Virus record (IMG/VR): IMGVR_UViG_3300005613_000027
Location: 23,112-87,111 of that record
Length of the DNA: 64,000 nucleotides
Reading direction: 5' to 3' (one strand)
Source: a virus
Positions 1-64,000 of the stretch are shown here, one piece after another. Within the stretch, counting starts at the first letter, position 1, and the number at the start of each line of letters is the position of its first letter. A program made the position numbers and the translations under genes. Below the pieces are notes generated by a model that was not told where the DNA came from, searched no databases, and saw nothing but the letters and a program-made list of their open reading frames with translations.

Positions 1-29
1 CCTGGAAGCCTTGTAGCTATATATTTTAA

Positions 30-434
30 TTAAGTAACGACGTATGGATTCCAAATTCCGTCACTACTTTGAACATACATATTAAATCTATAAGTACCAG
101 GACCAGTATAACTTGACGCTGAAGTAATCATAGCAGCAGTAATAATGTGTTCAAATTCAACGTCAGCAATAACATATCCTGTGAACATCAAATCACCCGT
201 ATAAACTCCAGTTCCACCCATTTCAATTCTATAATTACCATCTATATTGCTAGTCCATCTTACAACTACCGAATCAAAACCATCTGCAGTATAAACAGTT
301 TCAAGAGACGCATCCTGTACCAATTCAGAGACTATACCAAACAGGAAATTTACATTTTGCCCAGTTGGGGCTACATAACTTCCTTCAAAAGTAAAATTAA
401 CAGCATCGCCCGCTGGCGGTGTATAAATTGTCAT
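30..434 (-). CDS. Hypothetical virion-associated protein
   Basis: 134-aa beta-rich ORF with AAGGAGG RBS, continuing the structural operon. Confidence 0.6.
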   Translation of the reverse strand: MTIYTPPAGDAVNFTFEGSYVAPTGQNVNFLFGIVSELVQDASLETVYTADGFDSVVVRWTSNIDGNYRIEMGGTGVYTGDLMFTGYVIADVEFEHIITAAMITSASSYTGPGTYRFNMYVQSSDGIWNPYVVT

Positions 435-444
435 AATTTCCTCC

Positions 445-2853
445 TTAAGTCCTTATCACATACGTAATATTGTCATCTTGGTACAGGTCCATATGAAATG
501 TTATTCCTGATGTACTAGTTTCAGCGTAATCTCTATCCGCATTAACACCAGCAGATCCTGTGCTAGCAGCTAAAAGTTGACCATTATGGTATACATCCAT
601 ATTTTGACCTTCTTTACCGCCAGCAGACACTGGTGTATAGGTGGCACTACCTGGTAATGGGTGTTCGACTCCAGCAGAAAGATCTGACGACAAAGCTTCT
701 AAATATTTGTCACCAGATGTGCTGGAAATAGCATCATTATTGTCTTTAATAGCTTGATCCAAAGCATCTAGAGAAGAGGTGATTGTTTCTCCATCAGTAA
801 TATAATTATCTTCTGTATAAGTCCTGTTACCAATCTTATCATTAATATTATCTAAAGCCTGCTTCAAATTATCAGTGGACTCAACCATCCAATAATTTCC
901 AGTATTACTCCAACTTGGTCCAACAACATCATCGCCGCCGCCAGTAAAAGCCCACAGGTTAACCATATCATCTACTAATTCCGCATCACCTTCCCAACGA
1001 CTAACGAAATCTGTCCTCATCCATTCCCATTCTTCCACTTCACTTAAAAGCCTTCTGCGTGGAAAAACCATCGTAATGTTTGCAGGATCAGAGGCTGTCC
1101 ATGTATAAGGAGCATCATTCACATAAAATCTTACATATACATCATAATTATCTCCGGTACCACCAAAATCAGCACCATCATAAAATTTAGCATATATAAT
1201 ATTAGAAGTACCTGAAGCAGTAAACTCTGCTCCAGTATCAGTATTGATTAAGTCAATAACACATACGTTATCGGTACCTCCCTCATCATAATAACTACCA
1301 TTATTAGTAGTGCTTGAAAAAATACACAACCCACGTGTATCTGTAGTATTTGCATATCCTACATTAGTATTATATAGAAAACCAGTATCAGTAGTCGAAA
1401 TATCAAAACCAACACCTGAATTAGTGGCCTCTACAGCATTAATAATAGTTTTTGCATCTAAAGTATTACCTGAGAAATTATAAAGAGTACCTTCTTTATC
1501 CGTACCAGTATCAGACGGATCAGTATATGTTTGTAAAGCATCGTACCAATTCCACGTGCCAGTCCCTCCTTTTAAATCATGTAAAATAGTTCTAATTACA
1601 TTCATATCATGCTCTAAAACATCATCAGCACTAGCATCATCAGTAGAACCACTAGGTTCGGCCACTGCCTGTGTAGTAGTTCCAGAAACAGTGTCATCAT
1701 ATGTTGCCGATCTCCTAATTTGTTCATATTGAGTTAACAAACTTCTTTGCAAACTAGGTGGTGTAGCATAACACGTAGTAATTTGATCAGGACTAGTGGC
1801 AAGGCTATCCACTGTCGCTTCATAAGTCGCAACACCAATACTTGTCAAATTAAGCGTAGCAGTAGCATAACCATTAGCATCAGTATTCACCGGATTAGCA
1901 CTAAAATTACCTATATTATCGCCAGCAATTCCAGAAAAAGTTACGGGAGCAGATTCTACACCCTCACCATTAGTATCAGTGACTAAAACTTTCAACGTAA
2001 TAGCGCTTCCGTTATATCCAGCTGTAATAGAGTCATTTGTAAACTCTATTTTATTTAAAGTTGCAAATCCATAGGTAGAAAATTTAGTAACATCGAAGGT
2101 TAACTTCTTTGTGCCTTCAGTCCAAACAAAATTATCTAATCTACCTGCATCCTCAACCGAAAGTTCAGTTTTGGCAGTACCATCATATTGTGTTAAAGAT
2201 GTGTATTCACCATCAACCAACATTGTAATAAACGGTTTAGCAGTTGTTGTAAAAGTTTTTTCAACTGACACAAATCCAGTATCATCATATTCAATGAGTT
2301 TCCAAATCTGACTTCCAGATACCGCAGTTAAAGTATTACCTGTCATCTGGATACCAGTGAAATCCCTATCATGAAATCTGAGCTGCTTAACATTTGCTTT
2401 AGCAAACGTTAAATCTATATCATTAGTAGAATCTCTTAAAGTATTAGTTTCATCATTACCGTCATTAAGGGCAACCCATGACAAAGATTCTTGTTTTGTA
2501 GGCGCTGTCCAACTAAATTTAATACCACTAGCTGTAATGACCCCAGATTCTACTTGACTAGCATCTCTAAATCTAGCATACAAATATTGAATATCACTTT
2601 CGGTAGTATCCAAATCAATACTTACAGTTCCACTAGCCGGTAATACATTCCAAGAAGCAGATCCTTCAGTAGGAAAATCAGCGTAGCCCCATAACTTATA
2701 TTCCGTATAAGTAAGGTCATCGGGGGCAGATAAACCAACATTAACTGCCTCACCATGAGCATACCAATCTGCATCATCAGAGTTTTGCACACTAATAAGG
2801 CCTGAAGCTGGCATTGACGTAGCAATGTCTAAATACATATAATTAGTAGCCAT
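445..2853 (-). CDS. Virion structural protein with Ig-like (Big_1-type) domain; C-terminal half paralogous to 2880..4190
   Basis: T/D/G/S-rich; VTDTNGEGVESAPVTF..NTDANGYATATL Ig-like motif; from RSLLTQYEQIRRSATYDD onward it aligns with the whole neighbouring protein. Confidence 0.7.
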   Translation of the reverse strand: MATNYMYLDIATSMPASGLISVQNSDDADWYAHGEAVNVGLSAPDDLTYTEYKLWGYADFPTEGSASWNVLPASGTVSIDLDTTESDIQYLYARFRDASQVESGVITASGIKFSWTAPTKQESLSWVALNDGNDETNTLRDSTNDIDLTFAKANVKQLRFHDRDFTGIQMTGNTLTAVSGSQIWKLIEYDDTGFVSVEKTFTTTAKPFITMLVDGEYTSLTQYDGTAKTELSVEDAGRLDNFVWTEGTKKLTFDVTKFSTYGFATLNKIEFTNDSITAGYNGSAITLKVLVTDTNGEGVESAPVTFSGIAGDNIGNFSANPVNTDANGYATATLNLTSIGVATYEATVDSLATSPDQITTCYATPPSLQRSLLTQYEQIRRSATYDDTVSGTTTQAVAEPSGSTDDASADDVLEHDMNVIRTILHDLKGGTGTWNWYDALQTYTDPSDTGTDKEGTLYNFSGNTLDAKTIINAVEATNSGVGFDISTTDTGFLYNTNVGYANTTDTRGLCIFSSTTNNGSYYDEGGTDNVCVIDLINTDTGAEFTASGTSNIIYAKFYDGADFGGTGDNYDVYVRFYVNDAPYTWTASDPANITMVFPRRRLLSEVEEWEWMRTDFVSRWEGDAELVDDMVNLWAFTGGGDDVVGPSWSNTGNYWMVESTDNLKQALDNINDKIGNRTYTEDNYITDGETITSSLDALDQAIKDNNDAISSTSGDKYLEALSSDLSAGVEHPLPGSATYTPVSAGGKEGQNMDVYHNGQLLAASTGSAGVNADRDYAETSTSGITFHMDLYQDDNITYVIRT

Positions 2854-2879
2854 AGCTTATATACTCCCCTTATTTTATA

Positions 2880-4190
2880 TTAAGTTCGAACTACGTAAGT
2901 TATATTCCTACCTATCTGAACATTAAATCTAAATGTGATACCAGAAGCAGTAGTTTCTCCGTAATCTCTATCTGCATTAGCTCCATTAGCACCAGTATCC
3001 GCAGCAAGTAATTGACCATCTATATAAACATCCATATTTTTACCTTCTTGGCCTGGGGTAGAATTAGGTGTATAACCACCACCAGCTGTGATAGCAGCAG
3101 GTAGTGTATGTAAAGTATTAACTGTAATCGGAGCAGCAACAGACTCTACATACTTATCTCCAGCAGAAGAGGTAATAGCATCAGCATTGTCTTTAATAGC
3201 TTGATCCAAGGCATCTAGAGAAGTGGTGATTGTTTCTCCATCAGTAAGATAGTTATCTTCCGTATAACTTCTGTCGCCAACACCATCATTTATATCATCT
3301 ATAGCAGTTTTCAAATCACTAGGATCACCATCTAATAGATAATAAGAACCAGTATTGGTCCATGGACCAGCATCGCTGTCACCATCAGAAGCGCCAGTAA
3401 ATGACCATAAGTTAGAAATATCTTCTACAAGCTCAACATCGCCTTCCCAAGAGCTTACGAAGTCAGTTCTTAACCATTCCCATTCTTGCATCTCTGATAA
3501 TATCTTACGTTGAGGATATACAAACTTAACCGCTGTAGGTGCAGGATCTACTGTGCTCAAATCAGTTTCAACATCGTTAGCAAAAAATTTCACATATACG
3601 TCAGTTCCATCACCGGAACCAGCGTAATCAGCACCATCATAAAATTTAGCATATATAATGTTTCCACTACCATCTTGCATTTCAGCATCTTGAGTTACAT
3701 CAAGAACATCGATACGGCATACGTTATCATTCCCACCTTCATCATAGTAAGTACCACTATTTGTGACACTTAAGAAAATAGGTAAACCACGCGTATCCGT
3801 AGTATCCGCATAACCAGTAGTAATAGTTCTCAATAAACCTGTGCTAGTACCAGAAACAGTATAACCCGCTCCAGCAACACCGTCATCAGTAACGGCTAAT
3901 ATAATAGTATTAGCATCAAGTGTGTTTCCAGAAAAATTATAAAGTGTAGCAGATTTATCAGCCACAGTATTAGATGGATCGGTATATGTCTCTAAAGCAT
4001 CATACCAATTCCAAGAACCACTACCACCCTTTAAATCATGAATAAGGGTTCTGATTACATTCATATCCTCTTCAAGAGAACCAGACACTGTAGGCTCAGC
4101 GACAGCAGACGTGTTAACACCAGCAACAGCGTCATCGTAAGTTGCTGAACGTCTAATCTGTTCTAATTGTCTTAGTAAACTTCTAGCCAT
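2880..4190 (-). CDS. Virion structural protein (paralog of the 445..2853 C-terminal half)
   Basis: AGGAGGAG RBS; shared blocks such as EWEWxRTDFVS, GxNMDVY and NITYVxRT. Confidence 0.7.
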   Translation of the reverse strand: MARSLLRQLEQIRRSATYDDAVAGVNTSAVAEPTVSGSLEEDMNVIRTLIHDLKGGSGSWNWYDALETYTDPSNTVADKSATLYNFSGNTLDANTIILAVTDDGVAGAGYTVSGTSTGLLRTITTGYADTTDTRGLPIFLSVTNSGTYYDEGGNDNVCRIDVLDVTQDAEMQDGSGNIIYAKFYDGADYAGSGDGTDVYVKFFANDVETDLSTVDPAPTAVKFVYPQRKILSEMQEWEWLRTDFVSSWEGDVELVEDISNLWSFTGASDGDSDAGPWTNTGSYYLLDGDPSDLKTAIDDINDGVGDRSYTEDNYLTDGETITTSLDALDQAIKDNADAITSSAGDKYVESVAAPITVNTLHTLPAAITAGGGYTPNSTPGQEGKNMDVYIDGQLLAADTGANGANADRDYGETTASGITFRFNVQIGRNITYVVRT

Positions 4191-4259
4191 AACAAGTCTC
4201 CTCCTAAATTGTTTTTTAGAAAATTAACTTTCGTAAATCATAGGAGGCACATTCAAAGT

Positions 4260-4739
4260 TTACCTCCTTTGTGTTTCCAATTCCATAATTCTTTTTTTTA
4301 GAATACGACAAAGGCTGTCTTTACCAGATCTAGGTGTAGCTTCTGACAAGGAATACTTCAAAAGCTTAACATCTACAACATCTGGTATAACCTCTCTCGC
4401 TTGTCTAACAGATAAATTAACAACTTCCTCTATACCCATATTCTTGGGATTTATCTTTGTTATATCTATTCGCCTTTCCTCAATTTGTGCAGGTGTTTCT
4501 TCCTGTACTTCTATAGCTTCCGCTTTTTCAGCTTCCTCGGCCATTACAATATGCCAATTATCGTTGCCTCGCAACTTAACATTTTTCAACCACTCTATAA
4601 ATTCTTGCCCCTTTTCCAACTCATGTTTCGGGCCATATTGGTCGTACAATTCATCAAGTGGGATCTTTTGGCCGGGGCTAACGGCTCTCTTCATAGCATG
4701 AAGCCACATAGACCCTTTATTAATAAGATGTCCATTCAT
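4260..4739 (-). CDS. Hypothetical phage protein downstream of the capsid gene
   Basis: 159-aa ORF with AGGAG RBS. Confidence 0.6.
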   Translation of the reverse strand: MNGHLINKGSMWLHAMKRAVSPGQKIPLDELYDQYGPKHELEKGQEFIEWLKNVKLRGNDNWHIVMAEEAEKAEAIEVQEETPAQIEERRIDITKINPKNMGIEEVVNLSVRQAREVIPDVVDVKLLKYSLSEATPRSGKDSLCRILKKRIMELETQRR

Positions 4740-4778
4740 TTATCTTCTCCTTTTCTTTACTATTTCAATCCCCTTGTC

Positions 4779-5114
4779 CTAAAGTGCATTCCTATCAAGT
4801 CTATCAATTAAATAATGCAGTATATTAGATAATCTGTGTAAAACAATGCCTGCAAAAAAAACATTAAGCATTACATTATTTATAACTAACATACAAATAG
4901 CTATAAACCACCCTATCCACACCGAAGTACAATAACCGCAGTCAAGTAAATCATGTATGTATTTACAAAATCTGCTCTTCGTTCCCTTTACGAAAAAAAA
5001 CTTCCTAATTGGTCTAAATAATTTAGATTTGGTTATAATCTGTGTTATTGCTTCGGTAAGTATAACTGCAAACAAGATAAGGCCAATAACTATCAATACT
5101 CTCAACATTTTCAC
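4779..5114 (-). CDS. Membrane protein, DUF1360-like
   Basis: Hydrophobic helices and LLDCGYCTSVW motif. Confidence 0.55.
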   Translation of the reverse strand: MKMLRVLIVIGLILFAVILTEAITQIITKSKLFRPIRKFFFVKGTKSRFCKYIHDLLDCGYCTSVWIGWFIAICMLVINNVMLNVFFAGIVLHRLSNILHYLIDRLDRNAL

Positions 5115-5127
5115 ACCATAAAAGTCT

Positions 5128-5165
5128 CATCTCACATTACCACACAACAGCAGTAATGTGAGATG
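5128..5165 (-). terminator. 13-bp hairpin just after the major capsid gene (terminator or stability stem)
   Basis: CATCTCACATTAC...GTAATGTGAGATG perfect inverted repeat. Confidence 0.55.
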
Positions 5166-5173
5166 TTTATATT

Positions 5174-7424
5174 TTACAGACTTCTGTCAATAACTCCCAT
5201 TCCCAGCATTCTACTGTCTAAACAAGCAAAGCCTATCTCAGCCCAACCAAAGAAACCTTGTTTCTGCATTCTCAACAGAGTTGGATCATCATGAGCTTCA
5301 TAGTCCTTACGGATAGGCATTACAAGAGAATCATTAACACTAAGATCAAATCCCAGAATCTGAGTTTCACCTAATGTGCTGACTGTACCGTCAGCAGCAG
5401 TTACATTAGGATTATCAAGAGTATAATTATTATAGGTATCTACACCATCTGCTAAGAACTTACCATAACTAGATGTACTACCGTTAATGTTGTACATACC
5501 AGTAGCACCTAAATGCTGTATTTCATGGAGTCTAACATTCCAGATGCTTCCCATACCCGCTGCTTGAAAAATCTCACGTCTAGTTACAGGATCAATATCT
5601 GTATCTGTCCACTCACGAATATCTGCAGCATCTTCTGGAGATACATACAGATCGCCGAGTGTTCTACCAGTTCTCTTGAACCCAACAATCATTTTGTTAA
5701 TAAGTTCTTTAGATAGATAACCGGCTCCAGTGGAAGCAGGATTAATCTCGTAAATTGGGGCGGGCCTTGACCCTAAAAGACCTTTACCTGAAAATGCTGA
5801 AGTTGCCGCAGGCATAATAACCCGCCAACCACACTCTTCTTCATAATTAGCGAGATCTTTGGCAGCCCTTGCCGCAGCTCTCTGTGGAATATCCACACGA
5901 GAATCTCTTGCATAAGTAATTTTCCAATCCGCAGATGCATCAATCGTGAATGTCGGAACATATACTTCTTCTCCGATACCCTCGATGAAATTCTGAGCTA
6001 CATAACTCAGCCCAGGTAATACCCAAACCGGAATTTCAAAATCTTCTGCGATAGGGTAAACCGCTTGTGCCATTCTGTTACTTGTATGACCTGTAAAATT
6101 ATTACAGGCGGGGGTTTGCGAAAACCCCTCTCACAGATTTCCTGTGAGTTCAGACTATGTCTTAATCTTCGTTAGAAGATTCCTCTCGTTTAGTCGTTGA
6201 GGTGTCTTTAACATTGTATTTAACTTTTTCTTTTTTCATAAGTTCGTATAATTCAATAGATTCTTCAGAATATGGTCTTGTGTTTTTACCAATACGCGAT
6301 TTACAAAAAGAGTGTAACAATTCACATTCAAATGTTTTACCTCTCACTTTATTCTTTAAAAACTCAACTAGTTTATAACACGCGTCCAAATTTTCAATCT
6401 CAATCTCATTAATAACAAAACGCCTGTTTCTACCGTGCTTTCTGCCTTTTGGTCGTTCTCTAATGCTATATTTAATATTATACATTTTTAATGTTTCAAC
6501 AACATTATTCAGTATGCATTTATTAGTAGTAGTAAATGATATATACGGTTTGTATCTAAAATTACCATTTCTACGCTTTATTCTTTTTATAGCAAAACAA
6601 CCATCACCATCGGCTAAACCAGCAAGCCAGTATAAAGAATTATTTCTAAATCCGTAGTCTATTAAATTACATTGAACATTGAAGTTATTTACGATACTAG
6701 TAAATCTTAAAGAATAAGCGTCATAACTGCTTTTTTTACCTTCATTAATTATTTTATCAAGTCTGTATCTACAAAACTCAGAAAGTGTTATAAGTTGGTT
6801 TCTTTTACCAACTAAACTATTAAGAATTATGTCAGCCAAACTAATTACTTTACCCAATCTTCTAACAGAAATCTGGGTAGATAATTTTCTAAAGTTTCTA
6901 CTACCACCCTCTATTCGTGTTCTATCACTAACATAAATATGATGATTTATATTGAACTCACTCAACACTATATGTGTATGTGTTACTATATCATCATTGG
7001 CGCTATATATAGTTACTTTAGGTTGTAAGGACACATTTCTTTTAGTCTTATTTTTGCTCAAATTAATACTACCATCTGAATCTATAAGACCCGATAACCA
7101 ATCAATGTCTTCAATGTTAAAGTTCCCTGCGTAATTGCCCATTGTAATCCTCCTTATTTTTACCATATTAGTAAAGTAGGCTTTAGGGGTTCTTAGCAAA
7201 TAGAAAGGTTCTCATATAAATATCACTATTTATACGGGGCACAAAATTTTACCCGGACCAAGCCGTTCCACCGCGAAAAGTTTTCGCATAATCGATTCCA
7301 ATTCAAGTTTCTGCAGGATCGGAGTTGTCAATGCAGCTGCAAAAGCTCTATAAGCTGCAAGCCCTTCAGGTGTCTGAATTTCAGCAGTTGCCCTGAAAAG
7401 CTCCATCATTTCTTGTCTATCCAT
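5174..7424 (-). CDS. Major capsid protein, spliced: exon 1 7424..7251 plus exon 2 6070..5174 (356 aa)
   Basis: Follows portal, protease, scaffold and decoration genes; removing the intron gives in-frame ...AVERLGPG|AQAVYPIAEDF...; ends GFFGWAEIGFACLD, like other HK97-fold capsid proteins. Confidence 0.85.
6071..7250 (-). mobile_element. Group I self-splicing intron (1180 nt) in the major capsid gene
   Basis: 5' exon ends in U (GGGT|) and pairs with TGCCC (P1); TTGTGC pairs with 3' exon GCACAA (P10); core motifs GGCAATTACGCAGGG, CTCAACGACT and AAGACATAGTCTG; terminal G at 6071. Confidence 0.9.
6162..7142 (-). CDS. Intron-encoded double-motif LAGLIDADG homing endonuclease
   Basis: WLSGLIDSDGS and WLAGLADGDGC motifs; AAGGAGG RBS precedes the ATG at 7142 (ORF track starts at 7199). 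Confidence 0.9.
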   Translation of the reverse strand: MGNYAGNFNIEDIDWLSGLIDSDGSINLSKNKTKRNVSLQPKVTIYSANDDIVTHTHIVLSEFNINHHIYVSDRTRIEGGSRNFRKLSTQISVRRLGKVISLADIILNSLVGKRNQLITLSEFCRYRLDKIINEGKKSSYDAYSLRFTSIVNNFNVQCNLIDYGFRNNSLYWLAGLADGDGCFAIKRIKRRNGNFRYKPYISFTTTNKCILNNVVETLKMYNIKYSIRERPKGRKHGRNRRFVINEIEIENLDACYKLVEFLKNKVRGKTFECELLHSFCKSRIGKNTRPYSEESIELYELMKKEKVKYNVKDTSTTKREESSNED

Positions 7425-7483
7425 AATAACAACTCCTCCTATATTATTAGTTTCGGAAGCACTATTCGTGCTTTAATCCGTAT

Positions 7484-8146
7484 TTATATCAAAAGTTTAA
7501 TTCTAATTGGATAAAGTGTAGTATTATTCACATTGGCACTACATTTAGCAGCACTAACGCCTTTAACAGCACGTGCTACAGCTGTAGGGGTAACATTAGG
7601 TAAATATTGACCATCAACAGTATCATCACCAGCAGGACTTCCGCTGTTGGTAATCATAGAATCCATAGTGGCAGCAACACGAAAGTTGTCGCCAGGATTA
7701 ATGGCTGCACAAACTGCTGTACCACCTGATTTACTGCCAGTAAATTCACTGGTATAATGTACAGTGTCCCAAATACCTAAGTGAGCAACACCGAGAGGTG
7801 CTTCTTTAGTACCATTAATACTACCAGCACTATACGAAGGCTGAGCAATAACATCGCTTGAACCCAGGTCGCCGGGCATCATGAATCCAGCCGGGTGTAC
7901 CTGGTGGTATCCCGACTTAACTTTTTGCATAGAAAACCCAAAAGCAATTCTTTCTTCTGCATCAGTTGGTTCATTAGTATGAGAACCATACGCCTTCACG
8001 ATTGCCTCTTGATTAGTAGCACTATTATCCAAATACAACACTGCACCAGCATAACACAGTACTCCGCCAACACCAGTAGCGTCAGCAGTCTGAGCCGCAT
8101 AACTGCAGAATTGATTTTCTACAACAGGATGTCTAGGTATAAACAT
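7484..8146 (-). CDS. Probable head decoration / minor capsid protein
   Basis: Lies between scaffold and major capsid gene; G/A/T-rich. Confidence 0.55.
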   Translation of the reverse strand: MFIPRHPVVENQFCSYAAQTADATGVGGVLCYAGAVLYLDNSATNQEAIVKAYGSHTNEPTDAEERIAFGFSMQKVKSGYHQVHPAGFMMPGDLGSSDVIAQPSYSAGSINGTKEAPLGVAHLGIWDTVHYTSEFTGSKSGGTAVCAAINPGDNFRVAATMDSMITNSGSPAGDDTVDGQYLPNVTPTAVARAVKGVSAAKCSANVNNTTLYPIRIKLLI

Positions 8147-8160
8147 ATCCTCTCTCCTCC

Positions 8161-8901
8161 TTAATTACTCTTTTCTTCTTGATTAGTCATTAAACTCGCC
8201 ATTGCTTTACCCATTTCATTATATTTCGCAACCAGGTCCTTATCAGGGAAAATTTCCATGTTAAGTGCTGCCTGGATAGCCTGGCCTGGGTCTATGTTAG
8301 CAGGCGGGGTGTCAGAGCCATCTTCTTCTGCATCTTCAGCTTCAGCATCTTCAGCTTCAGCAGCAGCGGCATCTTCTTGTTCTTGTTTCTCTCTCGCAGC
8401 CTTTTCTTCATCAGTTTCACCATCTTTGGCTTTTGAAAGTTCCGCAATCACAGCTTCCCTAATTGACACCAACTCATCTTTATAAGACGCAAATTCATCA
8501 TCAGACATCTCTCTGACTTTAGTAGATTGGGCTTCTTTATCAGACACAATACCAGCTTCTTCAAGCTCACGCATTCTGAGTTCAGCAGCTCTATCTTTCT
8601 TAATTTCTTCCAAAGCTTTCTCCGACTCTTCCAACTTTTGGTTAGCTTCTTCAATCTTTTCTTGAGCCGCCTCAAGCTCAGTCTGTAGATTGTTAGCCTT
8701 GTCTTCAGATTCAGTAAGCTTCTCTTCGAAATCTTCAACTTCACTGTTCTTTGCTTCAAGAGCAGATGTTAATTCTTCAATTGTAGTAGCTGATCTGCTT
8801 AAAGCATCTTCAGTTTGTCTCCGAATTTCGACTTCTTCTTTCTCAGAAAATATTTTAGCCACTACAGCTTCAACATCTTTCCTTAATTTGTCATCCATCA
8901 A
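8161..8901 (-). CDS. Probable capsid scaffolding protein
   Basis: Acidic coiled-coil protein between the protease-like gene and the capsid gene. Confidence 0.65.
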   Translation of the reverse strand: MMDDKLRKDVEAVVAKIFSEKEEVEIRRQTEDALSRSATTIEELTSALEAKNSEVEDFEEKLTESEDKANNLQTELEAAQEKIEEANQKLEESEKALEEIKKDRAAELRMRELEEAGIVSDKEAQSTKVREMSDDEFASYKDELVSIREAVIAELSKAKDGETDEEKAAREKQEQEDAAAAEAEDAEAEDAEEDGSDTPPANIDPGQAIQAALNMEIFPDKDLVAKYNEMGKAMASLMTNQEEKSN

Positions 8902-9028
8902 AAATACCTCCTATATGTTCTTTTCCATATAAAGAAATATTACCAACCTGAGTACTCTTATTAAGTACTTTTTTATTTAATTCCTTTTCCTGAAACTTAA
9001 TTACTTGTTAAATCTTATTTGTTAAATC

Positions 9029-9466
9029 TTAAGGATAATTTGCTCTTATATTACTTGAGCTCCAAGTACTACAATAAATACCTTCAATAACTGGATCAGA
9101 TGCGCCCAACATGAATTTCACATCAACGCGTGATGAACCATCGTTAGCACCAGCATTAGCTACTGTAAGTGAAATTACATTAGTAGTAGTATTCTTACTA
9201 ACGTAAAAACTACCAGCGTTATACGCAGGAGTTACTTGAACATTAGCATACGTAGCTAAATCCATTCCATGGAATTTAACACCACTTACTAATGTCATAG
9301 CTGTAACACCAGATGCTACTGTAAATTCTTGGCCCCAAACAAAAGGATGGGCATGGTTGTTACCCATGTTTCTCCAGATAACCTTAAGATTATCGTCGCC
9401 ATTAATCCTAGTAAGTTTTGGGGTACTTCTTAAAAACCCTACTTGTGCTTGCCCTAATTGTGGCAT
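9029..9466 (-). CDS. Hypothetical head-associated protein
   Basis: Beta-rich 145-aa ORF in the head module with GGAGG RBS. Confidence 0.5.
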   Translation of the reverse strand: MPQLGQAQVGFLRSTPKLTRINGDDNLKVIWRNMGNNHAHPFVWGQEFTVASGVTAMTLVSGVKFHGMDLATYANVQVTPAYNAGSFYVSKNTTTNVISLTVANAGANDGSSRVDVKFMLGASDPVIEGIYCSTWSSSNIRANYP

Positions 9467-9520
9467 AATTAATTCCTCCTTTTACGATTATTATTTTCAC
9501 TGGCTCGTGTCAACCAGCTG

Positions 9521-10627
9521 TTAAAGCAACTTTTTTAATCTGTCTAACTTCTCTCTCCGTCTATCAGTACTAGCTCTTTGTTTCATATAATCCTGTGCAC
9601 ATTCCGCAGCAGCCACACTAATTTGATTTCTTAGGCATTTCGGATCAGTGGTATCCCTAGAAAAAGAGGTACAGCTTTTTTCATACAACGTACACCAGTC
9701 TGTATGTATGACCTTACTCGATTCATCTTTAAATGTATTATCATACACTTCTTTTTTATAATTGACACAAATACCTACTGTATCATTATATTGTAACTCA
9801 CTCTCTTCAGAATTAAGTGTATCTGTATTATCAGAGGTTACATTAATATCAGCCATTTCTTCATTCTCCTCTTCTAATTTGTCGTAATCCAAAATAATTA
9901 CATCATCTGTGTCAACCTTATTATCTTTTTCATTGGCTGTCTCCAAAACAATTGATGGTGGATTGGCTGGCTTCTTGACAAAACCACAACCAGAAAATGT
10001 AATGTCCCTTAAAACCCTGTCTATTTTACCAGTAGCAATTTCTTTAGTATTTTTAAGGACCTTAGCAATCTTTCCATATACAGAATTATCATCATGTGCT
10101 AATCCTAAAGCTTCTGCTTCCGGCTTGCTCAAAATCAATTCACCTATTTTTACATCATAATTTCTAAAATAAGCTTCCATACTTACAGACCATTTTCCTG
10201 CTGCAACCTCTCTAGCTAAATCTGGAAATCTATTTTTATACACAATACCAGCAATAGCTATATGAACTTCTTGCGCATCCAAACTTCCCATTTCCATAGA
10301 CGCAAGATCTTCAAGTTTCACTCTATTACTATCCTTATCCGTAAATACACGATCATAAATATGTCCAACTATTTCATCTTCACTGTGTTCCAAATCCATA
10401 GCCTTATTAACAATCGTTCCCTCTGCCTTCACCAACTCTGACGGAAGAAAATAAGCATGATTTAAGTTGGCCCCAGAAGAAACAAATATAGCAGAAAAAT
10501 ACTGTAGATCTATCTGTTTTTCTCCTTCTTTTGGCAACGCTATAACAGAAGCCGCTTCTTTAAGCTCTACTGTTTCATCATGCAATTCTATTTTGGCTCT
10601 TAAGTATACAGGTTTATATTTCTCCAC
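9521..10627 (-). CDS. Probable prohead maturation protease
   Basis: Follows portal; MDLEH..IVGHI, WSVSMEAYF and FSGCGFVKKPA motifs resemble herpes/HK97-like assemblin folds of large phages. Confidence 0.65.
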   Translation of the reverse strand: MEKYKPVYLRAKIELHDETVELKEAASVIALPKEGEKQIDLQYFSAIFVSSGANLNHAYFLPSELVKAEGTIVNKAMDLEHSEDEIVGHIYDRVFTDKDSNRVKLEDLASMEMGSLDAQEVHIAIAGIVYKNRFPDLAREVAAGKWSVSMEAYFRNYDVKIGELILSKPEAEALGLAHDDNSVYGKIAKVLKNTKEIATGKIDRVLRDITFSGCGFVKKPANPPSIVLETANEKDNKVDTDDVIILDYDKLEEENEEMADINVTSDNTDTLNSEESELQYNDTVGICVNYKKEVYDNTFKDESSKVIHTDWCTLYEKSCTSFSRDTTDPKCLRNQISVAAAECAQDYMKQRASTDRRREKLDRLKKLL

Positions 10628-10642
10628 GTCAAATCCTCCTTA

Positions 10643-10699
10643 TTAAGTCCTTTTTTTTCTTTCTTTGCCTCTACGATAACTTTGTTTACGTCTTGCCAT
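10643..10699 (-). CDS. 18-aa highly basic peptide MARRKQSYRRGKERKKRT (not in ORF track)
   Basis: AAGGAGG RBS upstream of the ATG; fills the portal-protease gap. Confidence 0.5.
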   Translation of the reverse strand: MARRKQSYRRGKERKKRT

Positions 10700-10733
10700 A
10701 AGTAATAACCTCCTTATTATATTAACGGTTAGT

Positions 10734-12551
10734 TTATTCTTGCAATCTTGCCAATTCTAATTGACGCTTAAATTCTATAAACTGTTCATCAGTCATTTCT
10801 TTAGCAATCTCGGCAACCGTTTTTGGCTTAGCTGTTTTAGGTTTTGGTTTTGTGTCAACTGTCCGTTTTTTAGCAGGCTGACCTTTAGGTCTTCCTGATG
10901 ATGGTGTCCCTATAGGCGCTCGTTGAGTAGGCTGTACGGCAGGCCCCATTTTAGCTTGTTGCCAAGGAGAACCTAAAATACCAAATGTGCCATCATCCAC
11001 TAATGGAAATTCTTCTTTCATGTTCATAAGCTCTGTAGGGTAGTCAAAACCAAGAGCCTCATGAGCAGTGCGATAACTCAACATTCTACGATCTACAAGT
11101 TGTGATATTGTATTCATGTATAATATAACATCCTGTAATATTCCCTCATCCCACCTAATTTTAGGAAAACGATCAAAACCCGCAGCTTCAGCAATCTGTC
11201 TATATTCATTATATATCCAACGTGTGACTTGTCTACGAGCATAATTTATTTCTTCCATCAGACCTTTAACCACTAAACCAGCTTCAGCCACATTTAAATC
11301 AGATATACCATCTATCAAAGCTCTAGACATAGCCAAACCACCAGTTAAGTCTTCATTGACTTGTTGATATTTTTCTTGGCCTAATATAGCCTCAATTTCA
11401 GGTGATACTACCTTTTCAATTTGTAAAGTATGATTCCACACAACATCGAAAGATTTGCTTGAAGTGTTAAACAATTGAGCTACAGCCTCTAATTCCCCTT
11501 GAGTAGTAACTGGATATTCATCTGAACCTATGGTTACCTTTAGAATATAATTAGAAATACCATCCAATGTACTTAAATCCGCTTCTTTAAGAGATTTCTT
11601 ATACTCTATTGTGTCAAATACCCTAGTAGCTCTTGGTTTTGCATACCTTTCGTAAGGCATTTTTCTATAAGTTATTGTACCAACCAATCTAGGATCAAGC
11701 TTATATTCCTGGCCTGATTTAGCTGCTTGCTTCAAATCACTAGGCAGAGCTTTTATCAAAAGTTTTTCTTCTTCTGTTAACTCTCCAGTAGCTTTTTGTA
11801 GCATAGCAGTTAATTCGGGCGGGGGTCTTAATGCAACAGCAACTTTATCAAACAATAAGTTACCTACAACATTAACCAGTTGAGGATTTAAAATAGTATA
11901 AGATACTGGTAAATGGCCTTTTGACCATATATTCTTTTTAGCCGCTTTTTCAGCTTCTTTCTTTAACATTTCTCCAGTAGCTTTAGATTTTTTTGTAGGT
12001 TTTTTCATTTTCTGCCCTGGAACGGGTGATAGGTGGGATACTCTAGGTTCGTATTTTGCTAACACTTTATATGTAACAACATGGCCAATTTTGAAAAAAT
12101 CTAAATAAAGCCACTCCAACATTTCAGCCATGTTTACATCAAAACACCAAGTGTCAAAAAATTGTTTTATATTTTCATCATCTATATCATTCTCAAAACC
12201 TTTTGTTGCTAAAGAAGCTAATATATTTACTACAGTTCCAACTAATGGATCTGTATAATAATACCTATCTGCTCTTCTAAACAACTCTTGTGGTGATTCA
12301 TCATATGGATCTCTCTTAGCCAAATCAAGAAAAGTCCTATCCACCGCATCTCTTGTAATAGTAGCTGCTTTTTCTCTAAAATGTCTTGGAACAACAGCAC
12401 CCTGTTCAAGAAATGCTAATGATTTTTTCGTTGGATCTAAATAGAAAGTAGATTGTCCGGTTTTCTCATTCACTTCTATATTTCTTATACCCACATCAGG
12501 ATATTCCTTTCTTAATGTGGCTGTAACCTTTTTTATTGTATTATCATCCAT
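10734..12551 (-). CDS. Portal protein
   Basis: 605 aa between TerL and protease; helical body; C-terminal GRP and Lys-rich tail typical of large-phage portals. Confidence 0.75.
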   Translation of the reverse strand: MDDNTIKKVTATLRKEYPDVGIRNIEVNEKTGQSTFYLDPTKKSLAFLEQGAVVPRHFREKAATITRDAVDRTFLDLAKRDPYDESPQELFRRADRYYYTDPLVGTVVNILASLATKGFENDIDDENIKQFFDTWCFDVNMAEMLEWLYLDFFKIGHVVTYKVLAKYEPRVSHLSPVPGQKMKKPTKKSKATGEMLKKEAEKAAKKNIWSKGHLPVSYTILNPQLVNVVGNLLFDKVAVALRPPPELTAMLQKATGELTEEEKLLIKALPSDLKQAAKSGQEYKLDPRLVGTITYRKMPYERYAKPRATRVFDTIEYKKSLKEADLSTLDGISNYILKVTIGSDEYPVTTQGELEAVAQLFNTSSKSFDVVWNHTLQIEKVVSPEIEAILGQEKYQQVNEDLTGGLAMSRALIDGISDLNVAEAGLVVKGLMEEINYARRQVTRWIYNEYRQIAEAAGFDRFPKIRWDEGILQDVILYMNTISQLVDRRMLSYRTAHEALGFDYPTELMNMKEEFPLVDDGTFGILGSPWQQAKMGPAVQPTQRAPIGTPSSGRPKGQPAKKRTVDTKPKPKTAKPKTVAEIAKEMTDEQFIEFKRQLELARLQE

Positions 12552-12561
12552 GTAAGTCTCC

Positions 12562-12753
12562 TTATATTAATACTGCCCCTGCTGTACCAGACACAGTACC
12601 TCCGTATTCTGTAGTATATTCAGCAGCAGCTTTTACTTTTACATAATCTGGTCGGCCAATTTTTTCTTCCACTGTTGGCTGATTACCAGACCATGTAGTA
12701 GCCCATATATTAGCTCGATACTTCGACTTATCCTCTAAATAGCTTTCAGCCAT
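12562..12753 (-). CDS. Small hypothetical protein
   Basis: 63-aa ORF with AAGGAG RBS. Confidence 0.5.
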   Translation of the reverse strand: MAESYLEDKSKYRANIWATTWSGNQPTVEEKIGRPDYVKVKAAAEYTTEYGGTVSGTAGAVLI

Positions 12754-12774
12754 TGTTCATTCTCCTTTATGAGT

Positions 12775-13623
12775 ATTAGTTCTCCTATATAGAATTGCTT
12801 GATACCAAGCCGTGTGCCATTCTCTATCTTTATTTGCGCGCGAATTGCAAGATGTGCATAAAGTTATTAAATTCTCCGGCCCACAATTCTTTTTGTTGTA
12901 ATCAATGTGGTGTACACACAATCTATATATATTTCCAAAACAATCTGGATTTAAACATTTGTTACCGTCTCTTTCTTTTATGTAATCTTTGAATTCTTTG
13001 AAAGACCATTCGTGACAGTAGGGTTCACAGGAAATACCACCTTTCCAGTTTGGGTGGTTTTTGCCAGACATATTCACCACTTTACAAGAAGGACAACGTC
13101 TGTTTTGTTGCCAATGCCCCCACACCATACTGTGTTTATGCCCTTTGGGACACTCATATCTAAGTTTAGTTTGGCTATTTTTATAGATTTTAGATAGTAA
13201 CTTATATCCTTCTTTCTCAAATTCTCTTTTAATAAATTTAATATTTAATTTTCTATTACCGCTACAATGAGAACATCTATTATTGTTGTGCATCCAATTA
13301 TGCCATGAAATTTTATGCAGATGGCCGTTTTCACAAACATATTCTAATTTTTTATAATTATTCTTATATTTGTTTGTTAAAAGAATACAATTTTCTTTTT
13401 CAAATTCTTTCCGAATAAAATCAACAGTTAATTTTACATTTCCAGCACAATAAGGACATCTATATCCGGCACGCCAATCATTCCATCTTATAGAATGTTT
13501 ATGTCCATTAGAACAAATGTAATCTACTTTTTTATGAGCATTAATATATTCTTTGTTTAATAATCTATATCCTTCTTTTTCAAATTGTTTTTTCACAAAT
13601 TCTATAGTTAATCTTTTAGACAT
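12775..13623 (-). CDS. HNH homing endonuclease with repeated zinc-binding modules (whole ORF 12757..13623; likely start MSKRL)
   Basis: Three CxxGH...RCPxC repeats; NHPNWKGG; C-terminal VHHIDYNKKNC...NLITLCTSCN. Confidence 0.85.
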
Positions 13624-13633
13624 AACTTTTTCC

Positions 13634-14584
13634 TTAGAAAGGCACTGAAAACGAAACACCATATGACATTTCACCTTCAGTATCCCAGGCCATAGTAGGA
13701 CCTAAAAACATGTTCTCTACTAATGGAACTATATTACCAAAATTCCATTGTACTGGTGTAAATCCAAAAACAGCCTCAGAACTATCGTTTTTATTAGCTA
13801 TACCTATGGAGGGTATGATAAATCTCCAGTCCATGTCTCTTTTGGTTTTACCGTAAGACATCACACTTAAATCCAACGATGGTGCAAAAACTTCACTTGT
13901 AAACATTGCTTGGAACGCCAATCTTGGATTCCAGAAGAAAAAATGTCTTTCGGTTATTGGATTTTTAGCCCATTCTATACTATTAATTTTGACAGGATAT
14001 TTATTACCTTTTGTTTCTTTCATTTGATTATTCGTTATATTAAGTTCTACATATCTGGCATATTTACCAGATGGCTGTTCTGTTTCAATAATATATGTTT
14101 CAAATTTTATAGGATAAGTTCCTGTTTTCCATAACTTCTCAGGATCATCTTGATTAGGATGAAACATGGCCCACGCTATAGGAAACTTAGTGCCATCAGA
14201 CGCTGTAGCATAAATCTTTTTGAAATGATGGTCTGTCTTTTTTCCTGTGAGATACACATGAGATGATGTTCTATTAAGAAGATCTCTTGTCTGTTTAAGT
14301 TCGGCTTCTATTCTTGCTATCTCATCAATCTTTTCATTCCTCTTACGCACTTCCGCCAAAATCTTACTGTTAGAATCCTCTAACTTTTCTTTTAATTCCT
14401 GAACTTGTCTTTTGCTTGCTTCGAACTCCACACGCCAAGCGTTATCTGTTATTTGTACAATCTGTGGGGCTGGAGGTATAGGTGGTTTTAGCATTTCTAA
14501 TATGTATTCAAATTTATTATATAAAAATCCTACTACTATTATTATTATTACTACTTTTACTATACCTAGAACTTTATCAAACAT
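13634..14584 (-). CDS. Membrane-anchored coiled-coil protein with beta-rich C-terminus ending in Phe (possibly spanin or envelope related)
   Basis: N-terminal TM helix, coiled coil, C-terminal YGVSFSVPF; likely start MFDKVLG. Confidence 0.45.
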   Translation of the reverse strand: MFDKVLGIVKVVIIIIVVGFLYNKFEYILEMLKPPIPPAPQIVQITDNAWRVEFEASKRQVQELKEKLEDSNSKILAEVRKRNEKIDEIARIEAELKQTRDLLNRTSSHVYLTGKKTDHHFKKIYATASDGTKFPIAWAMFHPNQDDPEKLWKTGTYPIKFETYIIETEQPSGKYARYVELNITNNQMKETKGNKYPVKINSIEWAKNPITERHFFFWNPRLAFQAMFTSEVFAPSLDLSVMSYGKTKRDMDWRFIIPSIGIANKNDSSEAVFGFTPVQWNFGNIVPLVENMFLGPTMAWDTEGEMSYGVSFSVPF

Positions 14585-14663
14585 ATGTTTTATACCCATT
14601 ATTTTTATGATGCTCATTATGACATTCAACACACAAAGTCATCCCGTTCTCCAAATCAAATAA
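14577..14663 (-). pseudogene. C-terminal remnant of an HNH endonuclease, interrupted by the TnpB element
   Basis: Right flank of the IS reads LFDLENGMTLCVECHNEHHKNNG; a 5' remnant MKICWDNLDD... lies at about 16024..15875. Confidence 0.5.
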
Positions 14664-15900
14664 TGAACTACCACGAAACTAAAGATTTCGTGGTTTCCTG
14701 CTTCAATGGAAAACTATAGTCTTCCTCCACAGGCATGAATTCGGGTTGTCCCATCCCTATTTTTTTTATATTATTACTTGCTAATATATCCCTATCATGA
14801 GTTGTATTGCAGTTAGAGCAAGTCCATTCTCTATCACTAAGTTTCAATTTATGATTGATTTCCCCGCAAGAACATAACTTACTGCTTGGTTCATATTGAC
14901 CAATTTGTATGAAGTTCTTGCCATACCAGTCACACTTGTACTTGATCATAGAAACAAACTCACCCCAACCTACATCACTGATTGATTGAGATAACCACCT
15001 ATTTTGTTGCATTCCCTTTATATCAAGGGTTTCCATAACAAGGGTGTTCGTTTGGTTATCACGAACTAAGGTAGTAGAAACCTTGTGGTGGAAATCTTTT
15101 CTTGCATTAGTTACTTGTTCATATTTACGAGCAAGTTTAACTTTTGCTTTTTGTCTGTTATTGCTTCCTTTCTGTTTTCTTGCTAGGTTGCGTTGACTTC
15201 GTTTGAGTGCTTTCAACTTATGTTTCAAGTAACGAGGATTATCTATCTTTTCTCCTTTACTTGTAGTAAGAAAGTGAGATATTCCAAGATCTATTCCAAT
15301 AGTAGTATCTCCACTCATTGGTGCTTTAGTTGGTAACTCTTGTCCATCTTCAACTAAAATAGAGATATAATATTTACCAGTTGGAGTTCTACTTATCGTA
15401 CAAGTTTTCATTTCTCCATCAAACTTACGATGAGCATCAAACCTCAAGTTTTTAATTTTTGGAACTTGTATTGTTTTTGTTTCGAAATCTATTTTAGTTG
15501 TAGAAGAAGGAGGGATCTCAAATGATTGGTTTGAATTATGTTTAGATTTGAACTTAGGGAAACCTTTCTTTTCACGAAAGAATCTAACATATGCCATATC
15601 TAAGTGGATCAAACTTGCTTGTAATGTTTGAGAATTAACTTCAGATAACCAATTGGTTTCTTCTTGTTTTTTCATTAGTGGAAGTTGTTTCTGAATATCA
15701 AACCTACTTAGTGTTTTCTTTTCTTGTTCATAGATCTTAATTTTTTGACCAAGTGCGTAGTTATAGATAAAACGAGAACAACCTAAGTGTTTTTCAATTA
15801 ACACTCGTTGTTCCTCGTTTGGGAATAATCTATATTTGTATGCTTTTAACATTCCTATTGTTTCCTTACATCTCTATTTATAATAATTATCTATATATTT
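14664..15900 (-). mobile_element. IS200/IS605-family non-autonomous element (tnpB only); left end approximate
   Basis: Right-end hairpin ACCACGAAA-TCTTTAG-TTTCGTGGT followed by AGTTCA. Confidence 0.75.
14668..15852 (-). CDS. tnpB: RNA-guided endonuclease TnpB
   Basis: KAYKYRLFP HTH start; RuvC motifs GIDLG, VMETL and HDRD; zinc finger. Confidence 0.95.
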   Translation of the reverse strand: MLKAYKYRLFPNEEQRVLIEKHLGCSRFIYNYALGQKIKIYEQEKKTLSRFDIQKQLPLMKKQEETNWLSEVNSQTLQASLIHLDMAYVRFFREKKGFPKFKSKHNSNQSFEIPPSSTTKIDFETKTIQVPKIKNLRFDAHRKFDGEMKTCTISRTPTGKYYISILVEDGQELPTKAPMSGDTTIGIDLGISHFLTTSKGEKIDNPRYLKHKLKALKRSQRNLARKQKGSNNRQKAKVKLARKYEQVTNARKDFHHKVSTTLVRDNQTNTLVMETLDIKGMQQNRWLSQSISDVGWGEFVSMIKYKCDWYGKNFIQIGQYEPSSKLCSCGEINHKLKLSDREWTCSNCNTTHDRDILASNNIKKIGMGQPEFMPVEEDYSFPLKQETTKSLVSW

Positions 15901-16022
15901 ATATTTATGTGTTCCCTTCTGTAAAGTTTCTCTACCTTTTCTCTCATAGTAAAAAACCTTTAACCAAAATCCACTATTTACATCATAAATTAAATCATCC
16001 AAATTATCCCAACAAATTTTCA

Positions 16023-16328
16023 TTATCTATCCGTATCCAATACTTCTTCATAGTTACCATTACCATTTTCGGTCAATTTAGTTCTTGTATATATCCTTCC
16101 TAAAGCAATAGTTACATATCCACCTCCTAGGAAACCTAATCCAACTGCTGGAGATATTTTGGAAACCCACTGCGTTTCAGTCCATTTACCGTCAAAAATT
16201 CCGTATATAACAGGAATATAAAGCAATATAAGTATTTGATATTTTACAGAAGCAAAATTTCTGAACACCTTCATTCCTAATAAGGACCAGAATTTCTTTG
16301 AAAAAAATGTAATCTTACCCTCCGTCAT
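16023..16328 (-). CDS. Small membrane protein with two TM helices (holin-like)
   Basis: Two hydrophobic segments; GGAGGTG RBS before MTEGK. Confidence 0.45.
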   Translation of the reverse strand: MTEGKITFFSKKFWSLLGMKVFRNFASVKYQILILLYIPVIYGIFDGKWTETQWVSKISPAVGLGFLGGGYVTIALGRIYTRTKLTENGNGNYEEVLDTDR

Positions 16329-16377
16329 AATATCACCTCCATTAATAAACAACTCTATTAGTAAGAAGGTTACATTA

Positions 16378-18129
16378 TTACTTTATTTTCTTTTTCAACA
16401 CAGCGGCACTTAAATTACGACCAGACGTCCCAACTATAAGAGGTCCCTGAGCATGTTGTAATGCATCTAAAGGATTCCATGTGCTGTTAACATTATGAGT
16501 TCGCATCATACCGCCTTTAGTAAACAGAATAGGATCACCTTCTTCTTCTAATTCTTTCTCAACCATTCTGGCCCCATATCCAGCGAGTATTAACGCTGAA
16601 TATAAGTCTTTCTTCTGTCCTTTTTTAGGAGTATCAAAATGCAGAAGCCCGCTTGCTGTTTGAGTAACAATTATACTCAACATCTGGGCTTTAAGTTTCT
16701 GTATATTCTCATAAACAATAGCAAACCTATCGTCTGGAGAAACTGGTGGTTCTGGAAATCTTAATCTTTTTTCTTCTAATAAAGATAGTGTAATGAAATT
16801 AGCATCAGAAATCCAGGCCGGATTAAAATTAATCATTTCCAATATATGCAAACCTTTTATATGAAGCTTATCCTTATCAGTCCTGTCAATCATTGGTTCA
16901 TGGCCATTATACCCATCTTCTAATAAATCCATTATAGCTTTTCCGCCACCACCTTTATCTATAAATATTCTTATTATATTATACATTTTATATAAATGTT
17001 GAATGGCCGTTGTAAGTCCTTGTGTAGTTTTATCTTTTAATTCTAATACATTTACTACCTTATTAATAACTCCTAACTTAATGACTACAGCACCACAACT
17101 TGCTTCCCCGCCCTGATTAGGGTCTACACCTAAAACATATTGAGCTTCTGGATCGCCCCTCAATTCTATGTTAAATCCACTGTCAATAGTACACCCCTCT
17201 AACAATGATGCTTTAAAAAACCCTTCGGAATCTGAAATCATTGCTGCTTCATATTCCATTTTGAATTCATAGCTTGACATAGTACGCTTTGCTTCAATTA
17301 TACTATCCTCTACCAGAAACCCCTCTGGCATAAACCAGTAAGGAACTTGATAAACAACATGCCTACAAGTTTCTGGAGGTTCCCTATCCATCATATCCCA
17401 ATGATCTTTCATTCGTCTCCACATATGATTGAATTTAAAAAACCCAGACGATGTCATAACCATTTTATTTACCGATTCTTCTTCAAAATCATCTTCCGTA
17501 GCCAAACCTTCTGCTATAAGCTTCTTTTGATGTTCTATTCTTCTTACCTTTTCCATAGGCTCTAATGCAACAGCCGCAAATGGCCTAACTACTAAATCCA
17601 ACACCTTGTCTGGTACCTGGGCAAGCTCGTCTATACATATCAAATAAAAACGGGACCCCCTAATCTTGGCCCCGTCAACACCTAATGGTAAAGCTTCTAT
17701 GTAAGAACCACTCATACCACCAACAGCTTTAAACTTTAAGAAACACGTATCAGTACCCCTAGTAGGCTTCTTTTCTACAGCCTCGCGTATTAAAGCAGAT
17801 TTGCTATATAACTTTTCAACTTCTGAAAACATCATTTTTGACTGGCGAAAAGTAGGTGCAATTAATCCTACCCTATATCCTGGATAAAGTAAACAATACA
17901 AAACAGCTAACAATCCCTGCATATACGTCTTTCCACATCCACGGCCCATTACAGCAATAACATAATTCTTTATCCACATATCATTAAAAACTAGTCTTTG
18001 TATAGGAGCCAAATCAGACCTACATAAATCAAATGCTGCTATTGTGGGGTTGTCTCTATAAAATTGGATAAGTTCTACACCTTGTTCAAACACCATATCC
18101 ATGTGCCTCTTGGTCTTTCGTTTGGCCAC
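16378..18129 (-). CDS. terL: Terminase large subunit
   Basis: Walker A GRGCGKT; IAPTFRQSK; Walker B ICIDE; nuclease motifs LGVDP and KDLYSAL. Confidence 0.92.
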   Translation of the reverse strand: MAKRKTKRHMDMVFEQGVELIQFYRDNPTIAAFDLCRSDLAPIQRLVFNDMWIKNYVIAVMGRGCGKTYMQGLLAVLYCLLYPGYRVGLIAPTFRQSKMMFSEVEKLYSKSALIREAVEKKPTRGTDTCFLKFKAVGGMSGSYIEALPLGVDGAKIRGSRFYLICIDELAQVPDKVLDLVVRPFAAVALEPMEKVRRIEHQKKLIAEGLATEDDFEEESVNKMVMTSSGFFKFNHMWRRMKDHWDMMDREPPETCRHVVYQVPYWFMPEGFLVEDSIIEAKRTMSSYEFKMEYEAAMISDSEGFFKASLLEGCTIDSGFNIELRGDPEAQYVLGVDPNQGGEASCGAVVIKLGVINKVVNVLELKDKTTQGLTTAIQHLYKMYNIIRIFIDKGGGGKAIMDLLEDGYNGHEPMIDRTDKDKLHIKGLHILEMINFNPAWISDANFITLSLLEEKRLRFPEPPVSPDDRFAIVYENIQKLKAQMLSIIVTQTASGLLHFDTPKKGQKKDLYSALILAGYGARMVEKELEEEGDPILFTKGGMMRTHNVNSTWNPLDALQHAQGPLIVGTSGRNLSAAVLKKKIK

Positions 18130-18660
18130 TTAAAAAAATTCCTCCTTATCTGACACTTTAACATCTAAATCATACCTGTTACCTTGAAATTTATTAAATT
18201 GTTTGGCTGCTTCAGTCTCTTCTTCTTTATTGAATATGGCCTTGTTTAACATATCTTCCTTTTTTTTCTTATCAAATGCTACAGCTAGGTCTATAATAGA
18301 AAATCCCTTATACTCATGTGGATTTATTCTATCTTTTCTTCTACTTAACAAGTTATCTTTTATTTTATCGTTTTGCTTTCTTAATTTTTCTATAGCAGTA
18401 GAAGCATCTATCTGTTTATCTGGACTACCTTTACTGGTTTTAAGAAGCCGTATCTCCAAAACCCTGTTCATAGCCAAACTCATAACATCATCCATATCAC
18501 TAGAAGTTAAATCCTCTTTATCAAAATCTTTCATATAAATGTCCACCAATGATTCATATATTTTCTTTTCATCATCCTCAAATATATCATCTATAGGAAT
18601 TACTTCCTTTAGCATCTCTTTTGCTTTTGGTGGGTTCTTAGGTCTACCGACAGATTTCAC
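18130..18660 (-). CDS. Probable terminase small subunit
   Basis: Helical 176-aa protein abutting the terL start. Confidence 0.5.
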   Translation of the reverse strand: MKSVGRPKNPPKAKEMLKEVIPIDDIFEDDEKKIYESLVDIYMKDFDKEDLTSSDMDDVMSLAMNRVLEIRLLKTSKGSPDKQIDASTAIEKLRKQNDKIKDNLLSRRKDRINPHEYKGFSIIDLAVAFDKKKKEDMLNKAIFNKEEETEAAKQFNKFQGNRYDLDVKVSDKEEFF

Positions 18661-18671
18661 AAGCCCTCCTA

Positions 18672-19106
18672 TTATGTTAAATCATCAAATAAAGTTTCTG
18701 GATCTAACCCATGCATCTCACAAAATTCTTTAAACAAAAGCAGTGTTTCGGGGGTCAATACGTGACCAAAATATTCTATATTATTACCGAAAGATATTTC
18801 CATTCTTCTTGCGCTTCTCATTGATCTATTAGTCAATACATCGTCTAAATCATCTAATTCTTCCCTCACCTGGTTAAGCCAACCACACATACTGTCATCG
18901 TTTAATCTGCAATATGTATTTTCTATCTCTTCTGAAAGTGGATTCAATCTCCTAAAATATAATATTAGTGATTTAGAGATTTTATCTTTTGTTTCCTGTC
19001 TATGGCTCTGTCCAGTTTTAGATTTACTTATAGCTTGTTTACTCTTTTCACTTAATTTAAATCCAATAGGACGACCACGTTTCTTTTTGTCTCCATTACC
19101 AGACAC
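18672..19106 (-). CDS. NUMOD3-motif DNA-binding protein
   Basis: KLSEKSKQAISKSKTG and HRQETKDKISKS repeats. Confidence 0.6.
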   Translation of the reverse strand: MSGNGDKKKRGRPIGFKLSEKSKQAISKSKTGQSHRQETKDKISKSLILYFRRLNPLSEEIENTYCRLNDDSMCGWLNQVREELDDLDDVLTNRSMRSARRMEISFGNNIEYFGHVLTPETLLLFKEFCEMHGLDPETLFDDLT

Positions 19107-19109
19107 CCA

Positions 19110-19373
19110 CTACACCTCCTCCACACTGACGTATTTTTTACACTCAGTGCATATCATTCCTATTGTGTTTATAGGAACAGACGCTATGTGACCACAATCT
19201 TTACATTCTACGTTATTATGTCTTTTTGGTTTACTTGGTTTAGAAAATGTAAAGGGCAAATTACCATGGTCATCTACAAACTTACTTTCTCTGTGAATTC
19301 GTTCATTATGTTTTTTTACACCCTTTTCAGGTTCCCATCTTCTCTTAGTTACACCTGGATCTAATACCGCCAT
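19110..19373 (-). CDS. Small zinc-finger protein
   Basis: CKDC...CTEC. Confidence 0.55.
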   Translation of the reverse strand: MAVLDPGVTKRRWEPEKGVKKHNERIHRESKFVDDHGNLPFTFSKPSKPKRHNNVECKDCGHIASVPINTIGMICTECKKYVSVEEV

Positions 19374-20811
19374 TCCTTTTCTCCTTATTCTTGTTGTATT
19401 TTAAGTTGCCACAATCCCAGATCCTATTCCATCCCTGTAAAACCCTATTTTCCCATTCAGTAAGTGTTTGGTCATCATTATTGTTTTTTCTTAAATTAAA
19501 TCTATGAATTCTTTTATATTTATTTCTGTCACTAAAATACCAATAATTTGGGGGTGTAATGGAATTTAGGTTAAACCCTAATTTTATATATAAATCACCA
19601 ACTGACCATCTCCGATCAGCATAAGAAAATATTTCTGACCAATCATAATTTCTCTCAAAATATTTTAATAGTTTTGATGCGCCGCCAACTACTTGATAAT
19701 TTATTTTAGAACAAAATCTGTTTAATTCCCAAACACTAATTAAAGAATTCTTGGCTCCTTTAGAAATAGATGGTTTTGAAAATGTCATGGCAGAAACCAT
19801 TTCTTCTTTATAAAAAAGACCTAATTTAACACTAGAACCATTATAACCCTGTAAATGATTTTCATTAAAAAAACTAGCTGCATCATTAGTACTTATTTCT
19901 CTGATAGAACAATTTCTGGCATAAACAATATTCGTATTATTCTCACCTAATATGCTTAACAACCTAGATAACACAATGTCTTTATTAAACAAAAATTCAT
20001 CTTCAAATATAGTAACAAGCCTATATCCAATCTCCTTACATCTAACTAGTTTATTTAAATGATATACACTATCTTTACCAAATAACTCTGAGTGCCACCT
20101 AATACCACAATACTCAATAGCTAATTTTTTACTTGGTATTACAATATCAAGTTCATAGGGTGGTATTAGTGTTTTATCATTAATAAATAAATCAGATTGT
20201 GTAACTACATTATTTAGAAACACAGCTAAAGTTTTTTCTACTCTTGATGTATTATTACTACATTTTTTACATCTACTATTATTAGTAAACCAGTTAAACC
20301 AACTAGATATATACACATGTCCATTAGGACATAATAACTTTATTCTACTCCTAGAACTTTTATATTCACCTTCAATATATTTATACCCCTCTAACTCAAC
20401 ATGTTTTATAAAGACATCTAAATAATTATCCTTACATTTATTTGACACACAAAAAACACATTTATTTTTCTTCCTAGACCACGCACTCCAAATTACACTA
20501 TTAATACCACCACATTTATCACATTTATAATATATCTTTTGTTTACTACTTTTATATTCATTTGTCAATAATGTAAACCCCTCACTATTAACTATATTAC
20601 GCACATCATTTATATTAGAAAAACGATTAAATGCACATAATTTACATCTCTGACCCACCAACCATTTTTCTAAAGATATTTCTCCTTTATGCCCAGCTGG
20701 ACAAATATACTTCAATTTTTGTTTAGTGTTTATATAATAAGTAGTTAAAAGAATATAATTATTTTTATTAAAAACTTCTTTTACAAAATTTATATCATAT
20801 TTTCTATTCAA
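19345..20811 (-). CDS. Putative free-standing homing endonuclease (zinc modules plus PD-(D/E)xK/Vsr-like domain)
   Basis: CPxGH repeats; ELDIVIPSKKLAIEYCGIRWH; C-terminal ELNRFC...GGASKLL...SYADRRWS domain. Confidence 0.75.
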   Translation of the reverse strand: MNRKYDINFVKEVFNKNNYILLTTYYINTKQKLKYICPAGHKGEISLEKWLVGQRCKLCAFNRFSNINDVRNIVNSEGFTLLTNEYKSSKQKIYYKCDKCGGINSVIWSAWSRKKNKCVFCVSNKCKDNYLDVFIKHVELEGYKYIEGEYKSSRSRIKLLCPNGHVYISSWFNWFTNNSRCKKCSNNTSRVEKTLAVFLNNVVTQSDLFINDKTLIPPYELDIVIPSKKLAIEYCGIRWHSELFGKDSVYHLNKLVRCKEIGYRLVTIFEDEFLFNKDIVLSRLLSILGENNTNIVYARNCSIREISTNDAASFFNENHLQGYNGSSVKLGLFYKEEMVSAMTFSKPSISKGAKNSLISVWELNRFCSKINYQVVGGASKLLKYFERNYDWSEIFSYADRRWSVGDLYIKLGFNLNSITPPNYWYFSDRNKYKRIHRFNLRKNNNDDQTLTEWENRVLQGWNRIWDCGNLKYNKNKEKRNGGIRSRCN

Positions 20812-20813
20812 CC

Positions 20814-21374
20814 TTATCTCCTATAATCTACTTCTACACAACGTTTGGATGCTATGTAGTCTGACACATACACACACAACTCTTCAGGTGTATATTTAGA
20901 TAAATCTTTCTTCCATTTTCCGTAAGACCATAATCCATAATGATATCCTACCATATTTTTAATTGCCTTATAGTCCTCATCATCCAAAAGCATAGTAGCT
21001 TCCTGTACCTCTATAACCAACTGAGCACCTAAATCTGGATGATTCTTAGTAGTATGCCCTGTCTTTTTCAATCCTTGTTTCCTCAAATCATGAATTATAC
21101 AAGCGCTTAAAATTAGATCTCTGCTGGTCTCACAACCAAGCCCCCTACACAACTCATACGCCAAAGTAAACACTTTCTTAGTGTGTAATATAGTACCATC
21201 AGGCCCTAACTCACTAATGGGATGATATTTTCCACTAGATGATGCAGGACAATCAGTAAAGAAATAATCAGGCGCATTTATCACACATAACTTTGTAAAT
21301 TCTCTTATATCATCGTCAAATATTAACTCTAATTCTGCCGCGAAAATTGCGGCTTTTTCTTCAATAGAAACCAT
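20814..21374 (-). CDS. HD-domain phosphohydrolase
   Basis: PASSSGKYHP...LHT...IIHDL...HYG...SDY. Confidence 0.8.
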   Translation of the reverse strand: MVSIEEKAAIFAAELELIFDDDIREFTKLCVINAPDYFFTDCPASSSGKYHPISELGPDGTILHTKKVFTLAYELCRGLGCETSRDLILSACIIHDLRKQGLKKTGHTTKNHPDLGAQLVIEVQEATMLLDDEDYKAIKNMVGYHYGLWSYGKWKKDLSKYTPEELCVYVSDYIASKRCVEVDYRR

Positions 21375-21394
21375 TAATTCTCTCCTTTTCCATT

Positions 21395-21625
21395 CTAACG
21401 TGGTTTTAAACTTAAATCCTCTTTATATAAATTAGCCCTTTCAACTCTTATAGATTGGTGGTTTGGGTTATATCCAGCTTGTGGATATCTACCACCTCTA
21501 TAACTACGTGGATATTGTTCAAAATCCATGAACTTAGACCTTTCAGATACAATTCTAGCTACAGTATATCCTTTTTGATGTCTAACCCAGTAAGGTTCTC
21601 TATAATCACTTTCAGAAAGTGGCAT
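21395..21625 (-). CDS. Hypothetical protein
   Basis: 76-aa ORF translationally coupled to the upstream gene. Confidence 0.5.
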   Translation of the reverse strand: MPLSESDYREPYWVRHQKGYTVARIVSERSKFMDFEQYPRSYRGGRYPQAGYNPNHQSIRVERANLYKEDLSLKPR

Positions 21626-21978
21626 TACTCATCTCCTTCACTAATTTTTTTAAGACTTTTAAGATAGGTAATATCATACTCACCTCTTAAAAATTTTGAA
21701 ACACATTTTAAATTATCAACCCATCTATTCAAATCCTCTTCTATAGCGGACGCCCTAACTCTAAATAAAATAGTGTTACTATACTCTTTTATGTCTATAT
21801 TATCTAAATCTACATCCACTCTAAATTCCACACTAGATAAAATATTAATCCATTTTAAAAAAGTATCCTTTTCTTCTGTATTAACACTGAACTCAAAAAC
21901 TATCTTATTTGTAGATCTTAACAAATCAAATTGTATTAGACTTTCATTAAATTCAGACTTAAACATTTTATACACCAC
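21625..21978 (-). CDS. Hypothetical protein
   Basis: 117-aa ORF in operon. Confidence 0.5.
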   Translation of the reverse strand: MVYKMFKSEFNESLIQFDLLRSTNKIVFEFSVNTEEKDTFLKWINILSSVEFRVDVDLDNIDIKEYSNTILFRVRASAIEEDLNRWVDNLKCVSKFLRGEYDITYLKSLKKISEGDE

Positions 21979-22047
21979 CTTTTCCTTGTCTTATTTATAA
22001 TTTTATCCTAAAATAAACTATTTAGGCACACATTTTTTTCTTTTTGT

Positions 22048-22362
22048 TCAATAGCGCTGGCCTGGCGGACATTTAGGAGCAGAATCTTCAGCATCTCTCG
22101 CCAAATATTCTGCATACTCCTCCTCTCTACCCTCAACAACTTTACCAGTAGTTATTTCGCTGGCTTTTATTGTTCCCATTAAATCCATAGCAAAAGAAGG
22201 AATACTGTCTCCCTCCCACTCAACAGTTATATTCATATAAGTTTTATCCGCTATCTTTGATACCATTCTAGCAGAATTATAATTATCCCCGCTTTTTGTT
22301 ATACTAGTATATACGATGGTACCAATGTCTATCTTTATATCTAATGTTTTTTTACTAGCCAT
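22048..22362 (-). CDS. Hypothetical protein; possible UGA readthrough to 22018
   Basis: AGGAGG RBS; ends CPPGQRY-TGA-TKRKKCVPK-TAG. Confidence 0.6.
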   Translation of the reverse strand: MASKKTLDIKIDIGTIVYTSITKSGDNYNSARMVSKIADKTYMNITVEWEGDSIPSFAMDLMGTIKASEITTGKVVEGREEEYAEYLARDAEDSAPKCPPGQRY

Positions 22363-22389
22363 TGTTATTCCTCCTTTTAATTTTATTTA

Positions 22390-22620
22390 TTAAGGTGACG
22401 GTGGCTCTGCTATAAGAGCTGCATTATAAGCATCTATATCTTCTTGAGTCATATCCCCCTGCATAAGCGGAGTACCACTAGCTGGGTCATTAGCAGGCAT
22501 AGTGTCTTCAGGACCATACCAACAAATCCAATCTCCATCAAATACAATACCAGTAGCATATCCATCGGCTGGCGCGGACTGCCCTGGTGTTAATTTGAAC
22601 TTTCTATAAACATTAGCCAT
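22390..22620 (-). CDS. Hypothetical protein (likely start MANVYRK)
   Basis: AGGAGG RBS before the ATG at 22620. Confidence 0.55.
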   Translation of the reverse strand: MANVYRKFKLTPGQSAPADGYATGIVFDGDWICWYGPEDTMPANDPASGTPLMQGDMTQEDIDAYNAALIAEPPSP

Positions 22621-22621
22621 A

Positions 22622-23272
22622 TTATCCTCCTGAAATTTTAAAATTTGCAAGATGTTTGCCAACTAAAAATCTAGCTACATCTTTAGCAGTCTCTTTTAAT
22701 TCTTTTAATGTCCATTGATTATTCACTGTAAAATCTACTCTGTGCCCATCATCTAAATCAGTTTCTGATATATGTTGTTTATTATGTGTGGCTTTATCTT
22801 CTTCTCTCTCAACTCTTACATGATAACCACCTCTATCCACAACAGCATCAACTTCATTTACATGACGTAAATCAGTAATTATAACATTTTTATATTCTTT
22901 ATCTTCAATAACTCTAAATAAGCGGTCTATCCAAAAATCATAATTTATTGTTCTGAAAAACTGACCGTAATTCTGCATTATCTCACGGGGTGTCCAATAC
23001 TTAGGACGGGTTGGTAACTCACCTTTACCAAGACCTTCACAAAATGGTATTATGTGGTGTACCCTTTTATATCTCTCATCCTCAACTTCTTTCTCATCGC
23101 CCCAAAGCTGTTCGTAAGATAAATCAAAATCCTTTTGAACTTTTAACTTTAATTCATGAGCATATGCCATAAGAACATATGCCTGACCTGTTTGTATTTG
23201 TAATTCTCTTGCCAACATTTCTGCAAATGTATCTTTCCCAGACCTTGCCTTACCACTTACCCCGATTAACAT
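22622..23272 (-). CDS. Deoxynucleoside monophosphate kinase (T4 gp1-like)
   Basis: IGVSGKARSGKDT P-loop; TPREIMQ; IITDLRHVNE; HISE. Confidence 0.88.
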   Translation of the reverse strand: MLIGVSGKARSGKDTFAEMLARELQIQTGQAYVLMAYAHELKLKVQKDFDLSYEQLWGDEKEVEDERYKRVHHIIPFCEGLGKGELPTRPKYWTPREIMQNYGQFFRTINYDFWIDRLFRVIEDKEYKNVIITDLRHVNEVDAVVDRGGYHVRVEREEDKATHNKQHISETDLDDGHRVDFTVNNQWTLKELKETAKDVARFLVGKHLANFKISGG

Positions 23273-23330
23273 TTTAAACCCTCCCCCTGAACACCTTTAA
23301 CAACTTTGTATACTTTATCATAAACTCCTA

Positions 23331-23591
23331 TCAAACTTTAAATTTTTTTATATTCCTTTTTAATTCAGAATCATACCTTTTTATCTTCTCGATTATATTT
23401 TTAACAGCCTTCTGCTCCCTGGTTAAAATTTCCGTTGCACGCTCTGTTGTTATATCTCTCTTTATTTCTACAAATTTAACAACATATTCTTTACACTTAG
23501 GCTCTTCTTCCTTTACACACTTCTTTCTATTCTCCTCACAAAAACACTCTACATCTAATCCATCAAATTTGACCCACAGTTTTTTAATCAA
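23331..23591 (-). CDS. Hypothetical Cys-containing protein
   Basis: 86-aa ORF in operon. Confidence 0.5.
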   Translation of the reverse strand: MIKKLWVKFDGLDVECFCEENRKKCVKEEEPKCKEYVVKFVEIKRDITTERATEILTREQKAVKNIIEKIKRYDSELKRNIKKFKV

Positions 23592-23985
23592 CGTTTATAC
23601 TCCAATCGTTTATATTTATAACCCTATTAAGCAACATATATTCTTCAATTAACTTAGTTCTTTGCTCCATTAAATTAAAAATATCTAATGTATTTCTAGG
23701 ATTACTTATCAAACTTGCCATTGTTTCTATTTTCTCTAAAACTGTAGTCCTCAATTCAACAGCAGTGGAAATAGACACTTTAGTAGTACCTATCTCTACT
23801 TCAACATCATTATTAGCTCTATTTATAGCTATAGAATACTTTTGAATTTTATCCTGTAATATAAATATCTTATTTATAATATCATTTACATTACCATGAA
23901 CATCTTTATCTAATAAATAGTTCTCAAGCTCTTTAATTTCTGTTTTCAATATTTTATTTCTTAATATTAATTCTCCTAATAACAT
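23584..23985 (-). CDS. Helical protein resembling the DIP1984/septicolysin-like family
   Basis: MxLGExL..., INRAN, SISxA.ELR and terminal NDW pattern, recognised from memory. Confidence 0.4.
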   Translation of the reverse strand: MLLGELILRNKILKTEIKELENYLLDKDVHGNVNDIINKIFILQDKIQKYSIAINRANNDVEVEIGTTKVSISTAVELRTTVLEKIETMASLISNPRNTLDIFNLMEQRTKLIEEYMLLNRVININDWSINVD

Positions 23986-24000
23986 TTAAATCTCCTTGTA

Positions 24001-24922
24001 AAATGTAGTTGTTCATCAAGGAACTCGGATAGAGCCCCGGCCTGCTTTTAGTCTAGTGCTGTGGAGCAATTACCACAGAATTTCAAATATGAACGCCATC
24101 TCCTACCACAAGTAGGGCATTGAATTTTTACCCTAGTAGCTACTGCTTTTCTCACAGGTCTAACTTTACCACTCTTTTTAACAGTACCCTTCAACCTAAT
24201 AATTATAGTAGAAGAACTGCTTTCCAGCGGGCCGACATCACCATAGTGAAAATCTTGTCTGACTTTGGACCCCTTCACAGTTATCACCTCGTCTGGCTTT
24301 GGGGTAGGAACATTACATGACACAGTAGTAGACGATTTCATACACCCTTTCACCTGATGGAAATTAGCCATGGTATATGTTGTTTGCGAAGGTCCGCCTT
24401 TACTATCTCCAAAAGTAAAATCATTTAAAGTATAATCAGGACTAAACCCCTCATCATAATTATAAACCACCCAAGGAGTAACTTGAGTAGTTTGCTCATA
24501 CCAAAATTCTACTTCAACCATACCGTCATCAATTCTGTCTCCACGAAATCTTGCAATTTCCTTAGTCTTCTTAATAACTCTAAACTTATGGGTAGCTCTA
24601 AGTCCTTTAAGAAAACCTTTTAATTCTCTCTGGGATTTACCAGGAACTATATACCTGTGACCGCCCATTACATCTTGTCCATCAACAGAAATTCTGGCTA
24701 CCGCCGTTCGAGAATCTTTGTTTTTTAACAAAATAGAATATTCAGAACCAGGTGGTAATCTTACGACACCGCCTCGTTCTCTCATTATTCTACCTTTATG
24801 TTTTATTACTGCTATAAAATTATTCTTGTACACCATTCTATTTCCTCCCTTTTTACAGGCCTCCAGCCAAGGCCTCGTTTTATTTTTAAGCTGGATAGGA
24901 TTTATGATGAACAACTACATTT
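24001..24922. repeat. 18-bp perfect inverted repeat (24001..24018 and 24905..24922) framing one gene
   Basis: AAATGTAGTTGTTCATCA and TGATGAACAACTACATTT. Confidence 0.9.
24048..24836 (-). CDS. Conserved phage hypothetical protein with C-terminal zinc ribbon (likely start MVYKNN)
   Basis: GGGAGG RBS; EYSILLKN...ISVDGQDV; CPTCG...FCGNC. Confidence 0.7.
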   Translation of the reverse strand: MVYKNNFIAVIKHKGRIMRERGGVVRLPPGSEYSILLKNKDSRTAVARISVDGQDVMGGHRYIVPGKSQRELKGFLKGLRATHKFRVIKKTKEIARFRGDRIDDGMVEVEFWYEQTTQVTPWVVYNYDEGFSPDYTLNDFTFGDSKGGPSQTTYTMANFHQVKGCMKSSTTVSCNVPTPKPDEVITVKGSKVRQDFHYGDVGPLESSSSTIIIRLKGTVKKSGKVRPVRKAVATRVKIQCPTCGRRWRSYLKFCGNCSTALD

Positions 24923-24925
24923 AGT

Positions 24926-25144
24926 TTATTCTTCTATTAATACTTCTTTGGCTTGCATGCCTTTTTCTTCCTTTTTAAGAACAAAAGACACCTTCTGCCC
25001 AGCTTTTAACGTTTTAAAGCCTTCCATATCAATGCTACTGAAATGAACAAAATACTCTTCATTCTCAATATCATCTCTGGTTACAAATCCGTAACCTCTT
25101 TCATTACTAAACCATTTAACTTCTCCAAATACTCTACTCATCAT
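24926..25144 (-). CDS. csp: Cold-shock domain protein
   Basis: GEVKWFSNERGYGFV (RNP1); YFVHFSSI (RNP2); GFKTL.GQKVSF. Confidence 0.93.
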   Translation of the reverse strand: MMSRVFGEVKWFSNERGYGFVTRDDIENEEYFVHFSSIDMEGFKTLKAGQKVSFVLKKEEKGMQAKEVLIEE

Positions 25145-25159
25145 TCTAAATTCCTCCGA

Positions 25160-25348
25160 TTATTCTTCTTTTTTCTCTTCTGTTTTATTGCCCGGCAGAA
25201 GGGGCTTCAAAGCAGCTTTAATTGCAGTTAAAATTATATCATCGTAAGGTGTAGGTGTTATGGCCACAACTTTATCGGCCACAAGTAAAATTAGTAAAAC
25301 TAATTCCCAATTTTGTATAACCCACGTCAAAACAGTAACATTATCCAT
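25160..25348 (-). CDS. Small membrane protein, probable holin
   Basis: TM helix, ITPTPYDD motif and charged tail; next to the endolysin. Confidence 0.55.
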   Translation of the reverse strand: MDNVTVLTWVIQNWELVLLILLVADKVVAITPTPYDDIILTAIKAALKPLLPGNKTEEKKEE

Positions 25349-25357
25349 GTTTCCTCC

Positions 25358-25846
25358 TTAAACGTCGTATAAACTCTTTAGGTAATTTAAAGACACCTCT
25401 TCATAACTATGTTTCTCATCCTTTAATTTTAACTTCTTAATATTCCCGCCTTCTCTGTAAGCCACGTGAATCCATCCATCTGGAAAATATTCTGCAATGA
25501 CTGCGCGATATTCCAGCCCACTACAAATAAATTCCACGACATCAATTAATTTAGTTTTCGGATCTATCGGCTCTATATCAGCAGCCTGCCCTCTTGCGTG
25601 ATTCGAATTCTTATTGCTACCCACCGCTTCACACAATTCCACACTCCTAAAACCACTTGTAATCCTAATTCTGCCAAACTCATTTCTTACAGGCTGTAAT
25701 ATATTTACAGCCAGCTTTTCTATACATTCCCACTCTTCATCAGTAGGTTCGTTTTTTATACCTTTCCTCAAAGCAGTCTGAGATCTTACAAACTCCTTAT
25801 AACTAAAGCTTTCTGCGCCAGGTATTTTATCATTTAATTTTCTCAT
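25358..25846 (-). CDS. Peptidase M15A-family endolysin
   Basis: ITSGFRS...SNHARGQAADI...WIHVAY. Confidence 0.88.
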   Translation of the reverse strand: MRKLNDKIPGAESFSYKEFVRSQTALRKGIKNEPTDEEWECIEKLAVNILQPVRNEFGRIRITSGFRSVELCEAVGSNKNSNHARGQAADIEPIDPKTKLIDVVEFICSGLEYRAVIAEYFPDGWIHVAYREGGNIKKLKLKDEKHSYEEVSLNYLKSLYDV

Positions 25847-25856
25847 TAATTATCTC

Positions 25857-26855
25857 CTATAGCTGTGACGCTAAAAGACATCCGTGCGCAACAGCGGTCA
25901 TTGGATCTTCCGCTTCTCTCACTTCACTTATTTCTAATGGAAAATTCACAGTTTTTAAACTTTCTTTTATTTTCCTAGTAAACCCTTTAGCCCTAGCTAA
26001 ACCACCTGAAACAATTATTGGCACTGGGTCTCTGAAAATAGGTAGCTCCTTTTCTCTTCTACCAAGTTCATACACAATATTTTGTAAAGTGTAAGTAATA
26101 ACTGAATTGTAATACACAGCAACAGCTTCCATAATCTGATTACTCGGTTTGAATAAATCTACACCTGCTTCTTTTTCTAACTGCACCAAACTAGGAGAAA
26201 CATCCAATGCCTCACCTACAGATTGGTCTATGAAATCTCCTGCTTTAGTCATACTAAATTCAATTAAAGGATCTCCTTGGTGGATTACAGCCACATTACA
26301 CATCCCAGCTCCATAAGAAAGACATATACCAGTAAGCCCGTCTTCAAGTAGCTCGGACAATGCTATGGCAAAACCCTCATTGATTGGTGACGCCACATAC
26401 CCCATTTCATTTAAATACATGTTCATAATTTCTGTGTGGTACACAATATTAAAAACTGCATCTATCGGTTTAGCAGGCACTGAATAAATAACCACATCAC
26501 CCTTATTACCATTACCTAGTAAACTTTTTATAATTAGTTTAAGCATAGGTAATGAGGCTTTCTCTTTGGGTGATATAATGCCTTTTTTTAATGGACGCCT
26601 TGCTACATCATTTCTTTCTATAGCAATCTCAAGGGCATCTTCACCCACCACTGTAAAAGCGCCATCAGAATTGGTTATGAAATTACAACCTCGTTTTTCT
26701 AATGACAATCTAATACTATTTTTGTTTACTTCTGATTTAGGCACTATCGTATAGAAAGCATCCCTTTCCATTTTGAAAACCACTTTATCGTCGGCATCAA
26801 GCATTCCTGCTACCAACATATTTGTACCTATATCTAAACCTTTACTTCCAGACAT
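25857..26855 (-). CDS. Actin-fold ATPase, volactin/MamK/MreB-like
   Basis: Phosphate-1 GLDIGT; VGEDAL; RRPLKKG; YSVPA; connect-1 INEG; phosphate-2 SYGAGM; AGDFID; adenosine IVSGG; connect-2 DPMTAVAHG. Confidence 0.85.
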   Translation of the reverse strand: MSGSKGLDIGTNMLVAGMLDADDKVVFKMERDAFYTIVPKSEVNKNSIRLSLEKRGCNFITNSDGAFTVVGEDALEIAIERNDVARRPLKKGIISPKEKASLPMLKLIIKSLLGNGNKGDVVIYSVPAKPIDAVFNIVYHTEIMNMYLNEMGYVASPINEGFAIALSELLEDGLTGICLSYGAGMCNVAVIHQGDPLIEFSMTKAGDFIDQSVGEALDVSPSLVQLEKEAGVDLFKPSNQIMEAVAVYYNSVITYTLQNIVYELGRREKELPIFRDPVPIIVSGGLARAKGFTRKIKESLKTVNFPLEISEVREAEDPMTAVAHGCLLASQL

Positions 26856-26873
26856 AATTCTTCCTCCTTTTTC

Positions 26874-28226
26874 TTATCCATTCGCCTTAGGAAGTTTACC
26901 CATCAAACTTCTTAATCTCTCTACCTTACTCTGTACTTCGACCTCTGACTCTGATTTTTCTTCCTTTATATTTATATGCGATTCTAAACCTTCACCAGCA
27001 TCCTTCTTCAAAGGATCAATAAACGTAGTTTCCATCTTAGGCCTATTAGTTTCCAGTTCAAGTTGAGCTTCTGCGTTCGAAAGAGCGAACGTTAAATCTT
27101 CAATCTTTCTAGTCTGTTTCTTCAATAAAGCAGTAACATCCTCATCAGTTTTGAATTTAACTTTCTCTTTTAATGTTCTGATCTCACCTTTTTTCTTTTC
27201 TATCTCAAGCTTAAATTTATTTATCTCTTTATTGTGCCGCGCGTTAATTTTATCCTTTTCTGATGCCATCATTGCTAATTCAGCTTTCAGCTTCTTTGGT
27301 TCTTCTGATTTAGAACTGCTTTCCAATTTCTCATATTTTTGCTTTAATTCATTTAATTCGGAAGTTATTTTAGACAACTCTTTTTCTGCTACATTCCTTT
27401 TTTCTCTTGATTCATCCAACTTTTTTTGTAAAACATCGGCTTTATCTTCTAACTCCTTATAATCGAAACTACCTACTTTTGAAGCCATTTTTGTTAATTC
27501 AGTTTGTAATTTAACCTGTTGTTTCTTAGAATCATCTAATTTTTTCTGTAATTCTTTGGACCCTTTTATCTTGGCGCCACGTTTAAATTCTGTAAACTTA
27601 TTTACCAACTCAACTCTATTATGCTCGGTATCTGATAATTGTTGTTCAAGCGTCGCCTTTTCAGATTTAATATTATTTAGCTGTGCTTCTAATTCAGTTT
27701 TTTCAGATTCCAAAATTCCTATTTGATCTTGAGCCTCATTTTTTCTAACTCTCATGTTCTTTACTTCATTGACTAATCTGTCTTCATTAGCTTGTAAAGA
27801 ACTTACTCTATCTTTAAATTCTAATTTTTTAGATTTAGCCTCTTCTAATTCTTTTTGAAGACCTACTTGATATATCTCTAAATTTTTTATTTGCTCTAAA
27901 AGATCACTTTCATTCTTTTTCAAAGCATCTGTAGCAACACGTAATTCTTTAATCTCCTGTTTATTACCTTCCTGTACTTCTTTTACAGCAGAAGCTACGG
28001 CCCGTCTAATTTCGTCATCGACTTGCTCACCAGTATACTCTGCCTCAGACACTTTCTTAAGAGCTAATTCTTCGGTTAACCGTCTAACTTCCTCCCTTAA
28101 ATACACAACTAACTCTGATGTTTGAGTTGCCATTGTTTTCTGGCGTCTCTGTAAATCCCTTGGCCCGCCGCTAAGTAATTTTCTACCGTCAGGCTTTTGA
28201 AATTCTTTATCATATTTCATTACCAC
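26874..28226 (-). CDS. Long coiled-coil protein immediately upstream of the actin homolog
   Basis: About 350 aa of E/K/L heptads; C-terminal FIDP motif and amphipathic KVERLRSLMGK helix. Confidence 0.7.
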   Translation of the reverse strand: MVMKYDKEFQKPDGRKLLSGGPRDLQRRQKTMATQTSELVVYLREEVRRLTEELALKKVSEAEYTGEQVDDEIRRAVASAVKEVQEGNKQEIKELRVATDALKKNESDLLEQIKNLEIYQVGLQKELEEAKSKKLEFKDRVSSLQANEDRLVNEVKNMRVRKNEAQDQIGILESEKTELEAQLNNIKSEKATLEQQLSDTEHNRVELVNKFTEFKRGAKIKGSKELQKKLDDSKKQQVKLQTELTKMASKVGSFDYKELEDKADVLQKKLDESREKRNVAEKELSKITSELNELKQKYEKLESSSKSEEPKKLKAELAMMASEKDKINARHNKEINKFKLEIEKKKGEIRTLKEKVKFKTDEDVTALLKKQTRKIEDLTFALSNAEAQLELETNRPKMETTFIDPLKKDAGEGLESHINIKEEKSESEVEVQSKVERLRSLMGKLPKANG

Positions 28227-28241
28227 AACGAAATTCCTCCT

Positions 28242-28832
28242 TTACTCCCTCTTGTACTCCACACTATCTATAAGACCATATTCCTTCGCCTCTTCTGGCG
28301 TCATATAAAAATCACGTTCCATATCGATCTTTATTTTCTCTAGGTCTTGACCAGTTTTTTCGGCATAATGCTCTGCCATTTTAGCATGTAATCTTGTTAC
28401 CTGTTTGTATGTAACTTTTAAATCACCATATTTACCGCTAACTCCGCCGGATAATTCGTGTATCATAATGTTAGCATTAGGTAACGCATATCTTTTTTCT
28501 TTAGTTCCAGCACACAAAATAAAACTACCAGCACTTGCTATAGTTCCATATCCAACAGTAATAATATCTGGTTTAATATACTGCATTGTATCATATATAG
28601 CATACATAGCATCAATCTCACCACCACGCGAATTGACATACATACAAATATCTTTATCTGGATCATCTGCTTCTAAAAATAAAAGCTGAGCCACAATACT
28701 ATCAGCCATATCAGGCTTAAATTCTCCGCTCAGAAAGATTATTCTATCTTTCAACATCCTTGAATATAAATCATAAACCTTCTCTTGATTATTTTCCCCT
28801 TTTTCTATAACTAACGGTATTCTATAAGACAT
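28242..28832 (-). CDS. clpP: ATP-dependent Clp protease proteolytic subunit
   Basis: DLYSRMLKDRIIFL; VAQLLFL; catalytic Ser (IASAGS), His (MIHE) and Asp (ERDFYM). Confidence 0.95.
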   Translation of the reverse strand: MSYRIPLVIEKGENNQEKVYDLYSRMLKDRIIFLSGEFKPDMADSIVAQLLFLEADDPDKDICMYVNSRGGEIDAMYAIYDTMQYIKPDIITVGYGTIASAGSFILCAGTKEKRYALPNANIMIHELSGGVSGKYGDLKVTYKQVTRLHAKMAEHYAEKTGQDLEKIKIDMERDFYMTPEEAKEYGLIDSVEYKRE

Positions 28833-28872
28833 AATTCTTCTCCTTTTCCTCTATTATTATATGGTTACATTA

Positions 28873-29670
28873 TTAAGCGTTGGCTGTTCCAGTCATACTG
28901 CTACGAGCAACCGTTACATCACCAAAGTCAGTTGCGTTACCTGGAGTTGAAATCGTAATATAATCTATAACATTAGTAGCACCACTAGATCCACTACCGC
29001 CGCCAAATGTTCCTCTATCATTGGTGCCATTAGAAGCTGGGCCGCCAGTATGCCTTATTCCAGTTAAATCACCAAAGTCAGTCGCATCTCCTAAAGATGA
29101 TATTGTGATGTAATCCATAACATCAATTTTAACAGTTGTGTTGCCTCCTGCAAATACACCTCTATTATTTGTCGTATTTGATGTTGCCATTAAATAATCA
29201 CGCGCTACTGTCATATCACCAAAATCATTCGCATCTCCAGTAGATGATATGGTTATGTAGTCTATAACATTCGTACCAGCATTACCCTTACCGTGCCACA
29301 CAGCTCTATCATTAGCGCCGTTTGATGTTGCAGCTGGATATGATTTAGTTGTTGTTAAATCTCCAAAATCAGTAGCATCCCCAGTAGATGATATGGTTAT
29401 GTAGTCTATAACATTACTTGTGCCTGTGCCACCAGCAAACACACCTCTGTCTCCAGGAGGTACAACATAAGAAATAGGTGACACACTACCAAATCCTAAT
29501 ACTTCTCCAACACTATCTCTTGCAATAACTGTCTTGGTGCCTGATTCCAAACTATCAACCTCATATACGCCAACAGATTCTTCCGTATTGGATTCTACAG
29601 TCCAATCACTTTCTTTAATTATAATAACTCGTGAAGCATTTTCTAAAGTTCCTGAAATTTTATATGGCAT
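28873..29670 (-). CDS. MPYKISG-module protein 1 with GDRGxFAGG / IDYITIxSxGDATDFGDL repeats (probable beta-propeller)
   Basis: Shared ~70-aa N-terminal module, then four ~47-aa repeats. Confidence 0.8.
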   Translation of the reverse strand: MPYKISGTLENASRVIIIKESDWTVESNTEESVGVYEVDSLESGTKTVIARDSVGEVLGFGSVSPISYVVPPGDRGVFAGGTGTSNVIDYITISSTGDATDFGDLTTTKSYPAATSNGANDRAVWHGKGNAGTNVIDYITISSTGDANDFGDMTVARDYLMATSNTTNNRGVFAGGNTTVKIDVMDYITISSLGDATDFGDLTGIRHTGGPASNGTNDRGTFGGGSGSSGATNVIDYITISTPGNATDFGDVTVARSSMTGTANA

Positions 29671-29682
29671 TATTTTATCCTC

Positions 29683-30297
29683 CTAAAGAATCCATCCTAT
29701 TTGCCACTCATTTACAATCTTTTTGTAACCAACATTCTTCATAAAATCATTTACATAAGCACCCTTACCTATTTGCTCGTTCATATTATCATCAACCAAA
29801 ACTATTGCGCCAGATTTTAATTTTCCTAAAATTGCACATAATTCTTTAATGTGATGAAGCATTGATGGGTGTGCTGTTTGGGTGTTGCTCATAACTATGT
29901 CATATGAATCTAAATACACTAAATCTATATCTTTATCATAATCAAAATTCCATAAAAACTCTACACTATCTCCGTTGTGCACCTTTACTTTAGAACTTGT
30001 TATTTTTTCACACTTCTCACAAGCATCTTTGTTTATGTCTACAGTAAAAACCACACCATCGTAGTAGTTTACAAAATCATCAAATAACAAAGTGCTGTGC
30101 CCATCTCCTTCTATTGTGACTGCCCTGTAACAACCTGTTTCTACTATTGTGTAGAAATCCTGTCGTTTGAACTCTAACAACTCCATAATCTTTCTAAAAG
30201 TTCTCTGTCTGGCTGCCAAACGCGGTCCATATTTATTATCAAATAAATCTAAAAATGAACTACTACTCTTAAATTCCTCTTTCGTAAATCTATGCAT
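29683..30297 (-). CDS. Class I SAM-dependent methyltransferase (Methyltransf_24-like)
   Basis: IVETGC; FTVDI; GDSVEFL; IDLVYLDS; VLVDD. Confidence 0.8.
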   Translation of the reverse strand: MHRFTKEEFKSSSSFLDLFDNKYGPRLAARQRTFRKIMELLEFKRQDFYTIVETGCYRAVTIEGDGHSTLLFDDFVNYYDGVVFTVDINKDACEKCEKITSSKVKVHNGDSVEFLWNFDYDKDIDLVYLDSYDIVMSNTQTAHPSMLHHIKELCAILGKLKSGAIVLVDDNMNEQIGKGAYVNDFMKNVGYKKIVNEWQIGWIL

Positions 30298-31306
30298 TTA
30301 CCCTTTCCTTTAATTCTTCATGAACATTATCAAAAGGCGGTTCCCATATACCAACTGTGTCTTGTCTAAATAATTTTACACTATCATACCAGGGTGAATC
30401 TGTTCCAGGGAGTGCCCATGTATAGTAAGGTAAAATAGGTATTACTATCCAAGTGGGTTTCCCCATAGCAGCTGCTAAATGAGCTACTGAAGTACAAGAA
30501 CTAATAATTAAATCCATATTTCCTATTGCTCCTGCTGTATCCTCCCAATCATTCAAATACTTGTCTAATGGAATAATATGATCTGGATAACCCTTATTCC
30601 AATCCTTCTGTAAACTGTATGCTTGTATATTATCTACATTTACAGCATCAAACATTAACTTTTCTGGAAACAATCTAAACTGTTCGTGCTCGAAAGTTGG
30701 ATTCCCTGACCAACGAACACCTACTTTTAGTTTAGGACTATTTACTACTAACCTAAACTTATCTATCGCTTCCTGACTCGCTGAGAGATATGTCTCTCCT
30801 GATAATGTTTCATATGTGGTACCCAATATATAAGGGGTACTCATTGATGGTGCCCAATAATCGTGGTACATCGCTAGTGCTGCTTTATAATCTACTACAG
30901 CAGATGCGTAAGGTATTCTAGCAAACATTGATTTTAAACCATCACTGCACGCTACAGTTACTCTCCCACCACGTTCGCTTAATTCTTTTGCAAATCGCAC
31001 ATATACCATCTCGTCGCCGAAACCGGCTTCCATTGTGAATAATATATGCTCTCCGTTTAATTCCCTTCCATCATAAATGGGTTTATTAGTTCCTATATGT
31101 AAATTTCCCCAAATCTCTTCCCATCTACCTCTATTCATCAATTCAAAACCGTTATGAAGATCGCCACGCATCATCAAATACCACCCGCGATTGAATGCCG
31201 ATCTATTACAGTTGGGTCTCTCTTTTTCAAGTTGTTTACATATTTCCCATCCTCTTTCGAAATTTCCTTCTAATCCTACCTTTAATTGTTCATCTAATAA
31301 ATCCAT
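30290..31306 (-). CDS. TPR-fused GT-B glycosyltransferase (GT9-like C-terminus)
   Basis: EAGFGD; VGVRWSGNP; YSLQK; DWEDTAGAI.NMDLIISSCTSVAHLAAAMGKPTW. Confidence 0.8.
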   Translation of the reverse strand: MDLLDEQLKVGLEGNFERGWEICKQLEKERPNCNRSAFNRGWYLMMRGDLHNGFELMNRGRWEEIWGNLHIGTNKPIYDGRELNGEHILFTMEAGFGDEMVYVRFAKELSERGGRVTVACSDGLKSMFARIPYASAVVDYKAALAMYHDYWAPSMSTPYILGTTYETLSGETYLSASQEAIDKFRLVVNSPKLKVGVRWSGNPTFEHEQFRLFPEKLMFDAVNVDNIQAYSLQKDWNKGYPDHIIPLDKYLNDWEDTAGAIGNMDLIISSCTSVAHLAAAMGKPTWIVIPILPYYTWALPGTDSPWYDSVKLFRQDTVGIWEPPFDNVHEELKERVNA

Positions 31307-31316
31307 TTAATTCTCC

Positions 31317-32631
31317 TTAATAAGACTTTAATGCCATCATATAAGATACACCAGCCTCTACACTAGTCCAATCTGTGTCAGAACCAATTTGTACTGGTGA
31401 AGAACGATATGTTTGATCTCCTTGAGCTAATTGACCATCACCGTTAGCCCCCCAAGCCCAGAGAGTTCCATCTGTCTTAATTGCCACCATGTTAGAACTT
31501 CTCACTGAAATGCTATTCCAATCAGTTAAAACTCCTACCTGAACCGGAGAAGAAAGTTTCGTTTGATGACCTAATCCTAACTGTCCTTGTGTATTATAAC
31601 CCCAGGTCCAGAGAGTTCCATCTGTTTTAATCGCCCCAGTAGCCCCTCCATTCATAGAAAGCTCACTCCAATCAGTTCCAGAGCCAACTTGTACTGGTGA
31701 GGAATAACTAGTAACATTATTCTGTCCTAATTGTCCTTCACTATTACTACCCCAAACCCAAAGAGTTCCGTTTGATCTTATTCCACCAGAATTTAAACCA
31801 CCTGCTTCTATCTTTACCCAATCAGTTAAGGCTCCTACCTGAACTGGAGACGAGCGATCAACTATGTCTCCTAATGCCAATCCACCAGCACTATTATTAC
31901 CCCACATCCATAGAGTTCCATCTGTTTTAATTGTAGCTACGACACCGTTATCAGTACTAATATAATCCCAATCCGTTAAAGCTCCTATTTGAACTGGAGA
32001 TGACCGCTGTACTGTGTCTCCTACACCCAACTGCCCATCAGTGTTATAACCCCAGGACCAAAGAGTCCCATCGGTCTTTTGTGCTATATTGAAATAATCA
32101 CCACCGGCTGTATCACTCCAATCAGTTAGAGAGCCAACTTGTGCTGGTGAAGAACGCCGGTCAATATCACCTAATCCTAACTGACCGTACTCATTATAAC
32201 CCCAGGTCCAGAGAGTTCCATCTGTTTTGATAACTGCTGAATGCATACCTACATGTGTATTTAGTATTTCCCAATCAGTCAAAGCCCCTACTTGTACTGG
32301 TGAAGATCGTGGTGTTATATCTCCCAATCCTAATGTACCGTGTATATTCCAGCCCCATACCCATAATTCTTTTCCGGCGGGTATATATAGTATTGGAGTA
32401 ATGTTTCCATATGACAGTATTTCAATATAGTATTGGAGTAATGTTTCCATATGACAGTATTTCATCTTCATTGGATTCAGCCACAACCATCTTTGTTCCA
32501 TCAACAAGATCTAACACCTCATAAGCACCTGAACCAGATATTACTGTATTAGATTCAATGCTCCAGTCACTCTCTTTTAAAACCATTATACGAGCAGTAT
32601 CGTTTTTTGTTCCAGAAATTTTGTAAGGCAT
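31317..32631 (-). pseudogene. MPYKISG-module protein 2 with ~7 RCC1/BLIP-II repeats, frameshifted by a 40-bp tandem duplication
   Basis: Split into ORFs 32422..32631 and 31317..32507; removing one 40-bp copy gives 1275 nt (424 aa) in frame. Confidence 0.8.
32385..32464. repeat. Exact 40-bp tandem duplication
   Basis: ATATAGTATTGGAGTAATGTTTCCATATGACAGTATTTCA twice. Confidence 0.95.
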
Positions 32632-33433
32632 TATCTTCCTCCTTATTTAAATATTTTCTTACTAAAGAAAAAGCAGTATGAGGATTAACCCCGTACTGCT
32701 CTAAATACTCATGTGTACCAACATTTAGTTTACCTGTCATCTCCACGTCTCTTACTGCGTGAAGAAACGCTGTTTTCACATGTTCTTCAATCTCAGATTT
32801 TTCCATATCAAGCTCATCCCAAACCTCAGGTATGTTGTAAGATTCTCTAATCTCATCGTATGCCTCTTGATACATTCCTATTTCTTTTAACGCTCCTTCT
32901 ATGTATATATTAGAATCACTGACATCAGCAGCGAGCTTCTGAATCCTAATATCCAACTCTTGAAGTTTAAAATCGAGTTCAGTTACATCTCCTTCTTCCT
33001 TAGCTTCTTCAATATCAACTATATCACTAACTAACTTCTGTCTTTTATATAAATATCTGTCTAGTTTTACTCTATTCTGACGAAGCTTAAAAATGTTTTC
33101 TTTCAATGCGCTACGCTTTCTTTCAATTTTAGCTAAACATTGCTTCATTCTCCTATAGGGTGATTGTGCAATCATATGCAGCGACATAAGTTTACCAGTC
33201 GCTTGAGAGTTCTGTTTACCGAACGCTCTAGTTGCTCTGTTTATTTCTGGCATTCTTGAAGCCACCAATGCCAATTTTTCTTCATCAAATGTTTTAAAAT
33301 CAATTAAGTCTTTCGCATTAGGATCGGCACCCCGTGTAGAAATCTGCATAAACACATTATCTTTATCAATCAATTCTTCTACCTTTAGTGCCAAGTCTCT
33401 AATCTCATTTGTAGTTGTTAAATCTTTAGTCAT
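32567..33433 (-). CDS. Phage coiled-coil hypothetical protein; C-terminus overlaps the next gene
   Basis: PEINRATRAFGKQNSQ...SPYRRMKQ motif; 65-nt overlap with MPYKISG copy 2. Confidence 0.65.
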   Translation of the reverse strand: MTKDLTTTNEIRDLALKVEELIDKDNVFMQISTRGADPNAKDLIDFKTFDEEKLALVASRMPEINRATRAFGKQNSQATGKLMSLHMIAQSPYRRMKQCLAKIERKRSALKENIFKLRQNRVKLDRYLYKRQKLVSDIVDIEEAKEEGDVTELDFKLQELDIRIQKLAADVSDSNIYIEGALKEIGMYQEAYDEIRESYNIPEVWDELDMEKSEIEEHVKTAFLHAVRDVEMTGKLNVGTHEYLEQYGVNPHTAFSLVRKYLNKEEDNALQNFWNKKRYCSYNGFKRE

Positions 33434-33435
33434 AT

Positions 33436-33666
33436 TTATAACTCCCTTTGTATAAAATCATTAATTATATTACTTAATGTCTCTAGATCTTCGTCAGCAA
33501 CAACATTTTCTTCCCAAATTTGCATAATTCCAGAAGCAATATTATTCCAAACAACCATAATAGGAACGCCGTTCCAAACCGTGGTCACGAATGTCTGAAG
33601 ACCTGTTGAATTTTTTATCTGCATCAACTGCTGTGCCATATACAAGTTAATATATGTTATTGCCAA
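33436..33666 (-). CDS. Hypothetical protein
   Basis: 76-aa ORF with GAGGTG RBS and TTG start. Confidence 0.45.
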   Translation of the reverse strand: MAITYINLYMAQQLMQIKNSTGLQTFVTTVWNGVPIMVVWNNIASGIMQIWEENVVADEDLETLSNIINDFIQREL

Positions 33667-33809
33667 ACGCTACACCTCTAGACCTTTTTTCTGATTTGGG
33701 AAATCTTTGTAAATAAACTTTAGTTTAGTTACTTTTATATATTCTTAAAACCTTTTATATTATATATTCTTGGTTCAGAAAAACTGACTTCAGTTTAACT
33801 GAACTCACT

Positions 33810-34271
33810 TTACATAAACTTTTCTAAGATAATTTCACCTTTTTGTTTAGCGAAATGTGTAAATACATATAAGTATTCATAAAAATGTGGTTCCCCACTA
33901 TGAGTTCCAAATTCATAAGCCCAAACTCTCTTACCATGTAAAATTTCGGGTTGTTTTACTATAAATCCTTTTTCTTCGAGTGATCTTATAGTGCTGGATA
34001 CCCCACCCACACTTTTAAGTTCAAGAGTGTCTGCTATATTTTGTAGACTCCAACGCGCTACTAATTTATTTTTACCTATGAAATATTTTCTATATAAATA
34101 ATTACAAAATTCATTTCTCATTTCCCCACGTAAAATCCAAGAACATAAATATAACCAAACTTTTCCTTCTGTGGATGTAAGCCATTTTAGAAATTTACCA
34201 TCTCTTAAAAATCTCAAAGGTATTGGAAAATGTTGTTCTCTTTTTTGCCCTTTAAAATCATCTTGTTTCAT
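33810..34271 (-). CDS. Winged-helix DNA-binding protein (replication-initiator N-terminus-like)
   Basis: LTSTEGKVWLYL...WSLQNIADTLEL..VSSTIRSLEEKGFI. Confidence 0.65.
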   Translation of the reverse strand: MKQDDFKGQKREQHFPIPLRFLRDGKFLKWLTSTEGKVWLYLCSWILRGEMRNEFCNYLYRKYFIGKNKLVARWSLQNIADTLELKSVGGVSSTIRSLEEKGFIVKQPEILHGKRVWAYEFGTHSGEPHFYEYLYVFTHFAKQKGEIILEKFM

Positions 34272-34292
34272 CGCCTATCTCCTTCCCCTTTT

Positions 34293-34320
34293 AATATAAC
34301 CATTAAATCTTATTTGTCAA
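34293..34320 (-). promoter_or_regulatory. Sigma70-type promoter for the winged-helix gene
   Basis: TTGACA-16 nt-TATATT. Confidence 0.6.
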
Positions 34321-34346
34321 GTCCTTTTCTTAAAAAATTAAACATT

Positions 34347-35645
34347 TTATTTGTAAGCAAGCATATGGTTTTCACCTGCTACAGTTTGACCTACTACCCA
34401 ATCAGTCAAAGCTCCTACTTGTACAGGAGAAGATCTGTGGTTAGTATCTCCTATACCTAATTCACCTTGGTTATTCCATCCCCAACCCCACAAAGTACTG
34501 TCTGTTTTGATTGCATAGACAGAAACACCTCCACTATTAGCAATAGGCGCTAGCCAATCCGTTAAAGCTCCTACTTGTGTTGGAGATGAGCGTCGTGTTA
34601 AATCACCTTGACCTAATATCCCAAAACCAGCCCCGCCCCAAGACCACAATGTTCCATTTGTTTTGGTACCAAAACTAGCTGCAACAGCACAACTTATATA
34701 ATTCCAATTAGTATCAGAACCTACTTGTACTGGAGACGATCTGTGAATTTCATCCCCCAAACCCAAACAACCGCCGCCATTTCCACCTACTGCCCATAAT
34801 TGACCATTAGTTTTTATAAACATACCGTATCTAGCTCCAGCAGCTATTTTACTATAATTATTTCCAACTAGAACTGGAGATGAGTAACCTGTTATATTAT
34901 TCTGACCTAATTGACCTAAATAATTTTGTCCCCAACCATAGAGAAGATTTACATTTGTTAAAGCGTATGTAAATCCAGGACCAAGAGCCAAACTTTGCCA
35001 ATAAGTTTCAGATCCTACTTGCACTGGAGAAGAGCGATGTGTAACATCTTCTAAACCTAATTGCCCATAAGTATTATCTCCCCAAGCCCAAATTGTTCCG
35101 TCTGTCTTGATTCCAACAGTAAAATCATTACCACAAGCTACATCTAACCAATTAGTATCAGACCCTATTTGAACTGGCGAAGAGCGCCTAAAAGGATCGG
35201 TTTCACCATTACCTAATTGACCGCTGCCATTATAACCCCAAGCCCATAATTCACCATCACTTGTAACTACCATAGTATGACATTCACCACCAGCTAATTC
35301 ACTTGAGCTTCTGTCAAAACCAACCTGTACTGGAGACGAGCGCGGTATAACATCTTCTAAACCTAACTGTCCTTGTATATTATAACCCCAAGTCCACAAA
35401 GGATTAGGTATTATATATTCAGTAGGATTTATGGTATGTCCTTGAACCCACCCATCACGCACTCTACGACCAAGAACAAGCTTCTCTGTATTTGTTAAAC
35501 CTGTCAACTCATAATCTCTGTATCCAGATGCTCCCGAAGTACCAGAAAAAACAGTATTGTCTTCTATTGTATAATCATTTTTATCTATTACAATAACTCT
35601 ACATGTATGATTGTGACTTATAAATCCTGATATCTTATATGGCAT
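34347..35645 (-). CDS. MPYKISG-module protein 3 (divergent module) with ~7 RCC1/BLIP-II repeats
   Basis: LWxWGxNxxGQLG...RSSPVQVG repeats. Confidence 0.85.
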   Translation of the reverse strand: MPYKISGFISHNHTCRVIVIDKNDYTIEDNTVFSGTSGASGYRDYELTGLTNTEKLVLGRRVRDGWVQGHTINPTEYIIPNPLWTWGYNIQGQLGLEDVIPRSSPVQVGFDRSSSELAGGECHTMVVTSDGELWAWGYNGSGQLGNGETDPFRRSSPVQIGSDTNWLDVACGNDFTVGIKTDGTIWAWGDNTYGQLGLEDVTHRSSPVQVGSETYWQSLALGPGFTYALTNVNLLYGWGQNYLGQLGQNNITGYSSPVLVGNNYSKIAAGARYGMFIKTNGQLWAVGGNGGGCLGLGDEIHRSSPVQVGSDTNWNYISCAVAASFGTKTNGTLWSWGGAGFGILGQGDLTRRSSPTQVGALTDWLAPIANSGGVSVYAIKTDSTLWGWGWNNQGELGIGDTNHRSSPVQVGALTDWVVGQTVAGENHMLAYK

Positions 35646-36399
35646 TTTTACTCTCCTTTGTAGTTAATATTATATGATTTTTTTCTGTAACGGCAACAGT
35701 GTGTTCAAACTGTGCTACACAACTTCCGTCTTTTGTTCTTGCATCCCAACAACCATTTGGATGTATTACTTCATAACTACCAGCTGAAATGATGGGTTCT
35801 ATTGCAATAACCATTCCCTCTTTTAACATTATACCTTCATTTGCTTTTCCATAATTAAATACACTAGGCTCTTCATGTAGGTCTCTACCTATACCATGAC
35901 CAGTATAAGCCCGTACAGGGTTAAATGAGGCCGCCTCAGCGGTTATTTGAATGGTGTTTGATATATCACCTATTCTGTTTCCAGGAATTGCTTTTTCAAT
36001 AGCTTTATTTAAACACCTCTCGGTAATTCGCATAAGATTTGCTTTTTTTAAAGAAATTTTTCCCACCCCCGCAGTAAATGCAGCGTCGCCACACCAACCA
36101 TTATAAATAGCGCCATAATCTATAGTTATAATATCACCTTCTTCTAGTCTTCTTTCACTAGGAAATCCATGAACTATTTGATCGTTTACAGAAGCACAAA
36201 TTGTAAATGGATATCCATTATAACCAAGAAATGCTGGTTTTGCTTTGTGTAAACGTGTTAGTTCATTTGCAAAATGGTTCAAACTTAAAGTTGTAACACC
36301 AACATCTATAGAATGTTTTAATTCATTTAACACATCTGCTACTATCCAACAAGCATCTTTAATTCTTTTTATTTCTTCTTTAGTTTTAAGTATTATCAC
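35635..36399 (-). CDS. map: Methionine aminopeptidase type I
   Basis: CASVNDQIVHG; DIITIDYG; GDAAFT; GHGIG..LHEEP; AIEP; QFEHT. Confidence 0.95.
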   Translation of the reverse strand: MIILKTKEEIKRIKDACWIVADVLNELKHSIDVGVTTLSLNHFANELTRLHKAKPAFLGYNGYPFTICASVNDQIVHGFPSERRLEEGDIITIDYGAIYNGWCGDAAFTAGVGKISLKKANLMRITERCLNKAIEKAIPGNRIGDISNTIQITAEAASFNPVRAYTGHGIGRDLHEEPSVFNYGKANEGIMLKEGMVIAIEPIISAGSYEVIHPNGCWDARTKDGSCVAQFEHTVAVTEKNHIILTTKESKNAI

Positions 36400-36402
36400 T
36401 CT

Positions 36403-36615
36403 TTAGCCTCCACGTTGTTTATATGCTCTTTGGACAGCTTCCTCAGTTTTTTCACCTTCTATTTTTTTGGCTTTTTTAAGCCTTTTAATTTGTGCATTAA
36501 TCATATCTGCATTTCTTCCTGGAAGTAATTCCATTAATTCTTTTATCGTTGCATTTTCATAATTATTTGCTAATGTTTGTTTTTCAGTATAAGTCCACCT
36601 TCTCCTTCGAGCCAT
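36403..36615 (-). CDS. Small Myb/SANT-like HTH protein
   Basis: RRWTxxExxxL...LPGRNxxxI. Confidence 0.55.
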   Translation of the reverse strand: MARRRRWTYTEKQTLANNYENATIKELMELLPGRNADMINAQIKRLKKAKKIEGEKTEEAVQRAYKQRGG

Positions 36616-36641
36616 AATTCACACCTCCCCCTGTAATTTTA

Positions 36642-37157
36642 TTATTTTAAAGCCGAAACGTGATACTGACCACCAGTAATACTACTCCAATCAGTTAGAG
36701 AGCCAACTTGAACAGGTGAAGAATAATTTGTTTGGTTACCTAAACCTAGTTGACCGCTGCCATTATAACCCCAAGACCAAAGAGTTTTATCAGTTTTGGT
36801 TGTCATAGTGTGAAATTCACCACAAGCAATATTTTCCCAAGCAGTCAAGGCCCCAACTTGTACTGGTGAAGAGCGGGCGGTTATATCTTCTTGACCTAAT
36901 TCACCATAGTCATTACGCCCCCACATCCAAATTTCTAAACCAGGCGGCGCATAAAATTCTGATGTAACATTTCCAAACCCAAGCATCTCTCCTTCAGCAG
37001 ACCTTGCTACTACAGTCTTGGTTCCAACTTCAAGACCTGTTATTTCATAACTACCTGAGCCAGATATAACTGTATTATCTTCAACAGACCAATCTGATTC
37101 TTTGACAGTTATAATTCTAGCGGTTTCTGATTTAGTTCCTGATATTTTATAAGGCAT
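36642..37157 (-). CDS. MPYKISG-module protein 4 with only two RCC1 repeats
   Basis: Shared N-terminal module plus two WGxN..GxLG..SSPVQVG repeats. Confidence 0.8.
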   Translation of the reverse strand: MPYKISGTKSETARIITVKESDWSVEDNTVISGSGSYEITGLEVGTKTVVARSAEGEMLGFGNVTSEFYAPPGLEIWMWGRNDYGELGQEDITARSSPVQVGALTAWENIACGEFHTMTTKTDKTLWSWGYNGSGQLGLGNQTNYSSPVQVGSLTDWSSITGGQYHVSALK

Positions 37158-37337
37158 TTATTCCTCCAATTGATCATCTAAGTAATCTTCCATAGATGAT
37201 TTAACTTTTGCTCTTTTTGTAAACTCTTTCATTAATTCTAAAATCTCTTTATCAACAGATCCTTCCTCCATTAATTTATTAATACCATTCAAAATATCTT
37301 TTTTTCTTTGCTTCCAAATATCATCATAGTTAGCCAT
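37158..37337 (-). CDS. 59-aa hypothetical protein MANYDDIWKQ... (not in ORF track)
   Basis: GGAGAGGTG RBS; stop codon abuts the copy 4 start. Confidence 0.5.
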   Translation of the reverse strand: MANYDDIWKQRKKDILNGINKLMEEGSVDKEILELMKEFTKRAKVKSSMEDYLDDQLEE

Positions 37338-37415
37338 AATACACCTCTCCGATAATTATTTTTTAACTTTCCTATTTATATATTTAGCGGATGTCTCCGC
37401 ACTATTAACTATGAT

Positions 37416-37757
37416 TTATTCTTCATAACACATTGGGCATCTATAAAAAAATATAATACTCTCCCAAGGTGGATAATATTTACAAGCTCTGCTTTTCATT
37501 AACCATTGAGAACTGTTACATGTTAAACAATAAAATAATAACCAGTCTTCTTCATACAATGCCGTTGCGCATTCTTCACATATTGGTATTTCTAATAAAA
37601 TTTCTGGCCAATCTCCCCTCATATCTCCTAAATGTTGACATAAATAATCAACTGCCTGTGGGGGTTTTACGTCTTTTCCGTGATTTAAGTGACATTTTTC
37701 GTTTACCAGGGCCGCCGCTGCCGTTATTTCGTGCAATAATCTGTCGAACTGTTCCAT
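37416..37757 (-). CDS. Cys-rich zinc-binding hypothetical protein
   Basis: CEEC, CLTC and CPMC motifs. Confidence 0.55.
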   Translation of the reverse strand: MEQFDRLLHEITAAAALVNEKCHLNHGKDVKPPQAVDYLCQHLGDMRGDWPEILLEIPICEECATALYEEDWLLFYCLTCNSSQWLMKSRACKYYPPWESIIFFYRCPMCYEE

Positions 37758-37879
37758 TTATTTTCTCCTCAGCCACTTTTCTTCTTATCCTATTTAACTG
37801 ATCAAACTGTTTACCAAAAAATTTACTTTTTTCTTCTAAATATACCAGATCATCAGTTTTTTCCCACATTTTTCCCCTT

Positions 37880-38161
37880 TCACGGTGGATCTTCCTTTAA
37901 ATCTTTACTGACCCACTTTTTTGCTTGGTTTAATGTACAAATTTTTGATTTTTCCGATTCTCTAACTATCCAATGGATCTCTCCATTGATGTATATTCTA
38001 TGCAATAAAATACCATAAATATTATTAGGTATCCGATCTAATACACTTTCTGTTATTGGATACCAAAAACGATTTTTGCTCGTAAGAATTTCTTTAGAAT
38101 TTTCTAGTTTCTTTCCTTCCATGTTGTAAATACCATATCTTTTATGTATGGTTTTTTTCAT
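37880..38161 (-). CDS. Hypothetical protein
   Basis: 93-aa ORF. Confidence 0.4.
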   Translation of the reverse strand: MKKTIHKRYGIYNMEGKKLENSKEILTSKNRFWYPITESVLDRIPNNIYGILLHRIYINGEIHWIVRESEKSKICTLNQAKKWVSKDLKEDPP

Positions 38162-38191
38162 AGTTATTAGACATTAGTTGTTATTTAACGT

Positions 38192-39256
38192 TTATCCTAA
38201 TCCACCATGCCCATTGGAACAGGCTGCCAAACCCTCACTTCTAGTCAGAGTTAAATCACCAAAATCGGCCGCACTGCCAGTGGTAGCTATTGTAACATAA
38301 TCCATAACATTAGTATTAGAACATCCTGCAAAAACTGCTCTAGTATTATTTGAACACCCAGCAACGTAACTTCTATCAGTAGTTAATTCACCAAAATTAG
38401 TTGCACTTCCTGGTGTGGCTATAGTAATATATTGAATATCACTGTATCCTGCGTGTGCTCCACCAGCAAACAACCCTCTGGTAGATGACGATGCTGCACC
38501 ATTATGCCGTCTTTCCGCTATAGTACCAAAACTAGTAGCATTACCAGTTGTTGCTATTGTAACATATTCTGTGTATCCTTGTGAATCCCAAGTAGTTCCG
38601 AGATTAAATACTGCCCTAGTTGGTGAGGACACCCCATCTCCATATGAACCGCTATGAAGTAAATCTCCAAAAGTACTAGCATCGCCTGTGGTAGCAATTG
38701 TTATATATTCAATAGCATTTCTAGGTGAATCATGCCCTGCAGCAAACAATCCTCTAGTAGAATTACTTGCTCCTTTACACCCATAGTAATGAGTTATAGA
38801 TAAATTTCCAAAACTGGAAGCATTGCTTGGTGTAGAGATAGTTACGTGCTCCATTGCTCTACAAGATTCCCCAGAGCCCCCGCCAAAAACAGCTCTTTCT
38901 GTAGAAGACACTGCACCAAAGCCAAATCTTGCTAATATCAAATCGCCAAAGTCAGTAGCGTCCCCAGTTGAGGTAATATTTATATATTCTATTATATTAA
39001 CACTGGAATACCCTCCGGCAAACAATCCCCTGTCACCAGGAGGTGGCATATATGAAATAGGATCTACATATCCATAAGATATTGCCTCACCTGCTGTTGT
39101 TCTTGAAATAACCGATTTGTAGCCAGAATTTAAACCTGTAATTTCAAAACTACCTGATCCTGATACTACTGTATTGGATTCTATAGACCAATCACTCTCA
39201 TTAACAACAATTATTCTTGCTGTTTCACTTTTAGTTCCTGATATTTTATATGGTAT
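38192..39256 (-). CDS. MPYKISG-module protein 5 with GDRGxFAGG repeats; ATA in place of the ATG start
   Basis: The frame is open 69 codons upstream of the tracked start (39049) and reads IPYKISGTKSETARIIVVNESDWSIESNTVVSGSG...; AAGGAG RBS. Confidence 0.75.
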   Translation of the reverse strand: MPYKISGTKSETARIIVVNESDWSIESNTVVSGSGSFEITGLNSGYKSVISRTTAGEAISYGYVDPISYMPPPGDRGLFAGGYSSVNIIEYINITSTGDATDFGDLILARFGFGAVSSTERAVFGGGSGESCRAMEHVTISTPSNASSFGNLSITHYYGCKGASNSTRGLFAAGHDSPRNAIEYITIATTGDASTFGDLLHSGSYGDGVSSPTRAVFNLGTTWDSQGYTEYVTIATTGNATSFGTIAERRHNGAASSSTRGLFAGGAHAGYSDIQYITIATPGSATNFGELTTDRSYVAGCSNNTRAVFAGCSNTNVMDYVTIATTGSAADFGDLTLTRSEGLAACSNGHGGLG

Positions 39257-39696
39257 TATTTTTTACTCCTTTTCTCTTTTTGTTGACGGGCTAAAAAATC
39301 TGTTATTGTATGCGTGCCGTCCTCAATCTCTTCTAATTTTTTTGTATTAACAGTGCCCATACCATTACCCCTAAGGACACACATAACTAATTGTTGTAAT
39401 ACCTCTTTAATAGTTTTTACTTCTCTAATTTGTTCTAATATTCTTGACGCAGCTGAAGCTTTCGTCTCTTGTGAAACCGTAACAAGATCGACTAGTTCCT
39501 CGTGGTATTCTTGAAATCTTGCTGCTGCTTCCCTTCTATCTTTCCGTTGTAACTTTATTAAATATATTATAAAAAACCCTTCAAATATAGCCACTGCCCA
39601 TCCTCCGTAAATTTTACAGAATTCTCCTATCGCGTTTAGATAATCTATATCTAAAACTGGATGTGGTGCAGCCATTTTTTTATTTCTCCTTTCCAC
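39256..39696 (-). CDS. Membrane protein (one TM helix plus coiled coil; holin-like)
   Basis: GGWAVAIFEGFFIIYLI helix. Confidence 0.45.
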   Translation of the reverse strand: MERRNKKMAAPHPVLDIDYLNAIGEFCKIYGGWAVAIFEGFFIIYLIKLQRKDRREAAARFQEYHEELVDLVTVSQETKASAASRILEQIREVKTIKEVLQQLVMCVLRGNGMGTVNTKKLEEIEDGTHTITDFLARQQKEKRSKK

Positions 39697-39743
39697 AAAA
39701 TTTAGAGAACAGCTGTTCCCTTAACTTTAATATGGTTAGTTTA

Positions 39744-40307
39744 TTATCTTTTACATATTGGAGCAGTTAAAATCATAGTACCACCAGTTCTTCCATTTTT
39801 AAACTTATGCCTTACTATACCGATACCCAACTCTATCATGTCTGTGTTTAACATTCTACCATCAGGAAGTCTTGCCATTCTGGCTCCACAAGTCGGATGA
39901 ATCCAATACTCCCATTTTTTCATTCTCTGATGTCTTTTTATAGCTATTTTCCAATAGTTAACTATATCTTCTATTACCTGTAATTTATCTTCGTATGATA
40001 ATCTTTTATAATTACAATGACCCATGACATGTTTAGTAATCTGGTCTCTATTAGGTGGTATAAAGGTGTCTAGAACTTTAGGATATGGTACTCTATGCTC
40101 CCTTATCCACTTTTCTATATTCTCTTTATAAACCCTACCATCTTTTTTTATAATAAAATGTGTCGCTGTTTGTTTTTTGACAAAACCAAGTATATAACGA
40201 GCATCTGGTGCTGACTGCCCGTCAATTGCTGCAGCTATAGATTGCGTACCAAATACAATTGCTAATCCAAACATTAAAATAAATATGTAATTCAATAATT
40301 TTTTCAT
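39744..40307 (-). CDS. Secreted hypothetical protein
   Basis: Signal peptide MKKLLNYIFILMFGLAIVFGTQSIAAA. Confidence 0.55.
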   Translation of the reverse strand: MKKLLNYIFILMFGLAIVFGTQSIAAAIDGQSAPDARYILGFVKKQTATHFIIKKDGRVYKENIEKWIREHRVPYPKVLDTFIPPNRDQITKHVMGHCNYKRLSYEDKLQVIEDIVNYWKIAIKRHQRMKKWEYWIHPTCGARMARLPDGRMLNTDMIELGIGIVRHKFKNGRTGGTMILTAPICKR

Positions 40308-40633
40308 TCTAATCCCTCACGTCTTAGTATATCAAGTAATAACAATTCTACTACCAATCTAGATGCAATTATACCTGTCATTTTGGTCATTAATTCCTCC
40401 ATATCTAAATAAGTTACATCTCCTGTCCGTGTCATCATTAAATCTAATTCTTCAAAAACTCTATCTATATAATCTTTATATATTTCAATAAAATGATCAA
40501 TCATCTCTTCTAATCGCTCATTAGAAATTTTGGTTTCTAGATTATATGATCTTATATAAGATTTAAATATACTATTAATAGAATCACGTAATAGTATTTT
40601 ACGAGTATATTTTAATAAGCTGTCATCAGGCAT
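40304..40633 (-). CDS. Hypothetical protein
   Basis: 109-aa helical ORF with GAGG RBS. Confidence 0.5.
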   Translation of the reverse strand: MPDDSLLKYTRKILLRDSINSIFKSYIRSYNLETKISNERLEEMIDHFIEIYKDYIDRVFEELDLMMTRTGDVTYLDMEELMTKMTGIIASRLVVELLLLDILRREGLE

Positions 40634-40641
40634 GTTTCCTC

Positions 40642-40929
40642 CTATCCAGAGGCAGTAGTTCCTATAATTATGGATTTATACTCATCACTAATGTCTTGTG
40701 TAGGATGTATATAAAGATCTAGAAAAAGCACATCATAAACATCTTGATTGTTTATGGAGTATCCCGCTTCTAGTAATTCTTGTTCTGTTAAATCCACTGC
40801 ATTCTCGGGTGATCCAGCTAAAGCAATAGCTCGACCATTGTCCCCTGCAAGCAATTCAAATTCTATATCAAATACGGTTGGCGCACCATCTACCAAATCA
40901 TCTGGCCCTGTATAATTTATCGTAGCCAT
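40642..40929 (-). CDS. Acidic hypothetical protein
   Basis: GGGAG RBS before MATINY. Confidence 0.5.
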   Translation of the reverse strand: MATINYTGPDDLVDGAPTVFDIEFELLAGDNGRAIALAGSPENAVDLTEQELLEAGYSINNQDVYDVLFLDLYIHPTQDISDEYKSIIIGTTASG

Positions 40930-40940
40930 AGTTTCTCCCT

Positions 40941-41162
40941 TCAATTATCCTTATCAGCTATAATATAACTTTCACGCATAGTGTTATGTACCATCTCTAT
41001 TCCTTCGGAAAGGCATCCAGGACAAATAATAATATGTGAGGTTCTAAATAATATTATTTTTAAATATCCAGTTGTTTTAGCTTTACATTTACCACAACTT
41101 ATTGGTCCAAACCCCCCATCTTCTGTTCTAGGAGACAGCACTGCTTCAAATTTTATATCCAT
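40941..41162 (-). CDS. Small zinc-finger protein
   Basis: CGKC...CPGC. Confidence 0.5.
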   Translation of the reverse strand: MDIKFEAVLSPRTEDGGFGPISCGKCKAKTTGYLKIILFRTSHIIICPGCLSEGIEMVHNTMRESYIIADKDN

Positions 41163-41256
41163 ATCTTTTTCCTTTAAAAACCCGGCTACCTTCAGTCTCC
41201 GTTAGTGTGATTAATTTTTTTTGGTTTACAACGAGTTTCAGCAGCCGGGCATTTAT

Positions 41257-41505
41257 TTATATATCCCCATGTTCATCAATTTTGACATCTTCATAAGGAC
41301 CAGTCATTCTTCGTCTAATTTCTTCAACACATTCATTTAGTTCTCCACAAAAATTCTTATAGTTGCCATAACCTGGCATCACATTTTCTTTACAGAACTT
41401 ATAAAGAATATAATTTAAATCTCCATCGGCCTTTACACCGGCTTCTACCATTGCTTCCACCACTTTGTTCATGGTAGGCCTGTTTTCCTGTTGAATATAT
41501 GGCAT
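41257..41505 (-). CDS. Small helical MPYIxQxxR-family protein (paralog A)
   Basis: GDLNY...E..RR...PYEDVKI.EHGDI. Confidence 0.65.
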   Translation of the reverse strand: MPYIQQENRPTMNKVVEAMVEAGVKADGDLNYILYKFCKENVMPGYGNYKNFCGELNECVEEIRRRMTGPYEDVKIDEHGDI

Positions 41506-41532
41506 AATTCCCTTCCTTTCCTTTAATTATTT

Positions 41533-41790
41533 TTATTCAACATCCCCATTTAATTTTTTTTCTCGTTTATCATGGGGTACCATTTTTGTTATTAACCACT
41601 CATCAGCAGCATCATTCATTGCTGATTTTATCATTGATAAATTTGCATAATTTGTTTTCAGATCCTTAAGGACTTCTACGCCTAATTTATATATACAGTA
41701 TGTTAGTTCCTTCTTTTCGTATACTTGTTTAGCTGCATGTTTTAGTGGCGTATCAAATTTTGTTCTAGCATCTTGCGCAATATATGGCAT
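41533..41790 (-). CDS. Small helical MPYIxQxxR-family protein (paralog B)
   Basis: Aligns with 41257..41505 and ends NGDV. Confidence 0.65.
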   Translation of the reverse strand: MPYIAQDARTKFDTPLKHAAKQVYEKKELTYCIYKLGVEVLKDLKTNYANLSMIKSAMNDAADEWLITKMVPHDKREKKLNGDVE

Positions 41791-41809
41791 GATAAAGCCC
41801 TCCTTTTCT

Positions 41810-42301
41810 TTATGCTATTTCGTCATCATAATAGTTAAACCATCTTTCCATATCAAAGAGTGGATGTACCCACGATGGACAGGGTCCTCGTGAGAATATT
41901 ACTACTCCTATTACATGTAAATACGGATGTTTATTCTTTTCCTCCTCCATTGACGCTCCTGTTGTCAAAACATCGTCTACAATTAACAACGGTCCATATT
42001 GTTTAGTCCACGCCCCACACGCTTTTGCAAATCTTGTGCCGCCTGTAGGTATACCTATTACTTTAGAAAATCTAAATTTTTGTGCCACTATATAAGCTAT
42101 TGTTTTTAGATCTACTTCGGTTAATGCATCACAATCTATTTTAAAGTATCCTTTTTGTCCTGAATGTAGTCTAAATTCTCCCAGCTTAAACAAATTCATT
42201 TGTTTATCCGTAAGCGGCGCAGCCGCTTTTTTTTCTAATTTTTCCAAAATTTCCCCATTTGTATGCTCTAGTATATCTTTTCTTATTGGCCTTAGTACCA
42301 A
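41810..42301 (-). CDS. Orotate phosphoribosyltransferase-like type I PRTase
   Basis: GEFRLHSG..YFKID; PRPP loop LLIVDDVLTTGAS. Confidence 0.8.
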   Translation of the reverse strand: MVLRPIRKDILEHTNGEILEKLEKKAAAPLTDKQMNLFKLGEFRLHSGQKGYFKIDCDALTEVDLKTIAYIVAQKFRFSKVIGIPTGGTRFAKACGAWTKQYGPLLIVDDVLTTGASMEEEKNKHPYLHVIGVVIFSRGPCPSWVHPLFDMERWFNYYDDEIA

Positions 42302-42475
42302 CTAAAATTCCTTTTTAACATTTTCATTTTTCAAAAGTTTCCAATATTTTTTTTGTATATTCTTCATCATTAGAAAAAATCAACGCTTTTACCTCACGCT
42401 TATCTTCAGGCATATCATCAGGTGAATACACAACTACATACTTAAATAACTGCCTCCCTGAAACAACATGTACGT

Positions 42476-43910
42476 GTGACTTACCTTGGGACAAGCCCCA
42501 AGGCTTCAAGCGAAGTTTAGTTATGCAACTCTTATTCGCTTAGGGTATACCACAACACCCTTTATCTGCTTAACAGTATTAAACTGTATTGCAGTTACTT
42601 TTGACTTCCTTGCTATATTGATAGCACCATTTACATCTGCATTTATTAATATTCCATCTTTACTTTTAAACAACCCTCTTTTTACTCTTTTACCAACATA
42701 CTCTTTATGGTGTTTTACTTCTTCATTATCAATTGCAGAACATTTAGAAGTATGTGACTCTTGAGTTTCTATATATCGCAATCCATATTCTTCACATTTT
42801 GATTCCAACATAGACATCAAATATCCAAATGGAACTTGTACAAAACTCTGATTATTCCTTTTACCTATGTTTATTTCTTGCTTCCAGCCTTTATTATGTC
42901 CTATTACTATTGTTCCAATGTCATTTTGAATACAATAATCAAGAATATATTTAGCCGATTTTCTTATAATATCTTTAATACGATTCTCTCTTTTTCTTTT
43001 TAATACAAATTGTTTCTTTGTGTAACTTTTGATATTTTGTTTGTCTTTAATTGATTGTAATCTTGCATTTTGTTTGTTCCAATAATAGTTAATTGATTTA
43101 AGTTTTTTACCGTCCATAATGAACGCCCTATTATTGTAAGCATCGTAGCAAGTAGCAAGATTAGATAAACCAACATCAATGCTTAACACGTTTTCTTTGT
43201 TCAATTTTAAGTTTTTTTCTTCTACTTCATACACCACCTCCATTTTAAAAAATGTTGCTTTTTGTTGTGGAATGATTCTTATTTCTTGCACTCTTTCTTT
43301 GTTTATTTGTGTTGGAAAATCTAACACAATATTCTTCATTCCTGTTTCTTTTTTAAGTTGTTGTGAAATTCCAATATAAATTTTATTTTCTTTAATCTGA
43401 AATCCATTTTTAGGGATTATTAATTGAAAATATCCATCTTTAGGAAGATATTTTGGTATTGAAATTCTACATTCATATTTACCTTTTTTCTTTACCTTTA
43501 ATAAACCAAAAAAAGATTTGAAACTTCTATCTACAACTTTAAGAGTTTGTTGTCCTATTGTCGAAGGTAAAATCTGATAATTTTCATTTGTTTTGCAAAA
43601 ATGATAATTTTGTGGATATGGTAAATATGTTTTAGTTTCAAAAAATTGTTGTCTAATTGTATATAAACCTACATTATAAAGACGAGCAGAATACCAACAT
43701 AATTGTTGTAACAATTTATATTGTTTTTTATCTAAATTTCGTAATTGATTTGATTGTGTTTTATACAATTTAGAACAACTCCTTGCTTTTATTATGTTAG
43801 TATCCTAATTACAATATACTATCATATTCATACTTTGTCAAATTATTTTTTAAATATTTTGTCAATTCATCCCCGATGCAAGCATACGGGGTTTTCTTGG
43901 CAGTTTTAAT
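42476..43910 (-). mobile_element. IS200/IS605-family element (tnpB only) inserted 3' of TTAT
   Basis: Left-end hairpin CCCCG..CGGGG; right-end hairpin CCTTGGG..CCCAAGG ending TCAC; internal TTGACA-17-TATATT promoter at 43841..43813. Confidence 0.85.
42521..43768 (-). CDS. tnpB: RNA-guided endonuclease TnpB (type with relocated RuvC-II glutamate)
   Basis: SIDVG; IVIGHNKGWKQ; QESHTSK; NADVNGAINI. Confidence 0.9.
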   Translation of the reverse strand: MYKTQSNQLRNLDKKQYKLLQQLCWYSARLYNVGLYTIRQQFFETKTYLPYPQNYHFCKTNENYQILPSTIGQQTLKVVDRSFKSFFGLLKVKKKGKYECRISIPKYLPKDGYFQLIIPKNGFQIKENKIYIGISQQLKKETGMKNIVLDFPTQINKERVQEIRIIPQQKATFFKMEVVYEVEEKNLKLNKENVLSIDVGLSNLATCYDAYNNRAFIMDGKKLKSINYYWNKQNARLQSIKDKQNIKSYTKKQFVLKRKRENRIKDIIRKSAKYILDYCIQNDIGTIVIGHNKGWKQEINIGKRNNQSFVQVPFGYLMSMLESKCEEYGLRYIETQESHTSKCSAIDNEEVKHHKEYVGKRVKRGLFKSKDGILINADVNGAINIARKSKVTAIQFNTVKQIKGVVVYPKRIRVA

Positions 43911-44176
43911 ATAACATAAAATCATTCCATAGTTTAATAATAGTATTATGAAACACAGCCAGTATTAATGCTGTCATTATAGATATAATAAGCCAGTTGC
44001 TATCCACTATGTCTTTCTCCTTTGATGTCTTGTCCTCTTTAATCTTTTGCGATGCTTATGTTTAGCCATCTTCTTTCTTCTTTTTTTAACTATAGTACCA
44101 ATCCTAATTCACCTCCTTATATTCTATTATCTTATAATTCATTGTTGTTGAACCTAGTCTGGTTAATGTCGTTTGA

Positions 44177-44332
44177 TCACGCGAGGACTGATTTACTACC
44201 AGATTCTAACCCATCTACTTCATATACCCCTGAGCCTGATATTACCGTATCTGATTCTATACTCCAATCACTTTCTTTTAAGATCATAATTCTTGCTGTT
44301 TCTGATTTTGTTCCTGAAATTTTATAAGGCAT
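44177..44332 (-). pseudogene. MPYKISG-module copy 6, truncated at 51 aa (not in ORF track)
   Basis: AGGAGG RBS; MPYKISGTKSETARIMILKESDWSIESDTVISGSGVYEVDGLESGSKSVLA-TGA; no repeat domain follows. Confidence 0.8.
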
Positions 44333-44602
44333 TATATTTTCCTCCTACCGAAATTTTCTGCTGATTCTTTCAAACTATCTGATATACCTTGAAAAGCATC
44401 TTTTACTGCTTCGTTATATTTCATTTGTGACTCAAACATTTTAGTCATCATGTCTAAATAACTCATATCTTTATCTTCATCAGGTAATGTCGGTGCCATC
44501 GTCTTCTCCTTTTAGACCACACTCTATACATTTACTAGTACCATCCTGTATGTTATGTACCATAGCCACCTTACCACATTCACAGAAATAACCATCTAGT
44601 GG

Positions 44603-44923
44603 TTAGTTGTTTTTCATATCCCTTATCAAACCCTCAAAAGCATAACTCGGAACTTTATCCCCGGCGGCTAAATGTTCGTTTAAATGGTCTATAGCTTCTT
44701 GATATGTTTTGAAACTCATGTTTCCTGGCATCATACAACTATCACAACCTTCTCCTTTACAATCTTCACATCCAGAAACAGTTCCGAATAAAAAATGATC
44801 TTCTTCGCCTTCTGTGAAAATACTTTTAACCTTTTTTGACAGCGAACAAGCACAACATGTTATTCCGCCTGCTACATCTGCATACATATACACATCTCCG
44901 CTTATAAATCTACAATAACTCAT
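44603..44923 (-). CDS. Cys-rich hypothetical protein
   Basis: MSYCRF...CCAC...CEDC..CDSC...HL..H. Confidence 0.55.
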   Translation of the reverse strand: MSYCRFISGDVYMYADVAGGITCCACSLSKKVKSIFTEGEEDHFLFGTVSGCEDCKGEGCDSCMMPGNMSFKTYQEAIDHLNEHLAAGDKVPSYAFEGLIRDMKNN

Positions 44924-44926
44924 TGT

Positions 44927-45121
44927 TTACTCCAAACCCTCTAATTCCCCTACTTCCACAAATTTATTTTCCAGATTTTCTCCTGTAATGGTAAAACCTT
45001 CTTTAGGTCTATAAATTTTTCCGTAATCATCTATAAAGTAGGTATAAATTTCTCCTGTTGCAATACGCTCATCATCTTCTTTAGCTATAAACTCTTTTAC
45101 TATTAACTTTTCAACTGACAT
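44927..45121 (-). CDS. Hypothetical protein (likely start MSVEK)
   Basis: AGGAG RBS. Confidence 0.45.
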   Translation of the reverse strand: MSVEKLIVKEFIAKEDDERIATGEIYTYFIDDYGKIYRPKEGFTITGENLENKFVEVGELEGLE

Positions 45122-45143
45122 AATCCTTCTCCTTTTACTATAT

Positions 45144-45737
45144 TTAACCGAAGTATCTTTCTGCAATTTTACAAGCATCAATCTCGTTCTTTACCCAAGT
45201 GTGAACTGCATTTCTCACAAATGGATGTCTACAATAAGTATCTCTGGAATGATCTCCATCAAATATACCTATAACTGCTTTCTCGCTAGCATCAGCATAC
45301 CACGCTAATTCAAACATTGTACCAATTAATGGGTCAGGGTAATCATACCAGTTTAAATTAGCAAAACAAATAGTGCTTCTGGCCACAAACTGTCTGTCCT
45401 TTGGTACAATTAAATCTAACCCAGAAACTTCATAAACATCTTCTACTCTACTCATTTCATCTTTCAAAACTTCTTTATTAAAGTCATTGTGACAAGGGTC
45501 AAAAATTTCAAATTTAGGTTCTTTTGGTGCTGTCAACACCATCATAGGCATGTCCATTTTTTTGTCTTCGCCAAATATATCATATGGTGGCATGATGCTT
45601 TGTGTTTCTACTGCTACATCGTGGTCATAATTATTTTCACGTTCGGCAAAATAATTTCTTACCCTTTCTCTCCAATCATAGGTCTCCGGTTTTAGCGGTG
45701 ATATCTGTCCTATTAAATATATGGTTTGTTTATTCAT
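45144..45737 (-). CDS. Nucleoside 2-deoxyribosyltransferase-like protein
   Basis: IYLIGQI...DWR...FDP...IGTMFELAW. Confidence 0.7.
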   Translation of the reverse strand: MNKQTIYLIGQISPLKPETYDWRERVRNYFAERENNYDHDVAVETQSIMPPYDIFGEDKKMDMPMMVLTAPKEPKFEIFDPCHNDFNKEVLKDEMSRVEDVYEVSGLDLIVPKDRQFVARSTICFANLNWYDYPDPLIGTMFELAWYADASEKAVIGIFDGDHSRDTYCRHPFVRNAVHTWVKNEIDACKIAERYFG

Positions 45738-46239
45738 TGTTTTTCTCCTTTATTATTTCTATAATTTCTTCAAGTGATATAGGATAATAATCATTATTAT
45801 CTACTCCTACATCCCATTGCCTTTCAAACGGTTTAATAGTACCGTGGCAATGACCATGAAGCATAATACTGCCATGAGCATTCCTAGGCCAAGATCTCAT
45901 TGGGTAATGGCACACTACTACATAATTGTTTTCTATCTTTTTCTGCCACATTACCCTAGTATTTTTAGGCATCCATCTGTCATGACAACCTTTTAGATAA
46001 ATGTGATTACCATTTAATTGTTTAAATATACTATTAGCTTCCTTATGTGTTTTTACCCAAGCAAAATCACCAGCATGAATAGTAATATCATTTTTTCCTA
46101 CTACTTCATTATGCCTTCTGATTAGTTCCTCATTCATTTCTTGAGTTGAACTAAATGGTCTATCACAATATCTTATTATATTACTATGGTTATAATGTTG
46201 ATCGGCTGTAAAAAAATAACTCATTTTATTTTTCTCCAA
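45730..46239 (-). CDS. Calcineurin-like metallophosphoesterase
   Basis: ADQH; HAGD; GCHD; HYP; HGHCH; DVGVD. Confidence 0.9.
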   Translation of the reverse strand: MEKNKMSYFFTADQHYNHSNIIRYCDRPFSSTQEMNEELIRRHNEVVGKNDITIHAGDFAWVKTHKEANSIFKQLNGNHIYLKGCHDRWMPKNTRVMWQKKIENNYVVVCHYPMRSWPRNAHGSIMLHGHCHGTIKPFERQWDVGVDNNDYYPISLEEIIEIIKEKNNE

Positions 46240-46496
46240 AAATTGTCTCCAAAAATTGATGGAAGTACTGGGATAGTTGGTAATTTTTCCTTTTCCATTA
46301 ATTTTAATGCTTTAATAGTAAGTTTACGATATCCATCATCTCGTTTATGATTAATAGTAGTTTTGGTTAATCTTTTCTGGGTTCCTGGTTTAATTAATTC
46401 ATATACATATTCACCAGTTTTTGTTTTTTTAGCAGTATTATGAATATATATAACATCTATTGGTCTGTGATTAATGTACGCTTTTATTACTAACAT
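46221..46496 (-). CDS. Hypothetical protein (likely start MLVIK)
   Basis: GGAGG RBS. Confidence 0.5.
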   Translation of the reverse strand: MLVIKAYINHRPIDVIYIHNTAKKTKTGEYVYELIKPGTQKRLTKTTINHKRDDGYRKLTIKALKLMEKEKLPTIPVLPSIFGDNFWRKIK

Positions 46497-46888
46497 GATT
46501 CCTCCATGCTCCAAATCTTGCATAAGCAAGTGCGTTTGGGCTATTCTTAGTAGGTGCTGTGCTTAATAGATAACATTACCATAAGCTGTTTTAAAATCAA
46601 CTTCCATCATTTCTTGTTCAGTCTTCGTGTCTTAATCTCTCCATATATTCCTCAGAACAAAAAGGACAATTATTACCACAAGTTCCTCGTTCATGATTTA
46701 ACACTGCACTTTCTTCTTCGTTGAATTCTGTAGCCATATTTAATCGTTTTAATTCATCAAGCACTTTTTCCCAATCTTCTTTTGTTAATAACACATGTCC
46801 AGGCACTGCTTTATGATCTACATTAATCCAAATTTGTCTTCTCGCGGGTGGAGCCGTCGGCGGATTTGGTTTTGGGTTTGATTCTTTT

Positions 46889-47239
46889 TTATTCATTTCT
46901 ATTGTCCTCTGTTTGCAGTAGTTCTCCAAATAACGACATCCTGACACTTTGAAAAGCATCAATATAACATGACGCTATTACTGATTCCATTTCTTCTGAA
47001 CTAGTCGGAGACATTGATTTATCATCACGCGTCTTTCTCCACTTTCTAATAGCATTATCCAAATATTCTTTAATATCTTTTTCTGTTAATGGTACAATAT
47101 TTTCTGTTTTTTCATCGGATATGACATCCTCGTCTAGCCAACTTTCTAATGCGCATCTTATAAGCAATCCTTGATTTCTGTTACAGTATATTTTTATAGG
47201 CGCTCCAGCAAGCATTCCTTTTATGTAGTTTTTAGCCAT
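46889..47239 (-). CDS. Hypothetical protein (likely start MAKNY)
   Basis: AAGGAG RBS before the ATG at 47239. Confidence 0.5.
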   Translation of the reverse strand: MAKNYIKGMLAGAPIKIYCNRNQGLLIRCALESWLDEDVISDEKTENIVPLTEKDIKEYLDNAIRKWRKTRDDKSMSPTSSEEMESVIASCYIDAFQSVRMSLFGELLQTEDNRNE

Positions 47240-47394
47240 TTTAGTTCTCCTTCTTTTTGGAGTAATGTGTACAAGACGTAACATTAGGAGTTTTATAATC
47301 TTTACCATATTTATCTTGGTAATGACCTACTTTAAGTTTATCAAACACACCTACTCTAACTAAACATGCTTTTTTGGTGATGTTTTGTCCACCA

Positions 47395-47601
47395 TTAAAA
47401 TTTATATTTAATCAATATATGAACATGATTAATATCTACTTCCATTTCTATTATTTTAAAATCAGATATATTTTCTATTCTGTAAAATTCACTTTTGATA
47501 AAATTTCCAAAATTCACTAACAATGACTTTCTATATTTGCAAACAAATATTAAATGGCAAATTAACAAATGTTTTGAATGATTTTCTGATACATAATCCA
47601 C
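47395..47601 (-). pseudogene. tnpA: Truncated IS200-type Y1 transposase
   Basis: CHLIFVCKYRK and EMEVDINHVHIL (HUH); ends before the catalytic Tyr helix. Confidence 0.8.
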
Positions 47602-48845
47602 GATTTTCTTGCTCCAATCCTTTGTAAATTATTTAATTTAGGTGTTTTCATTCCTCTTGGCATATTTGAAAAATCTACTTTATTACCAAATATATCCATT
47701 AAAATACAATAACCTGAACTCATACGCCCTTTGATAAAATATTCTTTACCTAAATATTTAACTTTATCAAATTTTCTAAATCCTTGAATTTTACCTGTTG
47801 GTATTTTTTGTTCTGAACGAATGCCTTTAGTTTTTTGGTAATCACGATACGAAACACATTTCTTATACAAAATTTGACTTGTTTTAAAATCAATATTTAT
47901 CTGTCCTGTATTTATAATATTATTTAAACAAGCTATAGCCACAGCGTCATTATAATGTTCTTTAGTTAGTTCTAAATACCGTCTATGAACTTTAGTTATA
48001 TATCCAAAGGTTTCTTCTGCTTCAACTTTTTTTAGTAATTGTATTCTTATACTGTTCATTTGTGTTGCATGTTTTAATTGATTTTTGGTTTTTCCTTTTT
48101 TCTTTAATTTAATTTTACCTTTATGTAATTTGTCATGACAAGATTTACATAGAGTTATAAGATTGCTTTCTTCGTTTGATCCATTATTACTCCTAAAAAT
48201 AATATGATGAACCTCTAATTTACTGTCTTTGCTTTTACCTTTACAATATTGACAAGTGTAATTATCTCTATTTAAAACCATTGCTTTAGCATTTTCAAAT
48301 CCATAATTTAATCCTTTTTGGTACATCCACTTATTTTTTAATACAGCTGGATTTTTTAAGGCGTGAGTATCAAAATTACCTGTTTCAATTATAACTTTGG
48401 TAATTGGAAGTATAGATTTAACAAAATTAATTTCTTTTAAATGATTATTAATTTTACTTGTCATAGTAGGTGAAAATCTACCATTTTTAATACTATTTTT
48501 CCTATTTAGCCACCTTGCTTTACGGTATCTAGTTTTTCTATTCCTTCTACTTCTACGATATTTTGACCTACGATTCATTTTGTCTGAAATATCATTTCTT
48601 ATTTCAACTTCTGATAAATACACAACTTCATTGTTTTCATTTACAACTGCACTACCTATTTTGCTACTTCCAGTATCTACACCAAGCATTAAATCTTGAG
48701 TATAATTAGTAGTTTGATAAGTTAATTTAATTGTAAACGGTGTTTTTCTTTTAACTTTAGCCTTACCTGATTTTAGTAATAATCTTGCTATTACATTAGT
48801 ACATGGCATTAAAGGTGTTCCGTCATAATTAATTACATAAACCAT
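47562..48845 (-). CDS. iscB: RNA-guided endonuclease IscB
   Basis: PLMP; GVDTG; Arg-rich bridge helix RRSKYRRSRRNRK; HNH LEVHHI...NLITLCKSCH; HYNDA. Confidence 0.93.
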   Translation of the reverse strand: MVYVINYDGTPLMPCTNVIARLLLKSGKAKVKRKTPFTIKLTYQTTNYTQDLMLGVDTGSSKIGSAVVNENNEVVYLSEVEIRNDISDKMNRRSKYRRSRRNRKTRYRKARWLNRKNSIKNGRFSPTMTSKINNHLKEINFVKSILPITKVIIETGNFDTHALKNPAVLKNKWMYQKGLNYGFENAKAMVLNRDNYTCQYCKGKSKDSKLEVHHIIFRSNNGSNEESNLITLCKSCHDKLHKGKIKLKKKGKTKNQLKHATQMNSIRIQLLKKVEAEETFGYITKVHRRYLELTKEHYNDAVAIACLNNIINTGQINIDFKTSQILYKKCVSYRDYQKTKGIRSEQKIPTGKIQGFRKFDKVKYLGKEYFIKGRMSSGYCILMDIFGNKVDFSNMPRGMKTPKLNNLQRIGARKSWIMYQKIIQNIC

Positions 48846-48864
48846 AATAAACAGTCCTTTCTGT

Positions 48865-49138
48865 TATAAACTCTACTTAAAAGTAGGTATTGGCTATTAT
48901 ATTGCTATTACCACAACATCTTTCGCACTTGATTTCGATAATGATGAAATAACTTACATGTATATATCACAAGGCTGTTCTTATTCTAACCTAACTTAAA
49001 TATATACGATAGTGCCTTATTCTAATCCAGCAAACAAGGGTATCATCACTAAATCATCGTAGTATTAATTTCTTAATACTTAATCAGGGTGAACTATTTA
49101 ATAGAAGCCACTAAGTCTTTAGCTTAGTGGTAATTCAC
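48865..49138 (-). ncRNA. omegaRNA (HEARO-like) scaffold upstream of iscB; 3' end approximate
   Basis: GTGAA...GTTCAC closing stem; CCACTAAG/CTTAGTGG hairpin; AGTATTAA/TTAATACT hairpin followed by CTACGAT. Confidence 0.75.
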
Positions 49139-49606
49139 TTTGCATTTAAATAATGCAGCGCAACTGCATTGGTTATCTATTAATGCTGGAATTAGTTTTA
49201 TGGCTATATCTGCCATTTTTACTTTTTGTTCTATCAGAAATTCTTTATCCCTATCTTTGTTGACAAATTCTATGAAATGTTTGTGAACTTTAAATTGTGA
49301 GATTAATCTCTCAACATCCACTTTTTCCGTTTTCTTTGGCAGTTCTTTTCCTTTGAGGACTTCTTGGATGAATTTATCTACTATTTCGCCTATTTCTTTG
49401 CGAAACTCGGCTGTTTCTTGATAAGTGAGGTGTTCAGTCTCTGCTAGTCTAGTTATATAAGGATCAAGGTGTGTGGTTATTTTGCTAATAAAATCTTCTA
49501 TTAACCACTCATTATCTTCTTTTCTTACATGCTGCAGATCCGACTTAGCCCAGTTCATGACCATTCCTTTTAATGTGTTCAGTTCTTTTCTTACATTCTC
49601 TTTCAT
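49124..49606 (-). CDS. Hypothetical protein truncated by the IscB element (native C-terminus probably 47399..47241)
   Basis: Stop codon lies inside the element end; an open frame resumes on the far side. Confidence 0.55.
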   Translation of the reverse strand: MKENVRKELNTLKGMVMNWAKSDLQHVRKEDNEWLIEDFISKITTHLDPYITRLAETEHLTYQETAEFRKEIGEIVDKFIQEVLKGKELPKKTEKVDVERLISQFKVHKHFIEFVNKDRDKEFLIEQKVKMADIAIKLIPALIDNQCSCAALFKCKVNYH

Positions 49607-49821
49607 TTCTTTTCTCCTTTGGTTTTTTTGATTCTACCAAATGCATATTTATAGCCAGACAGCATGCCTAATACAGCTCCAATAGCAAAGATAACTATTA
49701 CTATAGGTTCTACTTTATACAATAGTATTAGTACTACTATAAATGCTAATCCTAGTATATGATGCGCCCAGGTTTTTTCAGTGCGCTTTATTTCTTTTTC
49801 TATAAATTTGTCTCTATTCAT
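49603..49821 (-). CDS. Small membrane protein with two TM helices
   Basis: Two hydrophobic helices. Confidence 0.55.
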   Translation of the reverse strand: MNRDKFIEKEIKRTEKTWAHHILGLAFIVVLILLYKVEPIVIVIFAIGAVLGMLSGYKYAFGRIKKTKGEKK

Positions 49822-50068
49822 TTTCCTTTGGTTTTCTTATTCCAAGCCACTTTCTAAATTTACCTTTCCACGATAGTTTTCTGTGAAATCTATAACTACT
49901 ATCTGTACATCTACCTATAATTGGAAATTTATATTTCACAAGGTCTTCTTGCCAATCAAAAGTTTTTCTTACGACATATACCATGGGATGGCCTCCTTGT
50001 GGATATTTTACTGGTATTAGGTGTTCTATTACTAAGATTCTACTACTACTATAAGCACTAATTTCCAT
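49814..50068 (-). CDS. Hypothetical protein, first gene of the leftward block
   Basis: 84-aa ORF overlapping the next gene's start. Confidence 0.4.
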   Translation of the reverse strand: MEISAYSSSRILVIEHLIPVKYPQGGHPMVYVVRKTFDWQEDLVKYKFPIIGRCTDSSYRFHRKLSWKGKFRKWLGIRKPKENE

Positions 50069-50345
50069 TTGTCAAGTCACAAATGCAACTTTTTTTGATT
50101 TTATTAGAAAACTATCATGGTCGTAATAAAAAATCACCACCAAAATATGGTGAGAGGGTACCAGTATATATAAGATGGTATTTATTTCGCTTTTGAGCTT
50201 TATAGCCCCCACCCCCTTACTTTTGAGGGTTAGGGAATTCACTTTTGAAAGGAGGATTTTTATGGAAGCATATATTTTGGCAATTATCTGGTTCATTTCC
50301 GACAAGGTACATGAACTGTTAAAGAAAATCTTTAAATGGGAGGTA
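50069..50345. promoter_or_regulatory. Divergent intergenic region at the coding-strand switch
   Basis: Genes to the left are on the minus strand and genes to the right on the plus strand. Confidence 0.6.
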
Positions 50346-50350
50346 ATAGC

Positions 50351-50737
50351 ATGAAAGCAAAAGATTGTGTTTATTTTGAAGTATGTTTGTATGGAAAATG
50401 TCCATGCAGATTGACAGACGAACCCAAAGACCAAGCTCTTTTTGACGCCGCTCAAATAGTCTTTGATTTATCTCTTAATCTAATCAAATCAGAAGATGTC
50501 GAAAGAACGATTGCGCGAGAAAGTATTACTTATACACTATTGAAAGGTATTATTACTGATGCACAGGCAGTTCAATTGACAAGGGATTTGTATACAAAGT
50601 GTGATGAGTGTGTGCACTCCAATCCTAACCCTATCGGTTGCAAACTTGGATATGAAATGGAACCTTTTTGTTGTACCTTCATTCCTTATCCAAAACAATC
50701 CAAGGTTGAAAATTTCGTATGTGAAGGAAGGAGGTAA
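50351..50737 (+). CDS. Cys-rich hypothetical early protein
   Basis: GGGAGGT RBS before MKAKDC. Confidence 0.55.
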   Translation: MKAKDCVYFEVCLYGKCPCRLTDEPKDQALFDAAQIVFDLSLNLIKSEDVERTIARESITYTLLKGIITDAQAVQLTRDLYTKCDECVHSNPNPIGCKLGYEMEPFCCTFIPYPKQSKVENFVCEGRR

Positions 50738-50741
50738 TATC

Positions 50742-50960
50742 ATGACAAACTATATCGAAAGAAAAAGGAGGTTTGACGCCAGAAAACGCAACATTCTGGC
50801 CCAGGTAGCAAGTAAACAGATTAGTGTTGATCAAGGGTTTGGCGACCTGATGGCCTGGGCTAATACCAATCATACCTATGGCGCCAACTGTCCGGTATGT
50901 GAGGGACTGTGTTGTAAAACTAAAAATAGAAAATTTAATTACTCTATAGAAGGGAGGTGA
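50742..50960 (+). CDS. Hypothetical protein (start MTNYIER)
   Basis: AAGGAGGT RBS; CPVC. Confidence 0.5.
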   Translation: MTNYIERKRRFDARKRNILAQVASKQISVDQGFGDLMAWANTNHTYGANCPVCEGLCCKTKNRKFNYSIEGR

Positions 50961-50966
50961 TACCTA

Positions 50967-51254
50967 ATGGCTGAAACACTGGCACTGTTGTTTGTGCTCT
51001 TCATGTTCCTACCTCTTATAAGCATTGTGGCAGTACCAGGAATAAAGTTAATTGGTGGATTTTTCCACGTTTCACTTTTGTTTATTTCTGTCTGTGCTAT
51101 AATAGGTATAACAATTCATTTGGTTGAAACCAAGATTACACCAGAAATGCATTACATCAGTGGTTTAAAGAGGACAAGAGATAAGTTAAAACTGGAAAGA
51201 GATCTGTTGTTTCTTAAACATGAAGTAAACAAATTAAAAGGAGGTGATAATTAA
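50967..51254 (+). CDS. Membrane protein with two TM helices
   Basis: GGAGGTGA RBS; hydrophobic N-terminal half. Confidence 0.55.
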   Translation: MAETLALLFVLFMFLPLISIVAVPGIKLIGGFFHVSLLFISVCAIIGITIHLVETKITPEMHYISGLKRTRDKLKLERDLLFLKHEVNKLKGGDN

Positions 51255-51320
51255 CATTGGTGGTTCTTTTGTTGGATTTTAAACTTGAAACAAACAAATT
51301 TAAGTTAAAAGGAGAAAAAC

Positions 51321-51728
51321 ATGTACACGCACAAATTCACATGGTCTAATGACAATGAACACTTTTATGTAATATCAGGCGCTGTAGAAACGCGGACTTT
51401 CCTGGGTATAGTCTGCAATTCTGAATTTTGCAAAATCGTGGCTGAAGGTCTGATTGGGCCGGACGGCATAATTTGGTGTAAAGAAGACAAATTCACGCAG
51501 CTTCTATCTGATTTGAATATACTGGCTACATGCGCTTGCTATAACGCCAAAAACTCGGCGGAAATGCAGTTGGCACTTAAACAGCTTGCTTGGGAATTTG
51601 CTGAGAAATGCCTGAAACCAGGTATAACAAAATACATTACTGACGACGAGGTTAATATTATTGCAGAAACTGTTTCTCAAGTTAATGATAAACTGTTAAT
51701 GTTGAAAATGCTACTGGAGGTGCTGTAG
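51321..51728 (+). CDS. Hypothetical protein
   Basis: AAGGAG RBS. Confidence 0.55.
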   Translation: MYTHKFTWSNDNEHFYVISGAVETRTFLGIVCNSEFCKIVAEGLIGPDGIIWCKEDKFTQLLSDLNILATCACYNAKNSAEMQLALKQLAWEFAEKCLKPGITKYITDDEVNIIAETVSQVNDKLLMLKMLLEVL

Positions 51729-51807
51729 GAGCGATCGAACGGCTTCCTAATATCAAAATAGAGAAGCCAAGTCTATAATACTAATTAGTTAAAGGAGGTG
51801 ATAACAC

Positions 51808-51996
51808 ATGGGATTTCAACTTGGAGAATACGGGGGTTATGTATATGATTCGCATTTGGCCGAAGGTGAACCTCTGATAGATCAGGGAGATGGTGTATCG
51901 CACAGCGTCGACACTGAACTTGAAGATATAATAAATGATGTGGATTGCACCTTAGACGGAATCCCTGCAGATTGGGAAGACCCAATCTTTGAATAA
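51808..51996 (+). CDS. Small very acidic protein
   Basis: AAAGGAGGTGAT RBS; many D/E and no K/R. Confidence 0.6.
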   Translation: MGFQLGEYGGYVYDSHLAEGEPLIDQGDGVSHSVDTELEDIINDVDCTLDGIPADWEDPIFE

Positions 51997-52004
51997 CCTT
52001 TAAC

Positions 52005-52038
52005 CAGAACCCCCCAATCTAACGATTGGGGGTTTCTG
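52005..52038 (+). terminator. Strong hairpin (terminator-like)
   Basis: CAGAACCCCCCAATC-TAAC-GATTGGGGGTTTCTG. Confidence 0.6.
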
Positions 52039-52103
52039 ACATATTATTCTTAATGAATCGTATGTTTGAAATCCCTAATAATTAAATGAAAGGAGGTAAT
52101 ATT

Positions 52104-52607
52104 ATGACTGTTGAAAGAAAAGAACCAGACGAATTAACTCATGGAGGATTCAAATTCCGTAACTGGGGTATTGACTCTATCAGTCCAAACGTTATAGCCA
52201 ATTTCTGTTCTGGTTTAGATAAGGACAAATTTGACCGAATAGACATGATGGGGGATACCGAACCTGAGGATACAATTGTAATAACATATTCAGAATCAAT
52301 CACTAAGTTCTTAACTGGTGATGTTTGGCAATCAGAAAGTAGATACGATACTGTTGTTTGGTTGTACCCCACAACTAAAGCATGGACATGCTCACTGTTC
52401 ATTTACTTAGACAGCGGTGATCCCATTGTCCATAAATTCATAGACTCACAGGATGAGAACAAGTATGAACCACCTAACTGGTTGCGTATGGATTATCAAA
52501 AGTTAAGAATGATAGATTTCGTTCGCTGGAGTGGGTGGGCTATGTCAGAAGTGTTTGAGGAGATAGCTAAAAACATTAGATATGCTCTAATGTATGAAAG
52601 GAGGTGA
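52104..52607 (+). CDS. Hypothetical protein (start MTVER)
   Basis: AAAGGAGGT RBS. Confidence 0.55.
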   Translation: MTVERKEPDELTHGGFKFRNWGIDSISPNVIANFCSGLDKDKFDRIDMMGDTEPEDTIVITYSESITKFLTGDVWQSESRYDTVVWLYPTTKAWTCSLFIYLDSGDPIVHKFIDSQDENKYEPPNWLRMDYQKLRMIDFVRWSGWAMSEVFEEIAKNIRYALMYERR

Positions 52608-52611
52608 TATC

Positions 52612-52905
52612 GTGAGTACTCAACAACAACCGGAAGCCGCGCCACTACAATGTTTTGAATGTGGTGCCGAAGTAAAACGTCTGCCAGGTACACCTGAGGA
52701 CATGGAAGAAAGTATGTGTCCTGCGTGTATCAAGAAGTTCCCATTAGCTATGTGTCATGGGTGTCCTGCTGAACGTCAGACAAAAGAAGTGGTAGGCGCA
52801 CACTTTGTCTGTGATAACATGGATTGTCCAAACGGTCTTAAAGAATTGGATAAAACATGCCATGACCGTAAAAATTGGCTCTTTCATGATGGCACACTAC
52901 GTTAA
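52612..52905 (+). CDS. Cys-rich zinc-binding protein (GTG start)
   Basis: AAAGGAGGTGAT RBS; CFEC, CPAC and CHGC. Confidence 0.55.
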   Translation: MSTQQQPEAAPLQCFECGAEVKRLPGTPEDMEESMCPACIKKFPLAMCHGCPAERQTKEVVGAHFVCDNMDCPNGLKELDKTCHDRKNWLFHDGTLR

Positions 52906-52935
52906 GGAAGGGAGGTGATAACTATCAAATAATCA

Positions 52936-53118
52936 GGTAGGAAAGAGCAGGGGTCAATGGGATTGGGATCCGAACCGGCCCCTGCTCCCACCTGTTCTGT
53001 ACACAAACCATTCGTAGGAGTGGGAAGCGGCACTCACGGTCTACCCAGGTTTGTGTGCAGTACAGGTGGTTGATACCATCTAGCGTAATTCTGCCCGCTA
53101 TAAGCAGAAACAACTACT
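52936..53118 (+). ncRNA. Unassigned structured RNA candidate (two long stems plus H-type pseudoknot)
   Basis: Stems 52945-55/52977-87 and 52988-53009/53048-69; TAGCG/CGCTA crossing TTCTGC/GCAGAA. Confidence 0.55.
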
Positions 53119-53159
53119 TCCAAGGAGGTGTTATTATGGATGATACCACCTCGCTAAGC

Positions 53160-53244
53160 TAACATGGCAAACCCATCGTAAGGTGGGGGCGCAAAGCCAC
53201 GGGGGCCCGCCGCACTCACTGGGTAGGGGCTAGCCGGGTTGTTA
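53160..53244 (+). promoter_or_regulatory. Cyclic-di-GMP-I (GEMM) riboswitch aptamer
   Basis: GGCAAACCCATC-GTAA-GGTGGG-GGCGCAAAGCCACGGG...TAGCCGGGTTG matches the GEMM consensus; G at the position equivalent to Vc2 G20. Confidence 0.8.
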
Positions 53245-53391
53245 TTCATGATCACAGGCAATCATATATGTGAGTCTATTCCTTATCATGATCTCTAAAT
53301 TGCCAAAAGGAATTGTGATTATGCTGCCGCTTAGCGAACGGAAGACAAGGGTAGTTAGGACAAATAAACTCCTAACCAATAGAGCCACTCT

Positions 53392-53445
53392 GTGGAGTAC
53401 CACGCACACTGTGGAGGACTACCCACAACGTGGAGGACTACCCAC
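53392..53445 (+). repeat. GTGG..CCAC mini-hairpin repeats (16-bp direct repeat at 53411 and 53430; shorter variant at 53392)
   Basis: GTGGAGGACTACCCAC twice and GTGGAGTACCAC. Confidence 0.85.
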
Positions 53446-53542
53446 TGAGCGGATAGGGGAGGACAGGATTACATGAACCGTTTTCCTTATATAAGAACTG
53501 CATTTTAAAGTACAACTTTATGAGAACTAAGGAGGTGATATC

Positions 53543-53728
53543 ATGGCAGGATTAGTAGAAATGGCCACTCCCAATGGATGGTTATCTACATCAGAAGAAC
53601 AAGAACAAAGTGGATTTAAGTTTGTTAAGAACCACCAGGTACTGGCTTCTGATGTTAGAAAAACTAAGAAAAAGAAAAAGAAACGTAGAAAAATTGTTGC
53701 ACGATCACGTGCACGTAATCGCAAGTAA
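53543..53728 (+). CDS. Small protein with very basic C-terminal tail
   Basis: AAGGAGGTGAT RBS; RKTKKKKKKRRKIVARSRARNRK. Confidence 0.6.
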   Translation: MAGLVEMATPNGWLSTSEEQEQSGFKFVKNHQVLASDVRKTKKKKKKRRKIVARSRARNRK

Positions 53729-53742
53729 AGGAGGACAAGACA

Positions 53743-54102
53743 GTGAGCCCTAATATTATCGTAATCAACAAATGGCACGGAGGGTTGCCCAATCTATATC
53801 AAAACCTCAATGATAAGGTGATATACCATATCATGAAGAGCGAGGGCAGTATACTGGGCAACACAAACTACAATTCCAAGGATATGACACTTACTGAGAA
53901 CCTTGCTGCTTACGACAAGTGGCTCTGGGAAGAGGTCAAAGCACAGGGCGAGGTGTACAACCTGCTGTGCAGCATGGTAAGCAAGTTCAACAAAGGTAAA
54001 TCTATCTACCTGGTGTGTGTATGCAAGCCCAAGCCCTGCCATGGGGACAGTGTAGCTAAGTGTTTAATTTGGATGTTGCAAAAACAGATATGTGTCGGCT
54101 AA
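53743..54102 (+). CDS. DUF4326-like protein
   Basis: GSILGN...YDKWL...LVCVCKPKPCHGD. Confidence 0.75.
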   Translation: MSPNIIVINKWHGGLPNLYQNLNDKVIYHIMKSEGSILGNTNYNSKDMTLTENLAAYDKWLWEEVKAQGEVYNLLCSMVSKFNKGKSIYLVCVCKPKPCHGDSVAKCLIWMLQKQICVG

Positions 54103-54115
54103 AGGAGGTGATACC

Positions 54116-54358
54116 ATGCCGAACAAACAACCGTTTATAACAACCTACCTGGCATGTGTTGGGTGGAAGGCACAACTGATTGTATGGAATGAAGATGAGC
54201 AGATCTGGGAGCCTTGGCAGACCAGTTTCTTTGCTTATGGAACGGAAGAAGAGGCTGAATGCTACGGTGTAAGCTGGGCAGAAGCCGAGGGAATTGAATT
54301 TCAATACAGAAATAAGGAACGGAAGGAGGTGAATTCACAATGTATTATACTGGCGTAG
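54116..54358 (+). CDS. Hypothetical protein (start MPNKQ)
   Basis: AAAGGAGGTGAT RBS. Confidence 0.55.
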   Translation: MPNKQPFITTYLACVGWKAQLIVWNEDEQIWEPWQTSFFAYGTEEEAECYGVSWAEAEGIEFQYRNKERKEVNSQCIILA

Positions 54359-54939
54359 GAGCAAGGGCAACTCCTGCTCACATACTGCAGCTTATGACAC
54401 AGATTGCAGTTAAACTTGCTGCTTTAGGGTGGACTCTACGCTCAGGTGGTGCAGCAGGAGCAGACTTGGCATTTGAACAAGGTGCTACATTAAAGCAAAT
54501 CTTCCATGCTAATATGGCCACTGAACAGGCTATGGCCATAGCGGCGGCATTCCACCCTGCATGGAACAAGATGGGGTCTTATGCTCAAAAACTTCATGGA
54601 AGGAATGCTTTTCAAGTGCTTGGACCATCACTATGCGAGCCATCGACGTTCTTGGTGTGCTGGACACCTGATGGATGCCCTGCATGGAACAAGATGGGGT
54701 CTTATGCTCAAAAACTTCATGGAAGGAATGCTTTTCAAGTGCTTGGACCATCACTATGCGAGCCATCGACGTTCTTGGTGTGCTGGACACCTGATGGATG
54801 CAAATCTCACGCCACCAGAACACGCGCTACTGGCGGCACTGGTACTGCTATATCCATCGCTTCACATTATCGTTTGTCAATAAACAATTTGGCAAATACT
54901 GAAACCTTCAACATATGGACAGCTTGGCTGCAAAGATAA
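54340..54939 (+). CDS. SLOG-superfamily (DprA-like) protein with an in-frame 41-aa duplication
   Basis: YTGVGARATP; LRSGGAAGAD; RNAFQVLG; GGTGTAI. Confidence 0.75.
   Translation: MYYTGVGARATPAHILQLMTQIAVKLAALGWTLRSGGAAGADLAFEQGATLKQIFHANMATEQAMAIAAAFHPAWNKMGSYAQKLHGRNAFQVLGPSLCEPSTFLVCWTPDGCPAWNKMGSYAQKLHGRNAFQVLGPSLCEPSTFLVCWTPDGCKSHATRTRATGGTGTAISIASHYRLSINNLANTETFNIWTAWLQR
54556..54801. repeat. Exact 123-bp tandem duplication
   Basis: Unit encodes PAWNKMGSYAQKLHGRNAFQVLGPSLCEPSTFLVCWTPDGC, present twice. Confidence 0.95.
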
Positions 54940-55018
54940 AGAAAGGAGGTGGTACCGTTAGAGAAGATGGATTATGTCCTATATGCATGCTACCTATAGA
55001 CAAAAAGGAGGTGTACAA

Positions 55019-55330
55019 TTGGCTGAAAAGAAAAAGAAAACCATCCAAGGCGTGGCGTTCAGATGTCATGCGTGTGGACAAGTGTTCATTGCAGGCTCAT
55101 TGGGTATAGAACCCCTAACCAAACGTGTGGCACAACATGCTCACGATAACGGACACTTGGACATACCGCCTATCAATCCGCCTAAGGGTATGTGTTATGA
55201 AAATCTGACAGGTACAACCCTGGTAGGTGCGCCGTTCGATGGTAAGGACAAGGATCAGTGGCTAAAGCAGATTAAATCATTGGCTGCTGCACATGGTGGT
55301 ATCAGACCAGCATGGAAACTTAAACTCTAA
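55019..55330 (+). CDS. Hypothetical protein with C2H2-like motif (TTG start)
   Basis: AAGGAGGTG RBS; CHAC...HAHDNGH. Confidence 0.5.
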   Translation: MAEKKKKTIQGVAFRCHACGQVFIAGSLGIEPLTKRVAQHAHDNGHLDIPPINPPKGMCYENLTGTTLVGAPFDGKDKDQWLKQIKSLAAAHGGIRPAWKLKL

Positions 55331-55368
55331 TCAAACGGGTGGTAGGGAGGGAAAGAAGGAGGTAATTT

Positions 55369-57486
55369 ATGTATAATAGAACTAATTGGATATTTGACCA
55401 CGAACTGGCGGGTACTCAAAAGTACTTTTATGACCCTGAATATATACCGCCTCTAAGGAAACCACACAACCCCAAGGTGTTGGAACTACCTCCACCTAAA
55501 CGCTTCTTAAAGGAGGGCAGTGCATGGTTCACTTCTCCTGATACTCACTATATGTTCATTCCACCAACACCTAATCCAAAAGAAAATAACAAGTACAATG
55601 TCAATGTGGTTGTGCATAAAATCAGAATAAAACCTGATAGAATTCAACTAATACGTATTATGTTCTACTTCCTTAGGGAAAAGGATATAATGGCTGAGAA
55701 ACGCAGTGGATACAAAGTGCTTTCATATATCATACCAAAACAAGCATTGTACAGTATTGAAACAGAGAAAAAGCTTGTTGGTAAGAAGGTCAAATTCATG
55801 AAAAATATAAAAAGAATATCCCTGTGCTACGATCACATAGTAAATTTAAATGTATGGCCTATCCAGTTCTTGACAAGATGGTTAACTGCTATGTATAATG
55901 CTGTTAAAGCAGACATTCCAGATGTGAAGTGTGAGTGTTATGGTGCGAAAAAGACTATCATTTCGTTGATGCTGCAGCACAGGGTAGGTAAATCTATACC
56001 TGGACTGAATGATCAACTTATTAATAACCTATGCACACTCACACGGTGTAAATATACAGCAGAATTAGCTATGATAGAATCACCTTATAAAGGTGATCCA
56101 TCAGTAGATATAACAAAAGATATAGCAAAATATGTAGCAAAAACAAATAAAAACTTGCGAAGACGAACTGTATACAAATTCATACCTACATTAAAACAGA
56201 CTGGGTCTACGAATAAAGGATTACAAGTCATGCTCAATCAGTATTCTAACAAATCTTTAATTAAAATCATCAATAAAATGCATCTGGATATGATTGTACC
56301 AGATGATACGGCTATATTCATAAGTAAATTCAATAATATACCTAAATCATTAAAACATTGGATATCACATCTTCTCAATGAAAATACAGATGATGCAAAT
56401 CAGATGATTAAAGATATCATAATCCAAACAGTACAGATGTTAAAGGATGATAAGCCACCACATATCGTTTCTAATTGGATTACTACCATGAAACGGTTGA
56501 ATGCAGTGATTTTATGGCGCATTTGGGAAGATCTGTACAGAATATCCGAAATATTACTGATAAGAATTAGACCAGCACAGTTTATGACAATAGAAGATAT
56601 TATCAATGAGCATGATATGTATGCCGAACGGATGAGAAACACAAAGGTATTTGTTGCAGGAGTACCTGAGAATAAATATAGGTTTGTTAAAGTAGATCAT
56701 CCAAAAGTACTTACAGATAATGATGGTGCACCTGTTAGAGAGTGGTTTATTATACAGATACTATCATATAGAAAATTAAGATACGAACAAATAATTATGG
56801 GTCATTGTGTAGACACATATGGCGGTAAATGCATGCTAGGAAATTCCATTATATTTTCTATACGAGATAGGCGGGGCAACCACCTGTTCACTGCTGAATA
56901 TGATAAAAACTTTAAATTCATACAAGCAGAAGGACCAGTTGGGAAAGATAGAAAACGCACATTCCCAAATAGTATTCATATTGAAAAGTTCTTTGTGCCG
57001 CTTGGTAATCTAATTAGTTTGAAGGAGATTAAGAAACCCTTAGATTATAAATGGAGAGTATCGGCCAACACAACTCTTATCAAATTGAAATGGGAATTGC
57101 AGATGCTGCAAAACTCAGACAATTTACCTGAAAATATTGAAATCATAGCTGTGAATAAGATTGAGTCGGATATTAAACAACACATTAAAGACATTGCTAT
57201 TATGGAAGATGTGAATGAAATGATATTAAGAAATGATGAACCTGCCACCATACTGAGAAAAATGGAGCAGGTGAATTTTAACAGGACAGTAGTTAATCAA
57301 AAACTAAAAAATAGAATGCCTGGAAGGGCCCCACAACGAAGAGATAGAGTTGATGAAGAAGTTGATGAAGAAATTGATTTTATAGGAGGTCCACCTGTTG
57401 CTGTTCCTCAACCTGTTGATGGTCCTCAACCTGTTAATGTATTACTTGGCGTTCATCCTAGACATATAATACATCCTATACAATAA
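55369..57486 (+). CDS. PcfJ-like domain protein
   Basis: LRYEQIIMGHCVDTY...SIIFSIR...TAEY...IQAEG. Confidence 0.7.
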   Translation: MYNRTNWIFDHELAGTQKYFYDPEYIPPLRKPHNPKVLELPPPKRFLKEGSAWFTSPDTHYMFIPPTPNPKENNKYNVNVVVHKIRIKPDRIQLIRIMFYFLREKDIMAEKRSGYKVLSYIIPKQALYSIETEKKLVGKKVKFMKNIKRISLCYDHIVNLNVWPIQFLTRWLTAMYNAVKADIPDVKCECYGAKKTIISLMLQHRVGKSIPGLNDQLINNLCTLTRCKYTAELAMIESPYKGDPSVDITKDIAKYVAKTNKNLRRRTVYKFIPTLKQTGSTNKGLQVMLNQYSNKSLIKIINKMHLDMIVPDDTAIFISKFNNIPKSLKHWISHLLNENTDDANQMIKDIIIQTVQMLKDDKPPHIVSNWITTMKRLNAVILWRIWEDLYRISEILLIRIRPAQFMTIEDIINEHDMYAERMRNTKVFVAGVPENKYRFVKVDHPKVLTDNDGAPVREWFIIQILSYRKLRYEQIIMGHCVDTYGGKCMLGNSIIFSIRDRRGNHLFTAEYDKNFKFIQAEGPVGKDRKRTFPNSIHIEKFFVPLGNLISLKEIKKPLDYKWRVSANTTLIKLKWELQMLQNSDNLPENIEIIAVNKIESDIKQHIKDIAIMEDVNEMILRNDEPATILRKMEQVNFNRTVVNQKLKNRMPGRAPQRRDRVDEEVDEEIDFIGGPPVAVPQPVDGPQPVNVLLGVHPRHIIHPIQ

Positions 57487-57527
57487 TACAATAATAATAT
57501 TTTATTTTAAAGAAGGAGGACAAACCA

Positions 57528-58040
57528 ATGGAAAAAATTAAAGATCGTATAGTATTTCTTGGGTTTACTGATGATGGGACAGTAAGCGTGTCAATTAACG
57601 GCCAAGAGTTTTTGTATACAGGTGTAGACATCACTGTTTACAAAAAGAGATCTAATACCTATCGGTACAAACCAGGTAAACTTTTGAACTGGTTGGCAAA
57701 GAATTCCGGTGAATACAGTAAATTGGTAAGTAAAACATTAAAAACCAACAAAAGCCTCGGGAGGCCCTCTGCAAGTGAGTACAGGGCCAAACGGGATGAG
57801 GAATTGAAAAATAGACCTGTTATGATTAAATCGTTCCTCAACATCTGTAAGGCGCAAGGGTATTCACCACACAACAATCACAAATCTCTTATTATTGTAA
57901 AATGTCCTATGTGCAAACGTATGTCTGTAGTCAGAGCGCGCAGAGGAAACAAGATGGCATTTGTTTGTCTGCACAAGTACAACCCGGTAAGCAATAACAG
58001 GTGCAGATACAAAGCATCCAAGCTTATTAAACCCGTATAA
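57528..58040 (+). CDS. Basic hypothetical protein with C-terminal zinc ribbon
   Basis: CPMC...FVC...C. Confidence 0.55.
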   Translation: MEKIKDRIVFLGFTDDGTVSVSINGQEFLYTGVDITVYKKRSNTYRYKPGKLLNWLAKNSGEYSKLVSKTLKTNKSLGRPSASEYRAKRDEELKNRPVMIKSFLNICKAQGYSPHNNHKSLIIVKCPMCKRMSVVRARRGNKMAFVCLHKYNPVSNNRCRYKASKLIKPV

Positions 58041-58075
58041 CTGGCAGCCGGGGGTAAAACCCCGGCAAAGGAGGT

Positions 58076-58597
58076 ATGGTGGAAGAAATAATTTTATCAA
58101 CAAAAACATATGACAATATGGCTGACACTATAATGTCATTTGAAGGTGAAAATGCCTTTCTTAGTAATTTTCACATGTTAAAGACACCAATAAAGTGGCT
58201 GGAGGTATTCTACAGAACCACTGAACACTTCTATCAGGCAATGAAAACGCTGGAAGAAGACGAACGCAGGTGGATTGCCGGTCTGCAGCACGCATGGCAA
58301 GCCAAACGCGCTGGCAGCAAACGTGGGTTTGATGGTAGAAAAATAACTTTTAGACCAGACTTTGATGTTAAACGAACAACCATTATGTATGTAGCGAATA
58401 CGCTTAAATACAATGGTAATCCTCAACTATTATTCAAACTGGCCGCCACACACCCCAAACAGCTGATAGAAGGCAACCATTGGTGCGATAATTACTGGGG
58501 AAATTGCCACTGTCATAAATGTATGCATATTCCGGGGCGCAATAACCTGGGATTAATATTGATGTATATTAGAACACAATTTATGATGGTTGGTTAG
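58076..58597 (+). CDS. NADAR (YbiA/DUF1768) family ADP-ribosyl hydrolase
   Basis: FLSNF; TEHFYQAMK; LIEGN..D.YWG; GRNNLG.ILM..R. Confidence 0.9.
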   Translation: MVEEIILSTKTYDNMADTIMSFEGENAFLSNFHMLKTPIKWLEVFYRTTEHFYQAMKTLEEDERRWIAGLQHAWQAKRAGSKRGFDGRKITFRPDFDVKRTTIMYVANTLKYNGNPQLLFKLAATHPKQLIEGNHWCDNYWGNCHCHKCMHIPGRNNLGLILMYIRTQFMMVG

Positions 58598-58645
58598 AAG
58601 GGTAATAAGTGTTATCTGGATGAACACAAGAAAGGAGGTGATACT

Positions 58646-59152
58646 ATGAAGATATTGGTTAGATCATGCCCGTTTGTTATGGACGAGCACCTGCGTACAT
58701 ACTTAAGATGGTTGTACAAAAGCCGGCCATTTATGGTCGACAAAGATACTATGCTGTGTGAAGTACAACAGCATACTGACACAAGTAGAATTAAGCATTG
58801 CGTTAAATGGATGGTTATTCACGTACGCAAACTGGCTAACGCTTGGAACAGCACCTACCACGCTGACACTCGATGCAGTAATTTCAAAACTATACAGCAT
58901 GATATAATGGCGTATATGCATTCCATAAATAAATGGACCAGTGTGGTAGATATGATCCATGAAAATGAGGGCGAGCACCATATAAAATTGGTGTTTACTG
59001 ACGCTGTCAGATACCCAATGCCGTCAACGCGGGGAGGCAACTACTATACGCCTGAACATGTCAGATGGGGTAGAAGTTTGTCCGAAAAAGCTTTCAAGAA
59101 AGCTCTCATGCAACATCCCAATTCATCCCCATGTATACCATACTGGGGATAA
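58646..59152 (+). CDS. Hypothetical protein
   Basis: AAAGGAGGTGAT RBS. Confidence 0.55.
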   Translation: MKILVRSCPFVMDEHLRTYLRWLYKSRPFMVDKDTMLCEVQQHTDTSRIKHCVKWMVIHVRKLANAWNSTYHADTRCSNFKTIQHDIMAYMHSINKWTSVVDMIHENEGEHHIKLVFTDAVRYPMPSTRGGNYYTPEHVRWGRSLSEKAFKKALMQHPNSSPCIPYWG

Positions 59153-59176
59153 AAATTAAAATAGGAGGTATAAGCA

Positions 59177-59616
59177 TGGCATTAGCATCATTTTACGAAC
59201 AGTCCAAAGCAGCTGTCGAGAGGAACGTCAGCCATATTGGAAACCTTATTACTTACGTAGTAAGAGAAAAGAAAGATAAATCTACCGGAGAAACTATCGA
59301 AAGCAGAGCTGAACTTGCTATCGGAGAAATTATAATGTCTGAAGCCGGTTTAAAACACGGCGACAAAGTTGACATAATGTTTGACCCCGATGACGGGTTC
59401 GCCTTTATAGGGCGAAAAGCTAATGACGAAGGTGGGTTTAAAATTGGTAAAAGGAAAGCCAATCGACACGGGCATATAACCCTAAAATGGGTTAAAGGAA
59501 TGCCTTATGTTGATAGTTCGGCGAGAATTACAGTGGAGATAAAGGACTATGAAATTCAATTCGAATTTCCACCAGCTTTCTTTCATTATCTAAAAGAGGA
59601 AGACAAATCTGAATAG
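59177..59616 (+). CDS. Hypothetical protein with AbrB-like segment (start MALASF)
   Basis: AGGAGGT RBS; GLKHGDKVDI. Confidence 0.5.
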
Positions 59617-60121
59617 ATTTGAATATAAGAAAGGAGGTGATAAACAGAGGCGCTATGCGTGGCATCACGACTTGGCATAATTAACCACTTCTTCCCACAT
59701 TTTAACCACTAACTCTCATGAACCGATACCTGCGCTTAACGGCCCGTGATTTCGGTTCATAGCCCCACTTTCTCAGCCGTGGTCAGGGTTTGAGCTCCCT
59801 CCGGTCGCTTTTTTTCTCGGTTCCCGATTAAATGATAATTCTCATAATCACATTTCGGAGCTGCAAATCTCATAATAATATTTCATTTCTGCAATTCTTG
59901 CAATGACATTTGCTTTTTCCAAATGCTGCAGCGGCATTTCAAATACGAGATATATGCGAAAGCGGAGACGGACTGCGGAGTTTTTCTCGGAGCCCGAATA
60001 AACGAAGAAATTTAACCAGAAAGGAGGTGATGCGTTGGAACCGTTAGCACTGTTAACGGGCCTGTTTATTATTACTATTGCCATTGGTGCAAAAGCCAAC
60101 ACAAAACGAAAGGAGTTTTTC

Positions 60122-62011
60122 ATGACCGAAACAGCGCAACAAGAGGCAATCGAAGTCGAATTTGTCGACATGACTGCAGTTAAAGAGCTCATGAAACGTG
60201 ATCACACAGTAATGAGCGGAGTCGAAATATACGGCTCGCAGCTGGTCAGCCAGAAACTGCTGGACGTAGTGCATCATACACTGTCCAGCTCGGACTGGGG
60301 CGTCACGGCAATCATCTTCAATGATGAAATGCCCAAGGACAAACTCGCAGACATAATCATCGACGAAGGCATTGTCCTTCTCAACCTTAAAGAGCACTGG
60401 CAGCTTGTCGTGGAAAAGACCAAGATGGACGACAACTGCTTATCGCTGCGAGCCTCTCTCTGGCTCGAACTGCTGATGAGCGTGTTTCACGAAGCCAGCC
60501 ACGCCAAAGCGCTTCTTACAGACCCAGAGGCTGCCAAAGCCATGAGCAAAGAAGAGCGCGAAGAGGCGGCTGAAGGGCATGCACGAGATGAGATCGAAAA
60601 CCTTGGAATCGGGTTTGAGATAGAGCCGCCGTCCATGGCCGATGAACCATATTTCGGAACACGATACATGCAGCTGTTCATCGACCGCATCAACACGGGC
60701 AAAGAGGACTGGGCAGTGCGCCAGGCCAACATGCACGATGAGCAGACGGTGTATCTGGACGAAGCAAACGATCTCATCCTATCCACATTCAGGGAGTATC
60801 TGCGGGCTTCACGCGATCCCAAAGAACAGAACCAGAGTTGGGACAAAACCACGCCTGAAAAGCTCAACGGATACCAGCTGCCCGTTCTATTAGTCGACGA
60901 AGCGGGAATTGCAGCGCCGGACGCAGCCAAAGCAAAGGCGGCTGATGAGGCAGACAAGCCAGCTGGCGAGGCAGCCGCGGCCGCAGATCCTTTAACCGAA
61001 CAGGTGCTGTCCATGGACATGATTGAACCGGAAGACCATGATTTCAACAACGCCCCATGGGACGTGGAAGCTGTTCATCATTTGTCCGGCAATACGATGG
61101 GAGCGGAAGAAGCTGCGGCCATGGATCCAATACCGCCGGCAGTGCAAACAGCTGCACCCATCGCACCTGCGCCGGCAGTGGAAACAGCTGCACCCGCCGC
61201 CGGGGCGAAGTTCTGCACAAGCTGCGGCGCCCCGGTATCCACAATGTTTTGCGGCAGCTGCGGCACGCGGGCAGCTGAACCGGCCGCTCCGGCCAGTGAA
61301 GATGCTGTTCCATGGACCACGGTTGAACAAAACGCCGGCGCTATGGCGAACGATCAATTCCCGCCATACGTCCCGCCTGCAAGCATGCCGCCTGGACAAA
61401 CCGCCGGCGGACCTGCCTACCGCCAACCGCCTCCAGCACACAAGTTCAACGAACCGCTGGAGACCAACCTGCCGCCCACTGGATTGACACGAGACCAGAA
61501 GTACCGCATCCTCATGGAAATCTACAGGCGCTGCAACCACCACATTTTCACCAAATGCGGCTTTCAAATGCCGCTGCAGCCTGCAGCAGCCAACAAAGAT
61601 GCATTTGACCCAAACCTTAGGCTGGCAGTACTGGAGCCAATCAGCATTGCAGACATTCCGGGCGCTGACCGCTTTGTAATCGGCTGCCGCACCTTGGAGC
61701 CTGTAAGCAATGAGTACAAAAGGCTTCCGGCGCAGGGTTCAATTGCCGGGCATGTCTTCAAAAATGCCCTGCTGCCAGGGTACACCCTGTATTTCAATGA
61801 TGGAGAGGGCAATGGTGTCGGATTCACCATTAAAAGAGTATTCTGCCCGCAAAATTGCTGGAAAACGAATAATGCAGGAACAAATTACAGCGAAGGTGCG
61901 CTGCTGGCGCAGCAAGGGCACCAAATCGCTTGGATCTTCGATGGCGCTGATCAGATTGCCGGCAGCAAGTGGAAAGGCAAGATGAAAGACGGCGTTTACT
62001 GTCCGCTGTAA
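60122..62011 (+). CDS. Multidomain protein: HExxH zincin-like domain, Ala/Pro linker, zinc ribbon, C-terminal globular domain
   Basis: FHEASH...E motif; FCTSCG...FCGSCG; AAGGAG RBS before MTETAQ (alternative TTG start at 60035). Confidence 0.65.
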   Translation: MTETAQQEAIEVEFVDMTAVKELMKRDHTVMSGVEIYGSQLVSQKLLDVVHHTLSSSDWGVTAIIFNDEMPKDKLADIIIDEGIVLLNLKEHWQLVVEKTKMDDNCLSLRASLWLELLMSVFHEASHAKALLTDPEAAKAMSKEEREEAAEGHARDEIENLGIGFEIEPPSMADEPYFGTRYMQLFIDRINTGKEDWAVRQANMHDEQTVYLDEANDLILSTFREYLRASRDPKEQNQSWDKTTPEKLNGYQLPVLLVDEAGIAAPDAAKAKAADEADKPAGEAAAAADPLTEQVLSMDMIEPEDHDFNNAPWDVEAVHHLSGNTMGAEEAAAMDPIPPAVQTAAPIAPAPAVETAAPAAGAKFCTSCGAPVSTMFCGSCGTRAAEPAAPASEDAVPWTTVEQNAGAMANDQFPPYVPPASMPPGQTAGGPAYRQPPPAHKFNEPLETNLPPTGLTRDQKYRILMEIYRRCNHHIFTKCGFQMPLQPAAANKDAFDPNLRLAVLEPISIADIPGADRFVIGCRTLEPVSNEYKRLPAQGSIAGHVFKNALLPGYTLYFNDGEGNGVGFTIKRVFCPQNCWKTNNAGTNYSEGALLAQQGHQIAWIFDGADQIAGSKWKGKMKDGVYCPL

Positions 62012-62397
62012 TGCGGCGGCTGAAAGGCATTGTTCAGGAGTTCAAGCATGGCATGGCTAAAATAGAGCTGCAGTCAGGCAAGACCTTCTGGACAATGCCC
62101 ACTTCCAACATGCAGAAGCTGTCTCACGTACTAGTAGCTTGGGACTGGACGCTCAACGAACCTGGCCGTGTGCTGACACAGGCCGATCTTGACAACCAGC
62201 CCACCATGCGTGAGCTGGCAGAAGCGGAAACGGAGCAGGGGGTTTCTCGAAGCCCGGCTATCGAAGAATGCGGAAGCGGAGCAATTGAAACTGCAGCAGA
62301 TCCTTTCTTCAAAGGGTTCGTCAGCGGAGACGAAGTCGAAACCGAAGATTTCTCGAACCCGATTAACGGTGATCCGAATGGCGGAGATCCGATGTGA
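62011..62397 (+). CDS. Hypothetical protein with acidic tail (start MRRLK)
   Basis: TAATG coupling to the upstream gene. Confidence 0.5.
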   Translation: MRRLKGIVQEFKHGMAKIELQSGKTFWTMPTSNMQKLSHVLVAWDWTLNEPGRVLTQADLDNQPTMRELAEAETEQGVSRSPAIEECGSGAIETAADPFFKGFVSGDEVETEDFSNPINGDPNGGDPM

Positions 62398-62440
62398 AAC
62401 GTTTCACTTTTAAACGCCCAACAGGGCAAGGAGGTACATT

Positions 62441-63373
62441 ATGGCTGGAACCTCAAATGGGTTCTTCAAGGCAAATGCAGTCGGCGGACGTGTCGGCACA
62501 AATAAGGAAATCAAGATGACTTACACCCCGGCGCATATCAACGCCCAGGGCAAGAAAGTCAATGCTCGTCTGGTCATTCCGATACTGATCAACGAGTACG
62601 GCAGGAGCGAGCCGGACAGCTACCGGCTCATCGCATGGGGCAAGATGGCAGACATGTTTGCCAAAAACCTCAATAAAGGCAAGGAGATGCATTTCTATCT
62701 TACCGGATCCAGCTACTGGGGCGATGTATATTCCCACGTCGACGGGGTTCAGATGCTGGACAAGGACAACCGCCCGCTCCAAACCCGGCAGGTATCTTTC
62801 ATTATCCGTGATTTCGTCTGGGGTTCAGATGGTATGGACACGCTCATGGACGAAATAAACAACGGGATCGCCACAGGTGAAGGCCGGCGTCCGGCCCAAT
62901 GGAATTTCCCCGGAACGCCTGACAATCAGCTCTGGAAACAGATGCTTGCGGCCAGAACCAACACCTTCTTCAGCCAGGCTCATCTGCAGGCGGGTGTCTT
63001 CGGTTTTGCTCGGGTGCGTCCCCCCAAGGGCGGCGGTGCGATCCTTTTCGGTGCGCAGTATGAAAGAGAAGCCGTGATTAATGCCAACGGCCCGGCTCCG
63101 GCTCCGCCCCCTCCGACCGCCGCCCCCGGATATCCTGGAGCTGCAGTGATCGGAAATCAAGGAATGCCGGTTGATCAAGCAATCACCAATGCCTTCGGCC
63201 CGAATGCGCCGCAGCAATGCACCAAGTGCCAGACGCAGATTCCGGCAGGTGCAGGATTCTGCAGTGTATGCGGGACCCAGGCTGCTCCGGCTCCGGTTAA
63301 CGCGCCCGTTCAGGGCAATGCCGTGTACGGAGCGGCAGGCAATCATCCGGGCGGAGCGCCTGCTGATTACTAA
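62441..63373 (+). CDS. SSB-like OB-fold protein with Pro-rich linker and zinc ribbon
   Basis: YRLIAWGKMADMFAKNLNKGK matches the SSB motif; CTKC...FCSVCG; ends PADY. Confidence 0.7.
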   Translation: MAGTSNGFFKANAVGGRVGTNKEIKMTYTPAHINAQGKKVNARLVIPILINEYGRSEPDSYRLIAWGKMADMFAKNLNKGKEMHFYLTGSSYWGDVYSHVDGVQMLDKDNRPLQTRQVSFIIRDFVWGSDGMDTLMDEINNGIATGEGRRPAQWNFPGTPDNQLWKQMLAARTNTFFSQAHLQAGVFGFARVRPPKGGGAILFGAQYEREAVINANGPAPAPPPPTAAPGYPGAAVIGNQGMPVDQAITNAFGPNAPQQCTKCQTQIPAGAGFCSVCGTQAAPAPVNAPVQGNAVYGAAGNHPGGAPADY

Positions 63374-63407
63374 CCGCCCCATCATCACAATTCCTTATGG
63401 CTGAGGA

Positions 63408-63449
63408 CGGGAGGGCTGGCAGTTTTGCCGGCTCTCCCGAAATCTTTTT
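63408..63449 (+). terminator. Intrinsic terminator candidate
   Basis: CGGGAGGGCTGGCA-GTTT-TGCCGGCTCTCCCG followed by AAATCTTTTT. Confidence 0.6.
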
Positions 63450-63684
63450 CGGAGATGCTGAGGTTTTTTCTATGATGCCCGAATTTATTTTACTTGCTGC
63501 ATATATACTACTACTATCACCAGATCTTCTTTACACGGCGGTAAAACTTGCTCTTGAACCGAATTTGTTTTCTATTTCCAGACTGAATTTCGATATCGGA
63601 CGGACGGCGGCTAATGAACGGAGCATTGATTTATCTCCCAGGTTTTAGTAGTAATAAAATCTATATACTTATAAAGGAGGCAGC

Positions 63685-63879
63685 ATGAAAGACCAGAAGA
63701 ACAACAAGATAGTGGAAGCAAAGAACGATGCTAAAGTATCAGTTAGTTTCCGTTTGCCAGTAGTGACCATCGAGGCTATTAAGACCAACATGCAAGCGGA
63801 AGATCTACACACAATGACGGATTCTATTATAGACCTGATAACCGAAGGTATGGTCTCAAAAGGACAAAAGATTGCGTAA
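63685..63879 (+). CDS. Ribbon-helix-helix (CopG/Arc-like) DNA-binding protein
   Basis: VSVSFRLP strand followed by two helices; AAAGGAGG RBS. Confidence 0.65.
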   Translation: MKDQKNNKIVEAKNDAKVSVSFRLPVVTIEAIKTNMQAEDLHTMTDSIIDLITEGMVSKGQKIA

Positions 63880-63990
63880 TACGTGTATTACGTGTATTAC
63901 GTGTATTACGTGTATTACGTGTATTACGTGTATTACGTGTATTACGTGTATTACGTGTATTACGTGTATTACGTGTATTACGTGTATTAC
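63880..63990. repeat. Perfect tandem array (TACGTGTAT)12 plus TAC
   Basis: Read directly; starts at the base after the RHH stop codon. Confidence 0.95.
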
Positions 63991-64000
63991 ATATAATATA

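Follow-up and report, generated by a model that had tools for sequence, protein, structure and literature searches.

Tandem doublets of the c-di-GMP-I (GEMM-I) riboswitch (RF01051; clan CL00126) are the commonest tandem riboswitches, with 347 reported (PMC9481103). A second kind of structured RNA to be considered here are the classic RNase III targets of Bacillus, which are stable stem-loops with small internal bulges and of which the early mRNA of phage SP82 provides a known substrate (PMC4838370). The element described below sits in the plus-strand leader region of a phage, immediately upstream of a complete c-di-GMP-I aptamer, and can be compared with both. Our main reading, to which we assign a probability of about 0.4 for origin and role taken jointly, is that it represents the decayed and remodelled upstream member of a former tandem c-di-GMP-I pair, kept as a stable double-stranded RNA module with a role in processing, stability or insulation. 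To our knowledge, decay products of tandem c-di-GMP riboswitches have rarely been described.

Setting of the element

The window, i.e. the whole stretch of 64,000 nt that was analysed, is part of an 87-kb IMG/VR virus record with an estimated completeness of ~32%, the genes of which include a large terminase, a portal, a TnpB-like and an HNH/IscB-like gene. The large terminase shares less than 30% identity with its counterparts in Bacillus, Lactococcus and Clostridium phages, the ribosome-binding sites of the record are of the strong Bacillota type, and the host of the virus is likely a member of the Bacillota. On the minus strand, a TnpB-type transposase (14668-15852; phrog_506, E 3e-128) and a large HNH endonuclease (19345-20811; phrog_559, E 8e-106) are encoded; counting an IscB element recognized in the initial annotation, the phage holds several IS200/605-type nuclease genes, for which Rfam detected no guide RNAs, and none of the resident IscB and TnpB guide-RNA regions was seen to resemble the element.

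From ~50.3 kb on, all genes lie on the plus strand with close spacing, and among these tightly packed genes the 637-nt gap that holds the element (52906-53542) is exceptional. It is bounded by a cysteine-rich ORF of 97/103 aa and a lysine-rich ORF of 61 aa, and its noncoding block has a GC content of ~0.5, with 0.52 in the structured windows over the element, as compared to 0.36 genome-wide. The flanking genes are ORFans: the upstream ORFs (52104-52902), of 167 aa and, for the cysteine-rich one, 97 aa, gave only self-matches among 5.8 billion proteins, an ENA contig of 2442 nt and a JGI contig of 1115 nt are listed for the protein cluster of these two neighbours, and searches with the flank proteins of 103, 119 and 705 aa brought up no close relatives among viral contigs. 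The features of the gap are as follows, all on the plus strand.

52911-52920, plus strand: orphan Shine-Dalgarno-like GGAGGTGATA, immediately 3' of the upstream ORF's stop codon and not followed by an ORF
52922-52940, plus strand: small local hairpin CUAUC/GGUAG, pair probability 0.91-0.92 (context 52800-53545)
52945-52987, plus strand: hairpin 1, a GC-rich stem of 11 bp that includes one U-G pair, topped by a small GGAU/AUCC stem, probability 1.00
52988-53069, plus strand: hairpin 2, a 21-bp helix (8 bp, U.U mismatch, 13 bp) capped by two short inner helices
53004-53051, plus strand: putative aptamer-derived core of hairpin 2, comprising blocks A, B and C, without junction and P3 5' arm
53081-53109, plus strand: hairpin 3, UUCUGC/GCAGAA with a 9-nt loop, hairpin probability 0.9, with an optional 5-bp pseudoknot
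53122-53163, plus strand: strong Shine-Dalgarno sequence and 8-codon mini-ORF, overlapping the 5' flank of the riboswitch, with Shine-Dalgarno and AUG in a predicted hairpin
53156-53246, plus strand: complete c-di-GMP-I riboswitch aptamer (Rfam 53.3 bits, gathering score 35, model positions 1-87), 87 nt downstream of hairpin 2

The mini-ORF, with the product MDDTTSLS, ends within the riboswitch 5' flank, and a decayed direct repeat of it is found at 53066-53083. Further downstream, a possible 51-codon ORF (ATG at 53321, region 53307-53476) lies behind a weak AAGGA site, which can pair with AUUCCUU at 53277; possibly it is this ORF that the riboswitch really controls. The ORF is overlapped by a 19-nt direct repeat of ~3.2 copies (53385-53445). 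A perfect (100%) 123-bp tandem duplication (54555-54801), either a very recent event or an assembly artefact, is located 1.4 kb downstream of the element within a 199-aa DprA/SLOG-like ORF (54340-54939), where it repeats 41 residues in frame.

Scans of the region yielded no usable sigma-70-type promoters on the plus strand. It is possible to read TGTTATTAT (53129-53137), with the same letters as the mini-ORF region, as a candidate extended -10 element, which could start the riboswitch transcript 3' of the element, such that element and riboswitch need not share one RNA. Terminator-like sites are likewise absent from the plus strand within 52906-53542. Hairpin 1 was considered as an intrinsic terminator and rejected, given that it is followed by CCACCUGUUCUGU with no U-tract, and none of the other hairpins of the element is followed by a U-tract either.

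Fold of the element

The hairpin structure of the element is beyond chance. The slice 52930-53125 has a folding energy of -83.6 kcal/mol (z -5.77), and none of 200 dinucleotide shuffles was as stable; in the natural-sequence control used beside the shuffles, consisting of 1739 GC-corrected 200-nt windows of the 87-kb record, two windows over the element rank first and second, and among the non-tandem inverted repeats of the 64-kb window the 22-nt one in hairpin 2 ranks first. Third among the 200-nt windows of the record in degree of structure is 63240-63440, with a GC content of 0.63, which lies inside a 310-aa ORF (62441-63373).

Both major stems described in the initial annotation were recovered by ensemble folding. 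The 11-bp stem of hairpin 1 is formed by 52945-52955 with 52977-52987, and it is directly abutted, with no linker, by the 21-bp stem of hairpin 2, built from an outer stem of 8 bp (52988-52995 with 53062-53069, pair probability 0.97) and an upper stem of 13 bp with one U-G pair (52997-53009 with 53048-53060, pair probability 1.00). In four sequence contexts the helix probabilities of hairpins 1 and 2 remained at 0.92-1.00. Of the two inner helices, each of 5 bp, the annotated GUAG/CUAC is retained as GUAGG/UCUAC (0.94), whereas GAGUG/CACUC proved to be an alternative register of the predicted GUGGG/CUCAC (0.92).

The outermost parts of the fold are less robust. The helix (A)GGUAG/CUACU(U), which had been thought to close the whole unit, reached a probability of 0.78 only in the exact slice 52930-53125 and fell to ~0.01 in every larger context, where GGUAG pairs locally with CUAUC (52922-52926) and 53115-53121 is taken by the orphan Shine-Dalgarno segment 52911-52917 (pair probability 0.67). 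For the H-type pseudoknot, the pairing of UAGCG (53081-53085) with CGCUA (53096-53100) in the loop of the hairpin 53089-53094/53104-53109 is possible, but it is at chance level, with 6% of shuffles showing it under Watson-Crick pairing alone and 14% when G-U is allowed. The earlier wording 'multi-stem pseudoknotted' and 'closed' overstates the robust structure.

The pairing between 52911-52917 and 53115-53121, together with that predicted between 53125-53130 and 53147-53152 (0.61, a Shine-Dalgarno/anti-Shine-Dalgarno pair), would suit an element that is a cis-regulatory part of the riboswitch leader. This could operate by alternative pairing, with the 3' arm of hairpin 2 (AGGUGG) or the anti-Shine-Dalgarno-like words CCACCU/CUUCC set against the two Shine-Dalgarno sequences, or as a two-hairpin antitermination signal, since an arrangement of two adjoining hairpins in an early-type phage operon is reminiscent of the put RNAs of HK022, although a put RNA is ~70 nt long and the element far larger. 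We regard a leader function of either kind as very unlikely: the probabilities of hairpins 1 and 2 stay close to 1.0 whatever the context, the predictions contain no competing fold, and the short complementarities are at chance level for the 800-nt region. Those dismissed on the latter ground comprise 8 nt between hairpin 2 and the aptamer P3 loop, 9 nt between 53151 and 53329, and 11/12 at 53215/53438.

The initial annotation had held that G-U pairs favour the plus strand. Indeed G-U accounts for all three non-Watson-Crick stem positions on the plus (coding) strand, but the argument is weak, as the minus strand folds at -79.6 kcal/mol (z -5.1), compared to -83.6 kcal/mol (z -5.8) for the plus strand, and has two extra G-U pairs inside hairpin 1. 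The plus strand is barely favoured by thermodynamics, and gene orientation is the better strand argument.

This near-equivalence of the two strands counts against our main reading, and it would be expected of an element acting at the DNA level, be it a protein-binding, recombination or replication site, or the scar of a 610-bp insert flanked by GGAGGTGATA. The identical 10-mer is found at 52911-52920 and again at 53531-53540, the two copies flanking the ~610-nt noncoding block, which may be an inserted 'moron'-like block or a recombination product of consensus ribosome-binding sites. The elevated GC content of the block and the roughly three copies of the 19-nt direct repeat downstream could be cited in the same sense. 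On the other hand, GGAGGTGATA is the consensus ribosome-binding site of the phage and is met again at many of its genes, the gap is adjoined by neither an integrase nor an initiator gene, the presence of a bona fide riboswitch shows that the gap works at the RNA level, and G-U is what the plus strand has at all non-Watson-Crick stem positions. A DNA-level function is therefore considered quite improbable.

Known families and the adjacent riboswitch

At gathering thresholds, Rfam 15 matched the riboswitch at 53156-53246 and no family for the element, and ARAGORN found no tRNA or tmRNA, in agreement with the initial annotation, which could place the element with neither tRNA, SRP, 6S nor a known ribozyme. 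Assignment to any Rfam 15 family, including 6S, SRP, ribozymes, HEARO, GOLLD and ROOL, was rejected, as no model matched. A retron or DGR reading was dropped on account of zero RVT_1 matches in the 87-kb record, itself ~32% complete. In permissive Rfam scans (1 kb; 211 nt) the element otherwise gives generic hairpin noise versus miRNA models. The exception is 53004-53027, which aligns locally with positions 12-35 of the 80 in the c-di-GMP-I-GGC model, corresponding to the P2 module, at 12.7 bits with E 1.4 (4227 families; 211-nt scan), a value that becomes ~1e-3 if the GEMM clan is taken as the sole prior hypothesis; a c-di-GMP-I match of the element does not appear among the matches of the permissive 1-kb scan. 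The resemblance of this segment to GEMM P2, pointed out in the initial annotation, is upheld by the local covariance-model match and by alignment to the neighbouring aptamer.

In this local alignment, three collinear blocks of hairpin 2 correspond to the aptamer at 53156-53246. Block A (53004-53024, CAAACC...GUGGG) is the GEMM P2 module, block B (53027-53037, GCSGCACUCAC) falls in the 17-nt P3 loop of the neighbour, outside the family consensus, and block C (53038-53051, GGKCUASCCRGGUU) is the P3 3' strand. In control comparisons, 19/1000, 5/500 and 3/500 shuffles, as well as 3/130 natural control windows, scored at least as high as the whole alignment, with p ~0.01-0.02 for the whole region. 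Block A alone was matched in score by 4/2000 shuffles and blocks B and C alone by 20/2000, the shuffle p values overall ranging from ~0.002 to 0.02; the per-block values are somewhat optimistic in that the blocks were set after inspection of the alignment. Direct duplication is preferred over convergence because the match falls inside the idiosyncratic P3 loop. The left flanks of the hairpin 2 core and of the intact aptamer both run from CCACCU to CAAACC. Nothing in the riboswitch unit corresponds to hairpins 1 and 3, which counts against our main reading. The aptamer appears to be a paralogue and, judged from the alignment, the apparent source of the hairpin 2 core; taken by itself, the derivation of hairpin 2 from an upstream c-di-GMP-I aptamer copy is probable. 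The perfect 123-bp tandem duplication 1.4 kb away is evidence that the region duplicates and, given the high frequency of tandem c-di-GMP-I doublets (PMC9481103), an ancestral doublet would be the natural starting point.

What is missing relative to the aptamer can be stated in some detail. The element fails the gathering threshold of the full c-di-GMP-I model. The conserved ACGCAAAGCC junction and a two-stranded P3 are lacking, as a segment of ~19 nt with the CGCAAAGCC junction and the P3 5' arm is deleted in the alignment, along with 7 nt of the P3 loop. A GNRA-capped P2 is not found, for CCAUUC/GAGUGG can pair but the loop reads GUAG where the aptamer has GUAA, and forcing the P2-type hairpin costs +9 kcal/mol relative to the minimum-energy fold, with an ensemble probability of 0.00. 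The helix joining the 5' and 3' flanks, i.e. the equivalent of P1, is present and hypertrophied to 21 bp. Because junction, P3 5' arm and GNRA loop are gone and the would-be P1 strands make up the 21-bp helix, hairpin 2 is predicted to be unable to form a c-di-GMP pocket and to be locked in one fold. A working tandem riboswitch doublet was rejected, since just one aptamer passes the model.

With the ligand pocket clearly broken, in an orphan lineage and in a region with a recent duplication (the 123-bp tandem), the element might be taken for a functionless duplication relic, its hairpins being by-products of, e.g., palindrome formation at the DNA level. Neutral decay, however, should erode complementarity, not create it, and the relic would have to account for a 21-bp helix with a single mismatch, for the top stability in 87 kb and for G-U at all three non-Watson-Crick stem positions on the coding strand; by reading of the sequence, the counterpart flanks of the intact aptamer make a short P1 only. 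We consider a functionless relic improbable.

The account given here is inferred from a single sequence, the element having no homologues in the phage, plasmid, viral, metagenome and genome collections searched. Blastn of 52880-53560 versus the phage collection gave no matches, and in viral contigs neither an exact 36-mer, a degenerate pattern of P2 plus GGGAAGCGGCAC, a pattern for the hairpin 1 loop nor an aptamer-specific pattern was found. The degenerate pattern had two metagenome and four genome matches, which were discarded as chance, lying in unrelated high-GC DNA with no further similarity. In plasmids, the blastn matches were confined to the aptamer core, in ordinary host riboswitches of Cohnella and Alicyclobacillus that have no similar upstream element, and a second copy was not found elsewhere in the record.

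These searches bear on the proposal of an independent, previously undescribed small RNA gene, trans-acting or a ribozyme, which happens to neighbour the riboswitch or arose by exaptation of an aptamer copy for a new function. Such a gene would be in line with a fold more extreme than any other in the record, with a GC content well in excess of the background, with the compact size of the unit (~185 nt) and with the failure of known families to match. It is nevertheless unlikely, as no promoter-like or terminator-like plus-strand site brackets the element, no U-tract follows the hairpins, no ribozyme family or motif was detected at E up to 10, a second copy or relative is missing from the collections searched, and the core is accounted for by riboswitch paralogy. 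Of the three possibilities offered in the initial annotation, the degenerate tandem aptamer draws support from hairpin 2, a ribozyme is disfavoured (no Rfam ribozyme family at E <=10), and a new ncRNA found no backing in the form of homologues.

Proposed reuse of a decayed aptamer as a double-stranded module

Our main reading, a remodelled upstream aptamer copy kept as a double-stranded module, would proceed from an ancestral tandem c-di-GMP-I doublet, the upstream copy of which would have lost its ligand pocket while its P1 strands became a near-perfect 21-bp helix abutted by the 11-bp GC hairpin. The element would be co-transcribed with the riboswitch on the plus strand in a polycistronic message, and would be maintained for its double-stranded character, independent of ligand; maintenance of the helix is suggested because neutral decay would not create the most stable fold of the genome. 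It would most likely serve as an RNase III-type processing and stability site, or else as a folding insulator. Cleavage or insulation could then set the upstream cistron apart from the downstream RNA under riboswitch control, and protective hairpins would be left at the new ends. A role in processing, stability or insulation is favoured because hairpin 2 fits the classic Bacillus RNase III targets (PMC4838370) in length and form: it provides ~20 bp or more of near-continuous double-stranded RNA (8 + 13 bp, one U.U) in an intercistronic position within the 637-nt gap. Cleavage of hairpin 2 by RNase III is itself put forward purely by analogy with these targets.

A related proposal, that the aptamer copy was exapted into a new ligand-independent (or other-ligand) RNA forming a two-part control device with the intact c-di-GMP switch, has a low probability in our estimate; if true, it would constitute a documented case of evolution from an aptamer to a new function. 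For the double-stranded module, the apparent loss of the pocket and gain of a long stable helix suggest that aptamer sequence was put to a new, simply structural or processing use, in a phage that monitors the c-di-GMP signal of its host. If this holds, it would be a small but clear example of regulatory RNA recycling, and it would help to define the transcript controlled by the phage riboswitch.

Compared with known systems, the locus resembles the tandem c-di-GMP-I doublets (RF01051; PMC9481103) in having two GEMM-related units in series on one strand and in one leader, the downstream unit being complete and the upstream one sharing with it the P2 module, P3-loop words and the P3 3' strand. 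It differs from them in that the upstream unit fails the model, has no junction, P3 5' arm or GNRA loop, and carries a P1-equivalent of 21 bp; unlike its counterpart in working doublets, it cannot be a second sensor. With the RNase III hairpins of phage polycistronic mRNAs (T7 R1.1-type; SP82 early mRNA, PMC4838370), the element has in common a stable stem-loop between cistrons, roughly two helical turns long and interrupted by small internal irregularities, placed in a phage operon of a likely Bacillota host, a likeness drawn here from sequence and predicted fold. There is no sequence relation to these hairpins, and the apex is not a simple loop but a branched, putatively aptamer-derived cap, with a second hairpin abutting the stem.

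Follow-up and report, generated by a model that had tools for sequence, protein, structure and literature searches.

Does this giant-phage fragment encode a working riboswitch of the c-di-GMP-I (GEMM-I) class, and which cyclic dinucleotide would such an RNA recognize? The window (the whole 64-kb stretch of DNA that was analyzed) comprises the last 64 kb, toward the 3′ end, of an IMG/VR record of 87 kb whose completeness is estimated at 32%. Genes for the terminase, portal, and HNH endonuclease are located on the minus strand of the window, and a divergent plus-strand block starts near 50.3 kb; the presence of terminase and portal in the record bears out the phage origin supposed by an earlier reading made from the letters alone (the sequence-only reading). 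The strand-switch region is adjoined by a gene encoding a 427-aa IscB-like protein with RRXRR and HNH domains (47562-48845, minus strand). The candidate riboswitch shares the strand of its flanking genes and lies within the 637 nt that separate ORFs without any assignable annotation (52086-52905) from the genes downstream. All leader elements described below are on the plus strand.

The first downstream genes (53543-54939, +) were annotated using Pfam and PHROG and have canonical Shine-Dalgarno (SD) sequences. They include a 61-aa basic ORF with a canonical phage SD (53543-53728, +), a DUF4326 gene (53743-54102, +; Pfam, 3.3e-8), an 88-aa ORF (54092-54358, +), and a DprA/SLOG-like gene (54340-54939, +; PHROG 768 DprA-like, 1.6e-61), beyond which a PcfJ-like gene and then NADAR genes are found. 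As had been proposed from the letters, the first convincing CDS starts at 53543, some 300 nt of structured RNA away, with the DUF4326 and SLOG genes behind it; it is led by a canonical SD. The PADLOC and NCBIfam searches of 10 neighboring proteins returned weak NADAR-type matches only. No GGDEF or EAL genes were found in the 87-kb record, which, at about 32% completeness, is weak evidence of their absence.

The region 53156-53246 (+) was matched to the c-di-GMP-I family RF01051 by cmscan with Rfam 15, with a score of 53.3 bits against a gathering score of 35 and an E-value of 1.4e-7. The score exceeds the curated cut-off by 18 bits, the alignment covers the full length of the model (positions 1-87) with zero non-canonical pairs flagged, and no other Rfam match in the 64-kb window reached any gathering score. 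The good match to the GEMM consensus seen at 53160-53244 by the sequence-only reading lies inside this interval, and the covariance-model check suggested there with RF01051 proved significant. Among viral examples, which reach 54-88 bits, this is a low score. The folding of the isolated 91-nt aptamer revealed no excess stability over shuffled sequences (z -0.17), so it is not stability that speaks for the aptamer but its conserved positions and its match to the covariance model. Under permissive thresholds, the lowest E-value in the clan was obtained for the UAU variant family RF03168 (1.7e-9, 51.8 bits); membership in this family was rejected, the score being below its gathering score of 65.9 and the pocket matching U20/A47/U92 at two of three positions (G20/A47/U92), without the defining U20. 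Assignment to the GEMM-Ib class, which recognizes c-AMP-GMP (3′,3′-cGAMP) and needs A at position 20, was likewise rejected, since the window has G53166 there. All conserved pocket and tertiary positions of the aptamer are intact, except position 92. We therefore regard 53156-53246 as a genuine class-I c-di-GMP (GEMM-I) aptamer with high confidence.

To place individual bases, the numbering of Vc2 of Vibrio cholerae, the RF01051 reference (PDB 3IRW), was used. The window aptamer and Vc2 have in common the three-helix junction, the GNRA-capped P2, the GCAAAG junction with A47-A49, and the bases C44, G83, A18, and G20. For comparison, at least 120 bacterial GUAA-type aptamers were collected by pattern from 185,579 species genomes, 116 of them with a cleanly parsed tail. 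In the Rfam consensus alignment, J1/2 (ACAUG) extends over 53162-53166 and, at 5 nt, differs from that of Vc2; it includes A18 (A53164) and G20 (G53166, model position 11 of RF01051). The G at position 20, noticed from the letters, is thus confirmed. Position 18 is A in 108 of the 116 relatives and position 20 is G in 98; A20 was observed in 13. G20 in J1/2 makes the Hoogsteen contact to Gα of c-di-GMP. In viral contigs, four GEMM-I aptamers scoring above the Rfam cut-off (L029, L038, L044, and L047) have A instead of G directly before GCAAAC, i.e., at position 20, which is the signature of the c-AMP-GMP-type variants.

The P2 arm (53167-53192) was defined by the covariance-model alignment, with pair probabilities of 0.99-1.0. 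It contains the pairs G53167-C53192 and C53168-G53191, a stem at 53172-77/53182-87, and the GUAA tetraloop at 53178-81. The GCAAAG junction occupies 53191-96 and includes the J2/3 adenines A47, A48, and A49 (53193-53195, covariance-model alignment); A47 is the intercalating adenine in the c-di-GMP-I junction. Both bases of the interhelical C44-G83 pair are present at the aligned positions (C53190 and G53233), where the pair is predicted. The roles of A47-A49 and of the other junction and tertiary bases have been described for the c-di-GMP-I aptamer (PMC3764141). The P3 arm, also taken from the covariance-model alignments (53195-53240), is closed by the pairs 53195-98/53237-40 and has a bulged A53199, a 17-nt loop (a difference from Vc2), and G83 at G53233. 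The GNRA-capped P2, the junction, and the closing of P3 were all read correctly from the letters.

In c-di-GMP-I aptamers, the P2 GNRA loop docks on P3. The 11-nt tetraloop receptor of Vc2 is absent from P3 of the window aptamer, which has a candidate helical CC:GG-type receptor in its place. The CCC:GGG segment is located at 53206-08/53226-28, with one G×G mismatch flagged at 53205/53229. CC after the P3 base was found in 108 of 120 GUAA-type relatives; the window has its CCC:GGG there, with the register shifted by the mismatch. GUAA loops are said to dock on CC:GG receptors, a rule attributed to Costa and Michel in 1995, and the GUAA loop and CCC:GGG segment of the window appear consistent with it.

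In J3/1, C92 forms a Watson-Crick pair with Gβ of c-di-GMP. In the window, unlike Vc2, this position is U (53242): the consensus tail gCC reads GUU, position 93 being U rather than C as well, and the pocket is composed of G20, A47, and U92. Neither this substitution nor the near-equal RF03168 score (51.8 bits) had been noticed by the sequence-only reading. Position 92 is C in 114 of the 116 cleanly parsed GUAA-type aptamers and U in two, the window aptamer and L144; two further bacterial aptamers with U92 (L063 and L114) were spotted by eye. C92 was found in all of the approximately 20 genuine aptamers recovered from IMG/VR, and U92 in none. L144, L063, and L114 are natural bacterial G20/A47/U92 aptamers with the tails GUC, GUC, and AUC, respectively, and their pocket composition, like that of the Vc2 C92U mutant (3MUR), is identical to the one in the window. 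The Vc2 mutant, however, was engineered, and the three bacterial aptamers keep C93 and the G-C apex and are found in ordinary bacterial leaders. The U92 aptamer of L063 is the first of a tandem pair, the second member of which is canonical.

Positions 20/47/92 are the ones that Rfam's variant names denote: in agreement with this naming, the GGC model reads CGCGAAG, and in the UAU model (RF03168) GCAAA is preceded by U and the tail is UGUC. By the composition of these three positions, the G/A/U pocket of the window is intermediate between the canonical G/A/C and the U/A/U class; the latter, c-di-GMP-I-UAU, was reportedly introduced by Weinberg et al. in 2017 as a variant class with an orphan ligand. 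In Vc2, C92U lowers the responsiveness to c-di-GMP without abolishing it, and the effect is partially rescued in vivo by high c-di-GMP (10.1101/617340); the complex of this mutant was crystallized (PDB 3MUR). Hence, the statement of the sequence-only reading that G20 favors c-di-GMP holds as far as G20 itself is concerned, but is incomplete, since the partner base C92 is replaced by U, which weakens c-di-GMP binding in Vc2. As U92 is a known, tolerated natural variant, it reduces confidence in affinity and specificity but does not exclude class membership. By analogy with Vc2 C92U, the most likely ligand would be c-di-GMP at a raised threshold. G20 and, by a G-U wobble, U92 may be the bases that read it, with binding weaker and faster-off than in a canonical aptamer, and the RNA would then respond only at high host c-di-GMP.

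The same pocket could also have an altered specificity, preferring either 3′,3′-cGAMP, with its G against G20 and its A in a Watson-Crick pair with U92, or the orphan ligand of the UAU class; we consider this unlikely. The rarity of U92 (two of 116 bacterial relatives, the window counted, and none of about 20 viral ones) is in its favor, as is the rank of RF03168 as the best clan member by E-value, with U92, A47, the GUAA loop, a C/G-rich P3, and the 3′ end AGCCGGGUUGU common to both. The Vc2 G20A/C92U double mutant binds c-di-AMP (PDB 3MUV), which indicates that U92 can pair with adenine, and natural members of this fold have been re-tuned by a single change in the pocket, A20 leading to c-AMP-GMP recognition (PMC7266159, PMC9481103). 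Nevertheless, the window departs from RF03168 at position 20 (G instead of U) and at position 93 (U instead of C); the RF03168 cut-off was missed (51.8 vs. 65.9 bits), and G20 is the canonical determinant of c-di-GMP. Moreover, Vc2 C92U still responds to c-di-GMP, and the flipped orientation of cGAMP is a deduction for which no literature report was found.

3′,3′-cGAMP is a signal made by many CBASS anti-phage systems. A narrower version, in which G20/A47/U92 is a re-tuned sensor of 3′,3′-cGAMP or of both dinucleotides and switches on DUF4326, SLOG/DprA-like, and NADAR genes as a counter-defense, seems very improbable. If true, GEMM-I would have evolved toward cGAMP sensing twice, by independent routes, and no riboswitch before this one would be known to let a virus detect an immune alarm.

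How the aptamer could be coupled to gene expression was considered from the predicted folds of the leader. P1 proper comprises only 2 bp: its 5′ strand (U53160 and A53161) pairs with U53243 and A53244 in the register analysis. With J1/2 set at 5 nt, the register found in 34 of the 116 relatives, A53161-U53243 and U53160-A53244 are both standard pairs; an alternative 4-bp register (C53163-G53241 and A53162-U53242) would bury U92. At the P1 apex, the canonical G-C and C-G pairs of Vc2 are replaced by A-U and U-A; all four changes are transitions and pairing is kept, which suggests that pairing has been maintained under AT pressure. P1 is continued by a long-range helix, P0, predicted to form 9 Watson-Crick bp between 53151-53159 and 53329-53337. 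This helix was present in both the MFE and centroid folds with pair probabilities of 0.5-1.0, and a helix as long occurred in 25 of 2000 dinucleotide shuffles.

In the predicted fold, P0 encloses the aptamer and a 77-nt platform hairpin (53247-53323; pair probabilities 0.73-0.99, MFE and centroid). The 10-bp base helix of this hairpin (53247-56/53314-23) contains an AUG at 53321-23, and an SD-like AAGGA (53307-11) lies in a bulge of 9-10 nt. The longest perfect stretch of the hairpin is not significant alone (296 of 2000 shuffles), the 193-nt domain made up of the aptamer, platform, and P0 has a z of -2.2, and the leader is highly structured over 646 nt (z -5.7). Vc2 differs from the window in this respect as well, since no standard terminator or SD platform is found here and P1 runs on into a long-range helix that has a hairpin inserted. 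A search of the plus strand between 52000 and 54500 revealed no intrinsic terminator, no pairing of the aptamer with the SD of the first convincing gene (53543) was found in the folds, and promoter-like sites around the aptamer occurred at chance level, no promoter being placed.

Upstream of P1, a canonical SD (AAGGAGGTG) with a 5-nt spacer and an ATG was read from the sequence at 53122-53162. It opens an 8-codon mini-ORF (53136-53162), the stop codon of which (53160-62) overlaps the 5′ strand of P1; the SD word and spacing are identical to those of the real gene start at 53543. From these signals, the leader ORF would be translated, and its translation would be incompatible with P0/P1. A similar layout was noticed in the second long intergenic region of the window (59617-60034, 418 nt), which opens with a canonical SD, followed by a very short ORF of about 9 codons (ATG near 59655) and by GC-rich, structure-prone sequence.

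Downstream, the AUG buried in the platform hairpin opens a doubtful 51-codon ORF (53321-53476; 68 codons if counted from GTG 53270), which overlaps the GGA-hairpin repeats. The 68-aa product belongs to no Pfam family, and among 1.8 billion representatives it gave only repeat-driven matches with proteins of 815-4671 aa. Judging from this, the 51-aa ORF is probably not a gene, and because of that the "sequestered start" may be meaningless.

From these elements, the following mechanism is proposed. Ligand binding would lock a closed form in which P1 and P0 surround the hairpin burying the SD-like site and AUG 53321. The leader would open without ligand, or when the 8-codon ORF (53136-53162) is translated across the 5′ strand of P0/P1, or under both conditions. 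The outcome may be a change in how the RNA downstream is translated, how stable it is, or whether it is read through, affecting the GGA-hairpin segment first and then the 53543 operon (the 61-aa ORF, DUF4326, DprA/SLOG-like, PcfJ-like, and NADAR genes). The switch is probably OFF at high c-di-GMP; we infer this direction, as well as the target, from the predicted fold.

A second element of the leader bears on whether the aptamer is still functional. A long hairpin at 52988-53068, about 150 nt upstream, looks like a decayed copy of the aptamer in the fold and in a pairwise alignment. Its P2 part and 3′ part are alignable to the aptamer, while the GCAAAG junction and the 5′ strand of P3 are missing, and no Rfam match to it was obtained at E < 10. 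This copy carries CTACCCA where the aptamer carries the sense TGGGTAG. Further upstream, at 52909-52931, a full canonical SD (GGGAGGTGATAAC), identical in its word to that of the real start at 51791, directly follows the stop of ORF 52594-52905 but is not followed by a start codon; a gene start displaced by the structured insert may have left it as a remnant.

The relatives of the region were searched for at several levels. The blastn search of 52600-53800 against 50,697 phage records gave zero matches, and exact and degenerate aptamer patterns in IMG/VR recovered only the record itself and one unrelated match. No DprA-like protein was found in viral contigs. The homologues of the PcfJ-like protein are at most 36% identical, and an Rfam scan of their nine loci and one whole viral record gave no match. 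Host inference from identical aptamer cores was rejected as an approach, the same 36-nt core occurring in unrelated phyla, for example Omnitrophota and Herpetosiphonaceae.

The aptamer might be a relic that arrived with host leader DNA and no longer works; its survival would then be due to a recent arrival or to a role of the region merely as structured RNA (a spacer, stabilizer, or processing site). This would agree with the clear decay of the neighboring copy, the mutated key recognition base and minimal P1, the lack of a recognizable expression platform of the usual kinds, the element not being retained in any relatives, and its GC content of 62% in a neighborhood of 30-43%. The remaining conserved positions, however, are all intact, the two P1 pairs have changed in a compensatory manner, the score is well above the curated cut-off (by the 18 bits mentioned), and U92 also occurs in bacterial aptamers at normal leader positions. 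We judge a relic to be a minor but appreciable possibility. The detection of the aptamer by Rfam, while the copy 150 nt upstream has decayed beyond detection, was counted in favor of a working switch. Overall, the aptamer is probably still functional as a cis-acting sensor, and it is slightly easier to believe than to doubt that it has been kept in working order as a c-di-GMP (GEMM-I) switch within the 637-nt structured leader of a giant phage.

The segment following the platform contains three short GUGG...CCAC hairpins with GGA-containing loops (53385-53450), identified from the sequence and the fold. Two of the three carry CUACCCA, the complement of the aptamer P3 loop UGGGUAG (53220-26); of the five occurrences of CTACCCA in 64 kb, three fall into the riboswitch intergenic region (53041, 53419, and 53438). 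These hairpins, directly downstream of the aptamer, raise the possibility of a stable non-coding RNA, protected from RNases by the ligand or abundant enough to soak up the dinucleotide or, via the GGA hairpins, a CsrA-like protein. The lack of a terminator or an SD-sequestering link to the 53543 gene and the strong structure of the leader (z -5.7 over 646 nt) would fit such an RNA, and aptamer-controlled sRNA stability has a precedent in the Vc2-terminated sRNA of V. cholerae (10.1101/617340). On the other hand, no promoter or terminator delimits an sRNA, a sponge role requires a high copy number, and the weakened U92 pocket would be a poor design for a c-di-GMP sponge; this explanation is accordingly held to be improbable, and a cis-acting sensor of c-di-GMP is retained as the preferred interpretation.

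For a long time, phages were believed to make little use of riboswitches; of the c-di-GMP-I class, a 2017 survey listed only two phage examples, Cdi1_4 and Cdi1_5, both from PhiCD119-like Clostridioides difficile prophages (PMC5473149, PMC3649979). In both of these, as in the window, a GEMM-I aptamer resides inside phage DNA. The C. difficile elements are located in the lysis module of temperate phages, whereas the window represents a giant-phage fragment in which the aptamer precedes DUF4326, SLOG-like, PcfJ, and NADAR genes. A deliberately narrow aptamer pattern retrieved 37 IMG/VR contigs, and at least 18 aptamers above the curated cut-off were found in the 17 IMG/VR loci scanned; some of these contigs may include host DNA. 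The IMG/VR examples all have C92 and mostly precede genes for surface or exported proteins, sigma-like regulators, or a response regulator.

Two aptamer-derived units in series and a regulated gene far away are also features of the tandem c-di-GMP-I doublets, of which 347 are known (PMC9481103), and of the Bc1 riboswitch of B. thuringiensis with its long platform (PMC11218506), respectively. In contrast to these systems, the upstream unit in the window is a plain long hairpin without a ligand junction, and there are no terminators. Phage-borne c-di-GMP-I riboswitches are thus already known, and the one described here is set apart by its U92 pocket, non-standard platform, and gene neighborhood. 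It adds an example from a giant phage, with a rare substitution in one of the two bases that read the ligand, and it stands before a cluster of nucleotide-handling genes and not before envelope or adhesin genes. If c-di-GMP is bound only weakly, the virus would be deciding for itself at which level of a host lifestyle signal it responds; if the specificity has shifted, the aptamer would be a natural experiment in re-tuning the GEMM-I fold.

Several other viral contigs with GEMM-I aptamers showed additional features. In a 234-kb contig (L042), a Pistol ribozyme (L042:160-229, 65 bits) was found 1.4 kb upstream of a c-di-GMP-I-class aptamer (L042:1589-1667); this aptamer is followed, 25 nt on, by a gene that has an SD and gave a weak match to the Lcl_C domain. 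Four contigs (L017, L021, L023, and L040) have pemK RNA or dinG RNA motifs within about 1.5 kb, and in L017, L023, and L024 sigma-70 region-4 proteins are encoded 250-400 nt downstream of the aptamer.
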